Source of the DNA: Styela clava
Lineage: Eukaryota
Length of the DNA stretch: 64,000 nt
Reading direction: 5' to 3'
NCBI RefSeq assembly: GCF_964204865.1
Contig: NC_135253.1
Location: 6,882,001 to 6,946,000, forward strand
Shown here: positions 1 through 64,000 of the stretch, in pieces
Numbering within the stretch: position 1 is the stretch's first letter
Layout: each line of letters opens with the position of its first letter
Notes under the pieces: generated by a model
What the model was told of the DNA's origin: nothing
What the model saw: only the letters and a program-made list of their open reading frames with translations
The model's database searches: none
Position numbers and translations under genes: made by a program

Positions 1-2504
1 ATAATCTAGATGGCTCCGAAATACTCATAATAATTAGCCTTATGTATTTGATTTTAACTAATGGAAATATGAGTTCATTCTAGTAGTTGAAGAGCTTATG
101 CATAAATGTCATAGTTTTACGTTTGGCCAGGGTGAAACAAGCGTGTATAGGTCTTCTTCTTCATCGTCGGTTACATCATGATGAACACACGTGTTATACA
201 AACAACACTGAGAAATTGTATTTTTAATTAAAAGTTCACTTTACTATATTAAACACAATTCTATGCAATAGGTATTCGGCAATTTTATATCATTTAATAT
301 TATCATTTTATATTTCATTTTTCACTTGCAAATTTGAATGCGAAGCGAAGGGGCAATAGTCCGAAACTCGCAGAAAAATAACCAATATGGCAGAAATACA
401 TTTTTACTGACTGTTATATGAAACTTTAGCGTAGACATAAATACCACAACAGTCTTGTGTATTAGCTTGAGGCTGAAAATTTCTTAGATATCAATTTATC
501 TTGAATAACTCATCGAGTCTTGATTATGATTATACTTGATTTATGAATGGAACATAGTCGAATGGTGTGACATTTCTAACATTATTTTAATATTTTTATC
601 GTTGCTGATTGCTGCAAACTGCAAAGCACTTGAACGTGCATATTTGTTGACAGATGAAACAAGCAATTGAATATCCCGAGGTTGGATAATTTTGAATTCA
701 CTTTCAGCATGCTAAATCATTGCGATACTATTTCTGTGTTTCTTTCATTAATATTTGATTCGTTTGAGTCCGATTTCATTTGTAAACTGCAAAATTATCC
801 ATAAGTCAGCATTTGCTTATTAATCCTTCTTCTTCCTCGACGATATTTATATCAAAAGCAAACCATTGTTTGTCCGAATATGAATGTAACATTGATCTTC
901 TGTCAGATAAATAAAATAAAGATCAACATCCCTACAAGACATGTTGGAGGAACTGGGGTCATTGACTCGAATCGAGCCGGACTAGAGTCGCGTTTCTCAA
1001 TGACTCGACGTGAACTCGGACTCGACAGACCATCATATGGAATTAACTTGGGAAGAAAAAATTGGACGAGTTATTGAATTAAAGAGAAAAATTCCTATGA
1101 AGTACAATTTCCCAAGCCCATTGATGATGTATGAAAAAAATAGACGATCGTTGAGAAGTGATTAGTTACTTTTGACTCCCTGCTCCATAGATTGTATAAG
1201 GCAAAATTATTTGAAAAAAATAAATAAAAATAGGTTATTGCAATGTAGTCACCACATAACATGTCCATACTATATATATATACAAAGCATGTAACATAAA
1301 TTTTTCTTCATATAAATCAAATAAAATGCTTATAACTGAATTGGTTCTGAGTGTATTTTTGCTAGAGATTATTATTCTATAAACTTGTATGTTTTAGATC
1401 AGTAGAAGCAAGTAAATTTTTAACAACATATTAGCGAAAATTTGGTTTTACTTTAAGCTGAAGATTATTGCTCGTGCACATTAAACTTGCAAACAAAAAG
1501 CTCTCAGCAATGCGAATATGATAAACAATAACTAACCGCATTACTGGGAATTGGGAATGCGTATGAGAGCCAACGAAAAGGAACTGATTTATCATATATA
1601 ATATGAAATAAGTGGCTTTAGGCCCGCAAATTTTCAACGCCATGGCGTGTCTAAAACAAACCCCATTTGCGCAGTAATGAAAAAATGAAATTTGGAAAAT
1701 TCTAGAAAACGGGGATACATAATCTCCAGTTCGTTATACGAAACACGTCATACTGTATTATCATACAAACCGACAGCCAGGTTTTGCACTATTGTAATAG
1801 AAGTTATTTTATTTTGAAGAAGAACTTTTTGAAACTCAAATTTGTAATTTGTTACTCCAATACACTTGAAACATAGCAATGCTCAGAGATATGGAGACGA
1901 AAGTGGTACGATCACCATGGGCACAAAACTGATGGAAAATCTTCGTGAAACCAGTAAATTTGTGGGGAAAACGAGCCTTAGGTTGCGTTCACTTAACTAG
2001 TACTACTTTCTTTCTTTTTCTGTGTTAGTGAATGCGTATGTACTGGTGCAAGGATAATGTAGCAATAATGTACTGCAGAATATGAAACTTCGTTTATACA
2101 TACATTAGTGTTGCAGAAGTAAACTAAAAATAGAAAACGAAAACGGACATCAATCCTTTCTCCCGCCTTTCAACCACAACAGAATTGAGTTATTGTCAAT
2201 TTAAAGAATATAAATGTATTGAAAAGATGTGGTACTGAGATAACGTATTGTTTACGCGCATTAATATTTTAAAAAACACTTAACTTTACTCCACGCTTGC
2301 TCGACGTAATATATGAATTCATGTTAAAAAATGTCGACAAATTATGTGTCAAGAATTCAAAATACAATACGGTAGCATGTCAAGTCAACTGGTTTCTTTG
2401 TCGTACCAACTGAATCAAATTATATAGTTTTTTTTAATAATTTTAATGCGCTTAATACATAACTTAATATTATTCAAACTTTTATACACATATATTTCAT
2501 CTAG

Positions 2505-3253
2505 ATTCTACTAATTTGGACTGCACAGAACCTAAGGTAGTTGGTCCTTGTTATTCGTCGCTGAGAAGATTTTTTTACAATACTGTAACGGAAAGTTGTG
2601 AAGTCTCTTAGTATGGCGGATGCAAAGGAAGCAAAAACAGATTTCTAACAAGAAGAGAGTGCGAATCAAACTGTCCAGCAAAACGTAACTTAAGATAAAG
2701 TATTCTTAAAATTTTAACAGTATGGATTGAAAACCGATTACCGGGACATTAACAAAAATGCGAAAACGGAAGTAATCAATGCAAAAAGATGATACAATGT
2801 TCAATTTATTGCAAACATTAGAAATGATGTAGGCTATGTTTTGCTAAAAGCTCCGCCCATGAAGTTTTACAATTTATGTTAGATTAGTGTACTATAAAGA
2901 ATAATAACATACATGCAATAAATGTTTCATCCATTTTTATTCAACTGCGGAGAGCTTATTCAGGCAAATAAAACAATGACTTTATTTACCACTGGTACAT
3001 TTTTGAATCTTAGTCTAACATTATTCTGATAGAGTGTTGTTTGGAACCCAAAAAACGCGGTCCCTGTGGAAACTACTCTTCTCGGAACTATTTTAATCGA
3101 AGGACAAGGCAATGTGAGCGTTTCATTTACGGAGGATGCCAGTCTAACGAAAACAACTTTCTCTCGAAAGAGGAATGCGAGAAAAAATGTCCAGTTGAAG
3201 TGCGAAAAGCTGAATTTACAAACCAGATCTCCTCGTCTAGTTACTTTGTTTGA
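2505..3253 (+). pseudogene. Two-domain Kunitz gene remnant (exons 2505-2684 and 3033-3253) with in-frame stop
   Basis: Exon A: STNLDCTEPKVVGPCYSSLRRFFYNTVTESCEVS*YGGCKGSKNRFLTRRECESNCPAK, with TAG at 2609-2611. Exon B: CCLEPKKRGPCGNYSSRNYFNRRTRQCERFIYGGCQSNENNFLSKEECEKKC. AG/GT boundaries are phase-1 compatible. No intact ATG/signal exon found. Confidence 0.85.
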
Positions 3254-4509
3254 CGACTGAAAATAATGATGTGGTTTTAGAGTGACGGATTCGACACGTC
3301 TTTATGCGATAAGGTGTAAATTGTACCATAAATTCGTAGTGTGTATACTTTATTGTTTGATGCTTTCGGATCATAATAATGATTTGGTTAATTCTGAAAT
3401 TTGGGTATAAGCTGATTACCGATTTTTTGTATTATATCGGTTCTTCGGTTTATCGTTTTTATTTCCATGTTCATCTTATTCATTCCAAGATTCTACTTTT
3501 CTAACTATTGCTGTTTTTTGTTAATGTAACAAGTTTCATATAAAGAAGTAAAATTTGTTATGTAGTTGAAATTCATGACTGCATATTTCTATATTTCCCC
3601 TTTTTTATTGTAGATTTATATTTAAAGTTCGTTGTAAATAAATATTTTTCTCGAAGCAAATATTTACTTGTTTTAATATGTGTTTTATAGGGTTACGTCG
3701 TAATTTTCGTTAATTTTCCTTTAATCAATGATATAGGACTATTTTATTGCCTTAACGGCATGGGGAGTGTCTGAGATATTCTATGTTCGTAGGCTAAGGT
3801 ACAAATAAAGCAGATTCTGACCGAGTGGAAAACAAATTTTGAGTGAAATTGTGAGAATGGAACTTGTGACCGTGTATAAAGGGTAGACATTTTCGTAAAA
3901 AAAAATAAAAAAAATGGCGGCATATGAAAACAGACTTTCAATCTTTCAAAGTTAACTGAGTGTATCCCATCATATGGACAGTGCCAACCCCAAGTAGAAA
4001 GCATATGCGGAACTGTATGATATGTGGATTTTCCAGCTAATTCATTGGAGTCGTAATCAATAAAAATACTTTTAAGCAATGTCATTTATTTAGTGATGGT
4101 CTTTTGTATACAATTTTGCAACTACAACAATGAATGAAACAGAAATATACAGAAATTATTTAGCAGCTTCTACGCATTGGCAAAACAGTATATAGTACAA
4201 TTCTGAATTACATTTTGAATACACACTTTTATTCAATTCAATGTCTTAATCAAAATCTAAAGTGATAAAAATAAGAAAGACCTTTTAGAAATAGTACATT
4301 TCGCTAACACGTATTGTCAAAAAATCGATTTTTTCATAACTTGATTTGTTTTTATAGATATGAGTCGCAGGTATAGTTGAAGCGCGAAATGAAATTCATG
4401 TGGATGCAATAGCAGAATTTTCTTTTCAAAAGAGTATGTTAAAAGGAAGAATTTTCACATGAAAATAATTGTCATGGAATTTGGTGCCACCACAAAATGT
4501 TGCAGTTTT

Positions 4510-5310
4510 TTACATACATTTATTTTTACAAGCCTGCTCGGTCAAGAAGTTGTTTTTGTTTGCTTGACATCCTCCCCATTCAAAATGGAGACAAACCTTG
4601 AGCTTTCTGTTGAAATAATATCTTGGTCTACGTGCAAAGCAAGGTCCCTTTTTTTTACGTTGGAGGCAATCAGGAACACAAGTATTTTCGCATTCGTCTA
4701 GGGTCGAAAAACGATTGGTATTTCCTTCAAATCCATGATATGTAAAGCTCAAGCATTGATGGTTTAGAAGCGGACTCGAAGAGTATCTGTGGTAAAATTT
4801 TGTGAGCAGAGCAAAACCTTTCCCAGAATCTTTTTTTAACTTGCACCGATCGGCCAATTTAGCTGAACACGACGAAATAGGTATTTAAATTAATGACAAT
4901 AACATACATATAATATATCTAAAGATATTTTTTTTATTCCTTCCACGGCGCTAATATATTCTAATTAATAAAAGAGCAATGCACAAATATATGGAAACGA
5001 AGAGCGAATGACTACCGCAATATCAGCAATCTTGAATATGAAATAGTTTCTAATAAGAAGAAAACAAAGAGTATAATTTGCCTCATACCCAAAGCGTGTT
5101 CCATGATGTACCGTTCCTAAGTTATACCCTAATAATTTGTTATAGTTACTAAAAAATTTTGCTGATGATACGTCTCTTGCAATTACCAATTTGATACTTA
5201 CCTTTAATTGATCGACGTTTTTTTGTGGAGCCAGCTGCACGTGACAATTCTGAGTAAAGCAGAAGAAGTATACAACAAACGGAAACGATGACTTTGAATT
5301 GTGACTTCAT
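4510..5310 (-). CDS. Secreted tandem Kunitz protein (4-Cys + 6-Cys domains); exons 5310-5202 and 4862-4510
   Basis: Exon 1 MKSQFKVIVSVCCILLLLYSELSRAAGSTKKRRSIK (signal peptide, gtaagt donor). Exon 2 C..GKGFA..C..FTYHGFEGNTNRF....C...C then C..GPCFARRPRYYF..C..FEWGGCQANKNNF..C...C*. Phases match, no lesions. Confidence 0.92.
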
Positions 5311-5415
5311 ATTTAAATTTTCTGTTTCTTAACTTATAGATCGCATAAAGCAAAATTATTTTGAAAAAATTGTAAATAGGTTATTGCAATGTAGTTACCA
5401 CATAACATGACACAA

Positions 5416-5421
5416 TTTATA
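5416..5421 (-). promoter_or_regulatory. Candidate TATA box of the 4510-5310 Kunitz gene
   Basis: TATAAA on the minus strand ~105 bp upstream of the ATG. Weak evidence in AT-rich DNA. Confidence 0.4.
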
Positions 5422-5509
5422 TACATACAAAACATGTAACATAAATTTTCTCCCCATATGAATTGAATAGAATACTTTAAACAGAATTGTTTCGAAGTGT
5501 GTTTTTTTT

Positions 5510-6046
5510 TAACTTCTGTAGTATCTTGGAAAGTATCCTAAACATGGCCCTGATTTTTCTTTCTGAAGACAGGGTAGGGACACAGATGTTTTCGCATCGA
5601 TCCTCAGTCGGGAATCGATTTGGGTTGTTTTCATATCCGTGATAAAAGAATTTAGACATCGCTTTTGGAAATGGCTATAATAGAATCTCGGCAGAAAGGC
5701 CAAGCGGTCCCCATCGTTTTCAAGAAAAAAGCATGGAGTTATGATTCGTTCTGAACAAAAAATACAACACAATAATGAAGCTTGTGCTTAGAACATAATT
5801 GCAATAAATTATTGCTATATTCTATATCATCACTGTCTTTTTGTACACTTTCAATTGCATATTTTACTAATGATTAAGTGACGAGTAACAAAACTGATAT
5901 AAGACTTGATATGAAAATATGAAGCTCGAAACTTACTTTCACCAAATCCCTTTGTGGAAGCTTTCGTAAACGCTATTCGATACTGCAATTTCTGACACTG
6001 CAATCACAATGCAAGCGACAATAAAAATTGCAAATATGGACTTCAA
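5510..6046 (-). pseudogene. Kunitz pseudogene, paralog of the 16017-16651 gene
   Basis: Relative to the 16 kb gene: ATG>TTG, +1 frameshift in the signal exon (~5970), two frameshifts in exon 2 (~5652, ~5572), and domain 2 truncated after GPCLGYFPRYY by a deletion joining it to the upstream region of the next gene. Confidence 0.9.
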
Positions 6047-7376
6047 TATTTGGATTTACTCTTCATTTATTTCTATGTTTCCGAAAAAAGTTAAAACAGG
6101 GATACGAATGTCATTTATGTTAGGTGATTTCATATATTGATTAATATTTACACATTAAATATGAAACATTTCAATTGAAGATGATGAGGACATAAATATT
6201 GTAATAAAAATTAGTTCAAACTGATGCTTAACCTATATGCATAAATGTCTTAGTGTTACGTTTTGCCGGGGTAAAACAACTTAAAACAAGCATTTTTCCT
6301 CATCTTCGGTTACATCATGTTGAACACGCGTGTCTGATAATTTTTTTCAAATAAAAGTTCATTTTACTATATTTAACACAATTCTATGGAATATGTTATC
6401 GACAATTTTTCAACACTCCTCTTCAAAATATTATAATTTCATATTTTATTTTTCCCTTGCAAATTTGAATGTGTAGTAAAGAGGCAATAGTCCGAAACTC
6501 GCTAAAACATAACCAATATGGCATAAATACATTTTTACTGACTGTTATATGAAACTTCAATGTAGACATAAATACCACAACAGTCTCGTGTATTAGATTG
6601 AGGCTGAAAATTTCTTAGAAATGGATTTAATCTGAAGAACGTATCGAGTCTTGATGATGAATACACTTGATTTATGAATGGAACATTGTTGAATGGTGTG
6701 ACATTTCTAGTCTTATTTTATTATTTTTATTGTTGCTGAATGCTGCAAACTGCAAAGCGTTTAAGCGTGACAGATGAAACAAACAATTGAATATCCCGAG
6801 GCTACAAACTTTTTGAATTCACTTTTCAGCATGCTATATTATTGCAATACTCCTTTTTTTAATATTCTTTAATTTGTTTGAGTATGATTCCATTTGTCAA
6901 CTGCAAAATTATCCACCAAAAGTCAGCATTTCCTTCTTGGTCCTTCTTCATCTTCGACGAAATTTATATCAAAAGCAAACCCTTGTTTTTTCAAATATTG
7001 AACATTGATCTTCTGTCAGATAAATAAAATAAAGACCAACAACATGCCTACAAGACATGTTGGGGTAACTAGTGTCATTGACTCGAATCGAGCCGCACTG
7101 GAGTCACGTTTTTCAATGACTCGACGTGAACTCGGACTCGACAGACTATCAGATGGACTTGATTTAAGAAGTAAATTTTGAATGAGTCTATGAATTAGAA
7201 TGAAAAATTCCCATAAAGTACAATTTCCCAAGCCCGTTGATGATGTATGAAAAAAATTGACAACCGCCGAGATATGTCAAGTTAATTTTGACTCTCTGCT
7301 CTCGAATTATAGATTGCAAGAAGTGAAATTATTTGTAAAAAATTAAAAATAGGTTATTGCAATGTAGTTACCACAT

Positions 7377-8278
7377 GGTTCCATTGTCTTCGAACCCACG
7401 TACATTTGCACCCGTACAATTTAACTCGTAATTTGAACCCAGGACAATTGCATCTGCATACTTTTGCACCTATGGACATTTGAACCCACGAATAATTGTA
7501 CCCATACATTTGCACCAGCAGATTTTTGCATTTACATGCAGATCGCACCCATATACATTTGCACCTATGAACATTTGAACCCATGTACATATGCACTTAT
7601 GGACATTTGCACCCATGAACATTTGAACCCATGTACATTTGCACCCACGGACATTTGAACCCATGGACATTTGAGCCCACGGACATATGAACCCATGGAC
7701 ATTTGCACCCACGGACGTTTGAACCCATTGGCATTTGCACCCATGTACATTTGAACCCACGTACTTTTGCATCCATGGACGTTTGCATCCATGAACAATT
7801 GCACCCGCGTACATAGGCAACTATGAACATTTGCACCCTCGGATATTTGCATCTTTGGACACTTGCACCTATGAAATTTTGCACCCGTAAACATATACAC
7901 TCGTGGAAACCACTCTTCGAATTAAAGAGGTTCTATTGTCATTTGGGCCGAAATAGCGAAATCCTAATGCTATTTATAGTAATGAAGACGATCTTCCTGC
8001 AAACCCGAACGCGATTAATTTAGATTTTCATTCTTTAACACAGACCGAAGAAAACCATCCGCATCGGTATAGAAGCCATTATGACGCAATAATACAAAGA
8101 GTAAAAGTACTGTAAACAACTTGTTACAAAATTGTTTTGTACAATTAATTTAACACTGACTTGAATAATTTGTGTACCACCACTTTCCTTCCCCATCGTC
8201 TACTAACCAGCGCACATTCGACTACGTTTGCGTTATTTCATCGGAAGAAAATGACCGATAAAATGAGGAAAGATTTAT
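7377..8278. mobile_element. Foldback/MULE-like element, left arm plus part of the interior (truncated duplicate)
   Basis: Begins TTACCACAT|GGTTCCATT like the complete copy. 16-bp ACATTTG(C/A)ACCCA(T/C)GG array to ~7890, then interior matching 9690-10070. Confidence 0.85.
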
Positions 8279-9136
8279 TAAGAAGGGTCATTGACTCGAT
8301 TCGAGTCGGACTGGAGTCACGTTTCTCAATGACTCGACGTGAACTCGGACTCGACAGACCATCAGATGGAATGAACTTGGGAAGAAACATTTGGACGAGT
8401 CTTTGAATTAAAGAGAAAAATTCCTATAAAGTACAATTTTCTAAGTCACTATGCGGTGTGACATTTCTAGCATTATTTTATTATTTTTATTGTTGCTGAA
8501 TGCTGCAAACTGCAAAGCGTTTAAACGTGACAGATGAAACAAACAATTGAATATCCCGAGGCTACAAACTTTTTGAATTCACTTTTCAGCAGGCTATATA
8601 ATTGCGATACTCCTTTTGTGTTTTTTTAATATTATTTTATGTGTTTGAGTCTGATTCCTTTGTCAACTGCAAAATTATCCACCAAAAGTCAGCATTTCCT
8701 TCTTAATCCTTCTTCTTCTTCGACGATATTTTATCAAAATCAAACCCTTGTTTTTTCAAATATGGAGCATTGATCTTCTGTCAGATAAATAAAATAAAGA
8801 CCAACATCCCTACAAGACATGTTGGGGTAACTAGGGTCATTGACTCGAATCGAACCGCACTGGAGTCACGTTTTTTTTTTTTGACTCGACGCAAACTCGG
8901 ACCCGACAGACTATCAGATGGACTTGACTTAAGAAGAAAATTTTGAACGAGTCTATGAATTAGAAAGAAAAATTTCCATAAAGTACAATTTCCCAAGCCC
9001 GTTGATGATGTATGAAAAAAATGACAACCGCCGAGAAATGTCTAGTTAATTTTGACTCTTTGCTCTCGAATTATAGATTGCAAGAAGTTGATTTGTAAAA
9101 AATTAAAAATAGGTTATTGCAATGTAGTTACCACAT

Positions 9137-10893
9137 GGTTTCATTGTCTTCGAACCCACGTACATTTGAACCTGTAATTTGAACCAAGGACAATTGCATC
9201 TGCATACTTTTGCACCTATGGACATTTGAACCCACGAATAATTGTACCCATACATTTGCACCAGCAGATTTTTGCATTCACATGCAGATCGCACCCATAT
9301 ACATTTGCACCTATGGACATTTGAACCCATGTATATATGCACCTATGGACATTTGCACCCACGAACATTTGAACACATGTACATTTGCACCCACGGACAT
9401 TTGAACCCATGGACATTTGAACCCACGGACATATGAACCCATAGACATTTGCACCCACGGACATTTGAACCCATTGACATTTGCACCCATGTACATTTGA
9501 ACCCACGGACATTTGCACCCACGTACTTTTGCAGCCACGTACATTTGAACCAACGAACATTTGCATCCATCGACGTTTGCATCCATGTACAATTGCACCC
9601 GCGTACATTTGTAACTATGAACATTTGCACCCACGGATATTGGCATCTTTGAACACCTGCACCTAAGGAATTTTGCACCCGTAAACATATACACCCTTGG
9701 AAACTACTGTTTGAATTAAAGAGGCTCTATTGCCATTTGGGCCGAAATAGCGAAATCCTAATGCTATGTATAGTAATGAAGACGAACTTACCGCAAACTC
9801 GAACGCAGTTAATTTGGATTTTCATCCTTCAACACAGACCGAGGAAAACACTCCGCATCAGTATAGAAGCCATTAGGACGCAATAATACAATGAGCAAAA
9901 AGTGCTGTAAACAACTTGTTACAAAATTGTTTTGTACATTTAATTTAACACTGTCTTGATTAATTCATGTATCACCACTTTTCTTCCCCATCGTCTACTA
10001 ACTAGCGCACATTCGACTACGTTTGCGTTATTTCATTGAAAGAAAATGACCGATAAAATGGACAAGATTTATAACTCGCAATGACAGTGAAAACGTAGCG
10101 ACTCTCACTAAGAACAAGGGATACTTATAAATTTGTAATCCATCTTCATTTTGAATGTATATTTATAGTTAGTAATTGAAGTTTGTCTGAAACATAGTTA
10201 TTCGCGAGCATGGCTCTGGGTGCGTTTCTGGGGTACATGCATATGCGTGAGAATATCATGTGTGAAAATATCCGTGTAATCAGATGTGCATAGGTACGAA
10301 AGTCAATTAATGGAAATGTACACGACAGCAAATGTATGCGGGTGCGTATGTACCGGGTTCAAATGTTCGTGGGTATGAATATCCATGGATTCAAATGTCC
10401 ATGGGTTCAAATGTCCGTGAGTGCAAATTTCCATGGGTTCAAATGTTCGTGGGTGCAAATGTCCATGGGTCCAAATGTCCGTGGGTGCAAATGTTCATGG
10501 GTTTAAATGTCCGCTGGTGCAAATGTTCGTGGGTTCAAATGTTCATGGGTGCAAATGTACATGGGTGCAAATGTTCGTGGGTGCAAATGTACATGGGTGC
10601 AAATGTTCGTGGGTTCAATTGTTCATGGGTGCAAATGCACATCGGTGCAAACGTCTTTAGGTTAAAATGTTCGTGGGTGCAAATGTACATGGGTTCAAAT
10701 GTCCTCGAGTGCAAATGTACATGGATTCAATTGTTCGCGGGTTCAATCTATATGCGGGTGCTAAAATATATGGGTGGAAATGTATGGATACAAATGTCCG
10801 TGGGTGCAAATGTCTGTGGGTGCAAACGTATATAGGTGCAAATGACCCGGGTGTATGGGTTCAAATGTCCGTAGATTCAAATGTGCTGTCAAT
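9137..10893. mobile_element. Complete non-autonomous foldback/MULE-like DNA transposon, 1757 bp
   Basis: Inverted arms (~9137-9690 and ~10305-10893) of 16-bp subrepeats. Perfect 9-bp TSD TTACCACAT (9128-9136 and 10894-10902). An empty site with a single TTACCACAT is present in the paralogous block at 5395-5403. No transposase ORF. Confidence 0.92.
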
Positions 10894-12271
10894 TTACCAC
10901 ATAAAATGTACATACTTTATACATACAAAGCATGTAACATAAAGTTCTCCCCATAAAAATCAAATAAAATGCTTATAACTAAATTGTTCTGGAATGTATT
11001 TTTCTAGAGACTCTATTTTTATAAACTTGTAAGAAATGTTGTTGATTAGTAGAACCAAGTGAATTCATAACAACGGATTAGCGAAAATTTGTTTTTTCCT
11101 TAAGCTGGAAATTATTGCTCGTGCTCATTAAACTTGCAACCAAAAAGCTTTCAGCAATGCGGATACGATAAACAATAATTAACTGACCGAATTAATGTGA
11201 ATTGGGAATGCATATCAGGGCCAACGAAAATAAACCGATTTATCATATGTAATTTAAATAAGAAGCTAGAGGTACTTATAAGTAGTAAATTTTCAACGTC
11301 ATGGCGTAAACCACATTTGCGCACCTAAAGTTATAATCATATTTAAAAAAGTCTGGAAAGCGGTGATAATTAATCTTCAGTTCGTTGTATGAAACACGTC
11401 ATGCTCTATTATTATACAAACCGACAGCACCAGGTTTCGTAATATCGCATTGGAAGTTTTTTTAATTTAAAACCAGAAATTTCTGAAGCTCGAATTTGTA
11501 ATTTGTTACTCCAATATTTTTGAAACGTAGCAATGCTGAGAGATATGGAGATGAAAGTAGTACGGCCACCATGGGCACACAACTGATAGAAATCTTTGTG
11601 AAATCAGCAATTTGTGGGGAATCAAGCCTTAGGTTGCGTTCACTTAACTAGTACTACTTTCTTTCCGTTTTTGTGCTAGTGAATTCGTATGTACTGGTGC
11701 AAGGATAATGTAGCAATAATCTAAACGGCTCTGAAATAATCATAATAAATAGCCTTATGTATTTGATTTTTAACTAATGGAAATATGAGTTCATTCTAGT
11801 AGTTGAACAGCTTATAAAAAAATAATATAGTTCCACGTTTTGCCAGGGTAAAACAAGCTTGTATAGGCATTTTTCCTCATCGTAGGTTACATTATGATGA
11901 ACATATCTGTCTACCAACAAAGCTGAAATATAGTTTTTTTTTTAATTAAAAGTTCAATTCACTATATTTTACACAATTCTATGGAATATGTATTGGGCAA
12001 TTTTTCAACATTTCTCTTCAAAATATTTTCTTTTCATATTTTATTTTTTACTCGCAAATTTGAATGTGTAGTAAAGGCTAGAAACTATTTGAATTTACTT
12101 TTCAGCATGTTTTATCATTGCGATACTCCTTCTGTGTTTTTAGTTACCATATAACATGTGCATATGTATACATACAAAGCATGTAACATAAAGTTCTCCC
12201 AATAGAAATCGAATAAAATGCTTATAACTGAATTGTTCCGGAATGCATTTTTCTAGAGACTCATAATAAAT

Positions 12272-13514
12272 ATGGAATTTGGCCCTCGTAAACATATACA
12301 CCCGTGGAAACCACTCTCTGAATTAAAGAGGCTCTATTGCCATTTGGGCCGAAATAGCGAAATCCTAATGCTATGTATAGTAATGAAGACGAACTAACTG
12401 CAAACCCGAACGCGATTAATTTGGATTTTCATCTTTTAACACAGACCGAGGAAAATCATCAGCATTGGTATAGAAGCCATTATGACGCAATAATACAAAG
12501 AGCAAAAAGTGCTGTAAACAACTTGTTACAAAATTGTCTTGTACAATTAATTTAACACTGTCTTGATTAATTCATGTATCACCACTTTTCTTCCCCATCG
12601 TCTACGTTTGCGGTTTTTCATCGAAAAAAAAAAATGACCGATAAAATGGACAAGATTTATATCTCGCAATGACAGTAAAAACGTAGCGACTATCACCAAG
12701 AACAAGGAATACATATAAATTTGTAATCCATCTTCATTTCGAATATATATTTATAGTTAGTAATTGAAGTTTGTATGAAACATGGTTATTCGCAAACATG
12801 GCTCTGGGTGCGTTTCAGAGGTACATGCATATGCGTGAGAATATCATGGGGGAAAATAACCGTGGAAACAGATGTGCATGGGTACAAAAAGTTCATTAAT
12901 GGAAATGTACACAACAGCAAATGTCCGCGGGTGCAAATGTACCGGGTTCAAATGTCCGTGGGTATGAATATCCATGGGTTCAAATGTCCATGGGTTCAAA
13001 TGTCCGTGAGTGCAAATTTCCATGGGTTCAAATGTCTGTGGGTGCAAAAGTCCATGAGTTCAAATGTCCGTGGGTGCAAATGTACATGGGTTCAAATGTC
13101 CGAAAGTGCAAATGTTCGTGGGTTCAAATGTTCATGGGTGCAAATGTACATGGGTGCAAATGTTCGTGGGTGCAATTGTACATGGGTGCAAATGTTTGTG
13201 AGTTCAAATGTTCATGGTTGCAAATGTACATCGGTGCAAATGTCCGTAGGTGCAAATGTTCATGGGTGCAAATGTACATGGGTTCAAATGTCCGCGAGTG
13301 CAAATGTACATGGATTCAAATGTCAGCGAGTGCAAATGTACATGGGTTCAAATGTTCGCGGGTTCAATCTATATGCGGGTGCTAAAATATATGGGTGGAA
13401 ATGAATGGATACAAATGTTCGTGGGTGCAAATGTCTGTGGGTGCAAACGTATATAGGTGCCAATGACCCGGGTGTATGGGTTCAAATGTCCGTAGGTTCA
13501 AATGTGCTGTCAAT
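12272..13514. mobile_element. Foldback/MULE-like element, interior plus right arm (truncated duplicate)
   Basis: Matches 9665-10893 and ends GTCAAT|TTACCACAT. Left arm missing. Confidence 0.85.
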
Positions 13515-16016
13515 TTACCACATAACATAACATACTTTATACATACAAAGCATGTAACATAAAGTTCTCCCCATAAAAATCGAATAAAATGCTTATAACT
13601 AAATTGTTCCGGAATGTATTTTTCTAGAGACTCTATGTTTATAAACTTGTAAGAAATGTTGTTGATTAGTAGAACCACGTGAATTCATAACAACGGATTA
13701 GCGAAAATTTGGTTTTTCATTAGGCTGGAAATCATTGCTCGTGCTCATTAAACTGGCAACCAAAAAGCTTTCAGTAATGCGGATACAATAAACAATAATT
13801 ACCTAACCGCATTCTTGTGAATTGGGAAAGCATATAAGGGCCAACGAAAAATACCCGATTTATTATATATAATTCAAATAAGAAGCTAGAGGTTCTTATA
13901 AGTAGCAAATCGTCAACGCCATAGCGTGTCTAAAAAAACACATTTACGCACTTAAAGTTATAATTATATTAAATAAAATTTGAAAAAGTCTGGAAAGCGG
14001 TGATAGATAATCTTAAGCTCGATATATGAAACCCGTCATCCCCTATTATTATACAAGCCGACAGCATCAGGTTTCGCACTATTGCAATAGAAGGTATTTT
14101 ATTTTGAAGCAGATTTTGAACCTCAAATTTGTAATTTGTTACACCAATATACTTGGACCATAGCAATGCTCATAAATATGGAGACGAAAGTGGTACGCTC
14201 ACCACGAACACACAACTGATGGAAAATCTTTGTTAAACCAGCAAATTTGTGGGGGAAACGAGCCTTAGGTTGATCAGTAGAAGCAAGTAAATTTTTAACA
14301 ACAGATTAGCGAAAATTTGGTTTTCTTTAAGCTGAAGATTATTGCTCGTGCACATTAAACTTGCAACCAAAAAGCTCTCAGCAATGCGAATATGAAGAAC
14401 AAAAACTAACCGCATTACTGGGAATTGGGAATGCGTATGAGAGCCAACGAAAAGGAACTGATTTATCATATATAATATGAAATAAATGGCTTGAGGCCCG
14501 CAAATTTTCAACGCCATGGCGTGTCTAAAACAAACCCCATTTGCGCAGTTATAATTATATTAATGAAAAAATGAAACTTGGAAAATTCTAGAAAACGGGG
14601 ATACATAATCTCCAGTTCGTTATACGGAACACGTCATACTGTATTATCATACAAACCGACAGCCAGGTTTTGCACTATTGCAATAGAAGTTATTTTATTT
14701 TGAAGAAAAACTTTTTGAAACTCAAATTTGTAATTTGTTACTCCAATATACTTGAAACATAGCAATGCTCAGAGATATGGAGACGAAAGTGGTACGATCA
14801 CCATGGGCACAAAACTGATGGAAAATCTTTGTGAAACCAGTAAATTTGTGGGGAAAACGAGCCTTAGGTTGCCTTCACCTAACTAGTACTACTTTCTCTT
14901 CGTTTTTGTGTTAGTGAATGCGTATGTACTGTTGTAAGGATAATGTAGCAATAATCTAAACGACTCTGAAACACTCATAATAAATGGCCTTATGTACTCG
15001 ATTTTTTAATAATCGAAATATGAATTTATTCTAGTAGTTGAAGAGAAAGGAGAATGACAACAATATTCCTAATCTATCGAAAAGATTTACTGGTTTCTTT
15101 TCGTCAGAAAATGGCATTTACAAGTTGCTATAAAATATAACTTCTTGTGATCTGGCCTTCACTCAAAAATAGGTTACTGGACTTATTGACTTCTGGCATA
15201 GAGTTGTACACTGACTACTCATTGAAAACAGTCGAATTGATCACTCGGTATTGTATTTTACATCAAAATTAATTATAACTTTTAGTTATGTACATTTTCC
15301 AATTATATTCAAAAATTATACCATAAGCAATGTGGTAGATGGCATATACACCTCAAACACTCTTTATTAAAACTCATTCTGTGTCTGATTTATAAAATAG
15401 CTAATTAAATCAATTTCTGTTGGAACTATACGATAAAACACATTTAGTTCTCACACTGGGACGATTACGCACACCAAAATTTTTACTTTCAGTTATAAAC
15501 GTACATAAAACAAATAACTGGATATTTATAAAGCCTATTTTTAGAAATATATTTCTGACCACAGTAAAACTTATAAAGTCATGTAATTTTCAAGTACATA
15601 ATAAATCGATAGTAATTCTAGACAATATCCTCAAAAATATGAATGGAAAAATTATTGGCCTCGTGAATAAAAGGAAAAGACAAGACTAGACTAGAATTTG
15701 CAAGTGGAATATAATGATTCTTCTCTATTATTAATCAAGACACGATCGTTATGTTGTGTGCCAAAATTTTATGGGTAGTAAAATATTTCAAATGATTTAA
15801 ATGAGTTTATTTGTCACAAAATAGCTGCTAATTCAATACGGCATGATTGCCGTCAAGCGTCATGAAAGCAAACAGTTAAAAGCAAAAGCAACCCAATCTT
15901 GTGATTATATACATCCGGGCATGAGCCACATATTAACAGTCTGTGTAAAGACGCGTCTTTTTGTGGCGCATGTTTGAAAAGTACACACTTGTACTGGGAG
16001 TAGTTATTGGTAGATT

Positions 16017-16651
16017 TTATTCGCACTTTTTCTTACACTTCTGAAGCGATGTGAAGTTATTTTTGTTCGGTAGACATCCTCCCCAGATGAACTTAACACA
16101 TTTCTTTGTAATTCTGTTGTGGTAGTATCTTGGAATGTATGCTAAACATGGCCCGGGTTTTGCTCTCTGAAGACAAGTAGGGACACAGATTTTTTCGCAT
16201 TGATCCTCAGTCAGGAATCGATTTGGGTTTCCTCCAATTCCGTGATAAAAGAACTTTAAACATCGCTTTTGAAAGAAGTTATAGTAGAATCTCGGCAGAA
16301 GGGCTAACCCGAAGCCCTCGTTTTTAAGAAAAACGCATGGATTTATGATTCGTTCTGAACAAAAAATACAACAATCTTTGATGAAGCTTGCGCTTAGAAT
16401 AGAACTACAATATATTAATGCTATATTCTATCATCACTGGCATTTTGTATACTTTAAATTGCGCATTTAATTAAAGAATAGGTAACGAGTGACAAAATTT
16501 GATATAGAACTTGCTATAAAAAATGCAAGGCTAGAAACTTACTTTTACTAGATCCTTTTTTGGAAGCTTTCTTAGAGCTATTCGATACTGCATTTTCTGA
16601 TACAGCAATCACAATGCAAGCGACAATAAGCACTTTGGATATGAACTTCAT
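16017..16651 (-). CDS. Secreted tandem Kunitz protein (4-Cys + 6-Cys domains), 148 aa; exons 16651-16543 and 16354-16017
   Basis: MKFISKVLIVACIVIAVSENAVSNSSKKASKKGSSK / KRIINPCVFLKNEGFGLALLPRFYYNFFQKRCLKFFYHGIGGNPNRFLTEDQCEKICVPTCLQRAKPGPCLAYIPRYYHNRITKKCVKFIWGGCLPNKNNFTSLQKCKKKCE*. Same 109-nt first exon as the 5310 gene. Absent from the ORF track. Confidence 0.93.
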
Positions 16652-17941
16652 TATTGGGATTTGCTCTTATTCTTATTGCTTAATTTATTTCTATTTTTCC
16701 GAGAAAAATTAAAACTAGGATACGAATGTCATTTACGTTAGTTGATTTCATATATTGATTCACATTCACACAATAATTACAAAACATTTAAAATGAAGAT
16801 AATGAGGTCATAATATTGTAATAAAAATAGGTTCAAAATTAATTTTTTACATATGCATAAATTTAATAGCGTTACGTTTCGCTAGGGTGAAACAAGCTCG
16901 TATGGGTCTTTTTTAATTTTCTGTCATAATAAGTACACGTGTCTACCAACAACGCTGTAAAAATAAAATAAATTATTAGTTTATGTACTATATTTTACAC
17001 AATTCTATGGAATATGTATTCGGCAATTTTTCAATAATTCTCCTCAAAATATTGACATTTCATAAATCATTTTTTAATTGCTAATTCGATTGTAAAGCAA
17101 AGAGGCAATAGTCCGAAACTCAGAGAAACACAATCAAAATGGCAGAAATAAGTTTTCGCTGACTGTTATATGAAATTTTAATGTAGACATAAACACCGCA
17201 ACATCCTTGTGTATTAGCTTGAGGCTGAAAATTTCTTAGAAATAAATTTATCTTGAAGAGTTTATCGAGCCTTGACTATGATTATACTTGATTTATGAAT
17301 GGAACATAGTCGAATGGTGTGATATTTCTAACATTATTTTATTATTTTTATTGTTGCTGAACGCTGCAAACTGCAAAGCGCTTAAACGTGTGAGATGAAA
17401 CAAACAATTCAATATCCCGGGGCTACAAACTTTTTGAATTTACTTTTCAGCATACTATATCATTGCGATACTTAATCTCTGTTTCTTTTATTATTATTTT
17501 ATTTGTTGGAGTCCGATTCCATTTTTTAAATATACAAAAGTATCCAGAAGTCAGCATTTGCTCTTTATTCCTTCTTCTTCAACAATATTTATATCAAAAG
17601 CAAACCATTAATTGTCCAAATATTTGAGAATTGCTCTCCTGTCAGATAATTAAAATGAAGACGAACATACCTACAAAAAATGTAGGCGAAACTTGGGTCA
17701 TTGACTTTGAATTTTGGGTGAGTCTTTGATTTCGGAGAAAAATTCCGATAAAGTACAATTTCCCAAGCTCGTTAATGCTGTAGGGAAAAAGTATAACATT
17801 TAATAAATTATTGCAGCAATACCTTGTAATAGACCACGGTGAAACTGATGTAAGTGTTATCAAATACAACATTAATATACATCATAGTTAGAATTCTCAA
17901 ATAACGTTGGCTTCAGGCGGGAACTATAGCCAGCGATAAGG

Positions 17942-18410
17942 AAAATTTGGAACAAAAAAGCTGCAAAGACCTATGTGATATCATCCAAAAACTTGACTTA
18001 GGAGTTAATGAGCAGTTGGGAGTGTTGCCATGCGTGGCTCTTATATAACGATTCAAATTGCACCAGTGATGAGTAGTATGCCGGTAGGCAATATTTTCCG
18101 GGTTGCCAATATACCTTATCGTCGAAAACTTCGTAATCCTAGTTTGCCGCTTTGTCGAGAGTATCCAAAACGTAAACGGAAAAAATTTGGCCGCAATAAG
18201 TCGCTAAAACCTGTGTGATTTTATCTAAAAACTTGATATAGCAGTTAACACGCAGTTGGGAGCTATGCCATGCCGATCGCTTATGCGTGTGACGATTCGA
18301 ATTTCGCTACTGCTTGGTAGAGTACGTGTTAGCAAGAATTGCCAGTTTGAGCTTCGCCAAAATACTTTATCGTCAAAAACTTACCAACATTTGTTTGCCG
18401 TCTTGCGAAA
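17942..18410. repeat. Diverged tandem duplication, period ~240 bp, two units
   Basis: aaaatttgg...cct(a/g)tgtgat...aaaaacttga...agttaa...gcagttgggag...gccatgc...acgattc...ttatcgtc(g/a)aaaactt occurs from 17942 and again from 18182. Confidence 0.75.
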
Positions 18411-19311
18411 CGAACGTTGATTTGAATGAAGCCATGCATATATTTTACCTAAATTACATGCTTCATAAAAAGATACATACATCCGATACCTATGATATTT
18501 TTTTTATGCTCGTTGTTATAACTAGCCTTTCTGTACGACCGCCGAAAGCTGATTAGTTAATTAATTTTGACACCCGTTTTGAAAAGGGTTCTCGACCCCG
18601 ACTTTAACGTGAAACAGGAAGTTTCATGTCACAGTGGAACAACTCTACTAGAGTGTAATTCTATAAAGCGAGTGTACCGTATATACCGAGTGTGGAAATT
18701 TATCCAATTGTATCCAATATAAAACTTGGTTTTACAAACGACAATCGGTATAAGAGAGTTCACAGCTAAGTTCTGCGTAAGTCAGTGGTTTTCAATCTTT
18801 TACTGACTGCGTACCACTTCACTGTTTTTACTTTGGCCGAGAGCCCCCTAATTTGGGGTAAGCACTAAGCGACAATGAAAACAACAACAAGTTGACATGC
18901 ATATGCCTTATTGTTTGAAGTATATTTATTCATTTGAATTTGTTAAACTTTTTGCCTTCAGATATCTCGTATTTTTTTTCATACTTCGTCAAGACTGCGT
19001 TATCCTCACCATAATATCGTATCAATTGTGTAGTATTGTCATATTTTGACCATCTTTCCAACTAATTTTATCAGGTGGCATTTTTTATGGTTCCCTCTTT
19101 ATCAGGTATAGTTTTGTAAGTTTCTTTTTGCTAAAGAAACATCTAGATATTTTCTGATTGGTGTCAACCCCTATCTACTGGCACTCCTTTTTCAGGGATA
19201 AGAAAATTTCATATATATGGCAAATATTATTCAATTAGGGTTATGATATCCATTGAATGAAATTTTCATTCATGCATTTTTATACGATGGGCTTGAGTGT
19301 ATCCTCTCCAG

Positions 19312-19934
19312 CAGGGCTTCTTAACCTTTTTTCACTGTGGACACCCACATTTATTCTCAAAGTCGTTCATTGCAGATATCCCAGTTAAATCATATGCTGT
19401 CTTAATAGAACTATTTAATTTCAGTATACTGAGTATTATTACCATATTCTATTTTGGACTGCCAGGAAGTCATTTTATTTATTCCAATTTTAAATATTCT
19501 ATTTTCAGGGCACTTTAATTAGTGCAGTTATGATAGGTTCATTCAATTATTTTATTATTTCATTTTTTATTAATATTTCAGAACCCTAAGACAAATCGCA
19601 TAGATTAGGGACGTATTGCCACCTGCTGCTCGCTGGTTACCTAGTACCGATAGCCAAAACAAAAAGTTCTTTTGAAATAAATTTAAGTTATTAGTTCTGT
19701 AACAAAATTTATTGGTAAAAAGACTAACAGAAGTTTCTGTGAGAACCTTGTGGCTGCTAGCTATTCACAAGCATCGATTTCCGTGGCACGTCACTCATAT
19801 GGAGCCTCATTTCTGCATTATCTTTCAAATGCATGCTCTTTACTAATCTTTCAATATAATTAGCATCTTATCGTCTGTAACCGCGCTCTGAACCCCTGGG
19901 GGTCCGTCCGCCTGGACCACGTCGGGAGGCCCTG
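19312..19934. mobile_element. hAT (Charlie-type) non-autonomous element
   Basis: Imperfect TIRs CAGGGCTTCTTAAC / CAGGGCCTCCCGAC (reverse complement). 8-bp TSD CTCTCCAG / CTCTACAG with one mismatch. Confidence 0.7.
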
Positions 19935-20128
19935 CTCTACAGAGTTCACACTCACCGTGGGTAAAGATAATCCAATCTATACAATATGCATTTAAGTACT
20001 AAGTCCGATGTCTTCTCAACTCTTCAAGCGTTTACGTATTGCTTCATATATTATGCCGCGTGTGAAGTGCATAGTGCACTGGTATCATCCAATTATTTAG
20101 CCTCATTATTACACGCCCATTTGATTGT

Positions 20129-20440
20129 TTACAATCGTGCCAGATTAGTAATTTCTACCTTTCGGCTTTTGTCATTATCTTGGTTGGCATTCGCATCACG
20201 CATTCGACGCACAAGGGTGTCGACATTTGTCGTTATCGTGGAATGTTCGTACATGGTATTATGTTGTATTCTAATTGTATTTGCTTCACCCGGACTGGAA
20301 ACTGTTTTGTGAGAGTTTTTGCCTCTGTTGATTTTGTAGCAATCGGTGATTAAACTGACCATTTCAGAGCACGGGTCATCGACAACCTTGGTTTGCTGAA
20401 TCTGTAGCACTTGCTGCTTTGGCGTTGATGACTTATTCAT
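20129..20440 (-). CDS. Possible small ORF of unknown function (103 aa)
   Basis: ATG-initiated, hydrophilic ORF in locally less AT-rich sequence. No motif recognised. Confidence 0.25.
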   Translation of the reverse strand: MNKSSTPKQQVLQIQQTKVVDDPCSEMVSLITDCYKINRGKNSHKTVSSPGEANTIRIQHNTMYEHSTITTNVDTLVRRMRDANANQDNDKSRKVEITNLARL

Positions 20441-21929
20441 CGGTTTGTGTCTTGTGCATTGTGACTTTCAACTAATTAATTGTGCTTTATTTCCTTTAAG
20501 AAAACTGTTCTTTGTCGCCTTTGCCACTGTTTCAACTGTATAAAGTGGCCGGCTGCTACGAATTGTTCCCTACTGTCACATGCGTGACATTGAACAATAA
20601 GAAGTTAATTTTAATACAGTGTATTGTTTGTAAATGTAGCCTAGTTGGCGGTTGGGACTAAAAGTGGCGCGTTCGACATGCTTTCTATTTAGCGATTCTA
20701 AGGTATTAAGAAAACGTAACAGTTTTAACGACATTATTTTGTGGACTTTTGAGTTTCCTACAAATACTCAACAAGTTATTCCTAAATGTTTATTATATCA
20801 TATTTCATTTCAAGATATATTTTCCACTAATTAGTTGGGATATTATTGAACTTTCACTTAACGATGCTAATATATGTCGACGATTCGTTTACCGATGATA
20901 TATTTTGAAGTGACCTACCTCTATCAATATAAATGGGTACAATGCACAATATTATCGGTTATTTAGGCTACTGTTGGCTACTCTTAGTGAATAGGGTTTT
21001 CCTCAATTAAATGAACTTGAATTTCGTCATTTTAGCTATTTCTGAAATATTCTTTGTGACTAACAAACATGAATATATTATAAAAAATAAACTTTGATAT
21101 TTTTATAGTTCTCCGCTTATACACTCTAAAAACTAATAATAATTCTTAAAAACAAATTACATATTTGAGCATGGGTGATCCAAGCCTAATGACCAGATTG
21201 CCACCCAACGCTTCTTGTTTCCAGTAATTTTCTCATATTTTGTATGCATCTGATTCTTTTTCGAAAAACTACTTTTGGCTAAGACCATGAATATATAGGC
21301 AAGTATGTAAATTTGAACTTTATTTGATATACACACTTGAGCAAAACAAAATAAGTTTAAGCAGTGATCGATAATCAAAATAGCATAGTATTCTATGTTG
21401 AAACCAAAATGGATAAATATGAACTCACTGAGTGTATTGGTAAACTGAAAGTATCACTACAAAAAGTATGCTTTGAAAGCTAAAAATATTCATTACAGAC
21501 ACAAATATGTACTATAATTAAGAATGACATGCATACAGTTTGATATTTTTTTTCAATCATTTTCCATTTCTTCGCACGATGTTTCCGATTCAGATTTATC
21601 TTTCACGAAAAAAGAAAATAAAAATATTCAAGTCAATTTGGCATTTTGAAACTAAACGCGAAATGTTTCACAATACGACTTCAAATTTTTGAAAGACATT
21701 ATTTATAGAATTCTTTATCTTTATATTAGTTTGTAACAAAATGATAGAAATACCAGTTTATAGGTAAATTTATGCAATTTGTAATAAACCACTTTCATGC
21801 AATTTATTTCTAATAAATAATCGTATCAGCTATACCGATTTAACGTACTTGAACCCTCTCAGCTAATCGCTTAGCTGACAAAAACTAATGACCTTCTGCT
21901 TCCCACTTTGTGGACATGGTGGGCGTTAT

Positions 21930-24900
21930 CTAGATGGAAATTTTGTTCCAACAGTAATGATTTTTAAATAGATTGACGTGGTCAATGGCTTGGTCTGGAC
22001 AGCTTTTGTTCAACAATGGCAGGGCTGTGTTTTTTCTAATTCGCACCCTGGCTCTGTCTTGGATATTATTCTCGGCACCTTAAAACCAAAAAATGACTGT
22101 CTCTTCGTCACAGAAAAATTCAATTTGTTTTTCTTATTAGGTCTTCTGCATTAAGAATAACGCCGTACAATGTTCATAGGAATCTTGTATCAATAATCAG
22201 CTTCCAATAGTGTTAAAATTTTGTATTTTTTTGTTTTTACATTAGTCTTTATAACACTACATACATGAACAATATATATATATAAGAAGCAGGTACAATA
22301 ATTGAAGCTGAGGTTCCGAAAATTATTTTGAGGTGAGCTGTTAGACGTTTCAAGCGCTTAAACAATGATAAAAAAGTCCACAATAAACAGTAGTTGAACA
22401 TACATATCTTTGTGTCGTGGAGATGAACTGATAGTTTGGGCCGCTTTAAAATGCTATTTGGCATCTCGCGTGATCGTTTTCGCTTTCTTGAACGCTTATT
22501 TTCTGAAAAGTGATTGAAAAAGTTCAAAAGTGTGTCTATAACGTAGTGAGTAACCCATTAAGACAGGCTTGAAGATTGGACTTTTACGCCAATTGCACAT
22601 TGAATGCTTTTTAAACAAAAAACACTTAGAAAAGAAAAGCAGATGAACTTAGCAAAGCTAAATTGTTATTCTAAATTAAATTACTCTGTTGGGCAAAAAC
22701 CTTGAGCAGACTAAATACAATCCACAAAAATCAATCAATTTTCAAGAATAGCTTGAAGTCCACTTTTAGCCTGTGTGTTATAGATTTTGTTTATCAAACC
22801 GGAAAGATAATTTATTCAGGAAGTCCTACATGTCCTTGTTGGTATATAGCCTTCCTATAAACAAAAGTGCAGAATGTGTCATTGAAAAACGCAGCGTAAT
22901 TTTGTTTAAATTTCTTATTACTCCGCGTAAAATTTACTTGTGTACTTGATTTAGTATTACAAATTATCTGGTTACGTCCCTGCAATTCAATTATATAATA
23001 TTACCTGGCAATTTAATTTCAATGAGTTCCGAAATCTCTTCGCCAATAAAGTAAGTCGCATCCACACTCATTCCGTCATTCTCCATCTGCACCTTTGTTC
23101 GAAAACTCAATACCTCGGTCTCATTCTGCAGATTCTGTATTTTTTCTCAAAACAACGTATTCTCCTGCGGTTCGATGCCAACGGCATCATCCTCGATTTG
23201 TAGTTTCACAAAAACAGACTCAGCACTCGGTTTCATTTCAAATGAACCTATAATGTGAATTTTGTAGTCAGAACTACCCCACAACTCCAGGCGAAGATTA
23301 AAAAATTCTGAATCAACAGGCCTACTAAATATTGTCTTTAAAATTCTTTCTTTTTGTATCAAGGCGTGATTTACCTTTATAGCGCCTAAATGAGATTTGT
23401 CAACAGGGATGGCAAAAGTTATATAACAAAAATGATCCAATTGTACTTGGACACCTTCACGGGTTATTTGGGCATTTTTCATTTTACTCCAATTAAATTT
23501 TCGAGTCTGTGTCCGTTCACCTTTCAAAATATATACTTCCACCTGATCGCTAACGGGAATAAACCATGACGGCATGGAAACGAACGCCGATTTTAGTGGC
23601 GTTCCATCACATTCTACTTCTATTATTGAAGTTACAGGTAACCAGTATGAGGGAATCTCGAAATGCATTGGATTAGAAAAAATCCTAAGGGTTACCCACG
23701 CTCGACAGTCTCCAACAGATATTAGTTTTGGCTCCACCGTAACTTTTGTTTCTGTATAAATTGAAAATTAATTAATAGTATAGAAAATTTTGTCACTTCA
23801 TGCATAACTACTGTTCACGAACAAATTAAAATAGAAATAAAGCTGCAATTCGAATTCTTTTTTGCTTGGTAATTTCATGAACCATATTTTTAAAAAAAAA
23901 TTTTTTTCTTTTTTAGCTTACTTGTTTCTAACCACTTCAATTGATGTTCATACTGTTGAAATCTCAAATCTTCGTTATCCTAAAATAGAATTTGAGATTA
24001 GATCATTAGATAGATATCTTTTTGAAGGGCAACGAAACCTGACTAAAAATAGAAGTGTAATTAACAAATTTATTTCGAAATTCAGACAAAATAGTTTTTA
24101 TAATATTTTCCAAATTTCATTTTCCAAGAAACTATTTCTATTCGAATTGGAATGTTATGTGGCCAACACTGTTATGAATTCTTTGAAAATGGAGCAGTAT
24201 ATAATAGAGTTCATTTCGATTGATCCCGAATGAAAATGAAAAGCTTTACCATTTTGACTGAATAATGTGTAATTTAACATTTCTAAATATTTCTATTACA
24301 ATACCCTCTTACTGGAACAGACTGATATTTTGATATTGCTATTCCAACATTACATGTCTTAAAAATATACCTTGCAAGACTATGCTCTCAAATCTCATAA
24401 AAATGCTAGTTAAACAACGAAAAACAGTTTGAAATAAATAAAATATTAATATCTTTTTAATTGGTGGTGAAGAAAATTTACCGTTTGAGGTTTTTTTGTA
24501 GTCATTGGGTATTTCATAGTGCTGGGCCGAGCTTCATTCATCGCATCTCCATCACTAAAATTTTTTAGTTTTTGACATTTGTATTTCGCTATATTTTGAT
24601 TGACTACTTGATGAGACTCAAATATTGGATTGGTTTTTGTTAAATTTCAATAAGTTTTGAGTATTTTATATAAAAGGTAATTGTGATAAAGATAGATTAA
24701 TACTACGCACCACACCTAACATTAATTAGGGGGTCGTTAGTAGGTTGGAAACCAATGCTCTTGAATTATGAAGTATCGTTTGTGCTAAGACAGTGAAGCA
24801 AAGAAGACTCAGTTACGGCGTATTTTAATAATTTGGACCCAGGCAAATCTATAAGCAATATATAGCAATTTCTAATAAAAATCATATTAATTGAGGAAGC

Positions 24901-27900
24901 ATTTACTAACCTTGTGTTGCTTGCCATGACAAGTTTATTTTTGTATTCATCAATTTTTCCGTGATCTTTTTCCTTGTCTGAAATATATTTTAGTCCTATA
25001 AATATTCATCCAGATATATATTATCTAACGTTAGTTATTCTCACTTACCTATCCGCATTTTACTATGAGCGGTGCTTGTTGATGCCACATCATCGACACT
25101 TCCCATTGAAATATCAATATTTTCTAAAAACAAGTAAAATAAGGTTTTGTGTTTCATTATCGTTAAATATTCATCATACAGACTGCGTTTGATAATTGCA
25201 TATGAGTATATAGCTTAGTATGCGATATGGAAGTCAGAAAGCAAAACAATCTAAACTTCAATCAATTTCCACAATTCCTCAAATGAGAGAAAGAATAAAA
25301 AAAGTAATATAGTATTAGTGTGAGGACGGAAAAAAAATATGTATGCATGGTTTGTTAGAGATATTTTATTTAAAACATTTGTGTTTTACGTTTGAGGAAT
25401 TATGTTAGTTACATATAGCTTTAGTTTGAGTTTCACTATATATAAAAAGATTTCACTCATACGAATGAGAAAATTTCATCCATATTTACATATTTAGGAA
25501 GTCGAAGTACGCTTTGAATAATTTAATTTTAGTTCTGAAGAATATTTATATATTTTTATATATGATTTAGTATGAGGTGATGTAAAATCTCAGCTTACTC
25601 TCGGAATTCAAAGATAGATATCCAGAATCTAATGACACTGGCCGACCTGTAAAAAGGCAGAAAAAATACAAATGACCAAAGTACATAAATTGCATCACAA
25701 TATGGTTGATTTCAATTCAACTAAATTTTAATTTTGTATTCAAGATAGCTAATATATATATCCAGCTGTGTATCCAACAATAAATTCCACTGTTCATTTT
25801 CTTATGCATCGAATTTTACATATTTTGCAATTGGACAAAGAAAGCAATTGAAATGTTTTTAACTCACTTGCATTTTTTTCATTTTTTTTCTGATTTCTTA
25901 TTTTTATAAATTCTTTGTTGACGACATCGAGGGGGACTTCCATTTCCTGTTTATGCAAAATAGATGATTTCACAGATGCAATATTATGACTTTAAGTAGG
26001 CTCTATTTACTGTCAGGATAACTGAATTGTTGTTGTTCGACTTACCATATGAAATCTGATACGAATTTGCGTAATATTCGAAAAAAAAATCGATTTATTT
26101 GTTATAATTGACAATATATCATAAAAATTAAATAAAAAATAAAGGTGTTTGTTTTAAATATATTTCATTTGGTGTCTCACCTGTTCATAGTATAAACGAA
26201 GAGCGCTTTTCGAAGTTTTGAACCAGGTAATATTCAAGTTTTTCTGCTGCAAAATGAATTTGTAAAAATTAAACAAGGATGGTTATGATATAAAAAATTT
26301 AAATTTTGCCGGGGCATATTTCATAAGAAAATATGTTAAATGTTTTATGCTTATCTCAGTTTTGTTGTCTTGGTCACAGCAAAGTAGTTTCCCTTTTAAG
26401 AGAACTTATGTTTTGCCTATTTGTGCTTTTTATATGGAATGTACCTGGGTCTGAAGTTGTATTTTTCAGTTTTCGAAAGTTAGTAAATGTTACTAAACAG
26501 TTTAATTATCAATCATTCAAATATTATTCTACCTTGTGTCTGAGTAAATATGCTTTATCGACCTCTGACAAATCACCCATCCTGGACCTGCAATTTGTCA
26601 ATACCAATCTTTTGGTTACAGCATTGTTTGAAAGTATCTGCTCCAACCACCGCAATGAAAACCAGTTCAGCTCACAAAACGATATGTCTAAAACCTCCAA
26701 CTAGAATATAATTAAAAAAAATGAGGGCATTATTTAATACTTTAAAAAAGAAATTCGCCAATAATTTAATATTGATCGGAATCAATATTGTCAATCAATA
26801 TTGCCAATTGAATGTTGATTGGCATTGGAATTGGTAAACAACATTTTTACCCATAATTAACACAATTCATTTTTATCGTTTAAGCTGAGTTTATTTAATT
26901 GATATACAATTGACCTATTAATTTCGTGATATTTACCTTCATATTACTAAACAAGAGAGCTACGCCCAAATATATGGACACTTCTGTTCGCAGTACAGTA
27001 CGGTTTACCGTACCGTCAGATCACAGTCTACAAATATATTCACACCAAGCGAAGCAGTACAGTAGGACACAAAATGGCGTCCGATGTCCGCAGAACGTTT
27101 AATGACGTCATAGCAAACAATAACAAATCTCACAGAGCTAACAGAAATATTTGAAATGAATAAAAGTAATAGCCTTCTGGGGAATCTTCTTCAACCACTA
27201 AACCACTGAAAATTTCAAAGCAATTGGTCCAGTATTCGAAGAGAAAAGCTGTTTTTTAATATTTCCACTAGGTGTGTTATTCTGTGTCAAAGAACAAGAA
27301 CAATATAATATTGAAATGATCGTAATGTCCACTACATGTCCAATAATCGATATTTTATCATGAAATTTATTGGTTTTAAATCATTCTACTAAATGATCAC
27401 ATTCTGTACATTATTATGCTACATAATAACAGCTTATATTTTCTCACGTGTTTGCAACATTTGAAAACCGTCTTAAGCAACTCGGCGCAATGCAATCCAT
27501 CGAAGTTGATGAGCTTGGCTAGTTTCAATGATTTAATTGATTTCTGGCAGATGAGAGTACAAAGCTTAGAAATACAGTAGTCATCGACTGCATTTCCACT
27601 TAGATTCAACTCCAATTTCTGCAAAATATAATTTAATACGTAATAAATCAGGTATGGATTGACTAGGGTAGAAAAATAAAAACAGAATAATGAAATTCGA
27701 AAGAATTAGAAAGAAGTAAAAAAGAATATTCGAAGTTTGTTTTCTATAATAATAAAATCGCATAAACTTGTCGATATGAAATCAGCCAATTTTTTAATCT
27801 CAAAACGAACACCGTGTCCTAATTTTTCCTAATATTCATGTGAAATTTTCCCCTAAACGGAGTCTACCGATGCAATATAATATCTACCAATATTTTGTCA

Positions 27901-28556
27901 CGCACCAGAAATTTACATTTCTGTTACATTATTTATTTCTCCTCTACTTATTATATTGCTGAATTACTTGATTTTCTATATTTACAGATCACGTTCTCAA
28001 ATAGGTACCCTTTTATCGATGTCTAATGTTATCAACGATTATATTGCGATATTTTTCGTGATAATGTGATTCTCATAATCTCAAAAACGGTTTCTGCTTT
28101 GACTATTCATTGAATATACGATACGAAACATTTGAGAAGAGTCCAATTTTTTTTTCATTCCAACCTTTATGTGTAAATTGGAACGATTCTGGGACTTTAG
28201 GTCGCTTTATAATATCAAAATTTTGAAACTTATCAACCAGGGAAGCTTTTTTAACTTATTTCCATAACACACGAGGAGTGCCCTGTTTTCAGTAATCTCA
28301 CTTCTTCTATGTTGGTGTTTGCAATTAAGGACTCCAAAACATCCAAGGTCTTCTGAGAATCTTTTTTGAAGCATCCTTCGAGGATTACTTTTTTTAGGCG
28401 TGCTTTTTCAAGTTTGTGTAATACCCCGGAGAATGATTTTGTTGATACTTTCGGTAGAAAAATTTTAGAGCCATACTCTTTTTCTGATTTTTGGAAACAT
28501 CTCTTCTTCGCTTTCTTGAACTTCTTCTTCAGGAGCTCTATCGGTAATTCATTCAT
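21930..28556 (-). pseudogene. LRR-ZU5-UPA-like (PIDD/FIIND-like) gene, 13 coding exons, ~698 codons, disrupted in this copy
   Basis: Exons 28556-28260, 27618-27448, 26700-26533, 26246-26181, 25946-25868, 25646-25599, 25123-25049, 24977-24911, 24554-24482, 23979-23922, 23751-23005, 22502-22404, 22078-21930 join with consistent phases. LRR exons of 171 and 168 nt (LELNLSGNAV, LEVLDISFCEL). ZU5-like PVTSIIEVE..VSMP.W..W..VQLDHFC. In-frame TGA at 23147-23149 and first donor ATAAGT. The last two exons are less certain. Confidence 0.8.
26948..27346 (-). mobile_element. DINE-1/HINE-like (Helentron-associated) non-autonomous element in an intron
   Basis: Minus-strand end ...GTAGCTCTCTTGTTT resembles DINE-1 termini. 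Short subterminal inverted motif TGGACA/TGTCCA and an AAGAAC/AAC microsatellite. A related copy lies in the opposite orientation at 45900-47579. Confidence 0.55.
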
Positions 28557-29378
28557 AAGTTCTGATTATATGTATCGCGATACGAGTCTTAGACGTGTTT
28601 GATTATGCGTGCTTACTTAGACAGACTAGTATCACAATATTGGCTTGACAATATACTTTAAAATTTGTGATCTAACCTGATCGCGATCAATACTGGCTGT
28701 AACAACCAGACAAACGACCTGAATAGCCAATATATATCACAATTTAAATATTTTTTAAATATCCATTAGACTACTAGATCATGTTTCGTAAGATTCCTAC
28801 CATATCTTATTTCGAGCATAACAAAAATCGACTGATGCGACTTTCGATTCAGTAACACAATCGAAAACAAAAAAAATTGTTGTGAAATTCTGAGTAAATA
28901 AATAGCCTGTGATTCCACACGTTTGCGTTTATGACTCATTATATGATGTACTGTAAAATATTTAATTGAAGTTGATTTGGCGATGCTACATTCATTTTCA
29001 TTTTTTATGTTGCTTTGTAATCAAACACATTTTGTTTGTATGCCTTCTAAGTTACGAAAATTTACTGTTCTGCCAAACAATAGGACCTGGGGGCGAACGA
29101 CATCGATACTATTGATTACATTTCAATTTTCATTGACCTAAAACAAAGCAAAAATATATCAATAGTGAGCAACATGATCTTATCCTACAGAATAATTAAT
29201 GTTCACTAGTGCCCACACAATACTTACATTTTCTCAAAATGTATAACTTTTACTTCTTTTGTTATAAATAAATAGCATTAGAAACGAAATGAGAAGATGA
29301 CGACAATATCAAACATGCGACCGCTTTCTGTCTGACTTTCATATTTTGTACATATATATAAATTTTATTTTTATATAT

Positions 29379-30657
29379 CAGTGTTTCCCAAACTTTTTTT
29401 TTGTCAGCGCCCCCTTGGACGACTTTTTAACTAGCAAACTTTATTTTTCATTTATCATTAGTATAATGTGTGGGTTGAGCCTGGTGAAATACCACCACCT
29501 TGATAATATCTGGCTTCATTTCAGTCAAAAACAGCCTTGAGTCTCGTCTGACACTGTCGAGGGAATCTCTCTTGTAAAAGTGGGGTCACTGCACTAAATA
29601 TACGCTCTACCAAAATTGAGCTGGCAAGAGCAATAAAGAAATTTTTGACCCGATCTCACACGTGAGGATCTTTCAATTTCATTCTGTTGCCAAAAAGATG
29701 GAACACTGGAAGTCTGAACATGGGTTTGAAACTATAAACCCATTTATCTCGAAAACGGAAACCAAAAATTTCTTAATTATCTCAAAAAAAAATTATTTAA
29801 TTTTATTTGCGCTCGAACTGCGGTTTGCTTATGAATATACTCAGAAGTTTTGCAAAATTTCCAACCACTCGTTGAGTTCTCTGCTGGAGCGCACCTTCTG
29901 CTGTCAGAACATGGAAATGAAAGAGTTCAAACGGCGAGCCGAAAAAAATCTGGCCATGACTTGAGGGATTGATAGAGGTGACCAGCAGTGGTTCCAGAAT
30001 GACGAGGCGTTTTTGGGGACCACACTGTATAATACTGTTTTTAATATACATCAAATAATATGCTGCTTTAGTCACTGTATTCGACAGTTTGAACTTACGC
30101 AACACAAATGATAAACCGACATTAAACAATGTCAGACACAACATGATTTAACTACAAGCTAGATCTTTGCCGTTTGCCGATTTATGTATTACATATGTTG
30201 CCTTATTCAATGACACGAAAGATGAAAATGAACCAGTTAAGTCGCAGCATGGAAATTGGTCCTATCTGGCGTTCGTCAGTTCAATCAGATGCCCAGCTCT
30301 CACGTATTTCTCCTAACAAAACCAAAATTATAACATAAGGGTGTTGGACTTACTCTACCGCTTAAAAGCACTTTAGAACCCTATAGTAAATGAAGCTGGG
30401 ATTCAATACAGTACAACGAAACGTGAAGTGCATTGTGGAGGATGCATATGCCGTATGCGCTAGACTAGTGTTATCATGAAACGATACGGATTTAAAAAAA
30501 AGTCATAATACCTACGTTGAGCGAGAAATTTCCAACACCGAAATCACAAGCAAATTAGTTTGAACCAAAGCATAGGAGTAAACGACATAAAATATGACAG
30601 CTCTTGTGAGTTCCCGTATTGATGTCAGCGCCCCCAATCGCCCAGTTTGACAGCATT
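29379..30657. mobile_element. Degraded hAT-like element
   Basis: Left end CAGTGTTTCCCAAAC...GCGCCCC and degenerate right end GCGCCCCC..CCCAGTTTGACAGCATT. TSD not resolved and no clear transposase motif. Confidence 0.45.
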
Positions 30658-30929
30658 TCAAGTAAACATTAAAACTCTTATGTAAACATTAAAACTCTTT
30701 AGTAAGAATTATATGTAAAATATTTATCATATATTAGTTTTCTTTAACACAATTTTGTTAATCCCGAGTGATTTAATATTCTTTGGCAACCGCTGCTATA
30801 GCATAAGATAGTGGACACTTGCGACTTGACTTTCGCACAATACTAGCTAACGATTCATGAGATATTAAATGAATAAGGTAATTTTTATGAATAGTGGGGG
30901 AGTGATAATGAGCTCTCAAACCAAAGCTG

Positions 30930-31090
30930 CAGCACAACGCGTCAACAAACGTGGTTGGCGAACGAAGCCTCGACCGACAAGCCATCACGTAAACTATCTC
31001 ACGATGTCAGAAGTCCAGTATTCCAATCGCACATTGTCACACTCAAATCCCTTGTGAGATTCGAACCTACTTACGTGCCCGCGTAGATTG
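30930..31090 (-). mobile_element. Possible tRNA-derived SINE fragment
   Basis: Pol III B-box GGTTCGAATC on the minus strand (~31059-31068) in a GC-richer patch. No cloverleaf could be folded. Confidence 0.35.
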
Positions 31091-32445
31091 CCACAAATCT
31101 AAATAAATGCTTCAATATTGTATAACACACTGGTATTTCCAGATTTAGGCGATTTAGGCAAAGCTGCTTTTGGATTGTGTTTATCATTTCCATGAGCTAT
31201 GTTTCACGATGTATTTTGCCCTTTTTCAATTAAAGCTTCTCTCTGATATCTCTCTGAAGTAAAAATTGCTGTTAAAATATTATGACTTTGGTGTAGGTAC
31301 TAACTTGGCAATAAAGCTATCCGGTAAGAGTGGAAGTCGAAGTGAAAACTTTTTTCTACATTTTTTTAAAGTGTTATCATGGTAGCGTGCGCAGTTTTAA
31401 ATATGCGCTATTTTTCTGTAGTTTCACGGCAATGCAAAGGAATATTTCAATGAAATATACAAAAGATACAAAAAAAAAATTCCCTCAAAACTTGCTCTAA
31501 TTTTAAAACAAGCTGTTTTTATAGAATTTATAAAAACAAAATCATAGTCAAGGATTGAATTTGAACGTTAAAGAACGCCAATCCATCAAACGCACCTTCA
31601 TTGTCCATATTGTCCAAGCACATTTTTTATCATCTGAGCTTATTTAAAAAAGAATACAGGTCCAAATCGAAATCATCATCATAATCTGCGGTTGGAATAA
31701 ACTGTTTCTGATGATGGTGAATCTAAAATATACTCGAATTCTATAATCACTGGCCGCCCATTATCTACTTCGTTGTTCACGCGCACTTAACAATGAAAAG
31801 ATTGTATGATTCAACAAAACTTTACAAAATAGGAATTATTTTAGATACCCAATAGACGCTTAGCAGGGGAAAACGGAGGTACTCAGCAACGTGTTCTAAC
31901 ATGGGTCAATTGTAGCAGAACTGTGATTGAATTGATATTATGTAATGGTAATGTTTATTGGTATTTTCAAGTTGCAGATTATAGAAAGAAAAAACATGAA
32001 AGTGAAACATGAAAGAAATTACAGTGGTCATTGGCTTTAGTACATTCGAAATATATTTTATATTAATATTTGAAAACAGATTTAATTCAAGTGCAAATAT
32101 CAATAGTTGATTCCGCTTTTATATAATTCTATGGATAATCATACAATCGGAAAATTACAAATATGCCATACAAATCTAGCATCGCCAATGACTATATTGG
32201 TAAAATACCTTCAAACCAGAGTCGCGATTTAGTTAATCTATATTGGCCATTCGTTTTTAAAATATCTACAGCGGAAAACCAAATACTCATCGGTATCCAC
32301 CAATGTGCCTGTTGATAAATAAAAGTCATATGATAAATGCCATATTTATTGAAGTATAGCACCTTCAAATACATTCGCATAAATAGTCATCGTCACCGCA
32401 TTAATCACTGTGATTCAAAAAAATTGCTTTTCTTTTTATTCTTGT

Positions 32446-35400
32446 TCAGGTCGAAGAAACCAAGGACTCTCTATCATCTTGTTCTTCCTCTTGAATAGTT
32501 TCAACTTTCAAGTTTTCGTCCATAGCTTTCAATTCAATATTTCTGAAATGGAAAGCCGACCTAAGTAAATTCGTAGTTAGAAATTTTAATATTAAATTAT
32601 ATATTCGAACGTATTTAAAACTTCAAGAAATAAAATGATTTCCCAGGCGAAGCTATAAATTTCAGTATGAAAATTCAACAGTGACCTGAAAGTAGATATT
32701 AAATTATAAATGTTCATCTTCTCTATTTCCATAATAATATACGCCAAAAAATTGTGGAAAATTAGCGCTTCAATTTAAAATAATCATTCAACGATATTGA
32801 GGCAATCGTTTGCACGCATGTAATACAATTCAAAATTGATCGAAACCTATTATATTTGGAGAGAATTTGAAGGCAATATTAAAATATATATGCTAATGAA
32901 CATTGCAGTTAAGTAAAACAGTTGTGATATTATTTTCATGTCCAATGGAAAGTCATTTAAAATTTAAATATTACATATTCTACGAACAAAACTACAAAGA
33001 TAGACTTTAAGGTATGTAAATATTTTTTGGGGTGTTTATTCCATACTCTTTTATATAAATTTGCGTTGTTGCAGTCGTTTTCCCCGGTGTGTAGCGTACC
33101 GTTTGGCTTTCCGGCGAAGAAGATACTGTCCTTTTCTTTACTGAGGTTCTGATCATCTTTACGGCTAATCTAAATCCAGATAAACCGATATAATCGACCA
33201 TAATAAAAATAATGCAGTAGGTATATTATGTTACAATTGGTATTTACATCGCATAAATCATATTATTTGTTGAATGAAAATGTCCATCGATCGTTATATG
33301 CCTTATTTTCTGCGTACAGTGACTAAAAAGCAAAAAAAAAAGATTTTTGCACCAATATGTGAAATAAAGTTGTGATTATTTAGTCAGCTTGAAGCACATA
33401 TAAATCACATGTACGAGTTGGTTCTCTCATTGTCAATTTAACTGAATATATGTATACATCGCGTTTGCAAAGTAGAAAATATCTAAAATATGTGATTTAG
33501 TATATAGAAATACCTGAATCGTTTTCCAAATTTTGTTCCGATAAAATTATAAACGTATGGATTTATAGCGGAGTTAACATAGCCAAATAAAGATGATATC
33601 ATTGCAATCCACCTACAATATTCGCTCTAGAAGATAGAATTATTTTTAAACATTATCATACATTGAAACTATTTTATGCTTAAGATCTGAATAATAGGTT
33701 GAGAGCTGAATAATTAACGTTGCTTCACGTTGTTTTGCGTTTGAGTTTTGATCGTATAGACACGATTAGATAAAGTCAAAAACTTAATCAGTTTTGCTTG
33801 CTGGAAAAACCATACCGTCGAAATATAATGATCTAATTACTTTTCATGCCAACTAAGAATAGGGGATAGCAATATGTTGTAAAGCCTTCGTGGAATGTGT
33901 TTGAAGGGACTAAGTTAGAGCACAATGTGTAATAAAATTAAACTCACAGATTTTCCAGGAATGCCTCGGATTTTTGCTAAATGCACAGCGTGGAACGGAA
34001 GCCAGCACACAAGAAATAATAAAACAAGAATGAAACATGTGAACGTGATGCGTATTCGACTTTTTTCATTTTGAACTCTTCCAATTGGCGATTCTCGATT
34101 TCTCTGCTCATTCTCAAGTTCTGTCAACTCAACACCAGCTACTTCATTGGCTGATGTAGAACGGCGGATACGGGACCGTCTCAGACGGAAAGCGATCAAA
34201 GAATAACATGCTGACATTACCTTGAAAATAAATATTTTTTGATATGAAACAGAAAATTCCAATTAATCTACTTTTGAACACTTGAAATATCGAGATAAGT
34301 TGCTTCTGAATGGATAAATTGCACTCGTGTGATAATTTCCATCGTATGAACCGTTAGGGTATGACAAGTGGACCGAGTTATAGATCATGAAATAAAGCGT
34401 TTGGGTTGGCTATGTGCTCAATAAAAATACACATTTGGCATGAATGGAATGACAAAAATATAAGACACGTTTGTTTTAAAGCAATGTGTCTGAACCAAAT
34501 CCCTGATTTTTCTTTCTACGTTAGGCAATTGTAAGACCACAGATATTCAAAATTATAAAAGCTTGTTCAAAATGGAGCAAGTACAGACACACCAGTAAGT
34601 GCCAGAGTAAGTGTCATAGTAAGTGCCCACTTTGCTCTATAAATTGTTCAATTTGGTTGAGATTGACGATTAGCATATCACAAAATGTTTTTTATCAAGC
34701 ATGAATGAAATATAAAGACAGTCGTTGAAAAACTCACTAACAAAGGAAGGATGAACATTGCGACGAAGTTGAAAATTAGGTAGGTGGACCAAGCCTGACC
34801 ACTCGCTGCATATGAGCATCCCATTTCATGAATAATCTCTTCGCTTCTATCTTCTGGTATTTCAGAGGAACTTCCATATTCATAATAATCCGTATCATCG
34901 TAATAATCATAATGATAATCATCATTATATTCTTCGCTGAAATGTTTTACGTATTTTGAATATTTACTTTAGGTAAAAAGTTTTTAGGTAAAAATTGTTT
35001 TACTCACTAACTGTCATAATTCCAATCAAGCTTTACGCAGCTTGCACTATTCTTTGATTCATAATGTTTTTTTAAGCACTCTTCCCTCAGAGAAATATTT
35101 GTCCACATTCCTTCAAGCTCACATATTTCTTCTGAAGATTTTGGAAACGCATAACTGTTAATAAATATTATATGAATTGCAATAAGCAGTGTGAATCGAA
35201 TTATAATTGAGCAATATTCTAAGTGCAATACGGTTACTTCTTATAGAGTTTTTTTGTACAACGTCTAAGGGCCGAAGTTGTATTGCTTGTATCGTGAAAT
35301 TGACAACTTTCCGTTTAAGCAAGATCCGGAAATATCCAGAATCCGATTGAATTCAAACCATAAAACGCACGATTGTTGTAAAAGTTTTTGTTGAGTTTTA

Positions 35401-38020
35401 CTTGCGATTATTAATAAATGTCTGCTGCATTTCACTGTAAAATGACATTTTTCGTAGGGTTTCAGAGAGGAATTATCATTGGTGGCATTCTTGCCATTGG
35501 ATTGATGGTTGTTTATTTTCTATGCGGAAGTTATAAATGTCATAATACCATCAAACGAATAAAATTGGCAAGAAAAGAATTAAAAATGCTCTTCGCCAAT
35601 AAATATAGTGTCGAGTGTAAATATAAAACAATTTTCTGCGACCACCATTCTAACAAAACGATTAGAAAGCTATGTATGTCGCCTATATGGATATATTTTA
35701 TACACTTCCGCGGCCATTTATCACCAAGGTAAACATGGTGGGCTAACTGCTGGTGAAAGTGCGAAAACTGGAAACATGAAGAAACATAAACATTCCTTAC
35801 ATAAGAATATGTCAGCAGTACCTTGCTCTCATTTTGTGAATGATTTCTGTCAATTTACTCTAGGTAAACTTTTACTTAGTCATAAGTGCAATGCATATTT
35901 ATCGACCGATTTTTACATAGAGAACCCAAATACAAGCTAAGGTAACAACTATAGAGCTAACTAGGATTCTTTTTGAATAAAACACACTAAAACATGGTAA
36001 AAATTTGAAATAAATTGGTATGATTGATATTACTTACTGGCAATGGCAATTCGGTTCTATTCCACGCTTATCGCTGTAAAGCATGATTGGAATGCACAGA
36101 AGAAGTGACAACATCCAAACAATTACAGTAATAATGTAAGCAGATCGTCTAGCTCGTAAACTTTGTGCAACACGCGAGAATCTGTGGCAAACAGCCATAT
36201 AACGATCAATGCTCATCAGCTAATAAAAAAACAAAACGAAAGTAAACAAATCGAAGTAGAACAAGAATACACAAGTTGCAATCTTGAATAAAATTACTCT
36301 TTTATATGTCGTTGTCGAAATTTATCATTTTCCATTGCAAGATATTTAAATCAATGGTAATAAAAACAGCGACTTCTTAGAGGTTGATGACTCTGTGATA
36401 ACATCTCTTTCCTTCTGACATTCGGGTACAGGTTGTAAGGCAGTTGCAGTAATAATTCAAAACATTGATTGAAATATTTTTGAAATTATAATTTACTAAC
36501 CATTAGGAACAAGATTGATGAATAATAATTTAAAAACAGGACTGTTTCTTTCATCTTGCATAATGTGCCTGAAAAAATCCATTCATCGTTTCTGTCTTCC
36601 ACTATTTTGAACGGTATATTAAGCAAAAACATTGAATCGGCAATTGCAAGCTGAAGTACGTACCTTGAAAGTAGTATTTTATCAAGTTAAAAAGCTTTTT
36701 CATAATACTTTTAAAGCAATATTTTCATCCTCATGGACCAAAATAGATCTTGGCATTGGTCTGTTATGATTACAAACGTCAAAGCATAACTTTATCAACC
36801 AGCGAACTAAGGATTAGGTATTAACACTCCCTGATGCGCTGTGTTGCTTGGAAGCTTCTATCCCCACAACTGGGCCGCAGGACGAAAAACTCAAATTAAA
36901 CCTTGGTATTTTATTTATAACCTTCCCTTGGCACTTATTTTAACTAATGTTGAATTTTACCACATCTTGTTATTTTGGTTTTGGTTTTTAAAAATGCAGA
37001 TTACTGAGGTTGCTTCACAAACTTCAATATAAACAAATAAATTTTGGCATGCCGGTTTGCTCTACAGTTAACTAAAATCTGGCGTAATTGTTGAACTGAA
37101 AAGTGTTGAATTTTGTAACATAGCAACGTATTCAGTAATCAGGCCACAAAGCTTGTATTAAGATGTGTTAAGGAACGAACCGACCATAATGCGGATACAA
37201 ACAGAACTACGTAACGAATAGTTCAGACATGTTCTCGATAATGACTACGTATTTGTTGTACTTGATGATATATTTTAACCGTATACATCTGAATAGATGT
37301 GTTGTCTAATTATATAGAATATGAAACATTCAAAGCATTTAAAAAGTTTTCTGCCTCCAGGTCCGACTCACAAACGTAAACGTGATGCTAGCCCACGCCT
37401 CAGGAGAAAGTATATTTTAGCCTCACCTATGTTCGCAAACTTTCCATAAGTTGATCATTTATGTAAAATCAAATCTTCAATACCAACCCATAAACAACAA
37501 TTTTAGCAACGCTTGATATACCAAGGAATGACGCACATTTTGGGTTATTGGCTTATTGGCTTATTTTGTAACCGCTAATTTATTTTTAAAACAGTCTTTG
37601 GCACTATGTCGTTTAATCGAGCAGAAATGTAAAATAACAGTAAGCAAATTTGTGAGGTGGAAACTATAAATTATATTGCGTCCAACATTGCTTGTTCAAC
37701 ACATCTAACGACAGGAGCTATCTCTGGCCACATGAATATGATATCTTCATGTGTAGTCAGTCCCATTTAAAACAAATTGATTGCAAGCATTGGTCATGGG
37801 TGTAAAAACTAATTTGTACTTGTACTATTTTGTGCATACATTCTTCTTACCAGTGAGAAATAGTTCTTCTGTGTTCTTTTAGTACCACTATCACAAATAT
37901 CACCGCCATGTTTCCTAAAATTCCAACGACGAAGACAAGTATTCGAAATACCATAAGTATGAGTCCATTCTCTTCTCCGCTTTCACTATTAGTATGATTA
38001 CCATTAGAATGATTGTTCAT
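32446..38020 (-). CDS. Class A (rhodopsin-like) peptide GPCR, somatostatin/opioid/chemoattractant-receptor-like, 488 aa, 9 coding exons
   Basis: Exons 38020-37851, 36663-36501, 36219-36038, 35154-35008, 34936-34738, 34220-33948, 33626-33514, 33169-33047, 32542-32446 all join in phase with GT-AG. Motifs: GILGN (TM1), LAIAD (TM2), WIF..LCK, SIDRY, W..P (TM4), FILP (TM5), CWLPFH (TM6), NSAINPYVY (TM7). N-terminal NHS/NHT glycosylation sequons. Confidence 0.95.
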
Positions 38021-38817
38021 TATGGATATCACTTTATTAATCTGTAAAATTTGTTACATGGTACAACTTCAAATTTTTAATATATAATATTCTGAATATT
38101 GCGTAACCTTGTACAGTGCTCACAAAATAAAAAAGTTTATACTTCCAAGATGTAACACGCTACATTAGGTCTTAATTAAATTCAAAAGTACGGTACGATA
38201 GCTGAATACCACTCTCGGACTGATCACGACTTCTGCTCGAACTATTTACCTTCTGTCGAGTCGCTCGCCATCTAAGCTCGTAATCAATTGTGATTTCAAA
38301 TCGGTTGTTTCATATTTACAAAAACGCGTTACTATATTTAGTGTTGAGGAATATTTTTGATTCCTCTTTTACAATTTTCTTGTTCTGGTGGTTTACAGCC
38401 AAGAACGATTCGGACGTTAACGTGTATTTGGTCTGTTATTATGGCTATACACAAATCATTGCGCGAACAGGCAGTGTGGTTGATTTATGTGATATCAAAT
38501 GCATTCACGTACATATATAGCGGTCTTGTGGTTTTGCACGAACAATAAATACTTTTGTAATATGTCATCCAAAACATTTTAATCAATCACCGTGCGATCG
38601 CTTACAGGGTACATTCAAAATAAATGTTCTCCCAAAAAATTATCATTTGAATTTTAAATTATGATGAAATACAATATCCATCATCAAGCTAAGTCAAGCA
38701 AAACGATTTGAGAAATATTGGGGACGCAAATTTCAAATCAATCTGAAAGGATTCAGTGCATGTATAATTTGAAATTATGATCATAGAATTGGCATTAGGT
38801 ACTTTATATTGTCTAGG

Positions 38818-51912: not shown

Positions 51913-54900
51913 ACATAAAATTTGATTTAAAAATTAGTTTGTGCTATATCTAAAAGTTGATGTACTCAGATTTATATTCATTCCAGAAAAATTCAATGTG
52001 ATGCTTTTAAAAAATTTCAGGAAATATGCGAAGGACATTAATAAGTTTAGGACGATTTGTATTTCATTCATTTGTTGTAAATAGTTCTAGATACTATTAA
52101 TAAAAACACAACATGAGAAAATGATATATACCGATATACTAAGTTCAAGTCGTTATGATCAAATTTAATATGTACATGAAAATGTTTTTTGACAATGAGT
52201 TGAGGAAATAAAAAAAATGTGTTAGGTACGAATGGTATGATATTTTTGAGAATTCATTCAGTGTGATTTTGTTATTATCATATTATCATAGATCAATATT
52301 TAAAGCGAGATGCTGATTCTGGAGCATTTTATTTTTATTTTTCCTCTTATTGTTTCTGTTTATAATAAAGTAATCCAGCAAGTCTTGGCATGTATTAGAT
52401 ACAAGGCAGGTCTCGCGGCATTGCAACATATGCTGCGGCAGTGAGCACCATCCTTCCGTAGACTGCGCTTATTTTTGTTGTGACTGTGCAGTATTGAATT
52501 CCACCGCTATAGATCATATTCATGTTAATTTTTGTTAATATAATTGCTTTGCGTCGTTCATCTGAATTCTAAAACGAAAAAAAGCAAATGAAATGTTTTG
52601 TAGTAACAAAATTTCAATTCTAAATTACAAACCTCATATCTACTCATGCTGAGCTCCGCAATTTGTTTTGAATTGGCCCCGCAACAGTTGAGGCCACTCT
52701 GAAACAAAGAACAACTCCATCCAACTTGGAATGAACGTCACATCATTCACTTGTAACAAAATATAAGTACTGTCCAGATTTGAAGTTAAAATTGCACGAA
52801 AACGCTACACAAAAAATGAGTCACAATCAAACAACAAAATCTATTAACAAAATCGAAAAATGCATTGAAGAATATAAATCGCATAATTAGATTCATTAAG
52901 CTACCGTAGCATGGGTGTTTCATCCCCACTATCCAATGTACTAATAAGTTTTGGAAGACGAGAGTTTTTCAAGTGTCACGTTTGATCACTTCGACGTCAT
53001 CCACCGCAATTAGAACTATCAGGATAAAGTTTCAATAGCTTTTCATACCAAAATATCAAATTTAAAGAGTAACCAAGATAAGGTGCTGGATATCACAATA
53101 AAAAGTTGTGATAATTGAATCTGGGAAGTCTTTATAGCCCGATCTTCCTCTAGCTAAAATTGCTGATACCACGAGAAACAACAAAACTTGATTTTTCGAA
53201 CTAGTTTCAGAAAATATCAATTTACAAAATCCAAGAACGGATAATATGTGACTGGACTAATTTAATATGCATCCACATTAAATCAATTTTGCTCTTTACT
53301 TACGGTCCAGTGAGTTGAACAAATAGGTCGCTTTAGTTCCAATATTAAACATGTTTGATCTCATCACGTTATCGTACTTAGTCTTGGTATCACGAAATTT
53401 TCAGGGGTCGGCAAATTTATGTACTACTAGGCCGCTAAACAAATTTCCGGCAGTAAGCTGGCCGTATAAATTTCGTCTATGAACAATCACCAAATTAAAC
53501 TTTATGAAACACGCAAGTCTTATTTTTGTGTTTAACGTTCGTTTCAGTGGATGGGGAACTACATAACGCAATTTTCTCGCTATAACGACTTCATTTGTCC
53601 CTCCAACTTTGCTTCAAACAATCTTCGCTAAAGTTACTCTGATTAGTATGTACCATATATGACAAAACCTTCATCGATTGATAAAAAAAGGTTCCATGGC
53701 TGATTGATATTTGTGGAAAGGAAAGTGACTTCAAATTATGCATCAAGACCAAATAGGCAAATGAGAATGGGTTAGCTTCTTTCAATTGTTTTTCACGTTT
53801 TAATAGTGCGTGTTCTTTTATTGTGTTTACTCCCCTTTACAAATGCTTTTTTGTACTGATCGCGATGCAAGATGCACACGTATGTTGTTTTTAATGTTCG
53901 TTTTTTTCTATTTTTATTTCATCATGACCAAGAGGAACTAATATTCTTTTTCATCAAATTTTCAAAAATTCTAGTTGAATCGACTACAAAACATTTACAA
54001 TTTTAACTTCCAACACATAATTTCGAAAGAATAGAGCCAGATGACCATTACTTTCGGTTTTTAATTTTCACTCAGAGTTCTATATGGGAACACTTAATTT
54101 CATCACGCTTGTCGCTGATTTTCATGTCGGTATTCAGTTATGGCTATACCGTAGGCGTAACCTATGCGGTTTATTTAGTCAAATATTCAAGCATTGCTTT
54201 TGCCTTCATGAATACATAGTTTACAGTTTTTATATTAGATAACCTTGCCTCAATAATTCTTATCAGAAGATATTAAAACGAAAGTTTTAAAGTGACATAT
54301 ACATGTTTATATATTTATATCAAAATTTTTCGTTAGTTATTTTCATTTTTTAAAAATATTTGCTTTAAAACACTTTTCCTACCTGTTTTGTTCGGTATAA
54401 TCGCCATGTGCCACACGCCTCCGTTTCCTACACACCATTCTCAACCCAATGCTACGCATTTACCTATATCGGAGAATATGATTTATTGAAAAACACAATA
54501 TTTTCTTTTCGACATTTGCGAAAATCGAAGTGACTCAGAAAAATTCATCGAAACCAGGTGGGCAAATATGAGTGGGTTAGCTTCCTTCCATTGTTTTGCA
54601 CGTTTTGATAAAGTGCTTAAGAATTGTATTCAAAACAAAAACACAAAGACAAATTTTTCATGCTGTTTATTCTCTTTTTTGTAAATGCTTTATGTGTATA
54701 TCGTCGTGCAAACTGCATACACAACGGCTTTTAGCTTTAATGAGTTTACCTCAAAAGCAAAGTAAATATTATTTTTCACAGAATTTTCAAAATAATCCAG
54801 TATGGACTACTCCTAGTACTAGTAATAAGCATGGAACATTTACAAAATCAACAACTTCTAATAAATATTTCACAAGAATGTCGCCTGATGTCCATTACTT

Positions 54901-55195
54901 ATATTTTTTTCAAACTCACTCCTTCAAATTACGCCAATACAATATTTACTAATTCTACCCCGTCCTTTGGCGTTTAATTGTATGTAGCCTAAATTAAACT
55001 ATTTTGTCAAAGTATAGCACAGTCAACGGGACCTCTGTGTTCATATATTCAAGCATACAAAAATGAATTTTTAAGACAAAAGTTGACAACAAAGCTATGT
55101 CACTCAAATGATAACACTTTAGCTATTTGAGTTCAACTGTCGTCTATAAGAAATATTTATGTTACATTTGAGCCATTCAAGAAATAGGAAATAGA

Positions 55196-55408
55196 TCAAG
55201 ACATATTAGCTGGAAGCGATTTAGATTCTTGAAACAGCATTTCAAAATCATTTTGTATCGTCTTGATCCATTTGTATTCCCCTTCGAATGATTTTTCGTC
55301 AGTTGTTTCAAATAGTTCTAAGCATTTGTCTTGACAACCCTTGGAGCTTGGAGAATTGATATACGCTACAACAACCTTATTTGTTGCATCGTATTCGGAT
55401 AAAACTAC
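55196..55408 (-). pseudogene. 3' fragment of a PPPDE-like paralog
   Basis: Encodes only the last ~70 codons (..YINSPSSKGCQDKCLELFETTDEKSFEGEYKWIKTIQNDFEML..). 5' part deleted. Confidence 0.85.
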
Positions 55409-57206
55409 AAAACTGTGTAGTGTTTATGAAAATTTCTTATTTATAAGTCGCACATAGGTGGCGCCATTGCGCACGTGAACATTTGCTTGCCTCGCGCATC
55501 GCTTATTGTTGTCGAGTTTTTGTTGTCTTTGCAAACCAACAGTAAATTCATTGCGTCAATTGAAACAACAATAAATTGCGTATATTTTGCATCTACAATT
55601 CCCCACAATAAATCATGGGACGGAAAACACTTTCCAAAAAATCCTTCAAATGTGGCACTATGTTATTTCGAGCTTTTTGAGTTTACTATGACTAACCGAA
55701 CAAATATCCCTTTTCTATCAAATTTCCAAAGAACTCAGTTAAATCAACTACAAAATATCTATACTCAAAAGAATATTGTCAGATGCTCATTACTTTAAGT
55801 TTTTTTTTCAAATTCACTTCCATTTCTATATGGGTTTTCAAAATGTTACTGTTTCATTCAATTCGATGGACCTCTTTTTGTGATATATGGGAACATTTTA
55901 TTTTGTCACGCTTGTCTGCTGATTTCCATGTCGGTATTCAGTTATATCTATGCTGTTACCTATGCGCGACCTTTGTGTCCATATATTCAAGCATTGCTCT
56001 CTTGTTTACACAACTTATACTTCTTCTCTTAGAGAGCCTTGTTTTAAAAAGTCTTATCAAAAGAAATGAAAACGAAGTGTTTCAAGATGACATATTGTCG
56101 AATGTTGTTCTACATCCGTAATTGAGTTCTTTGAAACGATGGATCATTTATTAGCAGTTATACACAAGGACATGTTATGCAATGCGCTTATTCGGTGACC
56201 CAATAACTCTAGTATAATAAAATAGTACGGTATCGCGTATGAACACTGTGTGAAGAGGTCAATTGGGATGTCATAGAATAGGTAGAATAAGTACAAATAA
56301 GCAATATGCATCATATTGACACATATACATATTTCGAAATAGTGAGGTAGTGATTTATGGCTATTTTCCCCAAAAATTGCTTTAAAGCAGGTTTGCTCAT
56401 CTGTATTGTTTTAAATGGTTATGTGCCACACCTTCGTATCGCACACATTATTCCAAACCCATTGTTACGCATATTCATATATCCGAAAATAGGATCTTTC
56501 GAGAAACCCAGTATTTTTTTCTGATATTTGTGAAAAAGGAAGTGACTTAGAATAATTCATCGAAACCAAATAGGCAAATATGAGTGGGTTGGTTTCCTTC
56601 CATTGTTTTGTAAGTTTTGATAAAGTGAGTATGCATTGTATTCAAAACAAAAGACTTATGAAGACTAACATTATTTTTTTGATTTTTTTTATGCTGTTCA
56701 CACTTTTTCACAAAATGCTTTTACGGGATTGCGCAGTGCAAAATACATACATATGCTAGGTTAAAGATTTTTTCAGCTTTTTTACCCTAATTATGCAAAA
56801 CAAATATTCTTTTTTCTATAGAATTTTAAAATAATTTAATTTTAATCAAGTATGAAACATTTATATATTTAACAACTTCCAATAAATCTTTCACAAGGAT
56901 ATCAATATTTTTCAAAGTCACTCTTTCGACTTCCGTCAATACAATATTTACTAATTCTACCCCTCCCTCTGGCGTCCAATTTTATGTAACCATTATTTAA
57001 CTATTCAGTCAAAGTATAGCACAATCAACTTCTGTGTCCATATATTCTAGCATACAAATAATATATTCAACCATATTCAATATATACAACAAAAGTTGAC
57101 AGCAAAGCTATGTTATTCAAAAATAAAATGTTTTAACTATTAGAAAACAACTTCGGAAAAAATCAAAAATATTCAATGATAACATTATAGCAATTTAGGA
57201 AATAGC

Positions 57207-58235
57207 TCAAGAAATATTAGCTGAAAGAGCGGTAGGGCCGTTATACAGCATTTCAAAATCATTTTGTATAGCCTTGATCCATTTGTATTCCTCTTCGAAT
57301 GGATTCTCGTCAGTTGTTTCGAATAATTCTAGGCATTTGTCTCGACAACCCATAGTGTTCGGAGAATCGATATACGCTGCAACATCATTATTTTCTTCAC
57401 CATATTTGGATAAAACTGCCGCCAAGTCAGTGTTGAAGGAAGATTTGAATGCTTGTTTTAATAATTCAATCCAATCTTTCAATATGGTAACAGAAGGATC
57501 AAAAAGCTTTATACCTTGACACAAACATTTGAACGTATAATAATGGCCAAATACTCTTCCCGCAGCTTTTCTTGCTTCTGGAGGAACGGGTTCCATAGGA
57601 TTGTGTAAAGCGTGAACAATGATGGCATCGAGGTACTTCTTTGCTTTCTCTGACGCCTTTTTATAAAAAGTGGACTCGAAGAAACGATTGCGTGTTATTT
57701 GTATTTCTTCCAGATTTTCCATCAATTCCGGTTTGTTGCTTTCACGCAATATATTGCATAAAACCGATTCGACGAGATCTCTGCAATTACAATCCACCAG
57801 ATCGTAGTTTTCTGCATTCCCGTTTACGTCAAAGTTAAAATATTTCTTGAAGCGAAAGATGGTCAATTCAGACAAAATGTTTTTCATTTTAAATTCATCG
57901 TCAACATCCATCGATTGAATAGGTTCTTTATATTCAATGTCTTTACGGTCTTTCTCAAATTCTGCTTCAAACACCAATTGACCTTTAACTTCAAATAAAA
58001 GATTGGATAATTTGACTCCATTTTCAGGGGTCCAGTTCACCGTGTACTTGGGTACTCCATCCAAGTAAAATACTATTGCGGTATGACGCACCCCGCTGTG
58101 TGTAACGCACCATGACCAAGCAAATGTTTTACAATTGAAAATATCAGTTAAAACTACATTTTCTTTAACTATGCAAGGCCTGTCGTAGAAGAAAATTTTC
58201 TCTTCCATAATTTCGTTGTCAGTAAAGATATTCAT
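57207..58235 (-). CDS. Permuted papain-fold (PPPDE/DeSI-like) cysteine peptidase with an uncharacterised C-terminal domain, 342 aa
   Basis: Longest ORF in the window; the ATG directly follows a ttttttgctacag acceptor. His motif RHTAIVF precedes Cys motif YDLVDCNCRDLV, matching the HTxxVV...YxLxxxNC order of permuted NlpC/P60 enzymes. Confidence 0.75.
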   Translation of the reverse strand: MNIFTDNEIMEEKIFFYDRPCIVKENVVLTDIFNCKTFAWSWCVTHSGVRHTAIVFYLDGVPKYTVNWTPENGVKLSNLLFEVKGQLVFEAEFEKDRKDIEYKEPIQSMDVDDEFKMKNILSELTIFRFKKYFNFDVNGNAENYDLVDCNCRDLVESVLCNILRESNKPELMENLEEIQITRNRFFESTFYKKASEKAKKYLDAIIVHALHNPMEPVPPEARKAAGRVFGHYYTFKCLCQGIKLFDPSVTILKDWIELLKQAFKSSFNTDLAAVLSKYGEENNDVAAYIDSPNTMGCRDKCLELFETTDENPFEEEYKWIKAIQNDFEMLYNGPTALSANIS

Positions 58236-60517
58236 CTGTAGCAAAAAAACACGAGTGGTATTTTGATTTCACAAATAGTAAATAGCAAATGAGATTAATA
58301 ATTTATATAATAAAACAAGCCCATTATTGTCTCTATGCTGTATATATATACAAAGTTATAATGAAGTCATTTATGAGTATGTCATTTTTGAATATTGAGT
58401 TGAGACTATTTAGACGTCAAACGACCCAAGCTCAATATCAACAGAGTAGAATAAAACCGGTATTGTACTTGCGAGAGTTTTATCAAAAGAAATTATCTTG
58501 TCGTTTGAAGCAATGACAGGTATCTACTCTGAGTTTAAATGTGTTTAGGTTGTAATACCCAGTGTAGGTCACAGTATTACTGTTGAAATTGCGTACGATG
58601 GCTAACTTAATAATCCTTTACTAAATACTGAATAATAATACTGAATTTATTGATACCTATTACCACTACCATGTGTGCACAGCCCAATTACAAAAATGTG
58701 TAGTGTTTATGAAAATTTCTTATTTATAAGTCGCACATAGGTGGCGCCATTGCGCACGTGAACATTTGCTTGCCTCGCGCATCGCTTATTGTTGTCGAGT
58801 TTTTGTTGTCTTTGCAAACCAACAGTAAATTCATTGCGTCAATTGAAACAACAATAAATTGCGTATAATTTGCATCTACAATTCCCCACAATAAATCATG
58901 GGACGGAAAACACTTTCCAAAAAATCCTTTAAATGTGGCAGTATGTTATTTCGAGCTTTTTGAGTTTACTATGACTAACCGAACAAATATTCCTTTTTTA
59001 TCAGATTTCCAACGAATTCTGTTAAATCAACTACAAAATATCTATAAATTTGAGTTCCAACTCACAACTCAAAAGAATATTGTCAGATGCTCATTACTTT
59101 AAGGTATTTTTTTCAAATTCACTTCCATTTCTATATAGGTTTTCAAGATTTTGCTGTTTTCTTTCAATTCGATGGACCTCTTTTTGTGATATATGGGAAC
59201 ATTTTATTTTGTCACGCTTGTCTGCTGATTTTCATGTCGGTATTCAGTTTTATCTATGCTGTTACCTATGCGCGGCCTCTGTGTCCATATACTCAAGCAT
59301 TGCTCTCTTGTTTACACAGCTTATACTTCTTCTCTTAGAGAGCCTTGTTTCAAAAAGTCTTATCAAAAGAAATGAAAACGAACTGTTTCAAGATGACATA
59401 TTGTCGAATGTTGTGCTACATCCGTAATTGAGTTCTTTGAACGAAGGATCATTTATTAGCAGTTATACACAAGAACATAATATGCAATGCGCTTATTCGG
59501 TGACCCCCATTACTCTAGTATAATAAAATAGTACGGTATCGCGTATGAACACTGTGTGAAGAGGTCAATTGGAATGCCATAGAATAAGTAGGTCATAAGT
59601 ACAAATAAGCAATATGCACCACATTGACACCGGTATATATTTCGAAATAGTGAGGTAGTGATCTATAGGTATTTTCCCCAAAAATTGCTTTAAAACAGGT
59701 TTGCTCATCTGTATTGTTTAAAATGGTTATGTGCCACACCTTCGTATCCCACACATGATCCCCAACCCAATGTTACGCATTTTCATATATCCGAAAATAG
59801 GATCTTTCGAGAAACACAGTATTTTTTTCTGATATCTGTGAAAAAGGAAGTGACTTGGAATAATTCATCGAAACCAAGTAGGCAAATATGAGTGGGTTGG
59901 TTTCCTTCCATTGTTTTGTAAGTTTTGATAAAGTGAGTATGCATTGTATTCAAAACAAAAGACTTATGAAGACTAACATTATTTTTTCGATTTTTTATGC
60001 TGTTCACACTTTTTCACAAATGCTTTTACGGGATTGCGCAGTGCAAAATACATACATATGCTAGGTTAAAGATTTTTTCAGCTTTTTTTACCCTAATTAT
60101 GCAAAACAAATATTCTTTTTTCTATAGAATTTTAAAATAATTTAATTTTAATCAAGTATGAAACATTTATATATTTAACAACTTCCAATAAATCTTTCAC
60201 AAAGATATCAATATTTTTCAAAGTCACTCTTTTGACTTCCGTCAATACAATATTCACTAATTCTACCCCTCCCTCTGGCGTCCAATTTTATGTAACCATT
60301 ATTTAACTATTCAGTCAAAGTATAGCACAATCAACGTGACTTCTGTGTCCATATATTCTAGCATACAAATAATATATTCCACCATATTCAATATATACAA
60401 CAAAAGTTGACAGCAAAGCTATGTTATTCAAAAATAAAATGTTTTAACTATTAGAAAACAACTTCGGAAAAAATCAAAAATATTCAATGATAACATTATA
60501 GCAATTTAGGAAATAGC

Positions 60518-60986
60518 TCAAGAAATATTAGCTGAAAGAGCGGTAGGGCCGTTATACAGCATTTCAAAATCATTTTGTATAGCCTTGATCCATTTGTATT
60601 CCTCTTCGAATGATTTCTCGTCAGTTGTTTCGAATAGTTCTAGGCATTTGTCTCGACAACCCACAGTGCTTGGAGAATCGATATACGCTGCAACATCATT
60701 ATTTTCTACACCGTATTTGGATAAAACTACGGCCAAGTCAGTGTTAAAGGAAGATTTGAATGCTTGTTTTAATAATTCAATCCAATTTTTCAATATTTTG
60801 ACTGAAGTATCGAAAAGCTTTTTATCCTGACACAAACAGTGAAACGTATAATAATGGCCAAACACTCTTCCAGCAGCTTTTCTTGCTCCCAGTGAGACGG
60901 GTTTCATAGGGTTGTGAGAAGCATAAACAATGAAGGAACTAAGAGATTTCTTTGCTTCCATTGACGCCAGTTTGTAAATGGTGGAC
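60518..60986 (-). pseudogene. PPPDE-like paralog retaining only the C-terminal domain (open frame)
   Basis: Aligns to 57207-57675 without stops. Homology ends at ~60986 and the catalytic N-terminal half is absent. An in-frame ATG (MEAKK) exists at ~60960. Confidence 0.75.
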
Positions 60987-62917
60987 AATACGAATGATAT
61001 TTTGATTTTACAAATGTTAGGTAACAAATGTGATCATCAATTTTCAGAATAAATTAAACCCCTCAGAGGTTTCTACTCAGAGTTTATGCCGTGTTTAGGT
61101 TGGTGAATTATTTCGAAATTTCCTGCAATTGTAACCTGAAAGTAAGGCTTAATAATTTATACTAAAGTATACGATGTTTCTAAGTCTAATGTGACAATAC
61201 CCTAATCATTCAGATTATTGTTACAAGTCTGAATATCCGATTTCCCAAAGCTAATATCATATTGTATTGTAAATTGATACCTATTGTAGCCTATAATATT
61301 AATATTGAAATTGCGTACGGTGGCAAACTCAATAAACCTTTACTAACACATATCGCTAAAGGTTGAAAATCATGAATTTATTGATAAATATTACCATTGT
61401 ATGCTATGTGTACACAGCTCAACTACAAAATAACTAGTGTTCATGAAATCTTCCTTTTAATTAAAGTCGCACATAGACGCGCCATTGCGTACGTGCACAA
61501 CCGCCCGTATCGTACATTGTTGTCGAGTTTCCGTTTCCTTCCCAACTAACAGCAAATCTATCGCGTCATCTGAAACAACATTAAATTGTGTATGGTTAAC
61601 ATCTACAATTACCTTCAATCTGTTACGTTCTCAATTTTTGTAATAGAGGAGAGTATGAATTTTTTGATTGTCAAGTTTTTCCTCAAAGCTAGCCAACCTC
61701 CAGGTAAAACCCACGATTTACTGTTTCAGGCGATGTGTGTGAAGTTTGATCGGTGGGTAATTGTAATATCCAAAAACCACGAAACGGTCTTTGTAAACTG
61801 GTTTAAATGTTTTCTTGTTAAAGTTCATGTGATTTACATTCACCTTTATGAAATGAAACGTAAATTAAAATCCGGAAATTACACGTCACCTGCTTATTCA
61901 TCCACCAAATCACGCATTCATATCTGTGCTTTGATAATTTCTTTCTGTTGATTCATTGCTATGCTTACTAAGTAGTCTGAAATCATTACTCTTGCCTATC
62001 CAAATTGGCGTTATCCACCAAGCCACAGTTAATGGACCCTATAAATACGATAAAAAATGAAACCTATAAAAATTAAACAGGTTCAAGATTTCTCCTGCCA
62101 TTTTACGTGGACAGTATACAAACACAAGATAGGTGACATGTGATGTGACCGAAGTCTGAGACAAACTTCCAATAGACAATCACAATAAAAGTTGTGAATT
62201 TCTTATTTCGCATCGAGTTTTCGCATAAGACTTGTGAGAGTGGAATGACAAAACAAGATTGTAAAATATTGTCGTGCTCGTGTGATTCACGAAACTGTAG
62301 TATGTGTATTCGTGGGAATAGCACACTTAGCAACCAGCCTAGCAAACCAGCTTAATTAGATGAAACTGTGTCATGATTTTATTTGGCTTATAACGATATT
62401 TGAACAAACTATAACCAGTTTTATTCTTAGATTTTGAAAGGTCCTGAACGAATGACGTAAATGTATTAGTCATTCAATGATGAACTCAGTGTGGACGTAC
62501 GTAAAGAATGTACGTGTATATTCGATCCCATGATTTGTCAATGAGACAGGAAATAATACAGCGTTTGCAACAACATAAAGTAGGTTACATTAAATTCTAC
62601 AACTGCTAAAAAGCCAGAAACTGGTGGTTGACTATGCCGAATAAGTTCAGATAGATATAGCAAGGTAAACAAGCAGCTTTTGAAAGTCAAGAAGTTATTT
62701 GAAAAAATTCCAAAGTGGAACTTATTCTACAATGTCATTAGACAGTTCTGAGTAAGACGGTACCGACGTGTTTGTATGTGAGTCGTATATATTAATAAAA
62801 CCAGACTAGAAAACAACCAACAATCTGCTTACCGTTTATCAACTTACACTGCTCACTTACATCAACTTACACTTCACCAAATTAATATTAAAAAATTTAA
62901 GTGTAATAGATTAGCAT

Positions 62918-63106
62918 GGTTCCATTACATTTGAACCCACGACAATTGCACTTGCATACTATTGCACACATGGGATTTTTTTGTTTTGTTTTAAGAATAT
63001 TTGAACCCATACTGACCCTAACCCACGGGTTTTAGTACCCGCATATAGATTGAACCCGCGGATATACACGTGGGTTCAAATGTACATGGGTAAATGTACG
63101 GTCAAT
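62918..63106. mobile_element. Miniature member (189 bp) of the foldback/MULE-like family
   Basis: Same ends GGTTCCATT...GTCAAT, the same ACATTTGAACCC subrepeats, and a perfect 9-bp TSD GATTAGCAT (62909-62917, 63107-63115). Confidence 0.9.
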
Positions 63107-63281
63107 GATTAGCATACATCACTATTTCTTGAAAAGCTTGATTCAGTTTATTTTTTGAACGATCACGAAAAACTCAATAAAATATATCCTATCTATATAT
63201 ATATGTAATTTTTCCTGCAGGCAATATATAAATTGTTGTTCAAGTATTTGGTCTTATCAGAATTATACCGACTGAGGCACA

Positions 63282-63989
63282 ATGAATCTGTATCTTACTT
63301 CCTGTCTTGTTTTGATGACATTGGCAAAGTGTTGTTTCATGCTGGAGCAGGTACAGGTGACAATGGAAGAAGGTAACGTTTGTATTTGTTATCTGTATTA
63401 CCTCAATTATTTTTAATACTTTGTTATACTTGCCGTTTTTTAATATAGCCTGGGAATTACATGGAAATTTATTGAACGCCCAAATATTAAATATATAAGT
63501 TTGGAAAACTGTTATGTATGTTATGTTATGCCTATGTTGATGGTGCAATGTTGAAAATCTAAATATATATTTTATTTAATTTCAAAGTTATTGTAGAAGA
63601 ATTTTTTGGACCAATTGTTAGGAAATAAGAATATATACGGAGATTGAATAATTAGTTAGACAACTGGCGAAGCATAAATACATATTGCTTGTTGGCATTG
63701 GCATTTATGTTCAAGTTTGATTTATTTTCCAAATCGCAACTTGATAAATCTTTCAATACTTTTAACGATTGTGATTTGTTCAGAAGTGGATATCTGCTCC
63801 CTTCCCTATGTTAAAGGGCCATGCAAAGCTAATTTTGAGAGATGGTACTACGATGGAGAAACATGCACTACATTTCAATACGGAGGATGTAAAGGGAACA
63901 ATAATAATTTTCTGTCGGAACACGAATGCTCTGTGCGATGTCCGAGTGCGTATTTTCATAAAAACTTTAATAGAGGAACTAAGATGTAA
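63282..63989 (+). CDS. Secreted Kunitz protein, 6-Cys, P1-Lys; exons 63282-63372 and 63784-63989 (could splice onward beyond the window)
   Basis: MNLYLTSCLVLMTLAKCCFMLEQVQVTMEE / EVDICSLPYVKGPCKANFERWYYDGETCTTFQYGGCKGNNNNFLSEHECSVRC. Phase-1 intron. TATAAA at ~63227. Confidence 0.92.
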
Positions 63990-64000
63990 AACTTCATATT

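What the first reader, a model, noticed from the sequence alone, without database searches (positions are those of the whole stretch)
21930..28556. PIDD/FIIND-like protein with no death domain: LRR - degron - ZU5(HFC) - UPA-like - NLS, a candidate 'functional degradation' switch
Seen: N-terminal LRR exons, a linker of micro-exons containing DSGYLS, a ZU5-like domain ending VQLDHFC, a ~140-aa beta-rich segment, then KRSRKRKRSREMPNSILKRPK and a short tail. Established: PIDD1 (LRR-ZU5-ZU5-UPA-DD) self-cleaves at HFS, and NLRP1/CARD8 release their UPA-containing C-terminal fragment when the N-terminal fragment is degraded by the proteasome. Inference: this family could couple kinase-triggered degradation of the N-terminal part to release of a nuclear-targeted C-terminal fragment instead of a caspase-recruiting one. 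I do not recognise this architecture as described; it is the best candidate for a new system here.
Basis: partly seen in the sequence, partly recalled or inferred. Interest (0 to 1): 0.82.

Follow-up and report, generated by a model that had tools for sequence, protein, structure and literature searches.

The report
Self-cleaving-type ZU5 gene without death domain
This is a real, transcribed animal gene that joins a short leucine-rich-repeat region to a module resembling the self-cutting switch of human NLRP1, CARD8 and PIDD1 but carries no death-fold domain; it is one divergent copy among at least 120 such modules in this genome, and the reference copy is broken.

Summary
The described features are present, and spliced RNA contigs from three studies confirm a 14-exon minus-strand gene. 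Its parts, in order:
- five Cys/Asn-type leucine-rich repeats
- a 155-aa charged linker built from seven micro-exons, containing DSGYLS
- one 747-nt exon holding a ZU5 domain that ends in H-F-C
- 140 further residues predicted to be beta-rich
- a basic tail (KRSRKRKRSR…KRPK), with no death-fold domain

Pfam and a 1.8-billion-protein search find nothing directly. A profile of 89 same-genome paralogs does match (hhalign 96%, E 2e-9), with HFC on their xF[S/C/T] site. At least 122 such modules exist here. Phe at -1 is kept in 84 of 90 aligned copies and Ser/Cys/Thr at +1 in 86 of 90, so self-cleavage is probably a family trait.

Paralogs sit behind BTB-Kelch or NACHT domains, or in front of a caspase, while the genome has only 19 Death and 4 CARD hits.

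The "UPA-like" half could not be verified. The reference allele carries a 33-nt deletion in the ZU5 core, a stop codon and a 1-nt indel; the transcripts carry none of the three.

The degradation-and-nuclear-release model remains conjecture. First readers noted similar modules elsewhere in this genome.

The parts
28302..28556 (-). Exon 1. ATG at 28554-28556, a basic N-terminus (MNELPIELLKKKFKKAKK...) and the first leucine-rich repeat.
   Evidence: Open frame with a stop 9 nt upstream of the ATG. The RNA contigs run on from 27620 into sequence that matches 28304 onward. GT donor after 28302.
27448..27618 (-). Exon 2, 171 nt, phase 0. Two leucine-rich repeats (KLELNLSGNAV..., LKLAKLINFDG...).
   Evidence: RNA joints 26700/27448 and 27620/28304. 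The only PDB rows at E about 2 are NLRP1 LRR chains, which is not significant.
26533..26700 (-). Exon 3, 168 nt, phase 0. Two leucine-rich repeats (LEVLDISFCEL..., LVLTNCRS...).
   Evidence: RNA joints. Pfam LRR_1 gives only E 0.31.
23922..26246 (-). Seven micro-exons, E4-E10: 26181-26246, 25868-25946, 25599-25646, 25049-25123, 24911-24977, 24482-24554 and 23922-23979. They encode a 155-aa charged linker.
   Evidence: All joints were seen in the RNA contigs with GT..AG borders, except E10/E11, which was inferred from sequence and from the contig lengths. Composition is 26 K+R, 24 D+E and 24 S+T.
25612..25629 (-). DSGYLS, which matches the beta-TrCP-type DSG-hydrophobic-x-S pattern.
   Evidence: Translation. 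Found in 0.2% of shuffles. Function not tested.
23005..23751 (-). Exon 11. The ZU5 domain runs to 23429. The H-F-C site follows, then 140 residues predicted to be beta-rich.
   Evidence: hhalign against 89 paralogs gives Prob 96.2, E 2.4e-9 for residues 30-117. Against 10 paralogs it gives E 2.9e-5. ESM Atlas score 0.97 to ZU5/UPA/FIIND clusters. The AlphaFold model has pLDDT 73-93 over residues 21-120. Fold neighbours are GAIN, ankyrin ZU5, CARD8, UNC5b and NLRP1 at Z 4.8-6.7.
23426..23434 (-). H-F-C codons. The predicted scissile bond lies between Phe (23429-23431) and Cys (23426-23428).
   Evidence: Aligned with xF[S/C/T] of the paralogs. In the model it lies in the loop between strands 99-104 and 110-115. 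Model residues 1-107 align to NLRP1 1094-1212, and that chain ends at the cut site.
23694..23695 (-). Site where the reference lacks 33 in-frame bases that are present in all RNA alleles. They encode VPDHMFDGDAT.
   Evidence: table 5c. Reconstruction. The 11-column gap falls on the family's conserved 'xFPxgALdxxT' segment.
23147..23149 (-). In-frame TGA in the reference. It is CGA (Arg) in all four RNA runs.
   Evidence: for the stop. table 3 (23149 A>G)..
22404..22502 (-). Exon 12. Basic, NLS-like KRSRKRKRSR...KRPK at 22435-22497.
   Evidence: RNA joints 23005/22502 and 22402/22076. Translation.
21991..22078 (-). Exon 13. The reference is one base shorter at 22029 than the RNA alleles, so the two read different tail frames.
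   Evidence: tables 4, 5 and 8..
21557..21603 (-). Tentative coding part of the last exon. In the RNA-allele frame it reads ...QDKSESETSCEEMEND followed by a stop.
   Evidence: The loose end of the contigs at 21991 matches 21574-21603 with 2 mismatches. The exact junction is unresolved because no canonical GT follows 21991.
22685..22853 (-). Alternative 3' exon used in one run (X6), joined to 23004. It runs quickly into stops.
   Evidence: table 8 (record 20). Frames.

Best explanation
The locus is a genuine, expressed gene of about 690 codons for a cytosolic protein.

Architecture, shown or well supported. From the N-terminus the protein has:
- five Cys/Asn-type leucine-rich repeats
- a 155-aa disordered linker
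- one ZU5 domain ending in His-Phe-Cys
- a 140-aa segment predicted to be beta-rich, whose fold is unproven
- a basic, low-complexity tail of about 80 aa

It has no NACHT, Death or CARD domain. It is an old, very divergent singleton within a lineage-specific family of at least 122 single-exon ZU5-plus-second-half modules. That family keeps the buried Phe at -1 and a Ser/Cys/Thr nucleophile at +1.

Mechanism, inferred. The protein most likely cuts itself between Phe and Cys by an N-to-S acyl shift, as PIDD1, NLRP1 and CARD8 do with Ser. This would give an N-terminal piece (repeats, linker, ZU5) and a C-terminal piece (beta segment, basic tail) that stay together until the N-terminal piece is removed or disturbed.

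Allele state, shown. The sequenced reference haplotype is a damaged allele. It has a 33-nt deletion in the ZU5 core, a premature stop and a 1-nt indel. Alleles expressed in three other studies are open across all three sites, except that the X6 contig has its own 2-nt deletion at 23272.
For: - Gene and splicing: the contigs join the exons at GT..AG borders in four runs from three studies. The frame stays open across all exons once the borders are set.
- ZU5 by profile: hhalign Prob 96.2, E 2.4e-9 to a profile of 89 paralogs, with HFC on their motif. All 10 paralogs tested hit Pfam ZU5. The family profile hits ankyrin ZU5 chains at 5e-10.
- ZU5 by language model and fold: ESM Atlas 0.97 with ZU5/UPA/FIIND clusters. 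The AlphaFold model scores pTM 0.70 and puts HFC in a loop between two strands. A full search of 48,161 PDB chains places GAIN, ankyrin ZU5, CARD8, UNC5b and NLRP1 ZU5 among the top 50. Model residues 1-107 align to NLRP1 1094-1212.
- Family constraint: Phe at -1 in 84 of 90 copies and S/C/T at +1 in 86 of 90 (S 63, C 18, T 5), while -2 varies. This matches the mutagenesis in PMC3210808: Phe and the +1 nucleophile are essential and -2 is marginal.
- No death fold: the transcripts end in small basic and acidic exons. None of the genome's Death or CARD hits lies near the gene.
- Broken reference allele.
Against: - Pfam gives no ZU5, FIIND or UPA hit on the exon itself at E up to 1.
- phmmer against 1.84 billion representatives finds nothing.
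- All fold matches are below Z 8 and are mixed with unrelated beta sandwiches.
- The segment after HFC shows no similarity to the paralogs' second half and is modelled at pLDDT 43-62.
- The model was built from the damaged allele. It lacks 11 core residues and the last 47 residues of the exon.
- Differences between the reference and the RNA alleles in exon 11 run at 12 non-synonymous to 4 synonymous. One RNA allele (X6) has a 2-nt deletion at 23272. The gene may therefore be under little constraint.
- Cleavage was not and cannot be tested here.
Confidence: 0.6

Rival explanations
1. Phosphorylation of DSGYLS recruits a beta-TrCP-type ligase. The proteasome then removes the N-terminal fragment. 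The freed C-terminal fragment enters the nucleus through KRSRKRKRSR...KRPK and signals there, in place of recruiting a caspase.
For: - DSGYLS lies in a disordered, micro-exon-encoded linker and is rare by chance (0.2% of shuffles).
- The tail has 18 K+R in 62 residues.
- The order disordered region, ZU5, cut site, second half mirrors CARD8, whose disordered N-terminus drives proteasomal release (PMC9213247, abstract listed).
- The transcripts contain no death-fold exon.
Against: - Every step after cleavage is analogy.
- The motif was chosen after the fact, and no orthologue exists to test whether it is conserved.
- A polybasic tract can equally bind nucleic acid or acidic lipids.
- The C-terminal tail differs between alleles.
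- The UPA identity of the released piece is unverified.
Confidence: 0.12
2. A decaying family member. The gene descends from the self-cleaving ZU5 family and keeps HFC by inheritance. It is now a polymorphic pseudogene, or a transcript without a selected function, and the odd architecture is a relic.
For: - The reference allele has three disruptive lesions and allele X6 has a 2-nt deletion.
- 12 of the 16 exon-11 differences are non-synonymous.
- It has the longest terminal branch in the family tree, 2.64 changes per site.
- It has no close paralogue or detectable orthologue.
- Its second half has diverged beyond recognition.
Against: - Alleles in runs X1, X2 and X5 keep about 690 codons open across 14 exons and are spliced correctly.
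- The repeat exons are nearly invariant between alleles, with 1 difference in 341 nt.
- Segregating null alleles and fast change are usual in immune-type gene families.
- Phe at -1, Cys at +1 and, in the RNA alleles, the conserved Pro of the ZU5 core are all retained.
Confidence: 0.24
3. A non-cleaving ZU5 scaffold. The domain acts only as a binding module, as in ankyrins, UNC5 and ZO-1, and HFC does not cut.
For: - The best sequence-level PDB matches of the family profile are the non-cleaving ankyrin and ZO-1 ZU5 domains.
- No cleavage data exist for this protein.
Against: - Non-cleaving ZU5 domains lack the motif. UNC5b has Leu in place of the Phe (PMC3210808).
- This family keeps Phe and a nucleophile in 84 and 86 of 90 copies and lets S, C and T interchange. 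That pattern is expected for a catalytic nucleophile and not for a structural residue.
Confidence: 0.1

Closest known systems
FIIND (ZU5-UPA) of NLRP1 and CARD8
   Same: - A ZU5 domain ends in x-Phe | nucleophile, in a loop before the next strand.
- Leucine-rich repeats lie upstream, as in NLRP1.
- A disordered region lies upstream, as in CARD8.
- Model residues 1-107 align to NLRP1 1094-1212, and that chain ends at the cut site.
- CARD8 aligns over model residues 1-172 at Z 5.7-5.8.
   Different: - There is no Pfam FIIND hit.
- The nucleophile is Cys, not Ser, and His stands at -2 as in PIDD1.
- There is no CARD and no NACHT or PYD.
- The second half is not verifiably UPA.
- The C-terminal output is a basic low-complexity tail.
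PIDD1 (LRR, ZU5, ZU5, UPA, Death)
   Same: Leucine-rich repeats lie upstream of a ZU5 domain with His-Phe-nucleophile.
   Different: - There is one ZU5, not two.
- There is no Death domain.
- The repeats are of the Cys/Asn ribonuclease-inhibitor-like kind. By my own knowledge PIDD1's repeats are of another type; this was not tested here.
- A 155-aa linker separates the repeats from the ZU5 domain.
Lineage-specific ZU5 expansions and NACHT-ZU5 proteins of early-branching animals
   Same: - Zhang et al. [quoted passage not shown]
- NACHT-Zu5 architectures are listed for sponges, ctenophores and cnidarians (PMC12909245).
- This genome has at least 122 modules, including a NACHT-ZU5 open reading frame.
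   Different: - Those reports give domain counts only, not cleavage motifs.
- The architecture seen here (repeats, linker, ZU5, basic tail) was not found described in three literature searches.
- Cys-type cut sites, BTB-Kelch-ZU5 fusions and ZU5-caspase fusions were also not found described in those searches.
GAIN/GPS domain of adhesion GPCRs and the Nup98 autoproteolytic domain
   Same: - These are autoproteolytic beta-sandwich domains that cut before a Ser/Thr/Cys. Zhang et al. place them in one ZU5 superfamily.
- GAIN domains are the top fold matches over model residues 1-115 (Z 6.7, rmsd 2.9, 105 aligned).
   Different: - GAIN domains are extracellular and preceded by a helical subdomain.
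- No sequence-level relation to them was detected here.

Membership tests
ZU5 domain (Pfam PF00791) | Direct match to the Pfam model above its cut-off | tested here: not met
   No hit at E up to 1 on the exon. The whole-genome ZU5 scan lists 20 places and none is this one.
ZU5 domain (Pfam PF00791) | Profile-level homology to proteins that do pass the Pfam model | tested here: met
   hhalign Prob 96.2, E 2.4e-9 against 89 paralogs. All 10 paralogs scanned hit PF00791. The family profile hits ankyrin ZU5 at 5e-10.
ZU5 domain (Pfam PF00791) | ZU5 beta-sandwich fold | tested here: inconclusive
   The model scores pTM 0.70, with pLDDT 73-93 over the domain. ZU5 and GAIN chains recur among the top 50 matches, but all are below Z 8 and mixed with other sandwiches.
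Autoproteolytic ZU5 (PIDD1, NLRP1, CARD8, UNC5CL type) | Buried Phe at -1 and a Ser/Thr/Cys nucleophile at +1, at the end of the ZU5 domain | tested here: met
   H-F-C is aligned to the paralogs' site. It lies in a loop between two strands of the model.
Autoproteolytic ZU5 (PIDD1, NLRP1, CARD8, UNC5CL type) | Actual self-cleavage into two fragments | not testable with these tools
   This needs expression of a tagged intact-allele cDNA.
FIIND (Pfam PF13553) | Match to the FIIND model | tested here: not met
   No hit on the exon. The genome-wide best is E 0.32, at another place.
UPA domain | Recognisable UPA sequence or fold after the cut site | tested here: inconclusive
   No Pfam UPA hit. No signal against the paralogs' second half (Prob 0.1). 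ESM Atlas 0.88 to UPA clusters, which is a lead only. Modelled at pLDDT 43-62.
PIDD1 orthologue | Two ZU5 domains and a C-terminal Death domain | tested here: not met
   There is one ZU5. The transcripts end without a Death domain. No Death hit lies near the gene.
NLRP1 / CARD8 orthologue | C-terminal CARD, and NACHT for NLRP1 | tested here: not met
   The first coding exon starts 9 nt after a stop codon and there is no NACHT. The genome has only 4 CARD hits and none is here.
Ribonuclease-inhibitor-like / Cys-containing leucine-rich repeats | Match to LRR models | tested here: inconclusive
   LRR_1 gives E 0.31 on exon 3 only. The LRR_6 genome scan does not list this place. Five LxxLxLxx[C/N] units of 25-32 aa can be read directly in the translation.
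beta-TrCP phosphodegron | DSG-hydrophobic-x-S in a disordered region that is bound and phosphorylated | not testable with these tools
   The motif is present and rare by chance. Binding and phosphorylation are unknown.

The most novel reading that the evidence does not exclude
In this animal the self-cleaving ZU5 module, with its second half, acts as a general plug-in switch that works without death-fold adaptors.
- Diverse sensor heads (leucine-rich repeats here; BTB-BACK-Kelch and NACHT in paralogs) hold back a C-terminal fragment.
- Once freed, that fragment acts through its own second half and whatever is fused to it. In two paralogs that is a caspase. Here it is a nuclear or nucleic-acid-binding basic tail.
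- Fragments from sensor-type members could nucleate the caspase-bearing members through contacts between second halves.
- The Cys-type members would in addition expose an N-terminal Cys, which is a conditional degradation signal.
Probability: 0.15. Interest if true: 0.85.

Novelty: new variant of a known kind. Interest (0 to 1): 0.55.

Why it matters
Self-cleaving ZU5-UPA modules are known as the release mechanism of a few vertebrate death-fold proteins: NLRP1, CARD8, PIDD1 and UNC5CL.

This gene and its family show the same cut-site signature used more than a hundred times in one invertebrate genome. It is joined to heads and tails that are not death-fold domains. Cys replaces Ser in a fifth of the copies.

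If cleavage is confirmed, the 'guard by degradation' logic of NLRP1 and CARD8 would be older and more modular than thought. It would have outputs other than caspase recruitment through CARD or Death domains. The two ZU5-caspase fusions give a direct way to test this.

The particular locus is a weak starting point. It is the most divergent member, its second half is unverified, and the reference allele is broken.

Tried and rejected
Searches that found nothing:
- Direct Pfam scan of six exon pieces. No ZU5, FIIND, UPA, F-box or Death hit.
- phmmer of the exon against PDB. Only a chance row.
- phmmer against 1.84 billion cluster representatives. Zero hits.
- Word-index search with an alignment of the exon plus ten paralogs. 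Zero hits.
- Own-genome search with the ZU5 exon and with a repeat exon. Only self matches plus one weak row, so there is no close paralogue.
- Pfam LRR_6 scan of the genome. 17 hits, none here.
- hhalign of the post-HFC part against the family's second half. No signal.

Weak structure results:
- AlphaFold without an alignment gave pLDDT 34.6 and was unusable.
- Foldseek against PDB gave nothing at E <= 0.001. The best rows were AnkG ZU5-UPA and rat NLRP1 at probability 0.91 and 0.85.

Ideas dropped:
- A tiny intron that would skip the TGA. GT..AG pairs of 22-31 nt exist there, but the RNA contigs run straight through.
- Selenocysteine or read-through at the TGA. The RNA alleles have CGA.
- A hydrophobic tail anchor (...VCMSFLIIVHICVC). 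It arises only in the reference frame, which is one base short at 22029.
- An F-box at the N-terminus (LPIELLKKKF followed by Cys-type repeats). Pfam finds none. I keep it only as a remark.
Full report
**What is in the sequence**

The window is AT-rich eukaryotic DNA with about 33% G+C. It comes from a 377-Mb assembly whose organism is not disclosed.

I laid contigs from four public runs on 21700-27699. The runs come from three studies, all labelled with the same organism code. The contigs skip ten introns with CT..AC ends on the plus strand, which is GT..AG on the minus strand. The runs therefore hold spliced transcripts.

After moving each border by the offsets the tool reported, and after placing the E10/E11 acceptor at 23753-23752, the frame stays open from the ATG at 28556 through thirteen exons. 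The count of contig letters between fixed points then agrees to the base.

A fourteenth exon is shown by the loose end at 21991. That loose end matches 21574-21603 with two mismatches. The exact junction is unclear, because no GT follows 21991 in the reference.

One run uses an alternative terminal exon at 22685-22853.

**The reference copy is damaged**

All four RNA runs differ from the assembly at three disruptive places.
- They carry 33 extra in-frame bases at 23694/23695, encoding VPDHMFDGDAT.
- They read CGA (Arg) where the assembly has the in-frame TGA at 23147-23149.
- They have one extra base at 22029, which changes the tail frame.

In the alignment with paralogs, the reference shows an 11-column gap exactly where the family has its conserved 'xFPxgALdxxT' segment. 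The RNA insert fills that gap and restores the nearly invariant Pro.

In the RNA frame the protein ends ...RISKKHSSAIVEQKLSRPQDKSESETSCEEMEND. The hydrophobic end seen in the reference frame is an artefact of the missing base.

Unspliced contigs over the introns differ from the assembly by about 2%, as exon 11 does, so these are alleles of this locus and not a paralogue.

Variation between alleles is uneven.
- Exon 11 carries 16 substitutions against the reference, 12 of them non-synonymous.
- The two repeat exons carry 1 difference in 341 nt.
- Allele X6 has a 2-nt deletion at 23272, seen at depth 8.

I could not lay the DNA runs of the assembly's own sample.

**What the 747-nt exon is**

Direct searches fail.
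- Pfam finds nothing.
- phmmer against PDB finds nothing real.
- phmmer against 1.84 billion representatives finds nothing.

The ESM Atlas places the exon next to ZU5, UPA, FIIND and UNC5B clusters, with a score of 0.97 and 189 of 256 features shared.

A Pfam ZU5 scan of the animal's own genome gave 20 places, several of them in long single exons. A profile made from ten of these plus the query then found 122 places. All ten hit Pfam ZU5 individually. The family profile hits the ZU5 domains of ankyrins and ZO-1 in PDB at 5e-10 to 8e-6.

The query aligns to the ten-member profile at E 2.9e-5. It aligns to an 89-member profile at Prob 96.2, E 2.4e-9 over residues 30-117, with HFC on the family's xF[S/C/T].

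With 25 paralogs as its alignment, AlphaFold gives pTM 0.70 and pLDDT 73-93 over residues 21-120. His106-Phe107-Cys108 sit in the loop between strands 99-104 and 110-115.

Fold searches give only middling scores.
- Foldseek's best rows are AnkG ZU5-UPA and rat NLRP1.
- A re-alignment of Foldseek's own top chains gives rat NLRP1 Z 6.6, ankyrin-B Z 6.0 and CARD8 Z 5.8, among leukocidins and arrestins.
- The search of 48,161 chains that does not depend on Foldseek puts five GAIN domains, three ankyrin ZU5 entries, CARD8, UNC5b and human NLRP1 ZU5 in the top 50.
- In that search, model residues 1-107 lie on NLRP1 1094-1212, which is the fragment ending at the cut site.

No single score is decisive. 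Together with the profile result they make ZU5 secure.

**The second half is not secure**

The 140 residues after HFC are predicted to be beta-rich but at pLDDT 43-62. They give no signal against the paralogs' own second half (Prob 0.1). Taken alone they reach only 0.88 with UPA clusters in the Atlas, which that tool calls a lead.

The model had to be built from the damaged allele. It lacks 11 core residues and the last 47 residues of the exon, because tools do not accept a read-through and the intact allele has no reference.

**Is it a cutting ZU5?**

In 90 aligned copies the residue before the site is Phe in 84. The residue after it is Ser in 63, Cys in 18 and Thr in 5. The residue at -2 is free: E 27, H 22, K 16, D 10, S 8.

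This is the pattern that mutagenesis of CARD8 and NLRP1 defined. Phe is a buried anchor that strains the bond, the next residue is the nucleophile, and -2 is nearly dispensable. The non-cutting UNC5b has Leu at the Phe position (PMC3210808).

Interchange of Ser, Cys and Thr is what one expects of a catalytic nucleophile. I therefore take self-cleavage to be a trait of the family and likely for this member, which has H-F-C. This is inference.

**The rest of the protein**

Exons 1-3 read as five units of LxxLxLxx[C/N] of 25-32 aa. Exons 2 and 3 are 171 and 168 nt in phase 0, two repeats each. By my own knowledge, that is the layout of ribonuclease-inhibitor and NLR repeat exons.

Database support is weak.
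- LRR_1 gives E 0.31.
- LRR_6 finds nothing here.
- The only PDB rows for exon 2, at E about 2, are NLRP1 repeat chains.

The linker is 155 aa with 26 K+R, 24 D+E and 24 S+T. DSG[hydrophobic]xS occurs in 0.2% of shuffles, but it was chosen after the fact.

The tail has 18 K+R in 62 residues. There is no NACHT, since the ATG follows a stop by 9 nt. The transcripts contain no Death or CARD exon.

**Family context**

Only 19 Death and 4 CARD hits exist in the genome, against at least 122 ZU5 modules.

Long single open frames show the module in three other settings.
- Behind BTB-BACK-Kelch: 1236 aa with an HFC site, the frame ending soon after the module, and at least five copies on C3.
- Behind NACHT: 1291 aa with an RFC site.
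- In front of a caspase: 586 and 580 aa with an EFS site and a QFCRG active site.

About 40 copies lie roughly 0.1 Mb apart on C2. In the family tree this gene has the longest terminal branch, 2.64 changes per site, and no close relative.

Two notes by first readers on other pieces of the same genome describe similar modules.

**Comparison with what is known**

In how it probably works, the gene is closest to the FIIND of NLRP1 and CARD8 and to PIDD1. It is a member of none of them. FIIND and UPA models do not match, there is one ZU5, and there is no CARD, Death or NACHT domain.

Expanded ZU5 groups in sponges and NACHT-Zu5 architectures in early-branching animals have been mentioned in the literature (PMC3482391; PMC12909245). 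Three literature searches found no description of this architecture, of Cys-type cut sites, or of ZU5-caspase fusions. Those searches cover open-access text only.

**Verdict**

ZU5 with a cleavage-type motif and no death fold holds. UPA is open. The degron, proteasomal release and nuclear output are conjecture.

I class the gene as a new variant of a known kind. Its interest is moderate for the locus itself and higher for the family it led to.

Noticed in passing
L116:2754-4511:- (G000:C6 about 18.83 Mb) and L117:2943-4682:+ (G000:C2 about 5.94 Mb): Two single open reading frames of 586 and 580 aa join a family-type ZU5 module (site EF|S) directly to a caspase domain. Pfam Peptidase_C14 scores 1.6e-33 and 8.5e-40, and the active site reads QFCRG. 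No CARD or Death domain lies between them. In effect this is a CARD8-to-caspase link collapsed into one chain.
   Followed up: partly
L113:1316-5023:- (G000:C3 21.27 Mb; paralogs at 21.24-21.51 Mb): A 1236-aa open frame reads BTB, BACK, Kelch, then ZU5 with an HFC site and a second half, and ends soon after. It is a CUL3-adaptor-like head placed in front of the self-cleaving module. At least five copies exist.
   Followed up: partly
L114:1632-5504:- (G000:C19 15.69 Mb): A 1291-aa open frame has a NACHT domain (1.5e-13) followed by a family-type ZU5 module with an RFC site.
   Followed up: partly
G000:C2 1.07-4.95 Mb and G000:C6 20.7-22.4 Mb: About 40 ZU5 modules of roughly 270 aa lie about 0.1 Mb apart on C2, mostly of EFS and KFS type. 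A second array, of SFC type, lies on C6. Many copies are nearly identical, which suggests very large and young tandem repeat units.
   Followed up: no
L118:1994-3916:-, L119:3585-4850:- and L119:5700-6326:- (G000:C6 18.78-18.84 Mb): Next to one ZU5-caspase gene lie two Death-domain caspases and a 209-aa CARD-plus-Death protein resembling the CRADD/RAIDD adaptor. Together they form a small cluster of cell-death genes.
   Followed up: partly
window 26940-27260 (intron 2 of the gene): A 310-bp interspersed repeat has at least 1,700 candidate copies at 93-95% identity across the genome. Its depth in the RNA contigs is several hundred to several thousand, against less than 100 on the gene's exons. 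It has no Rfam match.
   Followed up: partly
window 28517-28556: The N-terminus MNELPIELLKKKF resembles the opening of an F-box, and the repeats that follow are of the Cys-containing kind found in FBXL proteins. Pfam finds no F-box. If it were real, the head would be a ubiquitin-ligase adaptor, like the BTB-Kelch paralogs.
   Followed up: partly
window 16020-16427 (-): An open frame of 136 aa shows two Kunitz/BPTI-like cysteine patterns. It lies downstream of the gene and is unrelated to it.
   Followed up: no
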